From Schizochytrium sp. TIO01 (taxonomy: Eukaryota > Protista > Bigyra: Labyrinthulomycetes): a DNA stretch of 64,000 nucleotides. The first letter of the stretch is position 1. Each line of letters begins with the position of its first letter. Positions 1 through 64,000 of this stretch are shown here, one piece after another. The stretch spans positions 5,434,862-5,498,861 of the forward strand of contig SMSO01000025.1 of NCBI GenBank assembly GCA_004764695.1, in the 5' to 3' direction. The translations under genes were made by a program, and so were the position numbers. The notes below the pieces were generated by a model, which ran no database searches, was not told the origin of the DNA, and saw only the letters and a list, made by a program, of their open reading frames with translations.

Positions 1-430
1 CAGTTTGAAGAGAGCCCGTGAGCGAAAACCATCTGCAGCACAGCTCGAAAGTGACCTTGAAAGCATCGAGGAGCCAGGACCCGGTTGACAGAGCCAAAAG
101 CCGCGTCCCGTTTGTTTGTTTGTTTGTTTGTTTGTTTTCTAGTTGTGCCCTCATAAGGATACTTGAGAAAGACGAAACCTGGGGCAAACTTTGGAGGCAG
201 AATCAAAACCAACGTTTAAGCACGAGACGCTGATCGGGTTGTGATTACGTGCTGTATTTGGGTTGTATATATCATTTTGGGGGGTTGACACTCCTTGCTT
301 GCAAGAAGTTTTTTGGTTGGTACCTCGCTTTGATTTCTTGCACTTGCTGACTGTACGTTCTCTCGGCTGTCAACTTTTAGCCTAGTAATCTATCAGAGCA
401 ATTCGTTGGTGCTGCTGCTGGCAAGATAAG

Positions 431-2095
431 ATGCCATGGCTCGTACACGATGAGGAAAAACCTGAAGATGACTTATTATTCGTTCATGTACCAAGATGTG
501 GAGGAACCTCTTTGACAAAGCACTTTGAAGTGGCTAAAAAGTCAAAAAAAGGACTTGGGCCCTGGCGAAAATTTGGCATGCTGTATTGGTGGTACAGATA
601 TCGACTTCTCGAGAACGCAAATTTCCCACTTGTCACAATAGAAAATGGCATCTTCATTCTGCAGTATGTTATTGCAATTATTCTCTTTACCACAATTCCG
701 GCATATCACAACGACGAGGATTGTGACCCTTCAACTGAAAACTGTGGGAATGGAATCGCGGCTTATACACTGTTTTCGTCTGGTGCTATGATGTTCCTAA
801 CATCTACTTTCCTCGCCACTGCACCCATCATTGGCCGTCAAACATTTTGGCGTCGGGCTTATGCGCTCTTCATCACCTATGTTTTGTGCAATTGGACAGG
901 TTGTGAAAAGTGGCTCGTAGGCTGCAACATTAAAGGTTGGTTTGTGCACTTCACAGCCGCCAAGATGCTCAAACATGGTTCCATTAAAGAGTCCGACCTC
1001 GAGAACTCGTTCGCAATCGTTCGAAACCCGTACAGCCGTATGGTATCCGTGTACATGTACAATCGTTTTGGCCCTCTTGAGTCTTTCAAGTCATTCACTA
1101 AGCGATGGTGCAAACACAAGCTTAAAAAGTACCACGAAACAGGCAGTACGAGTGAGTGGGATGTTTATTGCCACGCATTACCCATGTTTGAGTTCACTCA
1201 CTTGGATGGTGAGCAAATTGTGAAATGCATCATCAAGCAGGAGGAATTACGTACACTTTGGTACCCTGGTCTCACAATTCGATCACGGCGACACCAAAAG
1301 CGCTTGGCTGAGATCCCGCCCAAAGTTGCCGAAGCACTCCAAGGCATGCCTCATGCGAACTCAAGAAAAAGAAGCAAACCCTGGCATGACTATTATGACC
1401 AAGAGCTTGTAGATTTAGTTGCCACGACCTACGCGTTGGACTTTTTCTATTTTGGTTACGATATCAACGTTCCCAACCGCCCCGATTTGAAACCGCCTCC
1501 CATCGAACCCCCTCATGATGTCCACCCGTTTTCAAGCAACCTTGATTTCTCTATTTACAAAGATCAGGACCTTACTGCTCTTGCTCGGAGACCAAGCTCG
1601 CAGTTCTCAGTATCCTCTTCACCGTACGATTCCCGGCGTGACTCAGTCTCTTCAGATTTCTCAACAAAGAAGTCCCCTCACGGACCAAGTACTGCGACAA
1701 GAAATCGACAGGGTTCATCCTTCTCACGCGACCACGACATCTCCGAGGACCATGTTTGTGTTGAAATGCCTCAGCAGCAACTGCAACAACATACAAGCTC
1801 CAAAGTCCTCATGGAGGAAGAAGAGGGTGTGTCACGGGAGCCATCTCTTTCATCAAAATCAACCTCAGCTGAATTGACTGAGCATGTTGTACCGGTACTT
1901 GAGAACCTTCTATGTGGCTCAGATGAGTCTCCATCATCTGGATCTAGCGGGCAGCCAGGTCAGCATATAAGTCCCATAGCACAGCAGGAGAAAAGCCCAC
2001 CTGTTCAGACATCAACAGCAGCTCGTCTTGAAAATGATGCTGAAGGCAAAGAAACTGAACAAAATGGGACACGGGCCTCTTTGACTGAGACTTAA
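431..2095 (+). CDS. Sulfotransferase family protein (Sulfotransfer_2/carbohydrate sulfotransferase-like) with internal transmembrane helices and a disordered Ser-rich C-terminus
   Basis: 554-aa ATG-TAA ORF. 5'-PSB motif FVHVPRCGGTS, 3'-PB motif FAIVRNPYSRMVSVY, C-terminal YYDQEL..V...YALDF..FGY motif. Confidence 0.85.
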   Translation: MPWLVHDEEKPEDDLLFVHVPRCGGTSLTKHFEVAKKSKKGLGPWRKFGMLYWWYRYRLLENANFPLVTIENGIFILQYVIAIILFTTIPAYHNDEDCDPSTENCGNGIAAYTLFSSGAMMFLTSTFLATAPIIGRQTFWRRAYALFITYVLCNWTGCEKWLVGCNIKGWFVHFTAAKMLKHGSIKESDLENSFAIVRNPYSRMVSVYMYNRFGPLESFKSFTKRWCKHKLKKYHETGSTSEWDVYCHALPMFEFTHLDGEQIVKCIIKQEELRTLWYPGLTIRSRRHQKRLAEIPPKVAEALQGMPHANSRKRSKPWHDYYDQELVDLVATTYALDFFYFGYDINVPNRPDLKPPPIEPPHDVHPFSSNLDFSIYKDQDLTALARRPSSQFSVSSSPYDSRRDSVSSDFSTKKSPHGPSTATRNRQGSSFSRDHDISEDHVCVEMPQQQLQQHTSSKVLMEEEEGVSREPSLSSKSTSAELTEHVVPVLENLLCGSDESPSSGSSGQPGQHISPIAQQEKSPPVQTSTAARLENDAEGKETEQNGTRASLTET

Positions 2096-3726
2096 GTATC
2101 CCTTTATAAAATAGACGTTCTAGGGAGAACCCGATATCAAAAGGCATAGCAGTAGTATGATTCTTCAGTCAAACTTTTGGCTCACCTTCATACCCCAAGG
2201 TGTAATTCGGATATGTAATGTACTGAGATTCGCGAATTTTTCATTTGACTAGTTCGGTCACACAGCAAGATGTCTCTAGGACCTTTTTTGTCCCTTCTCC
2301 CCTCCACCCTAACTTTGAATGCTGATTTTTGTAACATTTTCATGAAAAACAGGAAATCCTAAGTACATCCTAGCTGCCAATTCGTTAAATGTTTGCTATA
2401 TCTTTTCTTTAATTTGTGCCAGCGCGCCACAGTCTTCAGGCTAGAACTGGGTCCTATTCCAAGGTTATTCTTCGGCTTGCCAGAATCAGTGCTCCTCCTT
2501 CCTATCACGCAAATCGAAAATCTAGAAAGTTTAATATAGTCCAACTCTAATATTGATTGCTGTGCCTCATCTGCAGTTCTTTTTACTAGCATGGTTTCTT
2601 GAGAGCTATTATGTTTGCTTCTTCGGTCATTGCAAGAGCCCAGTAATTTTGACCATAATTGCTTACTTACCGTCTGATAAGCCCCGCTACAGTTGCTTAC
2701 TTACCGCCATGCTACAGTTGGTATGAAAACGTTAGAACTTGTATAATTTCCACCATATATGGCTATCCCATATAAAAGGTTTATCATAATTATTTAGGAC
2801 TTTTTCTTCTTTTTGAAGTAATGGAGATCAGGTAAGAAAGTGAAATGGCCAAGCTCCAAACACTACGAGTAATCCAGACGCATCTGCCGTCTACCAAAAC
2901 ATCGTTAGCTAGGTCGGCTTCTAAAGGCCGGGCGTGTGCGTCCTACTGGACTGCGGAGACTCGCTACAAGCTTGCGCTTAAAACTACCTTGTTATTTGCC
3001 TCAATTCGAAACCTCATCTAGTAAACGAGACAAATCAAAATCAAGACAGCTCGAACGCCAAGCGCTGATTCACAGAGCCTAGCTCCCCCCCTCCTAATAG
3101 TGTAAACTGGTATTTGCCAAAAGGACTGCACTTCAAACCATGAAATGAATTTGATACGATCCACGACAAGCTCGGAATGTCCACATATGTGATTGTTTTG
3201 GCTTGAGTCTTTAACCCAAGTTAAAAGATTTTAACTCAGTACTTCTGACTAATGAGAGTGGAGCATCCAAGGTTTTCGAATGCGCCTAAAAAATGCAAAT
3301 ACGTACCTGTTCGTGATATCCACCCCGCAAGAGACATCCTTTTGAGCTGCCCATCCAAGGACATGATTTAGAAATTGTCTTTAAATTGGAGGTTAGTTTT
3401 AAACCCGCGATTGGGCCTCAGCCCCATTTTGTCACCATAGGAAATGCATATTCGGAAATTTTATAGGTTAAATTCTAAGTGTTGAAGTAATTAATATTAG
3501 TAATATATCCGGTAACCCTCGAGTTGATAACATTAGATTATTGTACTTGCTGTACTTGTGAAGTATACGAAGTAAACCAAGTGGTGAGTAGTAGATTAAA
3601 TTGCCATCTCATTGGAGCAGACACAGACAGTCTTGGCAACGAGGCACCAAAACAGAAGTTTCTGTGTTTGGCTGTTCCTGTTGAATCTAAATCTTGGCGT
3701 CTTCCTGCAGATTGAATTTCGCAGCA

Positions 3727-4563
3727 ATGGAGTCAAAATACGTGGAGGATGATGATGCTCGTGATGAGGATATGGTCGCTGCTAAGCGAGGGGAGCTATC
3801 TGCAGCATCTGCCGGGACAAAGGAGCGCTTGCGTACACTCATGTCAAAGTTTGATGCCTTCGAGTCCGAAATGATCGAAGGGACTAGGACAAGACGCGAA
3901 AAAGATGAGCACGTCTTAGTTGAATTGCAACGAGAGATGTCGAGTTTGGAGCAGACTCTTCGAACAGAAATGGCGCAGCGTATTGAAATGAACCGATCGC
4001 TCCAGATCTGGGCGGGGGAACAAGTTGAAGAGGCCAAAGAAACTCTGCTTAAAAAAATTCAAGAAAATATGGAGGTCGTCCAAGAAAAGATTGATCAGCT
4101 CAATCTTCGAGTTGACGAACTTCATGCAGACTTAGAGCATGAAAAAATCGAGATTCCGGCGGATATCGAACGCCGTGGAGCAGAGCTTACAAAGCGTCTT
4201 ACAGAGTTTCAAGAACGCTTTGAAACAGAACGCTTGTCAAGATTAGAGCGCGAAAGGGTTATTACTGGTCGTCTTGCAGATCATGAAAATCAAGTAGGTG
4301 AAGAGCTTGACGAGGAGCGCGGCATTCGCGAGCAGAAGTACCAGGAACTCCGTGCGGTTCTTGAGGAGAGCATCACATTACGAAAAGCACGCACAGAGCG
4401 CTTTCACATTCAGATTGAGAAGGAGATCGCCAAACTCAAAAACGCTATCCAGGAAGAGGCCGTATTACGCGAGCAAGAAGACGATGAAATCGCGGATACA
4501 TTAACAAAATATGCCGCAAAACTTCAGGACTCTTTGCGTACAATTAATACGACCGAGGTATAA
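3727..4563 (+). CDS. SF-assemblin/beta-giardin family striated-fibre coiled-coil protein
   Basis: First in-frame ATG at 3727. About 278 aa, all coiled-coil, with family-typical segments E..RR.E, ER..RLERE and C-terminal RE.EDDEI..TL..Y..KLQDSL..IN. Confidence 0.8.
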   Translation: MESKYVEDDDARDEDMVAAKRGELSAASAGTKERLRTLMSKFDAFESEMIEGTRTRREKDEHVLVELQREMSSLEQTLRTEMAQRIEMNRSLQIWAGEQVEEAKETLLKKIQENMEVVQEKIDQLNLRVDELHADLEHEKIEIPADIERRGAELTKRLTEFQERFETERLSRLERERVITGRLADHENQVGEELDEERGIREQKYQELRAVLEESITLRKARTERFHIQIEKEIAKLKNAIQEEAVLREQEDDEIADTLTKYAAKLQDSLRTINTTEV

Positions 4564-4955
4564 TCGATTCGCTGTAAATTCTCCTGCTTTGCTTTTACAA
4601 CTCCTCATTGTTTTAAATCATTCAACACTGTACCATTGTTTTAGCCCCATTCCAAAACATTCCCGTGAAAAAAATCAATCAAGAATATCTTAAAACACGT
4701 TGTGTTCCTATATCAACAGAAGCGGCCCGTGGAATGCGGCAGGTCGTCAGTCCCCTCGTTAGGTTCCACGAGAAAAGATTAAAAAAATATTGTCATAAGA
4801 ACATGAATGATAATAGCCTATTCTGAAAGTTAAATAAAGCTACACAAATTGTGTGCCTGATATGCAGCATCCTGCTGTTCCACTCCAGGTCAACTAAAGC
4901 AACCAGGTTCGATGCCATGTTTGCTCCTTCATAATGCTTGTGTGAATGGATAGAA

Positions 4956-5870
4956 CTATTTTTGTTTCGAAGCTAAGAGGAGACGTTTATACTCGCCCAT
5001 GAAAACGAACGTGAGGACCGTGTGCGGGCCCACGCGGCAAAAATGAGGGAAAACACCCTTGTAAAGTCCTGCGACGCCCTCAGCGCGAACGATTTTGGAG
5101 GCTGCGTCGAAAGCTCCAGAATAGATCTGACGGTCAGCGGAGGCTGGCTGGTTATAGATACGAGTGCGAATCACATCCAAGGGGTTCAACACAAAGATTC
5201 CCATGCACGAGGCCACAAATGAACCCGTGGCGTCGAGAAGAAAGCCGTCTTTGAGTCCAAGAGTGGACAAACTTTGTTTAACCCTAGCATTTGCCGTCAT
5301 AACCACGGATGTGATCGTCACGGATCGCGTAGCATTAATTGGAAGACCCTTAACGAGCACAGAAGCACCTTCCTCTGCAATCATTTTACGTACTACCGCT
5401 GTAGTCGAGAGCCCTGCAATGTTATGGTGGCTTGTAGACAGCCCCCCGGCGCTCTGAATGCGGACCTTAGCAAGATCGAGAGAATTGCAAAGCACTGCGG
5501 CCACAAATCCCGAGGTGCCTCCTGCGATAAGCTGCTTCCACAGCGGTGCTTTGCGCAAATTGGAATCTTCTGTGTGGATTCTGCGTAAGATTGGTTCAAA
5601 AAGACCCAAACGAAAGAAACACTTGCTGCCGTCGCGAATGACTGAAAGCGGGAGGCCTCTCTGCACACCTACGAGGCCCTCGGCTCGCCAGGTTTTGGCA
5701 ATGCAGTCAAGCATGCCGGTGTAAGCTCGTTGTTGCTGGCTACCTCTTCGGAGCTCATTATCCATTTGTAGCCGATTCTTTGCGACCTCGAACGGATTTG
5801 TAAAGAGTACGCTCGTCGCAGCGCCCATTCCCGAGCAAGCCATAATCTCAAAATCCGAGAGTTGTGGCAT
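4956..5870 (-). CDS. Mitochondrial carrier (SLC25), OAC1/SLC25A34-35-like oxaloacetate/sulfate carrier
   Basis: Three carrier repeats (PFEVAKNRLQ, SLDLAKVRIQ, PLDVIRTRIYNQP), EG...LYKG and R.GPHT.LTF. First ATG at 5870. Confidence 0.9.
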   Translation of the reverse strand: MPQLSDFEIMACSGMGAATSVLFTNPFEVAKNRLQMDNELRRGSQQQRAYTGMLDCIAKTWRAEGLVGVQRGLPLSVIRDGSKCFFRLGLFEPILRRIHTEDSNLRKAPLWKQLIAGGTSGFVAAVLCNSLDLAKVRIQSAGGLSTSHHNIAGLSTTAVVRKMIAEEGASVLVKGLPINATRSVTITSVVMTANARVKQSLSTLGLKDGFLLDATGSFVASCMGIFVLNPLDVIRTRIYNQPASADRQIYSGAFDAASKIVRAEGVAGLYKGVFPHFCRVGPHTVLTFVFMGEYKRLLLASKQK

Positions 5871-6157
5871 CTTGGAGTCTTGCACCAATATCGAAACCCC
5901 GCGACTGTACTACAACTTTGAAGCTAGCAATCCGCGCCACAACCTCGCTACCACTGCCCTCAGGCTGGGACCCAACTTTCAACCAGGCTTATTGTTGATT
6001 GCTGGGACGAAGATTGTGAAAACACACAAAGCTGTTTTGATATTACTTTGTTTCAGATTTTTTTAAAGTTTTAATTTTAATCGCGGTCTGGGTCTTACTT
6101 TCTTTTCTTTCCTTTTTCCCTTTTTTTTATCAGAGCTAGTTATTACTGGATCTCGTT

Positions 6158-8217
6158 CTAATTGTTTCTGAGCGCCCGTCTTCTCCAGAAACGGGACTGT
6201 CTTAAAACGTCGCTTCGTAAAGATTGCAAAAAGTCGTGGGTCCCAGATTCAAAACCCTTCGCACTAAGAAGAACGGATACCCGCACACTAGAGACAGGCT
6301 TGCCTTCAATGGAATTTTCGACGTTGACGACGACAGCCAGGAGGAGGCCAAAGACACCTTCACGATGTAAGATGACTCGCTCACCCAAGCCAAGGTTCAG
6401 TATTTCTGGTTCTGGGGTCTGCGAGCTTGAAGAGGCCCTATAGCGGGGCCGTGTCTGTCCAATATTAGCTGAGACACGATTTACGCTCCAGCCTTGCTGT
6501 CTTTGCCAAAAGTCGTCTAGGCGGCGCCAGACGTCAGTATTGTCGACGTTCGGAACCTGGAAGTGCAAGCCTGAATGCTGTTTGTGAGGGCCACGCTCAA
6601 TGCGATCTCGTGCAGCACCAAGGGTGAAAAGAGCATTGTTTTTGGCACCATTTGCGGGATGTTTTCCGTGCTTACCAAGTGCACCTGCCTGCATGTTGAC
6701 AAGGTGGGGCTGGAAAGACCATGCTACAGCCCAGCGTAACTTCTTGCCCTGTACAAGCCAAGTAGAGCTCACGGCCACCGGCCTACTAATTCCATCTAAA
6801 GTGTCAAGTGCTCTCTGTATGGATGCTTTGTGCCCAAACATGCACGAAGCCCAAGAAAGGCGTTCTCGTAAACGCTGGCCTGCATCATTCTCCTGTAACA
6901 TCTCTTGCAGCATATCATGAAAAAATGCATACTCACCACCTTTCGCGAAGGACTTTTCATTGCAAGTCCCAGAAAATTCTACATCTACAGTTTCGCTGGT
7001 TTCTAAGTCCAGTCGACGACGCTTTGCAGGCTGATTGTGAATGTCTTCAATATGTTGCTCCCGCTCTCCTTGGCGACCCTCATCTGTAGTCAATGATGCC
7101 TCTTGGGTGCCAGGTAGGTGATGTGATGGTTCGTATGTGCTAAAAAATGGAGGATTACATACACTAATAACTGGACCCGGCATGGTGTCAACACTTGGTA
7201 CAAGAGCGCCAGCAAGGTATGTGCCCTCCTTAACCTTTCGCACAGCAATTCTTCCGAGGAGACCATTTCGTCGAACCAAATTTTCAGCATGTTGAATTGC
7301 AATAGGGTCCACATCGGTTCCTACAAAACGCCATGAGGGAGGAACCATGCGACTGCCAAGAAGGGGTAAAATACATGATGCACCTGTGCCAATGTCGAGA
7401 AGAAGAGGATTGTCTTCTAGAATGCTATTTTGATTTGCACTTGGAGTATTAGCCATATGTGGCTCCACTCGTGCTGTCGCTACGAGGAGGAGATCCTGTA
7501 TCCATGCCAAATAGTTTGCGCTACGAGGAACGGCTGGAACGAGGCATTGCCTTTCTTTGCATGAACTCCAAGAGAGCCCAAAATCAGCCTCGAGCAAGGC
7601 TCGTGCCACAGTCTCTGAAGCCCCAGGATGTTTCCAATTTACCCATCCGCGGTCGCGTCTGCAAATTCGTTGGAACGCAAGCTTCGTTACCTCTAGATCC
7701 TCTGCATCAGGAACAGACTATTTGTTTTCATTTCCAAGTAGCAGCCATATTTCAGTTATGTCAGTATGATTTCTCTCGACCTAAAGATTTGCGATTAAAC
7801 CTTCGTGCCTTGTCTTGCCCTAATTCCTCTTCCAGGTTACAGACAGATTCTCACTGGGCGTCCTCTTGCAAGCTCTCCACGAACAAGTCCTAAACAGTAC
7901 AAATCACATGTCTAGTTTCTCAAAAGCCATTTCTTCCTTTCGTAGTGCCCAAATTTGCTAGAAGGTTCTCGTCGAGCAAATTGAAACACATTTATATCTG
8001 ACCTTTCATGTAATCTGTATACAACAAGAACTTTTTTTACTTCTTGATGAAAAAGTTTTGATGTCACCCTGAGGAACTAATGCAACGTCGAGATGCTTGT
8101 TTCTCCAACTCCAAACTGAGGTTTGTCTCCAAACCTCCGATCTACACCTGACTGCTCTCAGCTTGCCAACACTTTCTCACTTACGCTCCTGAACGCGTAG
8201 ACACTGAGCGGGTGCAT
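6158..8217 (-). CDS. METTL16: METTL16/RlmF-type RNA N6-adenosine methyltransferase; 3-exon model join(8217-8185, 7889-7855, 7658-6158)
   Basis: SAM-binding LLDIGTGASCILPLLG, GTDVD, catalytic CNPPFF, GGE..F, QG...RWAVAWSF. The ORF-track ORF starts at GTG. An upstream ATG exon encodes MHPLSVY (cf. the MHPRN.Y start of METTL16) and ends in GTAAGT. Introns 8184-7890 and 7854-7659 are GT..AG and keep frame; the second acceptor is less certain. Confidence 0.85.
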
Positions 8218-8622
8218 GTCTTCTGCAGTCTACACTCCTACGTCGCCCCGGCTGCGCCTTTTTTCTCCGCGGTAACCTGTGGGCTTAACGCTCCTCACGA
8301 AGTTATGAATCTGTGAATCTGGCTGACCAAGTGCTTCAGGAAAGACTTTTTTTAAGTTTACTATGTTTAATCTGAGATTTTTGTTTTTAAAGAAGCAAAG
8401 CGAAAGAAACTGCTTTCATTGTAATTATTGAAAACAAACATAGAAGAAGAGCAAAGCCAAAGCCAAACCAAGAACCTAGGTAGAAGAAACCTTTTCTCAA
8501 CGAGAGGTGTCATTACACAGTTGGTCTTTGCCGAGCCAAGTTCGTGGCGACGTTCTTTTGTCAGAGCTAGCTTAGGGGCTTCGTCCAAGTCTTGATACTC
8601 CAGAAATCGTAGATTGAAAAAA

Positions 8623-9570
8623 ATGCCTGCGCTGCATTGTGCGAGGGAGGCCCGTCTTGAGCTTGTGCCGGAGCCTCGTCACGACCTTGCTTCAGTTCGC
8701 GCGGACCTCGAGCGCGATGGTGTCGCTGTATGGGATTTTTCAGACGAGGTGTCGAATGTAGAGTCCTTTGAAGTTTTCGCCGCAGACGTTCCTCGTCGTG
8801 TTCTGGGCGACGAGAACTGTCTTGCGACTCTGGCGCCTACTGAGATCCGCATGAAGATATCCAAAGATGGTTCTGCCCAGGCTGTCACATTCGAGGACAG
8901 CGAAAAGGCTAAAACCCACACAAAGTACGGCACCGCATCAAGCTCTTCTAGCAAAACTACGAATCAGGTGCTTGACCCTCTGCACATTGACGGTGCAAAG
9001 GTTTACGGGTATCAAATGCCAGATTTCATTTTTCTCGTGTGTCAGAAACCCTGCTCAAAGGGCGGTGGTGCCAACTTCATGGTCGAAGCTGAGGCAGTGT
9101 TGGCGAGTATTAGGGCTGTTCCCGAGGAAGCATGGGCCGCTGAAGCGCTCTTCACAATATATGTAGCACAGCTCTACTATAGTGTCACAGCTGCTGGCGA
9201 AGGTCGATGGGTAGGGCCCTTGGCCACACGACTCCCAAATGGCCGGCTTCTCTTGCAGTGTCCAAATGTTTTTGATGCAGCAGAGCCTCGAATTCGCCCG
9301 ATCCCGGAAAGTGAGGATTCTGAGCGGGATCAACGCTTGATTGACATTTTTACAAAACATATGCGGGAGGCCATGCAAAAGGCGAAGCGCTTCAACATCA
9401 ACGCTAATCAGGTCCTTTGCGTGGATAATCTTGGCACATCACACGGCCGCGACCCGTATGAGGATCTTGACCGTACTCTCTGGCGCGTTTGGACGTGGTC
9501 TTCGGAGTGCAACGGGCTCCCCGAGGGCGTCTCCACCGGTTCTTCTAAGCAGCGGGATTGTGAAGTTTAA
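8623..9570 (+). CDS. TauD/TfdA (clavaminate synthase-like) Fe(II)/2-oxoglutarate dioxygenase
   Basis: HxD motif in PLHIDG, PDFIFLVC.KP...GG, and C-terminal VDN...SHGR....D..R.LWR. First ATG at 8623. Confidence 0.8.
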   Translation: MPALHCAREARLELVPEPRHDLASVRADLERDGVAVWDFSDEVSNVESFEVFAADVPRRVLGDENCLATLAPTEIRMKISKDGSAQAVTFEDSEKAKTHTKYGTASSSSSKTTNQVLDPLHIDGAKVYGYQMPDFIFLVCQKPCSKGGGANFMVEAEAVLASIRAVPEEAWAAEALFTIYVAQLYYSVTAAGEGRWVGPLATRLPNGRLLLQCPNVFDAAEPRIRPIPESEDSERDQRLIDIFTKHMREAMQKAKRFNINANQVLCVDNLGTSHGRDPYEDLDRTLWRVWTWSSECNGLPEGVSTGSSKQRDCEV

Positions 9571-10336
9571 ATAGAAAAGTATCCAACTTTACGATTGCTT
9601 TACCCGACCAATAGAGATGCTGCCAAGCAGTGTCTTCACCCCTGACAAATTACTGTTACTAGAACCATTCTCAACTTGAGCCAAAACTATTTTTTCCTTT
9701 TCTTTTTTTTTCTAAATTTTAAATTTTATTTTTTAAGAAAAGAAAGCTCACCAATAATATTATTTTTTGCCAACCTATGCGCAAAAGCTTGGGCTAGCAC
9801 CCTCTTCCTAGACCTGCATACCTCACCATACAAATTGCTGTTTTTTATGAAGTTTTCTTAAATCGTGCTTTACTAAACGGATGATAATACCAAGCTTTAT
9901 TCAAAATTTACATAGCCAGTCATACATTGTTGTGAATACACATCCAATGTTGAAAAAGAAGTCAAAATTCAATTTATTCACAGCACGAAGCAAAATAGTC
10001 TACTCTTTCAAAATAACTACAGACTGACACCTCCGCATTCCAACACTGTCCATCCATACGCGCACACGCACCATTCCCACATTATCGCATATTATACCCA
10101 GACAAGCCAAGTCAGCACCTAAATTTGTATTAAAGCAAATGTTTGCGCGTCAAATAAGACCTTATAATTTGTTCCATGGCATTCTCATCGCACAGAAGAA
10201 TAAACGCAAAATCCACCCGCGCAAATAATTGCACATCTGCCAAATTTTAGTCACCGTATGAAAACTAACGCAAGTCCAAATCGGTATCCGATAGAGCTCC
10301 ATATTTTGTGTGCGCACCCAGGGGGAGGGGCTCGGC

Positions 10337-10765
10337 TCAGGCGCTGCGGTGGTCATCTGCGTCGGCTTCGGTAGGCTCAAGTGTTCTTTCGTTGTCGTTG
10401 AAATTGTAAAATCCTGCAGCGAGCAATGCCGAATGCAGAAATGCTGTGGCGAGCGTACCGCGGAACATCCAGTCACGCAACACAGGTTGCCTACGGAGAG
10501 TAATGCGAATGAGAGGCAAAATTGGCGCGAATGCGAGCGGGCTCAGCAAAAACCAGTTGATACGACGCTCCTTGCGCGAGACTGTGCTTTGCGCCTGGCG
10601 AGTCTCTAGCTGCTGCATAAGCGCAGCCTTGCGGGCCTCCACACGTGCCGCCTCCGGGCTTAGGGCGGCATCTTTTGCGTCCTGTACGGGCGTCTGGGGG
10701 GGCTGGGCGGCGGGGGCAACAGCAGGTACCTCCGGGGCTGCCGGAGAGCTTGACGATGAGCCCAT
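10337..10765 (-). CDS. Small conserved hypothetical membrane protein
   Basis: ATG at 10765 (MGSSS), Pro/Ala-rich N-terminus, then a hydrophobic core FAPILPLIRITLRRQPVLRDWMF....AFLH that I recall from uncharacterised plant/algal proteins. Confidence 0.65.
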   Translation of the reverse strand: MGSSSSSPAAPEVPAVAPAAQPPQTPVQDAKDAALSPEAARVEARKAALMQQLETRQAQSTVSRKERRINWFLLSPLAFAPILPLIRITLRRQPVLRDWMFRGTLATAFLHSALLAAGFYNFNDNERTLEPTEADADDHRSA

Positions 10766-11850
10766 GATGAAAGTTTTCCGAGCTGAGACCAACTCCAAAG
10801 GCTAAGAACTATTCCAGTCTCTGCAAAATTTTCGCTGTGATGTGAGGAGGTGTTTAGCGCGATAGGTAGAATGCGTGCCCGCGTGCAATACGCGCAGCAA
10901 TACGCGATGCTGGTCGGCAACGCGGATCGTACAGCGGAGTTTTGGATTTGAGCTTCTCAATGCTGTTAATCTATTTAATTCAACTCCTTCTTCTTTGATC
11001 TTTGAAGTTTTCTCTTCTCAGTTGCACTTTTTCTTGGCTCTTCTTAGTCTACATCTTTTGATTCACTGTGGCGCTCAAGCTACACTATAGAGTATACAAG
11101 CCCCAAACAGAGTTCTTTTGTGTTAGCAAATTTGTTCTTTTCCCACTTTCAACTTTTTACAACAGAGGTGTCCTGAAATCTCTCCGGAGATTTTGTCCTT
11201 CGGGCGGCCCGGGGCAAAGTCTTTTAGGACGCTCGCGTCTCAAGCAAAACCGCAACGCATGGACGTGAGCGTACAGTGGGTTCTGCATTCCTTGATTATT
11301 GAGAGCCTCACAGCTCAACTTTGAACTAGAGAAGTGATTATACCATAAGTAAAGCAGTGAAAGAAGTTATTATATTTCTTTCTGTTCTCGTTCTGATGTA
11401 AAGAAAGGATTGGTCGAAACCAGTCGGTGTCTCAAACAAGAAAGAAAAACGAACCCAGCTACCTGACGAGGTATGCTGGGATCTTGAAACAGTGTCGTTG
11501 ATGATTAATCAAACAGGTTTCTTCTTTAAGAATGTTGTCAAAGTGGCGTGCTGATATTGAATATAGCGTAAAGGATGAAGACCTCAGCACAGGGGTCGTG
11601 TACGACCACTAAAGAGACGATTGCAAAATAGCATGTTTCCCTCGCCTTAGAAAGTTGATTTTGAGTCTATGGATCATAATCTCGCAAATATTGTTGACCG
11701 CAGCCAACAACACAAACTTCTTGGAATTCCAACTCTAGTTCATACATGCTCACTCAGTGCTACGAACGATGTCTTCTCCGTCGTTGAAGTCATCGCAGTG
11801 CTTTGCGACATTTTAAAAACGCATAATAATACACAAAATTCGTATGGCGA

Positions 11851-13296
11851 ATGAGTGGCATCAATAAGTCAACCAATTCTTGTTTGTCATTGCATTTTCG
11901 ATCGCTCAAGCCCATGTTTGCAGCATGCAGAGCGGCTTCAGGCCGTCGTACGTATGCCTTGCTGGAACTGTCGCCTAGTTGTGGCTCGCGAAGACTTTCT
12001 GGCAAAGGCGGGTCAAAACGAGCCAAGAAGCGGCGCTTGAGACATGGCGAAGCGCCCATGCCGCCACCACCACCAAAGGTCACAGGCACTTCTCTTGACG
12101 ACATGCCGGAGCTAAGAGGAAAGAAGAGTCGACCTCTGCAAGGTGGTGCAACTAAGGCACAGGTAAATCCGAAGCAGCAACGACCTATAGGAATACCAAT
12201 CTCTGCTGCTAAGGCCCAAGCGATGGAAACTCAACGTGAAATGAGAGAGAAATTTGGTCTTGATGAAGAGCCAAAAGCAACTTGGCATGACCTTGTGCGA
12301 CTCGTGCGCACGCAAGATAAAGAAAAACATAAGAAGTTAGAGTCCGAGCAGGAAGAGAAGGGATTTGACCATGATGATCTGCCAGAATTGGACCGAGAAT
12401 TTATTGAGGAAGAGGAGTTCTTCAAGAATTACTATGATCCTGAGGCCCCACTTATACCTGTGGAGGAGCATCGGTGGGTCTGGACTCTGCCAGGGTTTGG
12501 AGAACCCATTAAACCAGGTTCAAAGACAATTGCAGATTCAAGGAAATTGTTCTCAGGTGGGTTTACATACCTGGGTAATGGCGTTTCGTGCGAGCAGGTT
12601 GCCAAGCTCAATCCGGATGCACCAGAGGTTGCTATCATTGGACGGTCCAATGTTGGCAAATCGTCACTAATGAATGCCCTACTCGGCGTCAAGAACCCCC
12701 ATGCGGAAGGTGGGGCCATTGTTTCGAACAAACAAGGAAGGACACGGCAAATCCATGCGTTCGGGCTCGGACGCAATCCTGGCCTTGCAAGGTCCAAGAT
12801 CCGTTCGGAGTACCGACTCGTACTTACTGATCTTCCTGGTTACGGCTATGCAGCAGTATCTACGGAGGCCGTCAAAGATTTGTCCAAGATCATTTTTGAA
12901 TATCTGACGAATCGCGAGCGGAAGCGCCTTGTGCATGCTTTCTTACTTCTTGATGGGCGGGCAGGCATCACCCCCAACGATTTTCAGATGATGCGCATGC
13001 TTGAGGTTGTCAACCTTGAGTACACATGTGTCCTTACAAAATGTGATAGGTTATCTGAAGAGGGCGTTGATAAGGTTGCACGCCATGTAACTGAGACGCT
13101 CGCGCAGCGTGGACATGCTAGATCTTTCCCACGTGTTTTTGGTCTGACAACGAAACCTCAGCTCATGCGAATCGGGGACACGGACAAGTACACAATGGTC
13201 AAAGATGGTAATATCGATCGTCTGCGAGCTGAGCTTCTCATGCAGGTTGACCGTAATGTATCACCCCACTTACTTGATGATCGCGTGGAGATTTAA
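11851..13296 (+). CDS. EngB/YihA/YsxC-family GTPase, probably organelle-targeted (GTPBP8/Mrx8-like)
   Basis: G1 EVAIIGRSNVGKSSLMN, G2 GRTR, G3 DLPGYGYA, G4 TKCD. Arg/Ser-rich N-terminus resembles a presequence; the start could be ATG 11914. Confidence 0.9.
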   Translation: MSGINKSTNSCLSLHFRSLKPMFAACRAASGRRTYALLELSPSCGSRRLSGKGGSKRAKKRRLRHGEAPMPPPPPKVTGTSLDDMPELRGKKSRPLQGGATKAQVNPKQQRPIGIPISAAKAQAMETQREMREKFGLDEEPKATWHDLVRLVRTQDKEKHKKLESEQEEKGFDHDDLPELDREFIEEEEFFKNYYDPEAPLIPVEEHRWVWTLPGFGEPIKPGSKTIADSRKLFSGGFTYLGNGVSCEQVAKLNPDAPEVAIIGRSNVGKSSLMNALLGVKNPHAEGGAIVSNKQGRTRQIHAFGLGRNPGLARSKIRSEYRLVLTDLPGYGYAAVSTEAVKDLSKIIFEYLTNRERKRLVHAFLLLDGRAGITPNDFQMMRMLEVVNLEYTCVLTKCDRLSEEGVDKVARHVTETLAQRGHARSFPRVFGLTTKPQLMRIGDTDKYTMVKDGNIDRLRAELLMQVDRNVSPHLLDDRVEI

Positions 13297-13568
13297 AGAA
13301 CGACTTTTTAACTTTGATTCTCAATTGTTTAAAATTGCTGACAAGATGTTTGAGAAAAGAATTAACAACATAGTTAGATCTCGAGGTTAGAGATTTTGCC
13401 GCAAACTAGCATTACATGCAAAGGCTGGGTCTCTCTGTATATACACATAACGCACATAACCGTTTTTTTTTTTTCCTTTTTTTATAAAACCTGAGAGGCT
13501 CCATTGTTGTTGCCTTGTGCTATTCAAAATATCTTTGAGGACTAAACTATGATGCGTCCTGCTTCCAC

Positions 13569-14120
13569 CTAGGCTTCTTTAGGGCGGTGACGAAAGTAGT
13601 GCGGCAATGGTCTGAAAAGAGCTGCATCTTCGCCAAGCTCGCTAGGGTCCTTGATCCAGCGCCACTCGTAACACTTTTCTGGCTCACATACTCGAACTAC
13701 ATCTTCCTGTCCAGCACGCAAGCGACATTGAACGAAAACACTAATGCTTCCAAACTCAGGGTTATTGCAGGGAAGCATGTTGATTACTTTGGTGGCACTC
13801 TTTTCCAGGTTTTCAGGGAAAACGTTGGTTTCTTCACCAAGTTCGCGCAAAGCTCCTGTCTCAAATTCCTCGCCACGTTCTAGCCAGCCTCCAGGAAGTG
13901 CCCATTGACCACTGCCATGAGAGCCTTTACGAAGACCTACGAGGACCCGTTGTCCATCTGCACTTTGCAGAACAACACCGATGCCAACACCAACTTTGAC
14001 AGGTTTCAAAGAAGCCTTTTTCTTCGAGAAGACCCTTTGAGCGAAAGCATAGCCCAGTGCAGCTGCTGCACCTGCTATAATGGCGTATGAAGCAACGCTC
14101 CCTTGAGTCAGAGAAATCAT
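13569..14120 (-). CDS. Nudix hydrolase (NUDT15/plant NUDX1-like) with an N-terminal membrane anchor
   Basis: VGVGIG, RKGSHGSGQWALPGG, Nudix box GG.LE.GE......LRELGEET, EPEKCYEWRW. Confidence 0.9.
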   Translation of the reverse strand: MISLTQGSVASYAIIAGAAAALGYAFAQRVFSKKKASLKPVKVGVGIGVVLQSADGQRVLVGLRKGSHGSGQWALPGGWLERGEEFETGALRELGEETNVFPENLEKSATKVINMLPCNNPEFGSISVFVQCRLRAGQEDVVRVCEPEKCYEWRWIKDPSELGEDAALFRPLPHYFRHRPKEA

Positions 14121-15443
14121 ATTATGTCTGCTTCAACCACTAGCCCAAAGGATGGCAAGACAGAATCTTGAAACCCACGGAATTGGCAAGCACACGCAGG
14201 ATTAGCCAAGATGCGGGGTTTGATGATACAACGACAATGTTGCTTTGTTTTGATTGATCGAGTTCTAGACCTGTGTGAGAGGGGTTAGTCAAACCGCAGT
14301 GCTATGATCATCGACCAGCCTCAGCTCTGCTTTTTCAGGCTTAGGCAAGACGACGAGCAGCCTTTGTGGGGGGGAATGCCTCTCTTGACCTACAAAGCCA
14401 CAACCACTTACCCTCCTGAGACAGTGATGCAGAGCAAGCTTCAAGCTTGCTCTCTTCTGAGTTTCGAGTTTGCGAGTTTGTCCTTAAGTAAAAACGTACT
14501 TCGATGATAGAGATAATACCAAGAAGAAAAGGTCCCTGCTAGTAGTACACCATTCAGAAACGAGTTTCCACGTCTGCTGACAATAGCAATTCTTGAGCTT
14601 CGGTAAGTTGTACAAACTAGTCCTTGAAAACTTTAAAGCGAGGTGTTCTTGGATTGTTCGTTTGAGCACTCGCAGAATCGCCATTCGCTGCACGTACTTA
14701 CATTTCAAGATGGATCAAGCCCAAAAAACTCATCAAAGAAAAAAGATAATCTTACAATTTCTAGTAAGTAGTAAATAGAGCCTTCTTCTCATTGTTGCAG
14801 CTATTGAACAAAGGAATCGAAGTCATGAACTATTTTCTCTCCAAACAACACAATAAGTCATTATTTTGACCAGGATGGCAATGATGTGCGGAGATCAGAT
14901 TTCGTTTGAGAGGGCCATAAGTTAACCCGATTCACAGTGCAATTATGAACACTTAAAGCAAGCTTCGTAAAGAGAGCACTGAGCTCGCCATGACCAAGCA
15001 TCGGAATCTCAGATAAAACAAACTCCGTGAAAGTATTTTGATTAGTCAGACACACCACTTTTCTCGTACACACTCTACATCCCACTTATAGACATCACTC
15101 TCCTTTACAAGGTACTATGTAATACAATCAAAACTAAATTATATTTTTAAACCTAAACCAGCCAAACGGAACCTTGAGGTCATGCATCGTAGACTGCATG
15201 AACCCAGCCGAGGTTCATGTTGCATTAGTGATTACATCTACAAAACATTTCCAGAATCGCTTCTCCTTGTCGCCGTCACCATAATAGAGCAATAATCGAA
15301 TTTATGATTTATAAATAGTTTCTCATCATCATTAAAAAGTGGAATGAAATATAATACAGATTCCATTGACAAATTGTCAAGCACAAAAAGCAGCGCCGCA
15401 GACCGCTCTGGAGCGAGGAAGTTGGCGGCGCTTATCGAGGCTC

Positions 15444-18400
15444 ATGCGTCCCGCAGGCCGCTGGGCCACGGGTGGGCGTGGCGGCCGCGGTGGTTCTCGC
15501 GGAGGCGGTCGCGGCTCCCGGGGTCGGCCAGCAGCGGCCACGCCGGCCTCCTTGGCTGCTCTGCAGCAGCAGCAGCTAGAGGCAGACGCGAGGCAGCGTA
15601 ACGCTGGACCGCTGAGACTGGCACTGCTCATTTGGGCTTTGGTAATTATCTTGCAGGGAGAACCCTCGCCGGGAAAACCAAGGGGCTCCGGCAGACACAA
15701 GCTGCGAGGCAACAACCTCGCGCTCGCCAGGAACTCCTCTGACGATGCCAATATTCACGCTGAAAATGAAATGGGGAACAAAGGGTTGGCTGAGGGTTCA
15801 TATGCAGAAGGCAAATATTCAACGAGAAAGTCCTCGTCCAGAGCGGCCAGAAGAGGACGCGAAGGCGCCGAGAATAATGAGAGTGAAGATGAGGATGACC
15901 TCGGACCATTTGCAGCTTTCGAACAAATTCTTAATGACAGGAGAAATGCTCTCGGAGATGTTATTGCGACTTTTGGAAAAGCCGAAGAGGCTCTGAAGTT
16001 CCCAAAAAATCTGTCTGGCACGCTCACAGGAGAGTACTATTTGGAGGCAGAAGCAATGGGTTTTGACTTTGGGTTTACAAGTGATGATGACGACGCATTT
16101 AGGGGGCAAGGCGAAGAAGCAAGCCTTTATGAAAAAACAAAGAGGCAAGATGATGGTACAGAGGATAATAATGATCATTTATTGTGGCTTCGGGATCAGC
16201 AACGGATAATTTCGAACTCTAAACAGTTCCTGCACGTACACTCGGCAACGGAGGTTTTGGACAACTTTACACAACCGGAGAAAGGGATCCAATTTAGGTC
16301 GAACAAGGGTGAGTTTGTCCTGCGTTTGGAGTTTGTCAAGACAAAGATTGAGGGTTTGCAATACGTATCAGGCACGGTGAGCATCGTGGTTGGCGCCACA
16401 CACTCTATTCGGGATGTGTATACTTATGTCGCTGGATACTATATTGAGAACACCGGCGAGCTGACGCTGCTTGTCAATTCGCCAGCCTATCCAAATTCAC
16501 ACGTTGGCGTTGACTTTCGCTCGCACAAGTCTGACGCGAAGCTCCTCCTTGATTCCACTAAAGCTCAGGAAGACGAAGCATATCATGAAATGCCCAGCAA
16601 ACCTGGGAGTAGCTCTTCTGAGGAATCGGGAAGGTTATACGCTGATGCAGAGAATACAGAGACTGAGAATACCCATACCGATCATATGCGGGAAGTTATT
16701 CTTGCATCATTAGATTCGACTGATAACAAGAAGCCTTCGGATCACAATAAAAAAGTGGAAGTAGGAGGTGTACATAACGAGTTGGAGATGAACTCATCAT
16801 CAAAGTCGACAGAGTCTTTGAGCGAAACAAAGTCATCCTCATCTGCTGTGCAAAATAAACAACAAGGTGCTAGCGAGACTGTGGTGTCTCAAGGTTCGTC
16901 AATATCATCTACAACCAGTCCTGCAAAGACCCGCGAGAATGATGAAAGTCTCGAGGCGGCACCTGTTTTGTTCGATGACAAGCAAGGAGCACAGGAAGTT
17001 CTAGATGACATTGGAACCCAAACTAAGGAATCCCCGTCAAGCCTGGTGTCATTACCTCATGCTGGAAGTAAAGACGAAGATTCAGGCGAAGAGGATGCTG
17101 GACTGAGCCAGAACCAGATTAAGGAGCAAGTACGTCAAGAAGAAGGGTCTTCAAATTCGCCGACCAGTAAGGAACAACTCGCTTTAACGCCAACAGTGAA
17201 ACATGATGCCTTTTTGGAGATGATAAATATGCTTGACACGACCGAGGAAGCTAAGGCGCTCTTGGATGGCCCTCGCTGGTCTCGATTGTGGGACACTGAG
17301 CTTGGCGTCGACAAAGGCCGTATCCAACGAAAGTCGAGGGCAAACACACTTTATGGTGCAGAACCTCCTTGTTTCCTCCGCATGGAACTCTTTGTCCACC
17401 CTGTCGGAAGTTCTACGAAGGATAAGGACCAAGTTGGAAACACATTGGTTCTGGGTTCAGGGACTGAGTTGAGGGTTACCACAGTAGAAGGTACTGTGCA
17501 GAGTCCGAATTGCCCAAACCCCGACTTCAAGGTGAAAATGCAAACCTATGGCGAGGACATTGGACGGCTATTAACCAAAGCGACCGACTTCTTTTCTGTG
17601 GATCTCCCGTTCACGATTCTCGGTGCCGTCTCTCTTGTGACACAATATGTTCATACACGTTCACTTCCGCGTGCCGCGCAAGTCTCGCTTTTGACTATTG
17701 GCGGTCTTGGTTTACTTGACGGCTGTCTTGCGCTAGCATACTTGAGCAGTGGGCTCTTGGTTGAGAAGCTCGGATCCTCAGCAGTGCTTGTGGCCCTGGC
17801 TAAATCGTTGCTTGTCACATTTCTCGAGATGCGCTACTTGATGACGATTTGGAGAGGCCGCCATCCTCAAACAGCATGGGATACCTGGGCTGAAATGGAG
17901 CGCTTGCAGCGACGTCTATCAAAGCGCTTCCAAGCCGCGTTCGTTGCTACGATTGTGATTCTTTTTATTTTTCTCGAGTTCCATCGCATCCTCTGGTTCA
18001 TTGCGTTATCCTTTTGGGTGCCGCAAATTTATTGTAACATCAAGTTCAACTCGGCGACGCAGGTGCACCCGTTCTTTATTGTCGCAACTTCTTTGACCCA
18101 ACTTCTCGTTCCGATGTACATATACGCATGCCCGAAGAACTTTCTTACATTACTGGTAAGGAGTCCTACGATTGGTAACAGCCCTGTCTATGCCAGCTTT
18201 CTTGCGCTGTGGGTGATTTTACAAGTCATGGTGCTTTTTATCCAGCGTTGCATCTCCCCGCACGCATTTATTCCTGCGCGTTTCCTCCCCCCCAAATATG
18301 ATTACAACCGCAAGATTCCTGAGCGTTTGCGCGATACTCAGTGTGCAATTTGCTTGCTTGCTGTGACTGGAGTTGATGAAGAGCACATGATCACTCCTTG

Positions 18401-18491
18401 TAATCACTTATTTCATCGCGATTGTCTTCGCGTTTGGATCAATGAGAAGTTAGAATGCCCGACTTGTCGCGCCGCTCTTCCTCCAGTGTAA
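15444..18491 (+). CDS. Transmembrane RING-H2 E3 ubiquitin ligase, Tul1/Dsc1/FLY type
   Basis: N-terminal signal/TM segment, long luminal region, about 7 TM helices with SFWVPQIY.N and Y.YACP.NF, C-terminal RING-H2 CAIC...MITPCNHLFH..CL..W...KLECPTCR..LPP. First ATG at 15444. Confidence 0.88.
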   Translation: MRPAGRWATGGRGGRGGSRGGGRGSRGRPAAATPASLAALQQQQLEADARQRNAGPLRLALLIWALVIILQGEPSPGKPRGSGRHKLRGNNLALARNSSDDANIHAENEMGNKGLAEGSYAEGKYSTRKSSSRAARRGREGAENNESEDEDDLGPFAAFEQILNDRRNALGDVIATFGKAEEALKFPKNLSGTLTGEYYLEAEAMGFDFGFTSDDDDAFRGQGEEASLYEKTKRQDDGTEDNNDHLLWLRDQQRIISNSKQFLHVHSATEVLDNFTQPEKGIQFRSNKGEFVLRLEFVKTKIEGLQYVSGTVSIVVGATHSIRDVYTYVAGYYIENTGELTLLVNSPAYPNSHVGVDFRSHKSDAKLLLDSTKAQEDEAYHEMPSKPGSSSSEESGRLYADAENTETENTHTDHMREVILASLDSTDNKKPSDHNKKVEVGGVHNELEMNSSSKSTESLSETKSSSSAVQNKQQGASETVVSQGSSISSTTSPAKTRENDESLEAAPVLFDDKQGAQEVLDDIGTQTKESPSSLVSLPHAGSKDEDSGEEDAGLSQNQIKEQVRQEEGSSNSPTSKEQLALTPTVKHDAFLEMINMLDTTEEAKALLDGPRWSRLWDTELGVDKGRIQRKSRANTLYGAEPPCFLRMELFVHPVGSSTKDKDQVGNTLVLGSGTELRVTTVEGTVQSPNCPNPDFKVKMQTYGEDIGRLLTKATDFFSVDLPFTILGAVSLVTQYVHTRSLPRAAQVSLLTIGGLGLLDGCLALAYLSSGLLVEKLGSSAVLVALAKSLLVTFLEMRYLMTIWRGRHPQTAWDTWAEMERLQRRLSKRFQAAFVATIVILFIFLEFHRILWFIALSFWVPQIYCNIKFNSATQVHPFFIVATSLTQLLVPMYIYACPKNFLTLLVRSPTIGNSPVYASFLALWVILQVMVLFIQRCISPHAFIPARFLPPKYDYNRKIPERLRDTQCAICLLAVTGVDEEHMITPCNHLFHRDCLRVWINEKLECPTCRAALPPV

Positions 18492-18989
18492 TTCACGAAT
18501 TGCTAGAGTTGAACACATAACTCAATTCTATGCCTCTAGACTAACTTGAAAATTTTACTCGACTAAAATATCAAATGCATTCATGCTTTTCTCTACTTCA
18601 GATCATATACATTCACTGTCATTCAAAGTTGGCATGTTTTAGATTCCCTCTAGTTCTCTAAGCTTTTGCCTGACTCGTTAATACGTTAATATTATTCAAA
18701 ACAACGCATTACCTATCTTCCTTTTTTTCTTTTTAGAAACACACGTAAGTGGACTTCTTATAATTGATTTTCGAGAAATGCGCTTGTGCAGCAAAACCTC
18801 GAACTCAAATAGTTGGCATGATATGTTTTTTTCGTTGCGTTGCTTTCTTTTATAAAAAGGACTACTTTTGAATTAAGAATTAAGAATTAAAATTGAAGGC
18901 TTCATAAAATACCAGAATAAAGTGAAACGCAAATAGACTACCTAGAATTTCATCAAGCAAAAGAATTGCAACACGTTAACCACTCACTG

Positions 18990-19200
18990 CCCCTGCGTTT
19001 GATTCGCTTCTCGGCCTTCGAAGCTTTGTGTATTCCCCACAGGCAGTTGCAAGAGATCTCCAAAGCAGCGAGTCTCGAGAAAGAGCCCGAGTTGATCTTC
19101 ACAGTAGTGTTACATCGTTTGGCAAACGACGTCTCTATGCCTTCATCGCCCAGGCTCCGCTCTCCTTTCAAACAAACTACCAAACCACGGCCGACTGGAC
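18990..19200 (+). pseudogene. Possible decayed N-terminal fragment of a DDE_Tnp_4 (Harbinger/ISL2EU-like) transposase
   Basis: Peptide IRFSAFEALCIP...E..FTVVLHRLA loosely resembles the FRF..L..P...E...L.RLA HTH region of these transposases. No ATG and no DDE core seen. Confidence 0.2.
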
Positions 19201-20962
19201 TCCGTCCTCCAGAGCGGCTTTTCCTCAGTGTACCAGGGACGCGCATGTGCTCAGTGTCGCAGTACGCATACACGGATGTGCAACTTTCACAGCGCCTTTG
19301 TGGAAGCGAAGCGCGTGAATGCCCTACAAACAAACAACTGTGGTGGTAATCTCGCTGGTCCCTCCAATCTATTAAGTATAGGACTAACTAGCTGACGCCT
19401 GCCTACGTACGTATGTCACGATTCCGTCGACAGGCGCGTTTTCCACGCAAGAGTTGACGGCAGCAATCACGATGATAATGCTCCTTTCCGTAAGCATCAA
19501 GTGCGGACGCCGACATTTTACGTCGCGGAAACCAAGCCTTCCTGCAGCTGTCTATCTACGGTCGGCTTTCGGTGGACTCTCTCTCCCTCTCTCACTTTCG
19601 CAGTACGCAGGACCGCCGCAAGTGTCGTCTTGGAATCATGGCATGGCATCGGCAGCCCTGCCTTCTGTTCTTTCGTTCCATTGTGGGCCCTGCTCCACCC
19701 GAACCGTTCTTTTCTCTTCTTTCTCTCTTTCTTTCTTTCTTTGTAAAAATTAAATGAGAAGATCTGTGAACTTCGAGTTCAAGTTTGAACTTTCACGAAC
19801 GAAGAGAGATTCCGCGTTTCTCTCCGCTCGCTTCGGCCATCTCGTCCACGAGTTCGAGAGACGGCGCCGGTCAGGACGCAGGCGAAGACTCGCTTCGAGC
19901 CGGCTCGTCTCGACCCGACCCGACTCTGCGCAGCCCGCCCGTGGTCCGCCTCGCTCAGGCTCAAAGCTTGCTTCTTGCTTTTCAGACTCGCAAGCAGACG
20001 CGATGAACTCCATCTCAGCCGCCGACGGCCCAAAACCTGCTCTAGGCAGCTCTAGGCAGGCATCCGGCCAGCCAGCCAGCCAGCCAGCCTGCCTGGGCAG
20101 GCACTGGCCACAGGTCTCGCAGCTGCGCAGGGCCCCAAGGTCCTCGAGGATGGATCCCAAGAATTCCTAAACTTCAAGTTGGTCGTGAAAGTCAACGATG
20201 GTCTCAATCAATCGATCAATCAATCAATCAAGAGCGCCCTGGCGCATTGCTAGCGCCCTCCTAACCTAAACCGTAGCCCGGGCTGAGCGAGGCGGTCTTC
20301 CTCGAGACGATGCTACGAATTCTGTCTGTCTTTGGAGCTCTCGACGGAGCGAACGAAGGAAAGAAAGCGCCGATTCAGAGCGAGGCAAGTGCAAAAGACG
20401 GGCCCTGCATCACGAGGAGACCGAAGACCGTCTCCACGGGCCTCGACTCGGGCCTTGCCGGAGCCTCGCCCTCCCTGGTGCCCGAGGGCTCACTCACGCA
20501 GGGATTGCAGTTGACGATGCCTGCAGTGGGCGAAGAACTGAAGAAGAGACCTCTTTCAACGTGCTGAGCAGAGGCCGGCTGTCCCCGGCGCAGAGCCTTG
20601 AAAGCTCGCTTGGTGAAAACCCATAAAGGTCGTGAACGCGGCTCCGTATGCTTCTAACAAACGCTACGGTGGCTCATGAGAAATATTTTACGATCGATCG
20701 ATCAGTCAACCAATCGATGAAAAGACATCTTCGAAGAACAAGTGCAAAGGATTACTACGGAGGGACTATGTTATGATGTGCGTAGGAGGCACTAGGAACC
20801 AAACAAGAACAAAACTTTTGCGTAGGTTGCAGTACTTTGGGAAAGTGAGCTGATGGAAGGAAGAGGTTGAGGAAGCAGCAGAACCTTAAGAGGCTCAAAG
20901 AGGAACTGCAGAACGGAGACTTCGTGGCCTGCACAAACTTGCTGTGAACGTCCTTTGTTGAG

Positions 20963-20964
<2 letters not shown>

Positions 20965-20997
<33 letters not shown>
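20965..20997 (+). repeat. (CTG)n microsatellite
   Basis: About 11 perfect trinucleotide units. Confidence 0.95.
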
Positions 20998-20999
<2 letters not shown>

Positions 21000-21629
21000 G
21001 AACCTGCTTCCAACTCAAGTGAAAGGAGGCTGGCAAAGAGAGAACGAAGGCTTGCAGGTACGGGCTAGCTCTTGATAGCTGGGCTCGTGTTCAAGGCTTT
21101 CAAGACTGTCGACGGACTCGAAGGCAAACGCAGGTTGCAAGTTGCTTCTGATACATTCGATCTCCCAGGCGTGGGTTCCCAGGTACACCTACCTACCTAC
21201 CTATCTACCTGCCTAGGTACCTGCCCAGGCTGCCGTACTGTAGCTTTGTTCTTGCGCATCGACTGCGGAGAAGGAGTTTGGAGATCTGACTCCACGGCTT
21301 GCTCGTTCGTTTGTTTGGACAGATTGCCAATCGAAAGTTGTTGCATTCTGTCTGCACTCATTCGTAGGAAGCGGGCGGGTACCTAGCTAGCTAGAGAGCT
21401 AGCTACCTAACTAGCTAGCTAGCTAGCGACCTTCCTAGTGAGCAGAGATTCACAAGCTGGAAGGCCAAGAACCATAAGCGGTCCCAGAAGCTGGTGTCGC
21501 GGTGATTGAGAGAGCAAACCCCTAATCGCCAGGTTTGGAGCGGAATAGCTATTGAAAAACTGGGGCGAGCACGCAAGGTCTCGCTTCTTCTGCGGGCAGG
21601 AGAGGCCAGCCCTCGTAGAACACAGCATC

Positions 21630-22523
21630 ATGAGCCTCGAGATTTGTGTCAAGGGCCTGGTACGGGTACAGTGCAGGTCTGAACATGAGGTGGCACTCAA
21701 TTTTCATTGGGCGGAGCTGCGAAAAGCAATGGTTTGCGAGGATATAAAATCCTGCCTCCAGAGCGAGAAGTTGCCTGCCAAAGCAGCAAGGTTTGTACCT
21801 GAAAGCGCAAATGCAAACTGGGCCTTTGCCTTGGCAAAGGTGGTCGTGCTCCTCGACGCAGACATCGATGCCTTGGAAGCATCAAAGAGGCTCTCTTGTG
21901 AGCTTTATAATAAAGGGTTTGCCGCCTTTGCGAGCAAGTCAGGCTGGTTGCGTATTGTCTGGCGAGATGACTACGCTTTATTACGTACGAATGAGACAGA
22001 AGGCGCCCTTTTGAAAGCAAAGGTCAAGTGTTTGACTGGCTCAAACTTCTTCAGCAAGGTATGGTACCCTTCACAGCCTCGAGTTTCAACATCGTACCAT
22101 GGCACAAGCTGCACAATTATTTGCAAGCCTGGGGTTGTAACATTACCCCCCCAGTCATCATGGAGTGAGCGCAGCGATGCTCTCGAGAGGCTGGTGACTT
22201 CCGAGGAGTGGAACTCGCTCGTAAGTATCTTGGCCAATTTTGTTGAAGAGCTGCATAAGGCACGAAACAAACCTGCTCTCTCAAAAGAAACGCAGGAGCA
22301 TATCCGAAAGCTTTTTAAGCGGGCTCGTGTACATATTCAAACGACGTCAAGCTCCCGATTTGCAGTGCTTTTAATCTTTGGAAAGAAACGTTGCCCACCA
22401 ATTGCTCCACCGGAGTGTATTCCTACCGCTTCCTTAGAGCCTAGCCAATCAGCAATCCAACAAAATGTTGATGAGCAAGGTCTACCTATTGCATTGCCCG
22501 TCGCGAGCTCTGTTGACTCGTAA
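21630..22523 (+). CDS. Hypothetical protein (about 297 aa), no family recognised
   Basis: Long non-repetitive ORF with coding-like composition, ATG at 21630, TAA followed by an AT-rich 3' region. Confidence 0.6.
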   Translation: MSLEICVKGLVRVQCRSEHEVALNFHWAELRKAMVCEDIKSCLQSEKLPAKAARFVPESANANWAFALAKVVVLLDADIDALEASKRLSCELYNKGFAAFASKSGWLRIVWRDDYALLRTNETEGALLKAKVKCLTGSNFFSKVWYPSQPRVSTSYHGTSCTIICKPGVVTLPPQSSWSERSDALERLVTSEEWNSLVSILANFVEELHKARNKPALSKETQEHIRKLFKRARVHIQTTSSSRFAVLLIFGKKRCPPIAPPECIPTASLEPSQSAIQQNVDEQGLPIALPVASSVDS

Positions 22524-22754
22524 ATCGCTGTCACAGAAATGACGGAACTTACCACGTCAAATTATCATGTTATCTAACAGAATATTATATTTATACTAAA
22601 GATTATTTTAGGCTTCTACTAGCCTCGTTCTGATACGTAGTTGTTCGACTGAAATAATAGGTACGTTGTATGCTGGCTCCTTACAAATATAGATACTATA
22701 GTATTCACGCGCATTCGTTCCTGTCTCTGATAATTTTTATTAAAAGATGATTGC

Positions 22755-22857
22755 ATGTATGTATGTATGTATGTATGTATGTATGTATGTATGTATGTAT
22801 GTATGTATGTATGTATGTATGTATGTATGTATGTATGTATGTATGTATGTATGTATG
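22755..22857 (+). repeat. (ATGT)n tetranucleotide microsatellite
   Basis: About 25 perfect units. Confidence 0.98.
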
Positions 22858-23371
22858 CATACATACACGGAATGTAAAATGTCCCTTCATATATCGATTT
22901 GCTGAAGCGAGGCAAATATTCAGCCCAGAAATCTTTTCTAAAATGAACAAGGCAGCAAACAAACGTAGGGATTCTTTTGAAGGGTAGTGACACGGTAGGC
23001 ATAGAAAACATCAGATATTTTTTTTGTGTGATAGTAAGCTAAAGTATGTCTTAGGATTTTGTTGCAGTTATTTCTATCGATCTTGTTAGTTGCCATCAAT
23101 TTTAAAACAAACAAATAATACCTGGCTGACTGATCATTCCATCAACTACACCCTCCAAGTGTAGTAATCAATACAAAACAATAAAAAGTTTACAGAAGGG
23201 GGACCAAGGATCTGGTGCGTATCAAGCGAGGATATTGGCGCTTTACGCGAGACAACGCACACAAATAAGCAAAGTCGGAAATTATAAATGAAATCATGGA
23301 GAAGCTCTCGCGTCGGATCCCACCATCACTACTCATGCTTCTTCACAAGCAAATAAAGTCATCATGGTTAC

Positions 23372-24085
23372 TCAGCAGCATCCTGACGATGAGTTTGCAG
23401 AAATGTTGCCCTTTCTAAAATCCATGCTAGAATCCTCATCCACCAGCACGATGCGGTTTGGGGACACGGTCTCTGTGGACCCCAAGCTCTTCGAGGACGT
23501 ATTTGCCGCTCCGTCTGCAATTTCCTGTGAATAGTCGAGAACCCTACGGGCCATATCAATAAAAGCTTCGTCCACACCAATGTTGATTTTAGCAGACATG
23601 AGAAAGTGATTGGCGCCAACGGACGCTGCATAACGCTCGGCTTCAGCAGGGTCTACATTGCGAGAGCGTTCAAGGTCAGCCTTGTTGCCTGCAATTGCAA
23701 TAGCAATTCCCTCACCCACAACTTTACGCAGCTCACGGACCCAGTTCTTAACCTTGACAAAGGAATCGGCATCGGTAATGTCATAGACTAGAAGAGCGGC
23801 ATCGGCATCGCGGTAGTAAATAGGACCAAGAGCGTGGAAGCGCTCTTGACCAGCAGTGTCCCAGATGCAAAGCTGCGCAGGTCGGCCGTCGATTGTGAGG
23901 TTTTTGTCGAGAAAGGAGGCATTAAGAGTCGCAGGTTGCCTACCGTCGAATTCGTTAGTGCAGAATCGGAGAAGAATCGAAGTCTTGCCAACACGACCTT
24001 CGCCGAGAAGAACAAACTTGAGACGGTGGCGGCGGAGACTTGGAGGACGCGGGTTTGTACCGCGAAGAGGATTTTCAAGGCTCAT
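23372..24085 (-). CDS. RAB21: Rab21 small GTPase
   Basis: KFVLLGEGRVGKTS, T..ASFL.K, WDTAGQERFHALGPIYYRD, WV.ELRK, GNKADL, SAK and a C-terminal CC prenylation motif. First ATG at 24085. Confidence 0.92.
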   Translation of the reverse strand: MSLENPLRGTNPRPPSLRRHRLKFVLLGEGRVGKTSILLRFCTNEFDGRQPATLNASFLDKNLTIDGRPAQLCIWDTAGQERFHALGPIYYRDADAALLVYDITDADSFVKVKNWVRELRKVVGEGIAIAIAGNKADLERSRNVDPAEAERYAASVGANHFLMSAKINIGVDEAFIDMARRVLDYSQEIADGAANTSSKSLGSTETVSPNRIVLVDEDSSMDFRKGNISANSSSGCC

Positions 24086-25847
24086 GAGAGAGATCAAGAG
24101 CTGTCCTGGCCTAAAGATGTGATCTGGTCTCAATTTATGTATGAGTTTTTCAGAGAGCTGACCAGTTCAAAGTGATAGTCTGAGTCAAGTTGATGAAATC
24201 CAGGCAGCGTGAGAAATGTGATTTCTGTGAGAAACGAACTTTAGCGTTTGAGGGGCTGCTTCTGCTAGTACTTGCGAGCGAAGACGTGAGAGACTGCTAG
24301 GCAAATATTTAAAGTCGATGGTCTTGAACTGAGATGATTTGGAGCCTCGTTGAGACGAGGCGATATCCACTCAGCTGTGTCAAGTAGTGAAAGGGTCTAT
24401 GCAAGGGAGGACAGCTCGCTGGCACAACCACCACGCGCCGGCTCAAACACTGGGTCTCGAAGAAACGGAATTGAACTTCGTCGTTGGTCACGACGATGAT
24501 GCTGTTCTTGGGAAAGGAAAGAATGAGAGAAAAAAGAAAGGAGCCTCTTTCATATTTTTTTTTAATAACAAATAATGATCACCGAAAAAGTATTACTACA
24601 ACCAGAGGTAATTGGGCTCCTAGAGTGTTTTGCGGCCAAGAATTGGGATGATGAAAATAAATTGCAGAAACCATAATGTTATTACATCACCTGAGTAGCT
24701 AAGACTTCATGGCATCCATTGCACTCACTCATTTGCTCTTGCAAGTCAGAACTTCGTAGCTGTCTTTCGCCATGCTCTTCGATGAATTAGGTTATCTCTG
24801 GAAATGCACGGCATTTTCTTCTTGAACCCGATCTTGTACTTTGGTAGTTATGAGTACCTAGTCGGTAGCACTACACGAGTATGTATTTCAGAATTCTCAA
24901 AAAACTTCATAAAAAGTTAGCATAGATTAATGAATACAAGGTCCTCCCGCGTCCTCTAATGTTGTACACTACACATCGAAAGCTTGAGAGAGCAGATGTT
25001 GTGATCCTCTTCACATGTGGGTCCTAGCAGAAGGTTTTCTTCAGTTTCGCCAGGTATCGGGCACTGCTGTTTGCTCCATTCCTCTTTGCACAGACCCAAT
25101 TTTCATCATCGTTATTTATCGTAAATCATTCAAGTAGGTGAAAAGAAAGACTCGACTCAGATAAAGCAGCGCGAAACGACCTGAACACTGCTACGTACGT
25201 ACTTCTAATAATGTAGCTTTGAAAGGACTGGCCACCTAGGCACTACATAAGTGAGTATAAACAACTTCGTTGGCCTCTTGGACGACGATCCAAAGTCTAA
25301 TTTTGAGCAACGACGTCGGAGTCTCTGCGTGCTAGTTGCTGACCACGGCGATGCGTAAGTAGTGCACTGGAAGGAGCAGCCCAGGATTCGGAATGCCCGA
25401 ATTCATTGTGTCTGGCTGGTGCTGGGAAAGTCGAGTTTCGCGCCGTTAGTAGTGCCCGGATTAGGGCTTTTGATACCACTGTACTGCTTCACTTCACTGT
25501 GGTCACAGCTTGAATCCACGCCGCCGAGCTTGCCTCGGGTTGGGCGGCGAAATGAGCGAGAAGCAGGCTTGAAGGACCTTTGCTGACCTTCGTTAAGCCT
25601 CGTGGCTCTTGGAGTGTATGTATTTGGTTGCCACAAGGTGGAGCAAAAGTGGCCTATTGTCGCAACAGACTGAAGATGAAAGACGCGTACGGAAAACGAG
25701 TTCGTGCATAACGTAGCCCGTTACAGCTTATGTGTACCATCCCTTCGTTTTAGTAGAGGGATGCTATTTAAGCGAGAAACTTTACAAAGCCTCGCTTCGA
25801 GTAGTAATGCCCTTCATCTTTGGCAGGAACTCACTGTTGAAAAGGAA

Positions 25848-25853
25848 CTGTTG

Positions 25854-25904
<51 letters not shown>
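25848..25904 (+). repeat. (CTG)n microsatellite
   Basis: About 19 CTG/TTG units. Confidence 0.95.
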
Positions 25905-25909
<5 letters not shown>

Positions 25910-26297
25910 GTGGGTTCTTGACAATATGTCCGTCCGCCCGTGGCATTGTGAAGCAAGTTGTATTGAAGAAGAAGGCAATGACATATATGGGACAGACCGC
26001 TTTGTTTTATAGAACATAGTCCAACATTGTCACAAAAGGGCTCAATCGCATGCGTGAACCACACATAATAGATACTGATAAGTAGCTATTTGCATGCGCG
26101 AGGACCGAAGTTCAACACGGTAGACAAGGATTAGCTATTTACATGCGCAAGAAGCAGAGTATCCGGCAAGAACGCAAAAATCCATGAAATAGATACAAAC
26201 CTACAACAAGGTTCAAGACTCATACGTTTGAGGTTAGGGCCTAGTTTGAGATAAAGCAAAGAAAGCTATATGTTCTAGAGAAAAGATAAGGGAATAC

Positions 26298-27332
26298 TTA
26301 GGGTTCGGCTTCAAGCTTTGCTGCAGCTTGCAAAGCCAGAGGGAACTGATTGAAGATGATTAATTGTCGCTCTCTACCGAGGATCTCGCCAAGATCAGCT
26401 TCAAGAGCTGTAGGACCCATGGAGGTGTGAATACACATGGTATCACAATTGAGCTCAGCTGCATAGCGTGTCCAGTATGCTGCATGTGCCCAGAGTTCAT
26501 CTCGCGTGGGTTCATATTTTGTACTGATGAACATAGAATATGACAGGGTCTTCCCGAGCGGCTCATGGTCCTCCTCGAAATACCCGATACTGACGATTGC
26601 TGGCGAGATCATCCCGGTACAAGTGTCGTTGCTTTCAAATACGCCAGGGATTTCGCTGTAATTGAAGTTCCTTGCATGAAGGTAAATGACAGGAACACCA
26701 ATGTCAATGTCCTCTAATGCCTTGACTATGACTGTGGGATCATTGGTCTTGGTAAGTTCTGTTGTGCTCACACCAAAGCTCTTTTCGAGCTTATCCAAGT
26801 AGGCGTGCACATCCAAAGCTTCATCGAATCCAAATGCATATGGTTCAGCGACAAACTGTGGACCAGAAAGGAAGCTGTATCGATAGCGAAACATCTCTTT
26901 GAAGCCACTTCGATCCGCAAGGCGGATGGAGGCAATGTTCTGATCAAATGTCTGGTAACGCAATTCTTCGACCTTGCTGTTTTCGAGAAGGTATATCATC
27001 AACTTCATGCCGTACCCTCGGCGAGACTTGGTTGGGTCAGACCGAACACCCTCTACGTAGCCACCGCATGCCGTCCTTGCCACATTTGCAATGGAGACAA
27101 GTGGGCCACCTGGATACTCTTCGAGGCCATAAAATTGACCCGCTTCAACCCAGGCGTCAAAGCAGGAGTTGATATAATCATTACCTCCAAAGAGCAGCTT
27201 AACAATGTTAGCAACGTCCTCGCGGTCATCGAGTGTCACCTTACGACCACGAGGCTCCATTTGATGTTGTTCCTCTTGTTGGTGTTCTGTGTCCTGTACA
27301 ACTACAGGTGTTTCTGCACATACTTCCGTCAT
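26298..27332 (-). CDS. GNAT-family N-acetyltransferase-like protein
   Basis: N-terminal GNAT: FGGNDYI...F..W, YVEGVRSDP...RRGYG (acetyl-CoA motif A), N.ASIRLA...GF. The C-terminal half is unassigned. ATG at 27332. Confidence 0.75.
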   Translation of the reverse strand: MTEVCAETPVVVQDTEHQQEEQHQMEPRGRKVTLDDREDVANIVKLLFGGNDYINSCFDAWVEAGQFYGLEEYPGGPLVSIANVARTACGGYVEGVRSDPTKSRRGYGMKLMIYLLENSKVEELRYQTFDQNIASIRLADRSGFKEMFRYRYSFLSGPQFVAEPYAFGFDEALDVHAYLDKLEKSFGVSTTELTKTNDPTVIVKALEDIDIGVPVIYLHARNFNYSEIPGVFESNDTCTGMISPAIVSIGYFEEDHEPLGKTLSYSMFISTKYEPTRDELWAHAAYWTRYAAELNCDTMCIHTSMGPTALEADLGEILGRERQLIIFNQFPLALQAAAKLEAEP

Positions 27333-29653
27333 CTCTAGACTCAAGGCAAGGAGGTTTTGCAGTCGAATCACCTCAAAAGCACAGTTACCTCCAGCTTACG
27401 GGAAAAGTTTTGTATCCGAAGCTTAACTTGATTCCTGTCTCCCTTTATTGACTTGAAGATTTGCTGTTTTATAATCGAATGCTTCTGATTGTCGCGCTTC
27501 GGCAAAAGAACAGAACCCTCGATTCTGGGTCTGCTCTGCAAACTTGCGAGTTATTGCGCTTTTTTTTTTTTGATTTTAAAAATGAAAAGGGCATGCCAAG
27601 ATGAACGTATTCCTACTGTTTTAATTATACGATACTACTGTTTCTACCTGTAGGAGGGCCGTGAATGCTATGGAAGTAATGGGAAGATTGCACACGTCTT
27701 CAACAGTTTGCGAGCAGCTGCGAGCAGAAGATTGAAGAAAACTTGACTCCACAGGTTGTTGCGGGTGGTGTGAATAAACTCAAGAACGTTGCGGCTTTGA
27801 GGATGTGCGAAGTCCTCGATGCTAGCAGGGGTTGAAGATGTAAGCTTTTCCTTAGGTGTGATGCCAAACAAAGGATGGATCTAGGGCAGTCTGGAAGCTC
27901 GCACAGGACTGTTCTCGCATCGTGCATCCTTGGCTGGAGACTTCACTTCGCAAACTCCAGTGCAGGTACAGAGGTCCCACTTCCTATACATTAGGTTGAC
28001 TCATGTCACCGGTCGTTGGTGTGCACAAAGAACCCTCCACGGTTCTGCCTTGATTGTCTGTTTTTAAAATGCAAATGCTTCGAAGAAGTGGTTTATGTTT
28101 TGTGAACAAATTTAAAAAAAATACATAACTTGACACGTGATGAGCGCAATGTACATTCGGTCTCACTACGAAATGATACATTGAAATTTTCTTTTGACTT
28201 TAAAGTATGAACGGAAGAAAACCCATCTTGTCACAGTTATTTGTAGTGATTCGGGAAGAGCCCCAGCGCCAGGAACGATTCAGGTACACCCAAACGCCCC
28301 GAAGAAAACAACAAAATTATTACCATACAGTACCCGGGTGCTGTTTGAAGGTTTCGTAAAAAACTGCTTGTCCACAATTCTAGAGACTTTATTGTTCTGC
28401 TGTGCGAGTCAGAATTTGCTTTGTTCTCGAAACCTGCCTCATTGTAAATAGATACGGCCTTCGTCAAACGCTAACTTCAGAAGAAAAGAATCAGCCTTCA
28501 TTTTCCGGTTACAAGTTGTAATGGTTCTAGCACTTCAGGGCATGTACCTACGAATGCAAGCGATTTCAACACTTGCGGACTTCCATCAGGCTTGTTTCAA
28601 ACGTATTGTTCAAGAAGGCTCTTCGTTCCTGGTGTCGATCAACGACTAAGCTGGCACGCAACAATCTTCGTTGGCCATGTGCTACATTGCTCAATATTAT
28701 TTATGATACCATGTTTCAAAACATATTCAGTTTAGACTTTTCAGATATGATGAAAGCTTGCAGGGGTCGCTCGGCGTCAGGTATTGCGAGAAATGTATTG
28801 AGTATGATCAACGAAGCTTGAAACAACGAAGATCCGCAGATCACCAGTGGCGCGAAACGTTGTAACGAACCCTATAGATCATTATAAATACTCACTAGGG
28901 TGGGCAGTCGTGGGTATAGTTTCAGGTTTTTAACGATCTAGACTCTATGGCCCATAAAATCTAAAACAACAATCAAATCAAGTGAACTCTGGACTTCAAC
29001 AGTAGAGTGGGTACCTACTATAGTTTCAAAACGTCAGAGGTTGGTAAAGAGGCATTCAAGTAAACAAAATCAGGGATATGTTCTTTAGGGCAAGGAAGAA
29101 GGATATGTACAACTTAGAAGGCATTCTTTATAGATTCTTGAATTTTCATAAAGCTTAGGACAGTTGTAGCTAGGTGTAAATCGACCCCACCCCCACAAAG
29201 TGACAGTATTTTTTACTAGGGTTGTATAGATGGAATTATTCTAGGCGCGTATCAACTCGAAAACTTATAGAGGTTTCCAGAAGTTTTCCCTGAAAAGTGA
29301 GCTTTCGAATACAGGGTCTGATCGAACTATTAGCCTTTGATTCAAAGCATCCTGAATAATTTTTCTTAGATACGAAGAACCTTTTGGTTTCCAAAAGCAA
29401 AGGTTCTACAAGACTACTATCACGTCTTCTGATATATTTACCCTATTTGAAACTATATGCCCATTTTGAGCTAATGAAGAAACTTCCGATCAACCCGATT
29501 GTAACCTTAACTATCATACTTCTTGACATTATATCATGTGAGACCTATGATCTCAACTAGGCATTACTCTCAGCTCCAGAGCGGTGCTGGTGCTTTTCAT
29601 GATTGAGGTTTCATACAAACGTAATTTTGTAAAATAAGCACAGTGCTTGTCCT

Positions 29654-29832
29654 TGAGGAGACCTGTCCGAAGATCTTGACAAAGCGGCATTATCGGCTCA
29701 GATTGGCCATAGTGCCTACGCACTCCTCTTTCTTGCGCGCAGGGTGCGTGTGTGTCTTGTGGGTCAGTGTTCATTGAATCGCGCCAAAAGCACTTGGGAT
29801 TCTCTTTTGTTAAACTTCGCAGCTGGCGCGTA
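29654..29832 (-). repeat. Diverged inverted copy of the sequence at 31317-31470 (and 31120-31217)
   Basis: The reverse complement shares blocks TACGCGCC.GCTGC, GTGCTTT.GGCGCGATTCAAT.AACA, GCGC.CAAGAAAGAGGAGTGCGTAG and TCAAGATCTTCGGACA.GTC. Confidence 0.85.
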
Positions 29833-31020
29833 GCTCATGAGGCACTAGAGAATGAACTCAAATGTAGAATAATTTCTTAATTCTGATTGAAGCTTTCAGA
29901 AACGAAGCGAATCTTTGGGGCGTATCATATTTCATTCGGATATTTCAAGCACTTTAACGTCACTTTCTTTTGAGGAAGTTAGTTGAATTAAGATATGCAC
30001 AGATTTACAATAAAACGAGAACACTTAACATCTGTCGTGAGTTTCGTTGCCTGTTATGCATCAACCTCTAGGCTAGCTTGAGCTCTTGACAAATGTTTCT
30101 AGCTCGAGGTGATTGCAAATTTGTGCAAATTTGCAATGAAAAGACTTCGGTAGTGTAATGAGCCGAAGTGAAACGAAGAGAGCATGCTGAGCGAAAAATG
30201 TTGAACGTTTTCATGCGCAAATAAAGGATAAAAACGCGCGCGCGCGGGGGGGGGGGGGGTAACCTATCATTCTCCGAACACACTGCCTTATTTACCGATG
30301 CTTCAAAGTGATAAAACACTGATTCCTCTATAAATGGTCAGGTGATTCACAGCAGCTCCTAAGCTTCAATTAATATGAAGACAATATAATCTCGGCCTTA
30401 TTTTGGCCTTTATTTGCCATCCAAGTAGATGGAACATCACCAGTATAGATCCTCGCTTTGAGAATTCGGAAAGTGAAAATCATATCTAGAAAACATTATA
30501 ATGTCATGAACTAAGGTTCGTCTACATCGGTCTTGTGAATAATCTGGAGTCGATAGTATAGCTGCGAGTGAAATATATAGAAGGAAAGTTGGGAGGCTTA
30601 TGTGTATTGGCTTGTCTCGTGGATTTGTTGATTGAATACCAACCGGAAAATCTATAAAATCTATAATTTACTATTTTGCTGTGAACTCTACATAGCAAAT
30701 CTTCAGTTATGTGAAGTAAAGTAGGATAGGATATTAGAGGTTTCCAAGAACATCACATGTTTGAGTAAACTAGCCCGGGATTAAGAGGCCAGAATATAAA
30801 GTTGAACTGCTTGCAGAAATTACATGTTTGATTCTTGGTCAGTTTAGAACAGAACGTCATTATAGAACGTTCTGTTCGTCCTCCACACTATTACTCAAAG
30901 TCGTTCTAAGCGTGAGCATTGTGCTCAGTTGGAAGAAGGACTTCTCTCAGCATGACAGAGCATAAACTTTCACAGAAGGTATTACACACGAAGATGGGGC
31001 ACTAATACTTTAACACTTAG

Positions 31021-31414
31021 ACGGTCAAGACTTGACCCAAGCATGATGACAGTAGGTGCCACTATTATCGCGAGGTTTCCCGGAGTATAGGAGCCGACAG
31101 TACTCACGAACAAACCCGGTACGCGCCGGCTGCAACGTCCAACAAAGAAACCCTCACGTGCTTTCGGCGCGATTCAATAAACATCGACAGCCCCCCTTTG
31201 CGCACAAGAAAGAGGAGACGGTCAAGACTTGACCCAAGCATGATGACAGTAGGTGCCACTATTATCGCGAGGTTTCCCGGAGTATAGGAGCCGACAGTAC
31301 TCACGAACAAACCCGGTACGCGCTGGCTGCAACGTCCAACAAAGAAACCATCACGTGCTTTCGGCGCGATTCAATAAACATCGACAGCCCCCCTTTGCGC
31401 ACAAGAAAGAGGAG
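31021..31414 (+). repeat. Direct tandem duplication, 2 x 197 bp
   Basis: ACGGTCAAGACTTGACC...CAAGAAAGAGGAG starts at 31021 and at 31218; only a couple of substitutions. Confidence 0.95.
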
Positions 31415-31694
31415 TGCGTAGCCGTCACCGCACAACACCGCCTGTTCAAGATCTTCGGACATGTCCTTCAGTTGTCCAAGTGGCGTTAATTGATACGATA
31501 ACGTAGCGATAGAATGCAGGGGAAATACAGAGAGCGAAAGTCAAACAAGCCCACTACAGACATCCATCAAAGCTTCAATCTTGGAAAAACAATTCCATCG
31601 GAAAGGTTGCTTAGCTTGTTTCTTTTAGCAGTCCTCTTAATGTGTATACTAGTATCTGTAGTTCATTCTTATTTTTTTTTTCAATTTCAATTAT

Positions 31695-31698
<4 letters not shown>

Positions 31699-31743
<45 letters not shown>

Positions 31744-31830
31744 ATCATTATAATAGTTAATAATAAAAATAATAAAAATAATAATAAAATAGTTAATAAT
31801 AGTAATATTATTATTATTAATGATAATAAA
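31699..31830 (+). repeat. (AT)n microsatellite followed by an AAT-rich low-complexity tract
   Basis: About 21 AT units, then AAT/TAA repeats. Confidence 0.95.
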
Positions 31831-32413
31831 ACAGGAGTACATACGTGTAGCCGGTGGCGGTAGGGGGTTAAACACGATACATTTGACCCTCGGGCGTTGT
31901 ATGAAGACTATTCGTTTCTCTTAATGAGTGCTTACAAAATTTGTATGGCGTAAGAACAACATCTTCTGTTGATCGCATGAAGTAGACATATGCAACATGA
32001 AATGGTATCATCGCATCACCAGCATATGGCTTTTGTGGACCTTTCGTCACAAGGTAGTTTATCCAAGTTCGCGATCTTACATGAGTCGTATTGTTGATAT
32101 TAGGGTATTAGATATTAGAGTCCTGGAGCATGGTACGCAGTGACTGCCATTGATCGAGACGATTCTATTTGAGTCAGTCTGTACAATTGTATTTCGTAGA
32201 GGGGCTAAGACCCAATCGCGGACTAACCCGCGACTCAGAAATGATTTTATTAAAACCATGTCTTTGGCCCGCTTCCTTTTCTTGATCTGTTCTCTAAACT
32301 CCTGATGTAGTGGTTTAGAACAGTGGGTGTTCTTATGTCCAAACTTACTTATTGCAGTTCACGCATGTAGGCACAGTCGTCGGCTCAGTTATTCGAGAGT
32401 CCACAACGAAAAC

Positions 32414-32660
32414 ATGCCTCTTTTGAAGTTTGTTGATGGCGAGGACGAAGAAGAGGACTTCGCGCTCTTGACCATCTTGATGACTTTTCGGCACTACTAC
32501 GTTTTGCATGACCAAGTACTAGAGAGTGATCGAATGTTTTTTTTAAACTCCAGAGCGATCTCTAGCTGGAATATTCTACCTCTGAACTTTTTTTCACCTT
32601 CAAGACTTCGAAGGTCCGACTGAGTAGACAGTCTTCCTTTCGTATCTTGGGCCCATAACC
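32414..32660 (+). pseudogene. Possible decayed N-terminus of a DDE_Tnp_4 (Harbinger/ISL2EU-like) transposase
   Basis: MPLLKFVDGEDEEEDFALLTIL...R.FFL......F...RLRRSD*V..L...SW. The acidic N-terminus plus an RF.L...FR...D..L..W-like pattern resembles these transposases; contains a stop. Confidence 0.22.
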
Positions 32661-32667
32661 TGTTGCA

Positions 32668-33010
32668 ATGCAGTCACCAAGAGATAGCGTAGATAGAGAG
32701 ATGAAGGAAAAGAAAAGTTACGATTGGTATTCAGGAATTGCTACTCAGAACAGTATTTAAACCCCTAAAAAAGAATTAAACAGAAACATATATATATATT
32801 GAAAGTTAGCGTGATGCAGTCAACAAGAGGTAGCGTAGATAGAGAGATGAAGGAAAAGAATAGTTACGATTGGTATTCAGGAATTGCTATTCAGAATAGT
32901 ATTTAGACCCCTCAAAAACGAAAAAAACGAATTATATATATTGAAAGTTAGCGTGATGTAGATAGAGAGATGAAGGAAACGGATAGTTGTAATTAGTATT
33001 CAGGAACTAC
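32668..33010 (+). repeat. Degenerate tandem repeat, unit about 145 bp, about 2.4 copies
   Basis: ATGCAGTCA.CAAGAG.TAGCGTAGATAGAGAGATGAAGGAAA...GTATTCAGGAA...TTGAAAGTTAGCGTG recurs at about 32668 and 32814, and partially at about 32956. Confidence 0.9.
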
Positions 33011-33642
33011 TGATAAGGACCAATGCCTAAGTCTATTGTCTTGTCCAACACATAATTGTCCGACACATAGCTACCATACTTCAATTATATATATTTATAT
33101 TTGTATGAAGACATAGTCTGGCGTCTGCGGAGAAGTGCAAAAATAGGACCCCTCCTACCTTACCAAACTTCCGCAATTTTATTCTATTAGTATTATTTAA
33201 AATCCTAGGTTCTGAGCTAAAGAATAGCGTATAATTACAATAATGTTGTCATTTATATCCACTTTTAGTAGGGGGTCGAATCTTTTTTTAAATTAAAATT
33301 TAGAGAGAACAAATAATCTTCTAATACTTTTTACTTAAATAGGGTTAGGGTACCCTTAGAAAAGGTGTAAAGAACATTGAAGAATGTTTAACAAGAAAAT
33401 AAATACTCTTTAGTGGATATATAGACTAAACGATAGTAGTAGTGGAAGCTACCCGTTTGGAGGTGCCACTAATAAGGGACATGTGTCATAACAAGTGACT
33501 TCGACTTCAGCAAACCTTTAACTCCAGCAGACCTCAAACTGCAGAACCTCATCCCTAAAAAAGTAATACGTCATTACGAGCCCCTGTCGCTCATCGGCAT
33601 TCAACAGAAAGAATTGAAATTAGATATCTTAGGTCAACAAAG

Positions 33643-34938
33643 ATGAATCGCGTGAGGCATAGTTCTACAGATCATGAGGAAGACAAGATTCATCGAGTGG
33701 AAAATTTGGTCAACAACCAACCCGAGAGTCGTATTCTCAAGTACTCAGCATTCTTCGTCGCTCTGTTCCTTCTTGTAATGATCCACCTGGCTTGGCCTTT
33801 AGGAGAAAGCAACAGTGGTTCTTCCAGTGCACAAAGCACACTTGCACTACCACAAACAGAAGAAAGAGAAACGAATGAAGTATTGATTTCAAGCAATCAA
33901 ATCGCGACAGGCCCAGTAAGCACAACTATCCATGTATCAAAATTAAATGAAAGAGGGGCCACTCAAGAAGAATTGACTAATCCTTCCTGCGTTCCATCTA
34001 TCGATCATTTGTTGCCTCGCCCGAATAGTAAATGTATAGCCTCTCTATTAATAGTCGGCGGTCGGAAATGCGGTACAACATCACTTTACCATTATCTTTC
34101 TCAACATCCGGACTTTTTTGGAGTGAGGATTGATGGTTCTCCTAGGGAAGGTGAACTTCCACATACTCGCTATTGGGACGATCTAACTTTGAATTCTACA
34201 CAACTTGCCATGAGATATAACAAAACCTATGAAAGGGAATTCAACGCGATGGGGTACTCGAAGAAGGATATTGAAAGAATTTACCAAAACGATGCTCTTA
34301 CGGGTGACAGCACTGTAGAGACTGGAGCAAGATGCCTAGGTGCACAAAGCTTGGTTAAAGGCTGTGGCAATGGGGTCAAGGTAATTTATCTTGTTCGAGA
34401 TCCTGTTGAGAAGCTTGAGTCGCTTTACAACATGCGCATGCGTCTTGGAACCACACTGGGTCCGAACGAGGATCCTGACACTAAATTGGAAACATATTTT
34501 TGGTCCCAAATGGAGATGCTCGAGAACAAGCTCAAAAATAAAGGTCCAGAATTCCTGCTAAACAGGGCTCCTGAAAACGTGCCTTGCCTATATAAGAGAG
34601 ATTTTAAAAACCCTGTATGGTCTGGCATGTACGCTGTACATCTTCAGCGCTGGACTGGATACCCTCGGGGCAATATTCTTGTTCTCAAAAGCGAAGACAT
34701 GTTCAGAGATCCGGCGAAAGTACTTTCACAGGTCTTTCGCTTTGCTGGTCTGGATCCCCAACTTGTTGACGTCAACAAAATAACTGCAAAGGTCTATAAC
34801 GGGGCTCCTAAAGATTCCAATAAATCTCAGGGGAAATTCAGCAGCGAAGTTCGGAAGTATCTTAAGGAATTCTATCGCCCATATAATGAGCACCTGGCAA
34901 GAGAATGGTGTGTAGATATTTCGTCATGGCAAACTTGA
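33643..34938 (+). CDS. Type II membrane sulfotransferase, heparan sulfate 3-O-/N-sulfotransferase-like (Sulfotransfer_1)
   Basis: Signal anchor FFVALFLLVMIHLAW, 5'-PSB LIVGGRKCGTTSLYHYLSQHP, 3'-PB YLVRDPVEKLES.Y, GMYAVHLQRW, L.EFYRPYN..L. Confidence 0.9.
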   Translation: MNRVRHSSTDHEEDKIHRVENLVNNQPESRILKYSAFFVALFLLVMIHLAWPLGESNSGSSSAQSTLALPQTEERETNEVLISSNQIATGPVSTTIHVSKLNERGATQEELTNPSCVPSIDHLLPRPNSKCIASLLIVGGRKCGTTSLYHYLSQHPDFFGVRIDGSPREGELPHTRYWDDLTLNSTQLAMRYNKTYEREFNAMGYSKKDIERIYQNDALTGDSTVETGARCLGAQSLVKGCGNGVKVIYLVRDPVEKLESLYNMRMRLGTTLGPNEDPDTKLETYFWSQMEMLENKLKNKGPEFLLNRAPENVPCLYKRDFKNPVWSGMYAVHLQRWTGYPRGNILVLKSEDMFRDPAKVLSQVFRFAGLDPQLVDVNKITAKVYNGAPKDSNKSQGKFSSEVRKYLKEFYRPYNEHLAREWCVDISSWQT

Positions 34939-35359
34939 TGAAAGACAGAGTTATCGTGTCAACGATATTATTAATGAAATGTGGTTATGATTACTTAGTG
35001 GAGATTGAGGAAATTTCTGCGATAGTAGTTGTTAGTAAGTACTGAGACAATGGTTGTCACTTGTCTCACTTGATTTGGTTCAAGTAATTTGGGTCGATTC
35101 GAGATATTTTAGGTCTGGGCACAGGCAGTATGAACGTATCATTCTGAGCTTGTTGGACTGGAGAGCTAGGTTAAGCGGGGTCAGACGCTTAGCTGCGTGT
35201 TGGTTCGTTGGTATCACAAAGGCGTTCTTTTGAGTCTTGCAAAGTCGCGCTGTAATCTTGTCTCCGTTTTCTTCTCAGTATTTATGCTCATTATTTTTGA
35301 CGAAACATAGACGTAGACTTGCTTATTTGCCGAAGCGTTTCAACATTTATGATATGCTA

Positions 35360-35560
35360 AAAGTTGGCACCTTTGAGATTGAAGATGACCTGAAGGCTTA
35401 CCTGCATAAGAGAAAGTTATGCGAATTCACGTCAAACTCACGGCAGTTTTTCAAGTTGGCACTTTGATTTTCACATGTTCAACTTAAACTACGTGCTGTC
35501 TTCCTATTAGCCCGCCGTGTTATTGTTCTATCCTTCAAGAAATTGCAATGTCGTACCTTA
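35360..35560 (+). pseudogene. Possible relic of a hAT transposase C-terminal dimerisation domain
   Basis: EIEDDLKAYL.......SRQFFK...*....LRAVFLLARRVIVL resembles EL..YL...W...P.L..LAR..L; interrupted by a stop. Confidence 0.2.
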
Positions 35561-35585
35561 AGACTCTCCAGTCAAACTATGCTCC

Positions 35586-36147
35586 AGGTAAGAATTATAT
35601 CTACCATACAGAGGTAATGATTTAGATATAGTAGTTTGTGTTTTTACCAAACCCCAATAACTAATCATTACGAACTTACATTAACAAGTTGTTTAGTAGG
35701 TAAGAATTATATCTACCATACAGAGGTAATGATTTAGATATAGTAGTTTGTGTTTTTACCAAACCCCAATAACTAATCATTACGAACTTAAATTAACAAG
35801 TTGTTTAGTAGGTAAGAATTATATCTACCATACAGAGGTAATGATTTAGATATAGTAGTTTGTGTTTTTACCAAACCCCAATAACTAATCATTTCGAACT
35901 TAAATTAACAAGTTGTTTAGTAGGTAAGAATTATATCTACCATACAGAGGTAATGATTTAGATATAGTAGTTTGTGTTTTTACCAAACCCCAATAACTAA
36001 TCATTACGAACTTAGATTAACAAGTTGTTTAGTAGGTAAGAATTATATCTACCATACAGAGGTAATGATTTAGATATAGTAGTTTGTGTTTTTACCAAAC
36101 CCCAATAACTAATCATTACGAACTTAGATTAACAAGTTGTTTAGTAG
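35586..36147 (+). repeat. Tandem minisatellite, 5 x 112 bp, near-identical units
   Basis: Unit AGGTAAGAATTATATCTACC...AACAAGTTGTTTAGT starts at 35586, 35698, 35810, 35922 and 36034. Only two variable positions seen; no spacers. Confidence 0.98.
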
Positions 36148-36229
36148 ATACCTGGCTGGTACTGCGTTTCTGCACCAATGAATAGAGCTCAAATAAAAGA
36201 AATTTCAAACTTATCTTCTTATTTTCAAT

Positions 36230-38740
36230 TTAAACTTCTAACCAAGGTTCAAGTTTAGTATCTACAGTTCCTGATTTCACTGCATGATAGAGGAAATTCA
36301 TTGGCTGTCCACCATATTCTTTCATTTTTTCTTCAAATCCGCGATATTCTCTTGGAACAAATGTTTTTGCTGAGGAATCTCCAAACCCCAAACCTTGAAG
36401 TGGGGTGTACTTGCACCTCGGTAGATTACGCCAACAAGTGTCATAGAAGAACACCTCATCGACAGACCAATTTTCAGGTGTAAAAGCAACTTGGAGAACC
36501 CACTCCATCATACGGCGTGATACGCGTGTTACACCTGCAAGAACTCGGCCAAGGTGTCCATCAGCTTCCCAAAAACGAGAAACTCCCCACCACATGTTGA
36601 CGTTTTCGGTTGAAATTTCCTGTTTGATAATACTTTCAATATCGCCGTATCTGAAAGACATTGCAAGGAGATCTGAATCGTCGTCTTTCGTCCGCTCCAA
36701 AAGATTCGATATGTTTCCGGTAAACGCCACATCATAGTCGAAGAGCCAGAGATACTCGAGGTCTGGTCGATGATCAAGCGCATGCTTGAAGATCGCGGTT
36801 GTCTGAGCGTAAGTGAAGAGCCACATGAGTGAGTCGACATTGAGCAACGATTGTTTCATGACATAATCACCATTTATGTTGCGGGTGCAGAGAAATCTAA
36901 TTGGGTGTATCTTACAACCCTCCTCAAGACCAAGAACAGCGTTAGAAGGTAGAATCTTTTGAGCAACATTCACATTATCAATGCGCCAAACACCATAGCC
37001 AGGCCCCGAGGTACGCCTTGTCACCTCGCGTTTGAATTTGTTATAATGTGCTTGACCATATTTCCGCCCATAGGCGACCGCCACTTCGACACCACTTTCG
37101 TGTGTGTCGCGTGCCCAGGCATGGAGAGTTCGATTAATTCGATCGGAAAAGAGATGGGATTTCATAACAATCATCGTGTTCGAGGAGGTGGCACCTTGCT
37201 TGGGAGGTCTCGCATCTATGACATCAAAGACCTGCTTACCTGCAAGCTCTGACATTTCGGCTACTTGAAGCTCCTGCATGCACGTTTGAGAGTCCCCAAC
37301 TTCAAGTTTATCGTAAATATACACCGAAATCTCTCCTGTGGTGAGCATAACCTCCTTGGGTTGCCAGCCAAGTTCAACAGGTAATGGATAAACCGCTTCA
37401 GAAATAACACCAGCAAGGACCTCACTCATTCCCACAGAATAAGCTAGAGACCTTAATGAAGATGCTTCAAGATGTTGAATGACCTTTGACGAAGTACCTC
37501 CAAACATCTCTGTTGTGCATTGTTCGGCACTTACTGGAGTAAACGTGAATACGTCTGAGCGACGTCGACGGGGCATCTTAAACGATGGATTTTTTCCGAG
37601 AACAAGTATGTTAACTGAGCGCGCTCGTGGATCTTCATTCCAGTCTAACCGAGGCTTCATGAGATCTTTAAGAGTAGATTTTTTCACCGGAGGGTTTTCC
37701 TTCCCGACCACGACAACTGGTTTCAGTTGGCGACGCACTGTGATATTCGAATCGTTTTCTCCCACGTCGGAGAGGAATGCCTCAAAACTGTGAATCTCAT
37801 TCATATATCTGTCGTGGAAACTTTCCATGGTGTCCGAGATGTTTTTTAAATCAGCTTCTGAGATATCAATATTCTTCAATGTGGGCTCGCTGCTGCTCTG
37901 TAAACGTCGATGCTCTCCATCAGTATGATTAAGTTCACCTGAATATTTCCACTGGTCCTCGTGAAATGGGGCATGTGGATCATACCGAGTAGCTTGTCCG
38001 TCAGGGGATTGTGTCAGCAAGCTACGCATAGTAGGCAATGGAGCGCGGCCTTTGGCGAAAACAACCCCAGGTTTTGCTAAAGCATGAGTTAAAGTACGAC
38101 CTAGCTTGAGGCGCACACCAGGACGCAGGTACAGCACACTTTGATTTTTTTGTAATGCATGAACGTTGATCATCTCATCGCCTCGAGGCGTTTGTAGGAC
38201 AGTAGCACCCCAATTGTGGATGAGTTTGAGCTCCTGAGGTAATAGGGATGCAGAGGTCACGACTACTACATCGACGTTATTTTGCTTTGACTCAAGCATC
38301 GATTGGGAAGCCAACCTCAACATGTATCTTAGGTGTAAGAACTGCAAGCGCATCAACAAATACCGGTGTTTTTGGTATTGTGAACCTAAATTACGAAGAA
38401 GACTGCTACGCTCATCCGCTGCAAAGTCTCGAAAGACAGTAGCAATTACAAACTCCTTTAGATGGGGGTTTCCCGAAATCTCAAGGGATTTCATATAAAT
38501 ATATCCGCTATCTTGGTTGACTGGTATCATCGAAGGTATCTTGTCAAATTCACCGCCGTCTAAAATCGTTTTTGATCTGAGATTCATCGTTGGCAGAGGT
38601 GCAGCAGCGAGTACACTAATCAAAAGCATGAACATCGGGATCAGGCAGACTATGAAAAACATAATACGGGCAGGACCCATTTTCGAAATCCTGCTTGAGC
38701 TGTCTATGCAGAGAGAAACCCAGCCAGTTCTGATATTCAT
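36230..38740 (-). CDS. Large type II membrane protein with a C-terminal glycosyltransferase-like (GT-A/DUF3405-like) domain
   Basis: Signal anchor IMFFIVCLIPMFMLLISVLAA, C-terminal YLWLFDYDVAFTGN (DxD), R.SRRMM, DEVF..T.C, LYHAVK. Start is ATG 38740 or 38680. Confidence 0.65.
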   Translation of the reverse strand: MNIRTGWVSLCIDSSSRISKMGPARIMFFIVCLIPMFMLLISVLAAAPLPTMNLRSKTILDGGEFDKIPSMIPVNQDSGYIYMKSLEISGNPHLKEFVIATVFRDFAADERSSLLRNLGSQYQKHRYLLMRLQFLHLRYMLRLASQSMLESKQNNVDVVVVTSASLLPQELKLIHNWGATVLQTPRGDEMINVHALQKNQSVLYLRPGVRLKLGRTLTHALAKPGVVFAKGRAPLPTMRSLLTQSPDGQATRYDPHAPFHEDQWKYSGELNHTDGEHRRLQSSSEPTLKNIDISEADLKNISDTMESFHDRYMNEIHSFEAFLSDVGENDSNITVRRQLKPVVVVGKENPPVKKSTLKDLMKPRLDWNEDPRARSVNILVLGKNPSFKMPRRRRSDVFTFTPVSAEQCTTEMFGGTSSKVIQHLEASSLRSLAYSVGMSEVLAGVISEAVYPLPVELGWQPKEVMLTTGEISVYIYDKLEVGDSQTCMQELQVAEMSELAGKQVFDVIDARPPKQGATSSNTMIVMKSHLFSDRINRTLHAWARDTHESGVEVAVAYGRKYGQAHYNKFKREVTRRTSGPGYGVWRIDNVNVAQKILPSNAVLGLEEGCKIHPIRFLCTRNINGDYVMKQSLLNVDSLMWLFTYAQTTAIFKHALDHRPDLEYLWLFDYDVAFTGNISNLLERTKDDDSDLLAMSFRYGDIESIIKQEISTENVNMWWGVSRFWEADGHLGRVLAGVTRVSRRMMEWVLQVAFTPENWSVDEVFFYDTCWRNLPRCKYTPLQGLGFGDSSAKTFVPREYRGFEEKMKEYGGQPMNFLYHAVKSGTVDTKLEPWLEV

Positions 38741-41385
38741 CTTAATCTCTCCTTTAGAATGAAAGGTCGTCGTATCCTTTTGCAATGTTAGAAACGAAAT
38801 ACAATAATATGATTCGTCACTGCGCAAATGAGTAAAGAAGCACTGCCGATTTTTATGCAATTCCTACGTTGGTGGCTATTCCAGCACCGAGAAAATATGG
38901 ATGAAACCCCTGCAGGGGAACCAATTGGGTTTGCTTGCGGCCCATCAAGCTTTTTCGTTTTTTGTAATTTTTAAGGTATTTTTTAAGGTATTAAAAAAAT
39001 AAATGTTTTTTTTTGGTTTTTTTGGCTTTTCTGTTTTCAGCTTAATTCCACGACTCGAATAGCTGCCCCGAACCAATTGAAGTTCCAACTCATGCCTCCA
39101 CCCAATCTCATTTTTCTAAAATGAGTTCCTTTGGAGGTAATACTCCTAGCGTATTTTTACATGTAGAGAAGCAACATTCCTCCCAAGAAAGAAAAGGACG
39201 CAAACTTGCAAGTTAGAAGACAATTTCAATTACAATGTTTTCTTTCGGGAATAAATTTTTTATTTCAATTTCTCAAACAAGAACACCAAACCTGAAAGCG
39301 AAGTGGGGATCTCCCTGCGGGGGTTTCTTCCATTATTCTCAGTGCTGGAATAACCACCAACGTAGGAATTACATAAGAATCCAGCAATGCTTCTTTACTA
39401 ATTTGCACAGTGAAGAATCATACCATTGTATTTTGTTTCTAAATCCTACCATTGCAAAAGGACGAACTCTCATTCTAATGGAACGTTTAAGATAAATATC
39501 AGAATTAGCTGGGTTTCTTTTTGCACAGACTGCTCAAACAACATTCCAAAAATGGGCACTGTATATATTATGTTTATCAAGGTCTGATTACGTTCACACA
39601 GGTCTTCATGATTGACAAACTAACAAGCAAAAGCTGTTATTTGAAAGACTCGGGAGGGTAGGGCAGTTGAGGCTTACTTCTGTGCTATCCCAGCAAATGG
39701 AGAATGACGTAGTCCATAGAGTGAAATACTCTGGAAACCAAAAAATCTTTTGCATAGCACGCGAACCTGCTACAATGAATATATTTATTTTTGTTCTGTG
39801 CTTTGTTTTGCTTTTTCCTAAAATTGTGGGGATTTTCTGTCACTATCTATAAAAGGAAGACTTATTTGGTGACCTTCATAATATGAGCATCGACTGCTTT
39901 CTTTTCTTAAAAAAAAACATGAGTGAACTTTGTTTCAAGATCGATTACGATGTATCGCAAAACAATCAGCAGCAATACTCAGCCCACCAACATCACTTCT
40001 TTTTGTTGAAGTTGAGATATCCCTTGGACTTTCACTCATCTAATTCGTATGATAAAAGGTAGTCGAAAAAGGAAGAGGATTCTCTATTGTAATAGTCTAG
40101 TCTCCAAAATAAATTTATCATAAATTTTCTAACATTATAACAATAGCAATCATAGTAATAATTATACAGAGTATCTGTATAAACATTTGTGTATCATATT
40201 TTCTTAATGGTGACGCTGACTAAACTTTGCTTTTTTGGTTTTGTTTTACTGTGAAATTCAGGGCAAGTTAGTATAGATGCGCGATCATTGTGTATATTTG
40301 CGAATTGTTTCGGCCAATTATACAAGAGGTTTTGGGGCCTCAGAACTCACTTCACTTCCATAGACGTTGGATGTCCTTGACCAAGTTCGGAGTTTTGTCT
40401 TGCCCTTCAAAAAGATGTGAGAAATTGAAAGCCAAGAATGCACATAATGGCGACACTATAAAGAGAATGTCTATGACCCTCTACTTCCTACTCCTTTCCT
40501 TTGTTATAAAAAAGAAATTAATACAACTACTGAATATCTCCTTTTGCTTCCTTACTATTATCTTCCAAAATGATATAGTATTTTTGAACGCTAAGTACTA
40601 AGCGATTAAGATAGATGAGAGTAGTGATATAGTGACATAGTGACATGACTTCGCGGTGGTCGATCCTGAGTCCCTGGCTAACTGGTTTATATTCGAGTGC
40701 TTCATGCCTCTGTGATGCTTCAGTGTTCATACTTTCTTCGGCTTAGTAGAAATCTAGTCGTACAAAAGTTTCAGAAGATTGCTGAAAGGTCTATTTTATT
40801 AAACAAAATGTTTTAGCTGCACAACAAGGTATAAATCGCTGTTTTTCATTAACAGCCCTTAAAACTTTCTGCTTAAAAGTAGAGCCCTTGAAAGTCAGGA
40901 ATAGCGCGTGTCTTTTACTTACTCTCTTCCTACTTACCTACATAGCAACTTTTTGTTTATTAATGAAAAAGAAAAAAACACCTTCTATCTATCTGCCTAC
41001 TGTTGGAACTTTATTGGAAGTTTGGTCATGTGTACTACCTATGATGCATCTTCCCATTCGATTCTTTTTGAAGAAAAAAAAAACAAACAATTAATTTAAT
41101 CTATCTCGCTAACTATTTCAGAATACCTGGGCTTTTCACTCTGCAACCTTTTGGCGTTTTAGTGCTACCAGAACCCTAACAAAGTAATTAAGTTGTTTGG
41201 AAGTGTCAAATAAATTGAGAAAGCAGGTCGGCAATCATGACAGACCATTGACATCAATCAAGCCAGTCAACTTGCAACCTTTGAGCTGTCGAGTCTCACC
41301 AAAAACAATGATTAGAATGCATACAGGCCAATCGCTCTCAAGAACAAGTGGCTGCTAGGGAATCGACGTCATGACTCAACCTCAG

Positions 41386-43019
41386 GCTTCTCAGATCACA
41401 CTGACATGCATAGGCTAGAAATAGTAGAGCTGAAAGAAATGGTTGTTCATCTATCTATGTTCTGCGACATGTTCATGCAGTCGGTTGCCATTCTTGTCAT
41501 CTCCAAACTGGTATCAACGTAGTGGAAAACATAAATGCTTCACAAAAAGCAGATACCATTTACTCGCTGTTTAGGGTGCACTATCGCATAATTACTTAGC
41601 TTCTCAGATCACATTGACAGGCATAGGCTAGAAATAGTAGAGCTGAAATAAACGGTTGTTCATCTACCTATTTTTTGCGACATGTTCATGCAGTCGGTTG
41701 TCATTCTTGTCAGCTCCAAACTGGTATCAACGTAGTGGAAAATATGAAAATGACCCGAATACAGGGCGCACAGTGCAGCAGCCTTCAAGTTTAGGGGCTA
41801 GGCGAATGTTTCTCGCCGTAGACGATATTTACTCGACTGGTTTGAGGGAGTGCGTCTCTTTTGTTGAAAGAGAAGACCCAAATAACAACCACGCAAACGG
41901 GGGAAGACGCCCTCCGCCTCAAAATGTAGTGGGAATCATTCTGACATCCTGGAAATTGCCTCCATGGGTCGGCGCCCCCTTCTCAGAAGAAACAGGCGGT
42001 ACGCGCTTTGATTTCTCGCTCGAAGACGCCAACGGCGACGGTAGCGACCGCGAGATATTTACCGTCGAGTGGCCGGATATAAGATTTGACGACGATAATC
42101 CTGAGCGGGGAAGTCAACTAGATACGGCCCTCGATTCTGCGGCGGCTCAACAACAGACGACACACGAATCGGGGGCGGGGCAACGGGCTCGGTCTCATTC
42201 TCTGAAGTACAGACAGACACTGCGTAGGTTAATGAATGAGGCGATTGAGCGAAGTCCTCACAGGCGGGAGAGGGCCTCGATTGATGTTTTTCATCATGCA
42301 CGTCGACACACCGTGATCTCTTGCCGCTCCAAAGCGCCGCGAAGCGACACAGAAGAAAGGACCACAGACCGCTTCCCCACCGATGCTGTTGCTGACCCAC
42401 CAATGAAGGTCCGTAAGCTTCTTCCGTCGCGATGTATGCTTCTTCGACGACGAGAGCGTATGGAGCCGGCGGCGGCGGCAGTGGATTCCATTGAGTTACT
42501 CGCCCGTCCGGCCACACCCGCTCGAAGGGATCCCCGATCTCCGCGAGTACGAGTGCGCCTCCTGTTTCGGAGTGGTCCGAGCGCTCCTCATGCTTGCAAC
42601 CAGGCAATGGGCTTCTCATTCTGCCAGGACGTAAGCTCGCGAAGAGGGTTTGGGCGAGGAACTGAAGTGATTGAGTCGCCCTGCCCCGTCTTCCTCACGC
42701 CTATCCCTTACGTCAACCTCTATGCGCGGCAATTCCCTCACGTGCGCCCACTACAGAGCGTCCCACTACAGAGCGTCCCACTTCTGCGCAACTCGCCCAG
42801 CGACGAAGACGACGAAGAAGAAGTATAAGAAGAAGATGATGACAATTTCTACTCTGGTGCCTCTCTTTCTTCTTCTTCTTCTTCTCCCTTTCTGACGCAC
42901 ACCTACTACTGAATAACACAGGGAGCACTAGCAGGAAAAGTGGCACTCTCAAAAAAAAGCAGTTACCAGCACCAACCTTACTCGCTGTTTCGGGTACACA
43001 CTATCGCATGATTACTTAG
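41386..43019 (+). repeat. 213-bp tandem duplication whose second copy is split by an insert of about 1.2 kb
   Basis: Copy 1 = A (41386-41529) + B (41530-41598). Copy 2 = A' (41599-41742) ... B' (about 42945-43019: AAAAGCAG.TACCA..TTACTCGCTGTTT.GGGT..CACTATCGCAT.ATTACTTAG). Confidence 0.9.
41745..42912 (+). mobile_element. GC-rich inserted fragment encoding a truncated protein resembling large-DNA-virus single jelly-roll (penton/minor capsid-like) proteins; candidate endogenous viral element
   Basis: ORF from ATG 41806 to TAA 42828. The frame continues (EEDDDNF...) to the junction TGA at 42912. Motifs NVVGIILTSWKLP..(AP)F...FDFSL and L.P.PYVNLY.RQFP..PLQSVPL. Composition shifts sharply against the AT-rich flanks. 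Confidence 0.4.
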
Positions 43020-43030
43020 TGCTGGTGAGA

Positions 43031-46000
43031 TCATTGGAAGAAGATAAAAGAGGCCTCGAGTGATAACTCGACCAACCTATGCTGTTGCCATAAACTCAAT
43101 TTGTGGCTATCAATGTTTTCAAATTTAGAAGTCGTGTTCTGAAATCCACTGGGATTCGACTCAGGAGGAGACAACAGAGGTTGCCCGTATGAGTTGAAAG
43201 CAGGACCACCATTCTGTACCCTTTCCTCTGAGAATGCGTCCTGAATAGCCCTACGCCATTGAAGAGAAGAATACTTTGAAACCTGATCTAAAATGGTCAA
43301 AATATAGGCTACTCCAACAACAAAGCCATCATCGGTAAAAAAAGCATCGTGGTGTTGCTGGGGCCGAGCAAGCCGCTCATGCGCAGCAAGCGACGACTCA
43401 ACGAAGTTGACGCATAGTGCTGGCACTAACATATAAAAGTAATCTAAATGATCTAATGAAGAAGTGTTGGGTCCAGAGCATCCAGACGGAGCTGCTTGTT
43501 GGTTGCTTCGATGACCGGATCTCAAAGCATCGCGGAAGACCTCCACAAGGACAGGAAGGTAGTCCTTCCCAAGCTCATACTTTTCACACAACGTTTCGCG
43601 CACTTGTGCTAAAGAAATGACGGCATTATCGACCTCGTTGTTTCCTAGAAAGAGATCCAATGGCGTGCTGTATAGGTTCGGCAACAACTGCGCGGCATTG
43701 GCAACCCAGTGGCGCCCCGCTGCACGCACCATGCGAACGAAACCCAAAGTGTTTCCTATCTTGGTCACAATTTCACGAATTCGTGTGAGATATGTGACAC
43801 CAGGCTGGAGTTCACCTATGTTTCGAATTTCCCGATTATAGCGGAATGCCCGTTGATAGGGATAAACATGCTCAATCGCAGAGTCTCTCATGTGAGAAGT
43901 AAACCATCTTCGTTCCCGAGCTAGATATGATTTAATTGGTTCAATCATCACGAGGTCCGACATCTCAGAAAAAGCTTCGGTGAGATACTGGTATGTGAAA
44001 TTAACACATGTGCTTAAGATGCCTAGGCCATGTGTGCTGATTGAACTAGAAATTGTTTCTACTGTCAAAGTACGCAGAGACTTGGCTCCTCGCCGTGCAC
44101 GCCGCTCTATAAAGAATTGTTGATTTAAATTATAATTGTACAGAGATACGAAGTGTGACCATCGCCTCAAAATGCTTAGCATGTCTATCCCAGCATCAAG
44201 CCCACCCTGGGGTAACGCTGAGTCCTCTATAGAGAGCCCATACTTCTCATGAGCAATTTTCTGCATTTCTGCATAAACACGCCAATCATGCAAAGAAAAG
44301 ACTGTCATGTTATAAAACTGTCTCTGTAAGTAATGCTCAATGTATTCGCGCGAATCAATGGTCATATCCATAATCTGGATATGACCTGTTCGTAATGCAG
44401 GTTTCAGCTGGTCAACCTGGAGCATCGACTGTTTAAGGTAGTCCATTCTAATGGCATGTTGTTCAAGTCGCAAAGACTGATCAACACGCACGCACAGTGG
44501 ATCTAAATAGTGATCTTTTACAAGTCGTAAGAGTTTGTCGCGATACCTGACACGTTCTTCTTGAAAGGAAGCCCCAAAAATGGTTCGTCCAGCCCGTGCA
44601 AAAGCTTTGACAAGGATCGGGACTCGTGCAGGGGGCGAGTCCTTAAGCATAACAGGAAGAAATGTGTCCATGTCCCATAGAAGCATCGTACAGTCACATG
44701 CGCGTTCTAACGCTGATGGCCATTGGGAAATAAGACGTAAGCGCTCAAGTTGCCTTTCAAGGTGAATCGATTCCTCCCAGGAACAATATAAAATGTACTG
44801 TCCATCAAGGTTCTTATGAGCTATTGCTGCTGCTCCAATCGCAAGCTTTATGCGATCCAAACTCATCATGCTAGCAGTACTCTCTTCCAATATATCAAGC
44901 CCGGCCATGACTAAGCCATTAGCTTGAGGGGAGCGATGTTTATTGCGACGTCGCGTCCATACGGAAGATTGGCGTTCGATATCTGCAAATACCTCTGCAT
45001 GAATTGAAAGGCTGTCATTTGCTGCAGTCAATCCATACGATAAAAACTTGCATGACATATCCTGAATTGTCTCAAGGAGTTCAATACACACGGACAGGGA
45101 TGAGTTGACAAGAGCTTTACTCATAGGAATTTGCTCAAGCGCATGCAATTGACGCGTTTGCACAAGCACACGGCGGATTCGGTAAGCGAGGGCAACAGCT
45201 TGAACCATATACTTTTCACGGCGCGCTTCGGTTGCTGCCGCGACATCCGAGGTCAAGATTAAAACCTGTTTTGCGTATGCAGGCAATCGTTGCTCCAACG
45301 AAGCTACAAATCTCTGGATATAATCTTTACGAAACGAAGCCCCAGCCTCGAGGTCTCCAAGAAAGCAATCAAGCACCCAGCCGGAGGTCCCTGTCAGAGG
45401 TACCACAGGTATAAGACGTCCGAGCCCTCGCAGCACCCGCCAAGCATCACATTTTCCACCCAAATCCTCAGCCAGCTGGCAAAGGACCGAGAGTCCAATC
45501 AACTTAGTCTCGCACTCATACGAAGGCAATATCTCTTCCTCACGATTCGCAGCCCTCCACTCCGCCTCAAAGTCGCGCACAAGAAGGTCGCATACACGTA
45601 AAAGAGCCTTCAAGTGATGAATCCCTACAGTCTTCCGAAGCGCTTTGCGAGCCTCAGTGCACCACAATCCCTGCAAAGTCTTCTCGTCCCCAGTGGTCCA
45701 GCTTGATCCCGGCACTCTCATGTTCTCCGCAGCATCAGCAAGTGATTTTCTCCATGCTTGAAGGTTATCGCTTTGTTTTACGAGAGTGTCAACACTTTCC
45801 AACATGCCAAGGCAGTGTGCCAACCAGCTCCAGGCCGAGAGAAAGTTCTCACAAACCTGAGCCAGACCGCCTAGAGAGACCCAGAGCATTTCAGAGACCT
45901 CAAGGCAGCGAGAAGAGAATACGGATGCGTGGCGGATATGTCTTGAAATCTTGTCGCTGCGTTGCAAAAGGGCTCCATCACAGCCGTCATAGGGGCCGTC

Positions 46001-46303
46001 GCCGGTTTCGACGCAGCCTACAAGGTTTGGAAAAACCAGTTTCTCGGCTTGAAAGCTCAGGTCCTGTGCCTCCTCGCACGCATAGGCTAGGAACTCAAGC
46101 TTCCCGCGTGGGGTTTGCGCGAATGAAGACGAAGGTGGCGTTGAAGCTGGAGACCTCCACGAAGAGCTCACTGAAGATGCTGACGGAGGAGAGGAGCGAA
46201 GTTGGGCGGCACGATGCGACCCTGAAGGACAAACCGCTTCAAGGCGGGAACGGTAAGAGGTGAGGAAGGAGCGGGCTTCGGGAGCATCGGCACAAGTGGC
46301 CAT
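43031..46303 (-). CDS. WASHC4: WASH complex subunit 4 (SWIP/KIAA1033/strumpellin-interacting)
   Basis: 1090-aa ORF with WASHC4 motifs FYNMT..LHDW..Y.EM...A..KYGL, Y.YNLNQQFFIER, SI.THG.GI..T.VNFTYQYL, IGN.LG.VRMVR and FTDDGF..GVAYIL.ILDQ. Confidence 0.92.
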   Translation of the reverse strand: MATCADAPEARSFLTSYRSRLEAVCPSGSHRAAQLRSSPPSASSVSSSWRSPASTPPSSSFAQTPRGKLEFLAYACEEAQDLSFQAEKLVFPNLVGCVETGDGPYDGCDGALLQRSDKISRHIRHASVFSSRCLEVSEMLWVSLGGLAQVCENFLSAWSWLAHCLGMLESVDTLVKQSDNLQAWRKSLADAAENMRVPGSSWTTGDEKTLQGLWCTEARKALRKTVGIHHLKALLRVCDLLVRDFEAEWRAANREEEILPSYECETKLIGLSVLCQLAEDLGGKCDAWRVLRGLGRLIPVVPLTGTSGWVLDCFLGDLEAGASFRKDYIQRFVASLEQRLPAYAKQVLILTSDVAAATEARREKYMVQAVALAYRIRRVLVQTRQLHALEQIPMSKALVNSSLSVCIELLETIQDMSCKFLSYGLTAANDSLSIHAEVFADIERQSSVWTRRRNKHRSPQANGLVMAGLDILEESTASMMSLDRIKLAIGAAAIAHKNLDGQYILYCSWEESIHLERQLERLRLISQWPSALERACDCTMLLWDMDTFLPVMLKDSPPARVPILVKAFARAGRTIFGASFQEERVRYRDKLLRLVKDHYLDPLCVRVDQSLRLEQHAIRMDYLKQSMLQVDQLKPALRTGHIQIMDMTIDSREYIEHYLQRQFYNMTVFSLHDWRVYAEMQKIAHEKYGLSIEDSALPQGGLDAGIDMLSILRRWSHFVSLYNYNLNQQFFIERRARRGAKSLRTLTVETISSSISTHGLGILSTCVNFTYQYLTEAFSEMSDLVMIEPIKSYLARERRWFTSHMRDSAIEHVYPYQRAFRYNREIRNIGELQPGVTYLTRIREIVTKIGNTLGFVRMVRAAGRHWVANAAQLLPNLYSTPLDLFLGNNEVDNAVISLAQVRETLCEKYELGKDYLPVLVEVFRDALRSGHRSNQQAAPSGCSGPNTSSLDHLDYFYMLVPALCVNFVESSLAAHERLARPQQHHDAFFTDDGFVVGVAYILTILDQVSKYSSLQWRRAIQDAFSEERVQNGGPAFNSYGQPLLSPPESNPSGFQNTTSKFENIDSHKLSLWQQHRLVELSLEASFIFFQ

Positions 46304-47275
46304 TCTGCTGCCGAGGCAACTCCTCTGTGCTCCCTGTTATTCTGATCTTTGTTGTTGTAGATTTAGAGATGATTCCATGACGTCTTTCATTTCTCAAAAT
46401 CTGGAGAACGCAAATTGACGCATTTCTGAGTTGCCCATCTTCGCTTCTTCTAACAAGGTGGTAACATTTACCTAACTACCTTTCTTTGTAAGATAGTATT
46501 AGGTACCTACCTAACTAGGTAGCATTAAACAATGGACAAACTACCTATCGGGACATGAAGTAATGAATGACTCTGGGGATGGACCGATAAAACATCAATG
46601 TCACTAGCGACTCGGAGGCCAACATAGCTTTGGGTATCCTTGGTGAAAGGAATTAGTGGTGCCATCTGCTGGTTCAGGGATGATTAAGGGCAATAAAGCA
46701 GTCTGTAGTACCTCTCACAGGGGTTAGTCAATGTAATAGTTGCAGATGGGAATTTTCAAAGTTAAATACTTGGTCCCGAACTTTGCGATGAACGAAACAA
46801 ACTGCTTCGCAAAGAATGTTGATGTTCATTGGCCCCTTAACTCTGATCATGAGATACTAGTTCACAGGAATGTCTCAGGTTTGGCTCAAGAGTGAAGGCG
46901 TTGAATTTTTGGGAGCAAGCTATCAAGGGAACAATAATACGCCTGAGAAGGTTTGGGAAAATAAAGGTAAGCTGAGTTGGAGTCTCTAAGCAAGTTGCAA
47001 GCACACAAAAAAATGGGAGAGGAGGCATATGTACTATGAATGGCTAGCTAGTAGTTGCTGATGATGTTAGATTATGTAGTCTTGCTTGTATATCTGTTTA
47101 CGATAACCCTACATGAGGGCAGCATTTAAGCACGTGGTTGTCAAAGCGTTCGGACCTGTCGATAAAAGTACTTGGCATGGAGAAAGAGGAGAGATAAGCC
47201 TGAGTTTTAGGAAGAAAACTGACTTCCTCAGCCCAAAACTTAATACCCATTAGCTGTTCGTTTGATCTTTCGGAT

Positions 47276-48420
47276 TTAGCTGGCTTCAACGGCCTCGGAG
47301 TTGCCTTCGGCAGAAGTAGTTTTGGCGGCAGCACCGTTCTCAGAACCATTAAGAGTGCCGTTGGTGGTCTTCTTCTTCTTCTTCTTAGTGATGCCACCCT
47401 TGTATGTCTTAGCCTCTTCACTGTGAATTCGAAAGGAAACAAAATCGAGAAATGTTTGAGAGCACAGAAAATGTCAGTATTTTCCTTCTTTTTTGTTGTG
47501 TTGCTGATACTTGTAGAGGAGCTTCTGACTGATTGCACGAAAGTGGACAGCCTATGAAGTCTTGACTTCAAAATAAAGGAATTGAAAACTTACGTGGGCA
47601 CCCATGAAATGCGCTCGCCTGTAAAATTTTAATTGACACGACATCACCGACGGTAGCATTGCGAAGTTGGGTTCAACAAAGTCCAAAATATATATATATC
47701 CATAAAGACCCCAACGAAAGAACTCAAGCGTGTTAGTGGGCGTTAGTTGTATTTCTATGCAGATATCCTCAATCCGAACTCCCATTCCCTACCCGAACCT
47801 CAACTTACCGGTGTGAATGTTTTGATAGGCGACCTTACCCTGTTTTCCCCATGATTCGCTCAAGCAAGCACCCAGTTGTATGTCCAATTGATCAATTAAA
47901 AAATCATAAACGCAGCCCAGAGCTCCATCAAAAGTTAGTCTTTGTCCATGTTCAAACTAAACCTCACTATACAAACTTCACATGTTTGGCTCTACGAAAA
48001 CAATCAACTAAATGAAATCTGAAATGGGCATCCAAGCCTTCAATTCCCGGGTGGCCAAAGCTATTATGCCACTATGAACTGAGGACCCGTCAGACGGAAT
48101 TACTGCATGAACTGGAGCGAGCCTCAATAGTTCTTGAAGTGGATTAAGCAGGCAGATCCAACTGAAGCCCACCCCAAAGTGAAATAAAGGAAATGAAAGA
48201 TGAGCTAAGAAACCACTCAAGTCCACAGACGATCCAGCGAGGGCGAGGATCTTGATGGAAAGCGCTTGCAGGTTTCACGTACCGGTCGAGATCTTGAGGG
48301 AACGGCCTTCCAGCCGGCGGGGAGCTCCACGGGGGCGAGCGGTTCAGAGTCCTGAGTGGCGGAGTCGCCTCCGAGCGCCTCGTGGTGCTCAGACTCGTCG
48401 CGGCAGCAGAGGTTGCCCAT
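47276..48420 (-). CDS. 112-aa N-acylated WW-domain microprotein; 4 exons join(48420-48283, 47839-47809, 47618-47594, 47420-47276)
   Basis: Three canonical introns (GTACGT..CAG, GTAAGT..CAG, GTAAGT..CAG) join in frame. The product is MGNLCC...LPAGWKAVPSRSRPGKVAYQNIHTGERISWVPT...KKKKKK...VEAS*, with an intact WW domain rebuilt across exons. Confidence 0.88.
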
Positions 48421-49324
48421 GGTGCAGTGACTGGTGTAGGACGGTGACGACAAGAAGCGGTATAAACGGAGCGCGTCGACTGGCGGGCGCCGGAGCGGAC
48501 GATCGCAGACGGCCGCGGTTGAGTACTTGGTCTGTCTCCTCCTGAGTCTCTTCTTCTATCCTTGTCAATTATATTTTATTTTTTAATATTTTGTTTTAAC
48601 TATTTAATCAACTAACTCCTATATCCCATATCATCGTTATCATCACTTTCCGTCATTATCTCTTTCAAGAAAGGATATGAAACAGGGAACTAAAATGATC
48701 CATCGCCGCCACTACACTATACGCTATAGCGCGCTCCACATAGTCCACTATCCGCCGCTATAACCTACTGTGCGCCCCCTCCTACTATAGCCTATCCCCC
48801 ATTCCCCACTATAGCCTATCGCCCATTCCCCATAGTAAGCTCAAGATCATAGATAGATAGATAGATAGATACGACGCCCTCTCTATGTACTGTACCTCCA
48901 GAGTCCCTTCCTATACCCCACCTACTCGGCCATATCAAGCGATCGCAGTTTTCCTCCTCGTGCTTGTTCGTGCGATGCAGCTCCGCCCTGGGCAGGCACG
49001 AGCTGCCGAGGGGCCCTCCGGTTCCTGCGTGCGAGCTGGGCGTGGCCCGGCTGCTGGCAGGCAGGCAGGCAGGCAGGCAGGAGACGCTTAGGCGCCGCGA
49101 AGGGCGCGAGCTCGAGGCCGTGGACGATGCCCTCCTCGAGCGTTCTTCGCCCCGAACAAAAGAACTCTGCGGCTCAGGAGAAAGAGAACGGAACAAAGGA
49201 GGATGTTCTACGTAGGTGCCTAGCTAGCTACTCCTAGCTGCTGTAGGTAAAGCACTAGTCTAGGCGCTGGCTAAGCACCTGGCTAGCCGTTGTTCTTTAT
49301 GTGTTCCTTTTTAGATTGCTTTCT

Positions 49325-49334
49325 TTATTATTAC

Positions 49335-49375
<41 letters not shown>

Positions 49376-49383
49376 TTATTATT
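49325..49383 (+). repeat. (TTA)n microsatellite
   Basis: Near-perfect TTA run. Confidence 0.9.
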
Positions 49384-51990
49384 TTAAAATTGTATAAAAA
49401 CTAAAACAAGTAAACAATAAAAGAGAAAAAAAAATAGTGAAGTTCTTTAGGAAAGAAAACAAACAGAATAAGTTGGAATAGGATCCAGTACCTGAATCAC
49501 CTCAGCAGCAGATATCAGCTCTCTCCAACAGAGCGCCTCAAGCCGCAGCATAGGCGCGGTGATGGATACAGAGCTCGCTGAGCAGGGCACCGCTTTCCTC
49601 AGCAGCGTATTCAGACTTGGAGCAGAGGATGAGGCGATCGGCGCTTGCTTCGAGCCACGCCCCGTCTGAGCTTCAGAGCCTACCCCCCCCCAGCTATGAC
49701 GCCTACCATCTCCTGGCGGGCCTCCTCTCTATATATTGAAGGCTTCGGGTACCCCCACATAGGACACAGTATATGCTTCCAGTCGAATAAGGAGACCGCA
49801 ACCCAATATGGACCCACGGCTTGCTATCTTAAGAACTGCAGGACGTACGTATGTCTCTCTTTTGTACTTCACTTTTCCCTGAGGCTATCTATATAAGAAG
49901 TACCTATTGCGATGGTATGTAATTCTGCGTTGTCGTTTCCTTTTGGACATGGATACCTAAGCTAGGTACCTGAAGAAGAAGGAGGACCGTTGCGGTTGCT
50001 GGCGAAGAGCCGAGAGAGACGCGTGGATGTGAGTCCAGCCGTCCGAAGCGCCGCAGTTCTGGTGGACGATGATGGATTCCTATCGCTTGGGTTCTATCTA
50101 ACATTTATTATAATTTTTTATTTTTATTTTTTTTTCCCAATTCTCATTTTAATTGTTTGTTATTATAATTTGATAGAACTTATAAGTAAATCATTAATTG
50201 ATTGTCAGACACCTTTTACTACTAATCTCTCTTCTTTTTCTCTTCGGAATGAAAGATACGAAGTCCCCTCTTTAGTATGGGTTCGTGCGTCTGAGACTCA
50301 CCAAAAAACACTAAGCGAAAAGGTAGGAGCGGGCCTAGTAGAGAGGGAAAGAACGGCTCTTAGGGCTGGCTACAAGCGAAGTCAAAGAACGCGGCGCAGG
50401 GAAAGAACGGCCCGACCGCTCGAGATTGTAATAGTCGTAATGCCAAGCCAAGCCAAGGTGCGTCTCAGTAGCCTGCTATGTTAGTACTACCCAGCATTTA
50501 GGTACTAGGCACCTGGAGAGGGACTATGAGAAAACTAATGCGCGGTTCTTTACTTCGTTGAAGACCTGTCGAAGTCGTAGTACGTGGGGGACTCGAAGAT
50601 ACCTGGTGAGGGTGACACAGAGGTCGAGAGCAAATTGAAAATCGTGAAGTTGTGAAGTCGACAGAGCGATGGCAGCATATACTGTGGAAATGGTGGCGAG
50701 GAAGTAGCTGGAATCCACGTGCAATGTCAACTTGGAGCTACGAACCTACCTACACCAAAGCCTTGGTGGGAACCCACATGTGGACATGAAGAGCAGGACG
50801 AATGTGGGCAGCAAAGACATGCTTTTGAGTAAGTGAGTCTAACCTCACAAGTAATGAGTGAGTGGCGTGCTGACGCTTGACTTCACCGTGTAGGATTTCC
50901 AAGGCCAAGCAATTGCACTGCTGACTGCAGAGTTTGATGATACTGTGGGTGAACGCTGTACCTGCTTGTAGTAGATCGGATTTCTAGAAATGGCGTTAGC
51001 ATCATAAGATATCTGGGCGGTAGCTACCAAGTTAGCTAAGGCTCAATGGCGTCATGACTTTTACTTACAATTAATTACTTTGTTCACTGAGTACATGCGG
51101 TTGCAAGCTTGGCGGCGAGATTCCTTGCAGCAAATCTCCGCGTCAGCAGTGGAGTCAACCAGGGGCTAGTTCGATTACAAAATGCAAGAATCTTGACAAG
51201 AACTACACCTTTGGATGAGTGGTATCTCACAGCCTACTACGGATGATTGACTTTCACCATCAGACAGATATAGCGGACCTGTGATTTTACCACTTCAGAT
51301 AGTACTTATTTGCTAATCTGCCAACTTGGTGAGAACAGAGGAATGTGTTACTACAGAAGAAATATTGTTAATGAGATTTTATTGATCGCACCGGCTAATT
51401 CTCTAGATTACAAACAATAAGCTTGCATATGTAATCCCGGCAGATACAAGGAGGAGCCGTGAACAAGAATAGTATTTTATATAGGTCCTCAAGTTTAATC
51501 TAGCCAAAGTTTTAAAAAGTCAAGTATCACATTTGATCCAACTGATTTTGATTAGTGAGGGCACACCACGACTCATGTCAAGTAAAGACATCAAAGCAAT
51601 CATACATTACGGTCAGGAAACGAATAAAGTGATTTTTCTTTTAGCCACACACACACCAGCATCATGTACCATGGACTTTTGTCATCATGTTGTGCAAGAT
51701 CAAGGCTGCATCACGATGTAAAGCAGGGATAGTCATGAACTCAGGATAATATTGAACTAAAAATTGATACCAGATAGAACTTATTAAAAGTACACAAGCT
51801 ATTTATGTTAGCACGGGAGAGCTGAGTGCTTTAGAAATATGAAAGAGAAGAATACAAGAAGAGGGTGTGTGTGTGTGTGTGTTTAAGGTATGATCGAAAA
51901 GAAAACAAAATGATGCAATGGGCCACCACTCGCCACTCTTCAGCATGTTTGCTTCTTGTGTGCTTGCGCCACTGAGACTCATAACCGAAA

Positions 51991-54453
51991 TTACGATAAA
52001 GAAGCAAAGATATGAAAAAGGCGGGCCGCAAGAAATGCATTGTACGTAGGTTGGTTTGGTGGTTGTTTGTCAGGGTGCGTCTGGCGTAACACTTGCCTCA
52101 CAAGCTTACGTTGAAGTGAAGTAGAACTGTGTAGTGCTTGTTTCTGCGCAACAGAGAAATCTGTGAAGCGCTCCAGAGGGGATGCAATGTCCCGCAAATT
52201 AATAAGCATAGCAGGGAGGTTGTGGTTGTTCTGAGACCACTTCTGCACAACCGCTTCCACATCCTGCTGCGCTTGACGCTCCTCAGGAGATGTTGCTGGA
52301 GGACGATACCGTGTCTGGCCAGTATGTTTGTTGACCCAAAATGGCACCCCGTCGTCGGTCTCACTACGCGCCCACTCAGACTCTGTCCTGGCTGCGCCTC
52401 CAGGAGCAGCTGGAGTGGAGTCGTCAGCAAAAGTAACGCGCTTTTTACGACGAGGCAAGGGAGGAGCACTTCGTGAGGGGACGGGAGGCGGCGAGGAGCG
52501 CCGTTCTTGAGCCGCTTGCATCTGACGAATTTGTTCCTCGCGTTGCTCAAAAACGAGCATTGATTGCTCAGAATAAACTGAATCGCGGTCACGATCTCGC
52601 ACGAACTCTGCAAACGAAGGTTGTTCTGGATCCATTCCATCTTCGTTATGTGTGAGGACATCCCGTTCAAGTGCATTATAAAGCGCCTGGGCGTCGAGAT
52701 TGAGCAGATTAGCTTTGAGGCGCTCCCAGCGTGCGCGACGACGAGCTGCAAGCATAATTTGATCTTGTGCATATCGTTCGGCAGCGGAAGCCAACAGAGC
52801 AGCTCGAACATGATTGACGCAGAACCACTCGGCAGCCAAGCGCTCAGGTGGTGTGACGCCATGCTGGTGCTCGTCTTCCTGACGAGCTGCCACGCTTGAA
52901 TTGTACAGGAATCCCACCAAATGGGACATGCGTGGAAAAATGTGTTTCGAAAAAAGTCGCAGCGTCTCTTCAAGGTTATGGCTGGCCTCTAACAAAGATA
53001 CGGCAGCTTGTGCTTCATCCGCCCTTCGTCTTTTTAGCGCCACACCCAAGTAATTTAGAGGATCAAGTCTCATTGGAGCATATTTGGCATTGTGCTGCTC
53101 GACCTTTGAAAGTCTTAGCAAGGCAAGTCCAAGTGCGGATTCTTCATCAACGCGGGCCTGTGTTCTTTCTTCAAGGTGCCGCAGAGAAATCTTACCCGTG
53201 TGATAACCTCGTTGAAGGCCAGGAAGTACTCCATTAATGGCTCCAAGCGCAACAGGACCCGAGCCAAACCTTCGCAGAACCATATCCACTTGAAGACGAG
53301 CTCGCGTTGCCACAATAGGATCTTCTGCAAAGGCAGCTGCTCCTGAAAGGCGGTCTCGTTTGTGTTTGGGTCTGAGCAGTGACATTGATCCCTGGCCATT
53401 GGTGTTGGAGTTTACCACAGAATGAGAGTCAACAGTGTCGATGTCGTCATCGTCGTCCATTTCGTCCATCTCGTCTCTACCGTCATGAACAGAGTCGAGC
53501 ATAAAGGTTTTCACGGGCATACTCATACCAATGATGCTATGCAACGATATGTATCGGAGCCAGACCTCGAGCTCGCGCATCCGTTGCAGAACGAATGCTC
53601 TGTCCTGTGAAGAGATTAGCGCGAAGGACCGTTTCGGAGGTAGTGGAGGGACAAGAATTAAATGCACGCGACTTGATTGGCCCACACGGTATTGGTAGAC
53701 CTTTGCAAGCACCTCGCGAAGACGATAGAATTCTGAGAAGCGCCTATTAACTTCGACTGGTGCCTCTACAGCGTCTGCCCAAAGCGAGCGGGCTTCTTTC
53801 TCAAGCCACGGTCTACCACTGAGGCTAGCTGCAAACCCGTACGAGATATACTCTCGGGGGTGAGCACCAGCCTCCACGAGTTGGTTCTCATCTTGAACGA
53901 CCTCGGTATCATGCAAAGCAAAAGGCCTTGAATGTCTTCCGCGCTCGTTTTCGTATGAAAGATATGCCTGGAAAGAACTGAGACCCCAAAAGTCTACATT
54001 AAACCAAGGTCGAGGGTTTTGAGGGGTGTATCTCTCAAGAGCTCCAGACCCGACCATACTCGAAGTGTGAGACGCTGGCGAATGGATTTCATGGTGTGGC
54101 AATTTTGCAGAATTCTGCATACCTGGAGCACCAGAAACTTCTGTAGATGTTAATGAAGATACCAATAAAGGAGAAGCCGAGCTCAAAGATAAAAAGCCGG
54201 GGTTGTGAAGATTTGTTGGATTCTGATTGACACCAAGATCTGTGGAGTTAGACGCGTTTAGAAAGGTTTGATGGTGTTCGTCCTCGAAGACCTCGCGAAC
54301 ATCGTCCAGCATGTCGTCAACAGTCTTGCCTGCAGCATAGGCTTCTCGCAGAGCAGCCTCAAGGCGACTGAAGAAGTAGGCCTCGCCAGGAGACACAGGT
54401 CTTCCATGGTGGCGGTCTGCCCACGAGCCGTCCTGCCGAGTCTCGAGAGACAT
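51991..54453 (-). CDS. Sorting-nexin-like protein: PX domain, probable BAR-like helices, WW domain and a C-terminal auxilin-type J domain
   Basis: PX: VNRRFSEFYRLR..L...PPLPPK...R..ELE.WL. WW: EWARSETDDGVPFWVNKHTGQTRYRPP. J domain: W....NL.AML..L...RQVLRQTHPDKQP......A..LF. First ATG at 54453. Confidence 0.8.
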   Translation of the reverse strand: MSLETRQDGSWADRHHGRPVSPGEAYFFSRLEAALREAYAAGKTVDDMLDDVREVFEDEHHQTFLNASNSTDLGVNQNPTNLHNPGFLSLSSASPLLVSSLTSTEVSGAPGMQNSAKLPHHEIHSPASHTSSMVGSGALERYTPQNPRPWFNVDFWGLSSFQAYLSYENERGRHSRPFALHDTEVVQDENQLVEAGAHPREYISYGFAASLSGRPWLEKEARSLWADAVEAPVEVNRRFSEFYRLREVLAKVYQYRVGQSSRVHLILVPPLPPKRSFALISSQDRAFVLQRMRELEVWLRYISLHSIIGMSMPVKTFMLDSVHDGRDEMDEMDDDDDIDTVDSHSVVNSNTNGQGSMSLLRPKHKRDRLSGAAAFAEDPIVATRARLQVDMVLRRFGSGPVALGAINGVLPGLQRGYHTGKISLRHLEERTQARVDEESALGLALLRLSKVEQHNAKYAPMRLDPLNYLGVALKRRRADEAQAAVSLLEASHNLEETLRLFSKHIFPRMSHLVGFLYNSSVAARQEDEHQHGVTPPERLAAEWFCVNHVRAALLASAAERYAQDQIMLAARRRARWERLKANLLNLDAQALYNALERDVLTHNEDGMDPEQPSFAEFVRDRDRDSVYSEQSMLVFEQREEQIRQMQAAQERRSSPPPVPSRSAPPLPRRKKRVTFADDSTPAAPGGAARTESEWARSETDDGVPFWVNKHTGQTRYRPPATSPEERQAQQDVEAVVQKWSQNNHNLPAMLINLRDIASPLERFTDFSVAQKQALHSSTSLQRKLVRQVLRQTHPDKQPPNQPTYNAFLAARLFHIFASLS

Positions 54454-56637
54454 GTCTCCGGCGCCACAGTCCACGAGGCCAAAGTTGAAGCCACTGTCAA
54501 CGTCAAAGCCGCTAATCCCGACACCGACACCGACACCGACACCGGGCACGCGGCGAAGGCTAGGCCTCGCCAACGTTTGATCCTCCTCGGCGTCCGCCTG
54601 AGCTGCGGCGAGTCAGATTTTCGTGACACTACGTCGGCGGTAGAGGAGATGATTGAGGGATTGAAGTTGCTCGAGGGGTTGATTGTTCAAGGAATGAAGG
54701 GAGAATTGAAGGAAATTATTATTCCTATAGGAATAATCAACATAAAGAGTTTTACTTCTTCGCTTGCCTGCGTCAAAGAGGCGACACGATCGAGAAGGAA
54801 TTTACGCTCAAATTGGCAGGGGAAAACGTTGGGATTCCAGAGAGCAGTGGCTACAATTAGGCAATAAAAAAATATTCCTTACTTGAAAGAAACCTCAGTA
54901 TAAGCTACAAATTTGAAGCTCATTCTGGTTTGATTTTATGACAAGGCGAACTTAACAAGGAAAGACCGAAGAAAGATATTCTTCCTATTCCTACGTATCT
55001 CAATGCTCCTCTTAAGTGCTATCCTTCTTTCTTTTACCTTTTCATTTTTCATTTTTTATTCTTTTACTAGCAGTCGAAAGAGAAGTCTAAGATGAAGAGG
55101 TACAACCAATGACGACGACCTGTCTTTCTTTCTTTCTAGGGTTATAAAATGAAGAATTGAAAGGGCAGAAGGGAATCTGCCGAATCTGGGACTCACACGA
55201 CCAGAGGCAAAATACTACGAAGAGCCGAGCAGTGAGATCTACAGGAGCTTTACGACGAAGGAAGGCACATAAGCATTCGAAATCGTAAGAAGACAACGCT
55301 ATGAAAAGACCATTTTTGTTTAGTCTCATCGAAAGCTTAGTAGTTTCAAGAAGAGAAATAATTAGAGAAGAAAATACAAATGTCTGATCCTGGGAAGTCC
55401 TTAAAAATGTTGAGGATTAGGAAGTTGAAAGAAGCAATTGTGGCCAGTATACTAGTGATAGGGCAACAGTTTTCTCTTTTAACTAATAAGTCGCCAGCTC
55501 TGGCAAAATATACTTTACCTGAGTTTGTAAAGACTCATAATGTACATAAACTAACCAGAAAAGGAATGAACCCCGCAGAAGCACAATTACTAATGTTACA
55601 ATCAGGGTTTGTATAACAATAACAGTAGTATATTCACTTTTGACCTTCGTTTCCTACGCTGGGCTAACTCATGATCGTCTTTACTCTTTATCGATTGAGA
55701 ATTCGATCGCAAGTAGACCTATATTATCCGCTCTTCTGAATGGCAGTGAATTTTCTCTCTAGCAATCCATATTTGCTCACCTGCACGTCCATGAATAATG
55801 CTTCATTTTGGAATTCTATGAAATTCTCGATGTCCTTAAGCTTCTTTATATCATTTAGAATCTTGTTTCTGAATTTGTACTCATATCCTTTTCCACTATT
55901 CCACTTGCCTCCCGTTCCTCTACTCCTCCGGAGCAATCCCAACTATACTTAGATGAAACAAGCGTAGCTCCCATATATAGGACTTTTTATTTTAATTTTT
56001 GTATAAACTCACCACAGCTTGATTCTTAGACACCGCTGATCTGTATAATAATTGTAAATAGAGTTGGTGGGGATATAAATGAAGGGATCGTTAGTAGGAC
56101 TTATCATACGATCTTTTAATTCTGAAACCATCAAATATTTAGCACCAGGTAGGACGACTATTTGGCAGGTTTGAAGCTTTGCTTGGTTGTTCCTCTTGGT
56201 CGCCCGCATCATCTATCCCTTTCCAGCTCTCTTTTTTGGGCAGAATAACGTGAAAGCAGACTAGCTTCAAAGTGTCAAATTATCTATTAGGTCTTTCTCT
56301 TCGGAGCGCAGCCCTTGTCCTCTGCGTTTTTACTCAGGCCATTCGTAGCACTTGACATCCATTGCATCAGCGTCCAATTTTATCATTCGTTTCAAGTTCT
56401 TCATGAAGAACTAAATTTGTTCTCTCTGAAACTTTGTTCTCAACTTTGAAAGCAAGCTCAGCTTGTCAAGGTCAAGTTGTTCCGTGATCGTTCTGTTCTA
56501 GTGTTTGCTGTTCTGATGTGTTCCGTTCTCTTCGTTGACCATCGAGATCATCGTCATAGTTGTGGTTGTCGGAATAGATAGAGTAGTGGAGCAGCAAGCC
56601 AAAGCAGATTGCAAACGCTGGCTAGTTACTCGACGCG

Positions 56638-58602
56638 ATGCGTGCGTCCTCAATGATGGCGCAGCCCTCTGCGGCTTCTCGGTTTCTGCGCCGTTTCCCG
56701 TCCCTCCCTCGTTCCCTCTCGACAGCATCATGGTCATCTCCTCGATCCGGGATTGCCACAATCTCCAATTCCTCTCAGATTCACCGTCGCGGGGCAATTC
56801 AGACGTTCTCCGCGCAGAGTTTTGGAGCAACTTCCTCGCCATGCCTGCAGCACCGGTTTCTCTGCACTCCCTCGGCACCAATCTCGGATGTTGCTGCCGC
56901 TCAAGACTCTAAATCAACCTCCTCATTGCCTCCCCGGTCCTCTGTGGGAGTCAAGCTTCGCGTGCGCGGCCAGGATGGCCGTCTTCTGATTCTTGAAGAA
57001 CAATTTATCCCAGGTGGTGATGGTGGCGTCGTCCGTGTTGGTGATACCTTTGGTAGCTTTGACAGTCCCGATGCCAATGGCGCTCTGGGTGTGATCTTGT
57101 ATAGCGCCCACGGAGTCTACTTTGCAGCGCGTCTTGTGGACGACAAGCATCATCTCTTGGAGACTGGTTCTGACGTTCTCACGCGCCCTCTCAAGCCCCT
57201 GCGGCTCACCCGGAAGGCTGTTGAAGGTGCGGAGTCTCATAGACTCAAACTCTTGGAGTCAATTTGCGTGAAAAACGAAGACTCCGACGCTTCTGAAGAG
57301 GAGATTTTCAGACCCCAACCTCGAGACATCGCGCGAAAGGTGATCAAAGAGGGATGGAACTCGGGAATGGCGTGTGTTGACGTGCTAACTCCTATTGGCA
57401 GGGGGCAGAGCATGCTCTTCGCGACGCCGGAGTCTGCAGGGTCTGGTTACAGACGCGACCAGTACATGCTGGGAGTGGCCACGGGCGTGCTGCAGAGCAA
57501 GTTCAATGTGGACACGCACGTATGGGTAAGTGTCCCTCCCCGCAACAAGAACCCAGACACATTCCTTACGCCAGAGAACGTCAGAGTTACCCTCGGATCA
57601 AGAGCCACTATTGTGGAGTCGCTTGGACCCAATGACCCCGACGACGAAGATGCAGACGTATTCGGCGTCCTGAACTCATATGTTACGTGCACGCTGGCGG
57701 AAACGCGGAGAGATGCCGGAAAGCACGCATTTCTCATGCTGCCTGATCTTCAGTCGCATTACAAGGTCTGGTCGAGAGGCCTTAAACTCGCTGCAGAACA
57801 CTTCAAGGAGGCCAGGGGCTATGTTCCGGAGGCACTCTTTGCGCCGGGAGCGGACCGCGCAGACATGCGCCAATTTTACTCGTCACTTATTCAAAGATCA
57901 GCTCTCTTGAGAACTGGAGGCAGTCTCACTACGCTCCAGGGTGTCTTTACGTCGCCCCCGGGAGCGAACAAGGCTGCAGAGGAAACACCTTTGCCGTTTG
58001 GAGATCTTCTTAAGGATACTAGGCGCACGGCAAGTGAGTTGAACAGGCTTAAGCTGCTGAATGACCGTGGTGTGCCTCTGACAAGCAAAAATCTGGCAAA
58101 GATCGGTATTCGTGTGGACCCACCTAAACTCAAGGATTTTCAGACGCAACATGCAGAGGAGCTCAAGTCCATTTCAGATGGTCACATTGTTATGAACGGC
58201 GAGAAGGATCTCTTTGATTTCGACTTTCAGAATTCCCTCACCCGTATTGGAATTGGCTTCAATAAGGTCATCTCTGGTGATACGCGCCCCTTTGCACTGC
58301 GCCAGGTTGCAGGACCCCTACGTCTCGAGCTCAGCCACCTTATGGATGTCCCCCCTGAACAGCGTGGTGAGGTACCGGATCTCGTCAAGCGATATGCCGC
58401 TGCGCTCAAGCACCAGCCCCGTCGCTTCCGACAGCTTCCTGAGGAGGTTCTGCTCCTCCACGCAGTGGCGCTAGGTTATGATCCTAAGAATCTACCCGAA
58501 ATGGACGAAGAGCTTGCAAAGGAAATCATGGCCAACAAAGACTACATTGACCTTGACAAGCTTACACAGCTCTTTGAGAACATTCATGACTGCAGCAACT
58601 AG
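56638..58602 (+). CDS. Divergent F1 ATP synthase alpha-subunit-like protein, probably mitochondrion-targeted, Walker A degenerate
   Basis: R..I..G.NSG...VD.LTPIGRGQS.L, TLAE..RD.GKH, FYSSLIQRSA....GGSLT, SISDGHI and SLTRIG match the F1-alpha pattern. The GDRQTGKT position reads ATPESAGS. Long Arg/Ser-rich presequence. Confidence 0.75.
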   Translation: MRASSMMAQPSAASRFLRRFPSLPRSLSTASWSSPRSGIATISNSSQIHRRGAIQTFSAQSFGATSSPCLQHRFLCTPSAPISDVAAAQDSKSTSSLPPRSSVGVKLRVRGQDGRLLILEEQFIPGGDGGVVRVGDTFGSFDSPDANGALGVILYSAHGVYFAARLVDDKHHLLETGSDVLTRPLKPLRLTRKAVEGAESHRLKLLESICVKNEDSDASEEEIFRPQPRDIARKVIKEGWNSGMACVDVLTPIGRGQSMLFATPESAGSGYRRDQYMLGVATGVLQSKFNVDTHVWVSVPPRNKNPDTFLTPENVRVTLGSRATIVESLGPNDPDDEDADVFGVLNSYVTCTLAETRRDAGKHAFLMLPDLQSHYKVWSRGLKLAAEHFKEARGYVPEALFAPGADRADMRQFYSSLIQRSALLRTGGSLTTLQGVFTSPPGANKAAEETPLPFGDLLKDTRRTASELNRLKLLNDRGVPLTSKNLAKIGIRVDPPKLKDFQTQHAEELKSISDGHIVMNGEKDLFDFDFQNSLTRIGIGFNKVISGDTRPFALRQVAGPLRLELSHLMDVPPEQRGEVPDLVKRYAAALKHQPRRFRQLPEEVLLLHAVALGYDPKNLPEMDEELAKEIMANKDYIDLDKLTQLFENIHDCSN

Positions 58603-59364
58603 AGATTAGACTTACCCTGACCCGAGTTATTGCTGGGCTTTGCTAGCATGCATTTCCCTCTTGGAGGATCTCCTGTCTCTTTACCTCGCTTATTCTTTTG
58701 CCCCATCTTTCAAGCGCGCGGGCTGGAGTGATCAAATTTGGCTGAATGAGAGACCACTGCCTGGGTGTTTATCTGAATGTTTGCTAAGCAAGCACACGTG
58801 CCTGACTTAATTTTTTTTTCCAGCACAAAAAAATAAAAATAAAATAAAATACCTTCATCACTTTAAACAAAGCGATAAAAGGCTCCATTAAAAAAAAACA
58901 CCATATCTATTTCTATTAACATTTGATTATGTTTCTCTGAGCCGTGATAGCTCCTTTTGCGCTCACTATTACGCGCTCGCTCTACAGTAAAAACAGATCA
59001 GCTTTACATGAGTTTATGCACAACAAGTTGGATGAAGCTTCGATAAGATCATTAATTGCAATATTCATTGTCCTTTAAGCATGCATTTCACTTGCTCAGT
59101 TTTAAAAGCTGTTCAATTACTAAAATTCTGAAGCTAGCGCATACAGATGCATCGTGCATACTATTTCGAAAAAGTAAGCGTATTCAAGAAAGCCCGTAAA
59201 GACTTCAAGCTTGAGCAGGACCCATGTTCCAACATTTGAGGAAGTTGCACTGCACCAGCTAGAACATACCAGTCAATTAACGGATGAATGAATGAAAACG
59301 AAAAACAATATCAGTTCCATTTAATGTTACTTTGGTGCACTGGCCCATGTAGTCGTTCATTCCT

Positions 59365-62300
59365 TCACTCATCGGGGTTTGAAACTAGACGTTCATACAA
59401 GAGCATGTCTCTCATTTCTAGAGTCACAGGCAATGAGGCCTCTTGAAGAGCTTGATCAATTTCACTTTGATCCTCAGGAACATCTTCACCATTAATCTTG
59501 AGCAAGACATGCCCAATAGCAACCTTATTCAAGGCCTGCAGAGGGCCGGGCAATGCCGCGAATGCCTTGAAGGCGGCACTACCATCTCGACACTTGTAGA
59601 AGATAATTCCCATCGGACTGCCTTCTGGAAATGTACAAGTACAGTCCTGCTCACTAGTTTCCGGAGCACCAAAGAGTACCTCCATTGGACGAGCTGCACC
59701 ACGCATCATTTGCACAGTTTGGGAAAATTTGCCAAACGGCACCTCCTCACCATTCACCTTCTTAACAAGAAAACCCCTTTTCCAGCTGACCAGAACACTG
59801 TTCTTCCGCAGGGCCCTTGCGTGTTTGGAAGCTAGTCACCACAGCAGGGCCATCCGGCACACGCGTAATGCGAACATCAGAAGGGGATTCCTGAAGCGTC
59901 ACGGAATAGTGTGGATCGCGTGTAAATCGTAAGAGCAGGGGGCGGTCGGGCGTATTTGCGAGCAAATTACGCACATCGCGAAATGTGCGGCCTACCACTG
60001 TGAGCTTATTCACGCTCGCCAGAACCATGCCAGGTTGCACACCACCACATGCCTCAGCGGGACCCTTTGAGCCATCCTCCTTGGGCTTAAAGCCCTTAAC
60101 AACAACTGAAAAATCGTGAGGATTTGCCACGTCCATCTCGTTTCCGTACTTTGAGCTAATCACCAAATATAATTTGCTTTCTGAGAAGGAAACATCCACA
60201 ATGTCGGATGAAGCCTTGCGCACGATTGGTTCAGAAATTTCGGGAGGTGGCGCCATGAAAGTAAGATGCAAGGGCCTGCCTACGCGACGCAGACGATCCA
60301 TAACCTTTTCCAGTGGCAACGAGGTCACATGTTCACCATTAAAAGCTACCAGAATGTCACCAACTTGAATTTCTCCACTTTGCTCAGCCGGTCGAGGCTT
60401 CCCGTCAGGTCCTCGACGAAACTCCTTTACTACAACATACTCATGTTTCTGCGCAAACGCCAGGCCAAGGGGGCCATCATCTTCGAACTGGACGCTGTAC
60501 ACGTTCTTCCCTTCCTTACGCAAACGTTCCATCCGCGCCCGCAAAATAAAATCTTGGGCAACGCCAGCGTCAGGCAGTTGGCTCACATCAATGTCTAAAA
60601 AGTTAGCAACTACAGACCAATTGGCGACTACAAAAGAATTTAGGGTATCACTGAGCGTCGTCAGATGCGTTGCGAGCGTATCTTGCAACTGTGACACAAT
60701 GTACTCGCGCAAGCTTGCTGCAAACAAGTCTGTAAGAGTATTCAGAAGCCAAGAAAAATGAGAATGTCTCACTTCGAGATCCAATTCGCCAATTTCTAAC
60801 TCACAGCCAGATGGCAAAAGCTGAGGTTCACCTCCTGAGGTTTGGACCAGCTGAAGGCCCAACTCCACGCTGAAATCAGCCAGACGAGCAAATCCAGTGC
60901 CCTCTCCAGATAAGTGCGGGAAGTAATTCTGTTTAACTGCCCATTCAACATGATCAAGTTCGGCTTCGATACCTGTGATGGAAATCAAGAAAAACGGCGC
61001 ACCTTGCTTGATGCTCTCAAATGGATTTAACCGCACATCAATATTCTCCTTACGCATCCTGAAGCTTCCGAGATCAATGTTTGCGATCCGGTACTCCAAT
61101 CCCTCGCGTTCACCAGATATAGGTGGTAAGGTCACACCAGGAAGGTGAGAGATCAGGAACTCAAGTACTTTTGTAATTACATCATTCACAAACTCACGGC
61201 GTGCATCCGCATCACGAGCAATTTTTTCGCCCCACTCAATCACACGCTGCGGATCAAGGTTCCGTGCAGTTTCTTCGAGAGCCTTAATTTCATCTCGTTG
61301 GCGAAACTGCTGAACATTTTGTGAAAGGGAATCTATGTTTCCGTATTTGCGTATATGTTCACTAAAAGCTTGTGCTTTTTCCTTCGCCAAAGGCAGAGCG
61401 TCTTTAGCAACATCAAGTCCGCCCTTGATTCGTACCAAACCACCACTTTTACTCTCAATGGTTTGAGCAACATCAGATGCACCACCCTCAATCTGATCAA
61501 ATATCACAGTTGCATAATTTTTCAAAAAGTTTTGCAACAGGTCTTTATTCTCCTCCAGTTTTTGCTGCAGTTCATTTTGAGTCTTTTCATCGTGTGCAAG
61601 ATCATTTAGTTTTTGCATTAGCTGCTGCGTTTCTGGTCGTTGTTTCACTTGCTCCAACACTTCGACAGCCTCATCATAAAGTTTGCGCAAATCCTCATCC
61701 TCCTCTACCTTCACCTTGATTTTATCACGAATTAGTCTCACGGCGGCTTCCACCCGCTCACGTTCACGCTGTAGATCAAGATTTCCCTCTAGCACAGCAC
61801 CCACAAACTTCTTAGAAACACCACCTGCAGCCTCAGGATGATTCAATAGGATAGGGTGTTCTTCTCCGTCTTCACGAATCTCTTCACTGACTGCAGCCGC
61901 CGCTTCTCTTACTAGAGGCGCACTGCTAGCCACTGTGTCAATGACTTGGTGGATTTGAGCGCTATTTTTTTCAAGAAGTTTAGCCAAAAGTTCAGTTCCC
62001 CCTTGTATTTGGTCGAGAAGGCCTGCAAGGAGATCTTTGATGAAATCTTGAAGAGCAGACTGAATTGCTTGAAAACGGTTTTCGAACTCTTCGTTTTCAA
62101 GTGTAGAGCTCAGCAAGTCCTGGAGCTCTTCAATGAGGTCTTTTGCTTCAGGGCGAATTTCGTGCAATGCATTTGCAATCTGCTCCCCTACGTCTTCAAC
62201 GTCTGCCTCGCGTGTTTTCTCACTTGATGTCTTAATTTTGCATGCTAACGAGTGAATAATAGCTCGGACTTCCTCTTTATGGCTCTTTAGTTCTTTATCG

Positions 62301-62863
62301 CCAAGTGCAAGTAGATCAGAGATCTTGTCTACTACTTCATCGGTCGGTTCTTTTGACTTTGAGGCAAGGTCCTCGCGGAGATCATCGCGTAAATCTCCAG
62401 CAGCCTCGCTAGTTGTCTGCGCAGTGACCTTCGCTACTTCCACCCCGATGGCTACCTTCTGGCAGTTCTCCTCAATCCCCTTGACGGAGTTTATTGCACC
62501 AGCTTCCACAAGAATGGCAATGGCATCCTTGACCATTCCTTGCACATTTACGTCTTCGATGTCTTCTTTCTCGTTCGCCTCTGCGAGCGTGTTTTGGATA
62601 AATTCTTGTAGGCCTTCTAAAGAACTTTTCATTGATGGTGGAGCGTTGCTCAAGGCCCGTGAAATAGGGTCATCCCTGTCAGAATCTGGGGTATCATTGA
62701 AGGATTCACGCAAGTTGCTCGCGATGGACTTGACAATCGCATGAACCCGGTCGCGATTCTTCTCAAGATCCGCGTCTCCTCGAATTAGCGATTCTGTGAT
62801 GTTCCGGAGTGCCAAACCAGGATCGCACTCCTCAACCACAACCTCGTCCTCGTGGTTCACCAT
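59365..62863 (-). CDS. Helical-repeat + TULIP/BPI-like + multi-PDZ protein; reading frame broken by one extra nucleotide at about 59770-59781
   Basis: ATG at 62863, then amphipathic helical repeats, a beta-rich ISGEREGLEYRIANIDL...FSWLLN.L..LF...LREYI segment, and PDZ motifs (GPLGLAF..AE.SG.IQVGD.LVA.NG; V.PGMVL.SVN). Removing 1 nt from AAAAGGGGTTTT gives ..EKGFLVKKVNGEEV.. and joins ORF 59365-59757, which holds further PDZ sequence. Confidence 0.75.
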
Positions 62864-64000
62864 GACTACAACGGTGCAACGAGCCTTACAAGTCGAATTT
62901 CTCAAATCGGATCCCTCCCTCAACCTACTGCACTTTCGTCGTGGATGATGTATGGAAATAGCCAAGGCTAGCAAGCAAGCCAAGTTGTTGCTCTAGCTCT
63001 TTTTCTGAGGCTTCGTATTCAACCTCCCTCTCGAGTCGCCGAGCAGCAATACAGCAATCAGGTTTTGCAGCAACTTAAATGACCGCAGGGAGCTTCTGCG
63101 CAGCTGAAGAACCCGAAGCTCTCGATGATTCACTTTTGCGCCTCCCGAAGCTATGGGCTTGGAGCGAGTTTGCTGTCTTTATGTTTACTTGGATCTCAGG
63201 CCTCTTACTTTTATAGTAGGTAGCTTTGGGGTCCCATGGTTACTTCATCGTAGTGCTATTTAGATCACCTAGTTACGTAGGTACTTAGTGAGAAGGGAAA
63301 AATATCTGATCAATGAGTTTGGAGATGAGCAGCAAATTCCACAATTCCACGGAGCTGAACGCAGCATTTATGAAATTCGAGATATGCTTTGCAATATCTG
63401 GTACGTGAAAACCAAAATTTTAATGTTAAAGACCAACTATTCATCCACAAAATATTCATTTCTATTATTTCTATGATGAGGACCAAGTCATAAAGGACAG
63501 AAAAGTGCTTCGCTCCCTGCATATACAATAACCCATCAGCCCGCCAGAGACCAATTAAAGGCTACAGAAGAACGTTGATGGAGGCAGAAGATAAATCTTA
63601 TCATTTGGCGCTTTCGTGTTAGCAAACTCTCTACCATATCTCGGAGAAAGTTTCAAGATCAATAGATGCACTTTTAAAATGATAAACTAGGCAACAAAGA
63701 AAGAAAAAAAAAGGGAAAAAACTTGAAAGGGAAAAAAAAGGATCCGTTGAGGTGTATGTTCTGAACTAATATAAATGCCCAGACGAGAGCGCAGCTGCTG
63801 GAGTTCAACATCGCTACCTGCCAGGCAATGCACGAGCTGACTCCTGACAAGTGCTGCCAGCGCCGCCATAACAGCTTGATTCCCGTCGCACTATATCAGC
63901 AAGGAGGGTAAGCTTGTTGTTGTTGCCTTGCGTAAAGCAAGCGCGGTCTGATTTGGTCAAAAGAAATAAACTTAAAACACGTATCAATGCAAAATGAGCT

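What the first reader, a model, noticed from the sequence alone, without database searches (positions are those of the whole stretch)
41745..42912. Candidate endogenous giant-virus capsid gene fragment (single jelly-roll penton/minor-capsid-like) captured downstream of WASHC4
Seen: an intronless, markedly GC-richer segment of about 1.2 kb with one long frame. It shows decay: a 15-bp internal duplication (PLQSV x2), a probable GAA>TAA nonsense change inside an acidic run at 42826, and truncation at the junction. By-eye pattern: N-terminal (F)LAVD.., NVVGIILTSWKLP..APF...FDFSL...FTV..P, then MGF, and IESPCPVFLTPIPYVNLY..QFP..PLQSVPL. This follows the 'nv..i.l....ip ... lGF ... l....yv.l.i......ipl' layout of penton-type jelly-roll proteins of Nucleocytoviricota and related large DNA viruses. 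Known: thraustochytrids host large DNA viruses and endogenous mirusvirus elements. Inference: a footprint of a possibly undescribed virus of this host.
Basis: partly seen in the sequence, partly recalled or inferred. Interest (0 to 1): 0.75.

Follow-up and report, generated by a model that had tools for sequence, protein, structure and literature searches.

The report
Fossil giant-virus penton gene in protist
A worn, three-quarter-length copy of a gene predicted to build the corner (penton) of a large DNA virus capsid sits just past the end of an ordinary host gene in a marine protist, likely the leftover of an infection by a virus lineage known only from a dozen unnamed environmental sequences.

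Summary
The frame 41806-42828 (340 aa) is colinear with a small family of unnamed ~310-320-aa environmental proteins (best E 2e-11; profile probability 99.4%). A predicted model of one family member matches capsid pentons (PBCV-1 P1, Z 14.9, rmsd 2.6; EhV-201, adenovirus, mavirus, Sputnik). One relative lies in gene-dense DNA with RPA1, RNA ligase and NDK and no Polinton genes; another lies on a 220-kb contig. So the donor was likely a large Nucleocytoviricota-type virus; its lineage could not be placed.

The window copy lacks the last ~75-80 family positions, including two jelly-roll strands. It carries two large in-frame insertions, has a flattened codon pattern and does not fold on its own (pLDDT 36). 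Both junctions are bridged in 8 of 8 independent runs, so it is not a chimera. All 8 also carry an 11-nt frameshift that stops the frame at 90 residues. The insert is likely carried antisense in the WASHC4 3' UTR (weak evidence).

Corrections: the TAA lies past the end of homology, and a mirusvirus origin is not supported. Verdict: a real, decaying single-gene viral fossil, modest interest.

The parts
41806..42828 (+). Penton-derived ORF, 340 aa. Residues ~22-321 are colinear with family positions ~26-240 of ~320; the C-terminal ~75-80 family positions are absent.
42104..42190 (+). Approximate place of an extra in-frame segment of 29 codons absent from all relatives (boundaries uncertain)
42343..42528 (+). 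Approximate place of an extra in-frame segment of about 60 codons absent from all relatives (boundaries uncertain)
42062..42072 (+). 11 nt present in the window and in P0006, absent in 8 of 8 laid runs; without them the frame stops after 90 residues
42747..42776 (+). Exact 15-nt tandem duplication (PLQSV x2); one copy absent in 7 of 8 laid runs and in P0006
42786..42953 (.). Non-homologous tail: GAA-rich microsatellite holding the TAA, then a TTC run and unique DNA up to the right junction
41744..41805 (+). 62 nt between the left junction and the ATG, 53% GC; likely donor DNA upstream of the gene (inferred)
41386..41599 (.). Host flank unit A+B (213-nt period), first copy
41599..41743 (.). A', second copy of A (9 mismatches in 144), abutting the left junction
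42954..43019 (.). B', second copy of B, abutting the right junction, 11 nt from the WASHC4 stop
43031..46336 (-). Host WASHC4 (WASH-7) gene; its 3' end points at the insert
   Evidence: PF14744 E 4e-91, PF14746 E 1e-28
41065..41069 (-). Possible poly(A) site of a minus-strand transcript (17 loose T in one contig of one run; weak)
   Evidence: table 7

Best explanation
This is a truncated copy of a gene predicted to encode the penton (vertex capsid protein) of a large, likely Nucleocytoviricota-type DNA virus, fixed in host DNA next to WASHC4 and likely decaying without function. SHOWN: sequence homology to a ~320-aa family; loss of the last quarter; real junctions; a frameshift in other strains. 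PREDICTED: the family fold (jelly-roll base plus DE-type insertion domain). INFERRED: (1) During infection, a ~1.2-kb piece of GC-rich viral DNA was patched into a chromosome break by end-joining repair. There is no integrase, terminal repeat or clean target-site duplication; the insert replaces a few bases at the A|B boundary of a 213-nt duplicated flank. (2) The piece never held, or soon lost, the end of the gene, so the product cannot close the eight-stranded jelly roll or build a vertex. (3) It has since drifted, with in-frame insertions, a microsatellite tail, loss of codon-position structure and an 11-nt deletion now common among strains. (4) It is transcribed, likely passively and antisense inside a long WASHC4 3' UTR.
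For: Homology: 4 non-self hits among 1.84 billion representatives, E 2e-11 to 8e-4; hhalign 99.4%, E 3e-21, 210 columns; 93.9 bits against at most 1.7 for 500 shuffles plus the reversed sequence. Fold of relative P0002: pLDDT 73; top PDB matches are PBCV-1 chains 8h2i_bG (Z 15.5, rmsd 9.2, 263 aligned) and 6ncl_a6 (Z 14.9, rmsd 2.6, 135 aligned; named P1), then EhV-201, fowl adenovirus, mavirus penton and Sputnik. BFVD top rows are mostly Nucleocytoviricota proteins, several named putative minor capsid; Atlas neighbours are DUF5901 and V18-19 clusters. Context of relatives: about 21 kb around P0007, 83-91% coding, RPA1, RNA ligase, NDK, LRR, and no Polinton/virophage Pfam family among 22 ORFs scanned; P0014 lies on a 220-kb contig. 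Decay: profile positions 241-319 absent in six frames. GC by codon position is 64/51/55 against 53/40/77 in the intact relative's gene at the same 56.5% GC, and second-position GC is above all 16 host ORFs (33-46%). End branch 2.93 against a median of 0.35, with skewed composition; Arg 12.6% against 2-5%. Frameshift in 8 of 8 runs. 3 of 3 substitutions in the ORF change a residue, against 9 synonymous of 13 in WASHC4. Integration: 20 holders in 8 studies; junctions bridged in 8 of 8 laid runs; the other window ORFs scanned are ordinary eukaryotic genes or have no family.
Against: The frame is more open than plain decay predicts. 27 of 39 covered family-conserved positions are kept, which matches ~15% neutral substitution; at that level only 8-45 of 1000 simulated frames stay open, and all alignment indels are in frame. 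Part of the divergence may therefore have happened under selection, in the virus or in the host. An unbroken allele exists in a transcriptome ORF (P0006). The fold is shown for a 29%-identical relative only. No parent contig with major capsid or packaging ATPase was seen, and the genomic context read belongs to the more distant subfamily (23% identity). The synonymous/non-synonymous contrast is weak: the host gene on the other side also showed 3 of 3 non-synonymous differences. No Pfam family hits the relatives. The order of insertion and flank duplication is not resolved.
Confidence: 0.72

Rival explanations
1. The host co-opted the fragment for a time. A truncated penton could have acted as a decoy that jams capsid vertices, or the antisense copy in the WASHC4 UTR could pair with viral penton mRNA; it is now being lost as the virus is gone.
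For: The frame stays open for 340 codons through two large and several small in-frame indels; 8-45 of 1000 simulated frames stay open at matching divergence. An unbroken allele was called on a transcriptome contig. The DNA is present in all 8 laid runs.
Against: A frameshift in 8 of 8 runs. No diverged orthologue from any other species in two whole-database searches. Flattened codon pattern and Arg-rich drift. All observed substitutions change residues. In-frame indels could have arisen in a divergent viral paralogue.
Confidence: 0.1
2. The donor was a small Polinton-like virus or virophage, whose minor capsid proteins have the same fold and which integrate routinely in protists.
For: Atlas feature hits include Preplasmiviricota-dominated clusters and V18-19 at 0.96-0.97; mavirus and Sputnik pentons are among the PDB matches. 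A 220-kb contig could be host DNA with an integrated element.
Against: The chlorovirus penton chains score Z 15.5 and 14.9, against 9.2 and 8.2 for mavirus and Sputnik. The 21 kb read around one relative holds RPA1, RNA ligase and NDK, and no Polinton-type family among 22 ORFs. No terminal repeat, integrase or second viral gene flanks the window copy.
Confidence: 0.1
3. The donor was a mirusvirus, since this kind of host carries them and they encode a conserved jelly-roll protein.
For: Mirusviruses have a conserved jelly-roll gene (PMC12768974, passages). Earlier unchecked notes place an AurliV-2-like element in the same genome.
Against: The one annotated mirusvirus jelly-roll row seen has a CRESS-DNA virus capsid as best structural hit (PMC12768974 supplement file 10), whereas this family matches pentons. 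This is one row only, so the test is thin.
Confidence: 0.05
4. Assembly chimera, or a chance frame in GC-rich DNA.
For: No single listed contig spans the whole stretch, because the tool skips the repeat at 42857-42895. The protein gets no Pfam or Atlas hit on its own.
Against: Both junctions are bridged in 8 of 8 runs that differ from the window's haplotype. Homology is far above shuffles.
Confidence: 0.01

Closest known systems
PBCV-1 penton P1 and its variant P1v1 (PMC9617893, passages; PDB 6ncl_a6, 8h2i_bG)
   Same: The relative's model has a jelly-roll base built from N- and C-terminal strands with a large insertion between them, as described for P1v1's DE insertion.
   Different: Only 14-17% identity. 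The window copy lacks the two last modelled strands and has no capsid context.
DUF5901 (PF19254) / putative minor capsid proteins of Nucleocytoviricota
   Same: Atlas feature and structure neighbours of P0002, TM 0.62-0.65 by query for the named rows; BFVD hits.
   Different: hmmscan gives no PF19254 hit for the window protein or its relatives; this is a separate small family.
Scattered, degraded giant-virus insertions in Acanthamoeba (PMC12210455, passages)
   Same: Partial viral genes in host DNA, lineage-specific, under relaxed constraint.
   Different: Here a single gene, no known donor, and apparently inside transcribed host DNA rather than silenced.
Skiavirales / Ariadnavirales (SmDNAV-like viruses of thraustochytrids; bioRxiv 10.64898/2026.07.28.741200 parts 1-2 of 6 plus passages; 10.64898/2026.08.29.747986 parts 1-2 of 4 plus passages)
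   Same: Nucleus-dependent Nucleocytoviricota that persist in this host group and swap genes with host nuclei; the obvious candidate donors.
   Different: Neither main text mentions a penton or minor capsid (0 occurrences); their gene tables were not seen. No named SmDNAV protein came up.
Minor capsid proteins of virophages and Polinton-like viruses (mavirus 6g41, Sputnik 3j26)
   Same: Same fold class.
   Different: Weaker match; the context of the relative read is that of a large genome; no element ends in the window.

Membership tests
Varidnaviria penton (PBCV-1 P1/P1v1 type) | Sequence descent from a penton-fold family | tested here: met
   homology; fold of P0002
Varidnaviria penton (PBCV-1 P1/P1v1 type) | Complete eight-stranded single jelly roll in the window's own product | tested here: not met
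   Profile positions 241-319 are absent in six frames; they hold modelled strands 267-277 and 295-305 of P0002
Varidnaviria penton (PBCV-1 P1/P1v1 type) | Large insertion domain between the N- and C-terminal strands | tested here: met
   Modelled at about 60-205 in P0002; the matching stretches are kept in the window with two extra segments
Varidnaviria penton (PBCV-1 P1/P1v1 type) | Forms a pentamer at the capsid vertex | not tested
   no complex job was run
Nucleocytoviricota (donor virus) | Double-jelly-roll MCP, A32 ATPase and VLTF3 on the same genome as the gene | not testable with these tools
   Only ~21 kb of flank was obtained; the records could not be searched whole; viral-contig scans found no relative
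Nucleocytoviricota (donor virus) | Large, gene-dense genome with host-like accessory genes | tested here: met
   83-91% coding; RPA1, RNA ligase, NDK; contigs of 44, 47 and 220 kb. Shown for relatives, not for the donor.
DUF5901 (PF19254) | Match to the Pfam profile | tested here: inconclusive
   No hmmscan hit; structural neighbours carry it
Polinton-like virus / virophage element | Minor capsid gene next to MCP, ATPase and pPolB or integrase, within terminal repeats | tested here: not met
   None around the window copy; none among 22 ORFs around P0007
Mirusvirus conserved jelly-roll protein | Homology to the Mirus_JellyRoll orthogroup | tested here: inconclusive
   No sequences at hand; one supplement row points to a CRESS-like capsid fold
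Skiavirales / Ariadnavirales | Closest homologue in an SmDNAV-like genome | not testable with these tools
   Genomes not available as named records; supplements not seen
Giant endogenous viral element (GEVE) | Tens to hundreds of kb with several viral hallmark genes | tested here: not met
   One 1.2-kb insert between host genes

The most novel reading that the evidence does not exclude
A marine protist took over the penton gene of an undescribed giant-virus lineage and used it for a time as an antiviral tool: a truncated vertex decoy kept in frame through several large indels, and wired antisense into a housekeeping mRNA's 3' UTR. It is now caught being lost, with broken and unbroken alleles segregating among strains.
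Probability: 0.08. Interest if true: 0.75.

Novelty: new member of a known kind. Interest (0 to 1): 0.4.

Why it matters
Single-gene viral fossils in protists are a known class. This one ties an unnamed penton family, so far only on anonymous environmental contigs, to a host group, and gives a probe to find the parent virus. If the parent is neither a skiavirus nor a mirusvirus, it would be a further large-DNA-virus lineage of thraustochytrids (host identity inferred). The segregating frameshift and the position in transcribed DNA make it a cheap case for watching a viral gene die, or for testing co-option.

Tried and rejected
No whole genome is held, so copy number and a parent gene elsewhere in the assembly were not tested.

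Window protein alone: no Pfam family; Atlas best 0.88, uninformative; only its own cluster in the word-indexed search (lengths 187-595 only); pLDDT 36 and 0 Foldseek matches at E<=0.001. A low-confidence model gives no evidence on fold.

Relatives in viral contigs: 7 scans, none confirmed. Genome contigs: none. Phage records: none. A second profile search added no new member. Sequence search of the PDB gave only sub-threshold rows, P1 at E 0.9.

Idea that the two extra segments are retained spliceosomal introns: not supported. There is no GT..AG candidate for the first (0 of 1379 in-frame variants); the two best GT..AG variants for the second rank 325 and 442 of 3123; no joint was seen there in 8 runs.

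The GAA/TTC hairpin in the tail is no more stable than shuffles (z -0.67); Rfam shows 3 sub-threshold matches on that repeat only. The tree cannot place the long window branch.

Expression: no RNA holder listed; run kinds are guesses, and contigs cannot show strand or level. Low cover at 39.1-41.0 kb and depth steps were not used as evidence. Contig ends at 41020-41194 in 7 of 8 runs are only a weak hint of a transcript end.

The literature search on RNAi genes in thraustochytrids listed nothing on the group. Paper searches listed no report of this insert; WASHC4 itself was not used as a search term. No complex prediction was run.

Full report
Observation. The + strand holds a stop-free frame from 41647 to 42828 with an ATG at 41806, giving 340 residues. 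A frame that long arose in 1 of 1000 simulations of the same DNA. The 1.2-kb segment is 55.3% GC against 45.6% for the window, in the top 2% of windows but near the richest host ORFs. The 15-nt tandem copy is exact. The segment starts right after A' (41599-41743), a copy of A (41386-41529) with 9 mismatches in 144, and ends before B' (42954-43019), a copy of B. WASHC4 lies on the minus strand and stops at 43031. The other ORFs scanned are eukaryotic housekeeping genes or have no family.

Relatives. The word-indexed search found only the gene's own cluster. The full HMMER search of 1.84 billion representatives found 5 proteins at E<=0.001: the gene itself and four of 310-320 residues. Two profile searches gave 10 clusters each and converged. 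None carries an informative name or a Pfam family. The window protein is colinear with the family: hhalign 99.4%, E 3e-21; 93.9 bits against at most 1.7 for 501 controls. Matches cover profile positions 45-240 of 319, and the rest is absent from all six frames of the window. Best identity is 29%. Two segments of 29 and about 60 residues are extra.

Fold. The window protein alone gave pLDDT 36 and no structural match. The relative P0002, folded with 13 sequences, gave pLDDT 73. Against 48,161 solved chains the six rows at Z>=8 are all capsid chains: PBCV-1 8h2i_bG (Z 15.5, rmsd 9.2, 263 aligned), PBCV-1 6ncl_a6 (Z 14.9, rmsd 2.6, 135 aligned; named P1), EhV-201, fowl adenovirus, mavirus penton and Sputnik (Foldseek agrees). 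BFVD's top rows are mostly giant-virus proteins, some named putative minor capsid, and the Atlas places it by DUF5901 and V18-19 clusters. PMC9617893 (passages) describes P1 and P1v1 as eight-stranded single jelly rolls that form the vertex pentamers, P1v1 with a large DE insertion. That 8h2i_bG is P1v1 is my inference from its length. The part missing from the window holds modelled strands 267-277 and 295-305, so the window product would lack two strands of the sandwich (inference).

Which virus. Three loci were recovered, all of one near-identical genome type around P0007. About 21 kb is 83-91% coding and encodes RPA1, an RNA ligase, NDK and leucine-rich repeats; 22 ORFs scanned gave no Polinton or virophage family. 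Other relatives lie on contigs of 44 and 220 kb. That points to a large-genome virus, but no major capsid gene was seen and this subfamily is the more distant one (23%). The tree cannot place the window row. Skiaviruses (Ariadnavirales) persist in thraustochytrids and exchange genes with host nuclei (10.64898/2026.07.28.741200, parts 1-2 of 6 and passages; 10.64898/2026.08.29.747986, parts 1-2 of 4 and passages); neither main text mentions a penton, and their supplements, which may list one, were not seen. The mirusvirus jelly-roll protein seems a different fold on one supplement row (PMC12768974, passages and supplement search); PMC10132985 (passages) does not mention pentons. PMC12606086 was seen as abstract and outline, 10.1101/2023.06.15.545109 as passages.

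Is it really integrated. Twenty runs of 8 studies hold at least half of the words of 41300-43300. I laid 8 of those 20. In all 8, one contig crosses the left junction and another, starting at 42896, crosses the right one. No listed piece spans the whole stretch, as the tool skips the repeat at 42857-42895. All 8 differ from the window at shared indels, so they are not the window's own haplotype.

Decay. All 8 runs lack 11 nt at 42062, which ends the frame after 90 residues; 7 of 8 lack the 15-nt copy. A transcriptome-derived protein, P0006, has the unbroken frame with three residue changes. The three substitutions seen in the ORF all change a residue, against 9 synonymous of 13 in WASHC4; the host gene on the other side also gave 3 of 3 non-synonymous, so this contrast is weak. 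GC by codon position is 64/51/55 in the window ORF and 53/40/77 in the intact relative at the same overall GC. The GC richness is thus likely inherited from a GC-rich virus, and the codon structure has eroded.

What does not fit plain decay. 27 of 39 covered family-conserved positions are kept (47 in all; 8 fall on gaps). Neutral change of that size leaves 8-45 of 1000 frames open, and the indels against the family are all in frame. Some of the change may have happened under selection, more simply in a divergent viral copy, possibly in the host. An intron origin of the extra segments was tested and not supported.

Transcription. The evidence is indirect: the transcriptome source of P0006, a spliced joint at a neighbouring gene in run X6, and 17 loose T before 41065 in one contig of X8. 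These suggest a minus-strand transcript ending near 41065, which would put the insert antisense in a 2-kb WASHC4 3' UTR. Strand is not shown by contigs.

Verdict. A real single-gene endogenous viral fragment, derived from a predicted penton of a large DNA virus that is not yet named, truncated and decaying. It works like nothing now (most likely), descends from a penton, and is not a GEVE or a Polinton. Comparable scattered, degraded insertions are described in Acanthamoeba (PMC12210455, passages). Nine paper searches listed no report of this insert. Interest is moderate: a host link and a probe for an unnamed virus family, with a small chance of past co-option.

Noticed in passing
window 38646-38910 and 39319-39586: Inverted duplication (79-88% complementary) of the 5' end of the 36230-38863 gene; with the 213-nt tandem copy it suggests repeated local repair events in this intergenic region.
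   Followed up: partly
window 43033: In runs X19 and X20 the WASHC4 stop codon is changed to a sense codon; the next stop follows after 4 codons.
   Followed up: yes
window 43031-46336: The WASHC4 N-terminal domain scores below the Pfam cut-off (23.5 against 25 bits) while the middle and C-terminal domains are strong; a divergent copy.
   Followed up: no
window 56626-58602: 658-aa ORF with a weak ATP synthase alpha/beta match (27.2 bits, below cut-off) and a mitochondrial-looking N-terminus; possibly a degenerate F1 subunit paralogue.
   Followed up: no
window 59762-62992: 1076-aa ORF combining a helical N-terminus, a BPI/LBP-like stretch and PDZ domains.
   Followed up: no
L001 4821-6683; L002 4194-5291: The unnamed virus-like genome around P0007 encodes a eukaryote-like RPA1 (TIGR00617, E 1e-25) and an RNA ligase (TIGR02306); its lineage is unplaced.
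   Followed up: partly
window 35585-36034: A GT..AG skip of 448 nt in a contig of run X6, a likely 3' UTR intron of the 36230-38863 gene.
   Followed up: no
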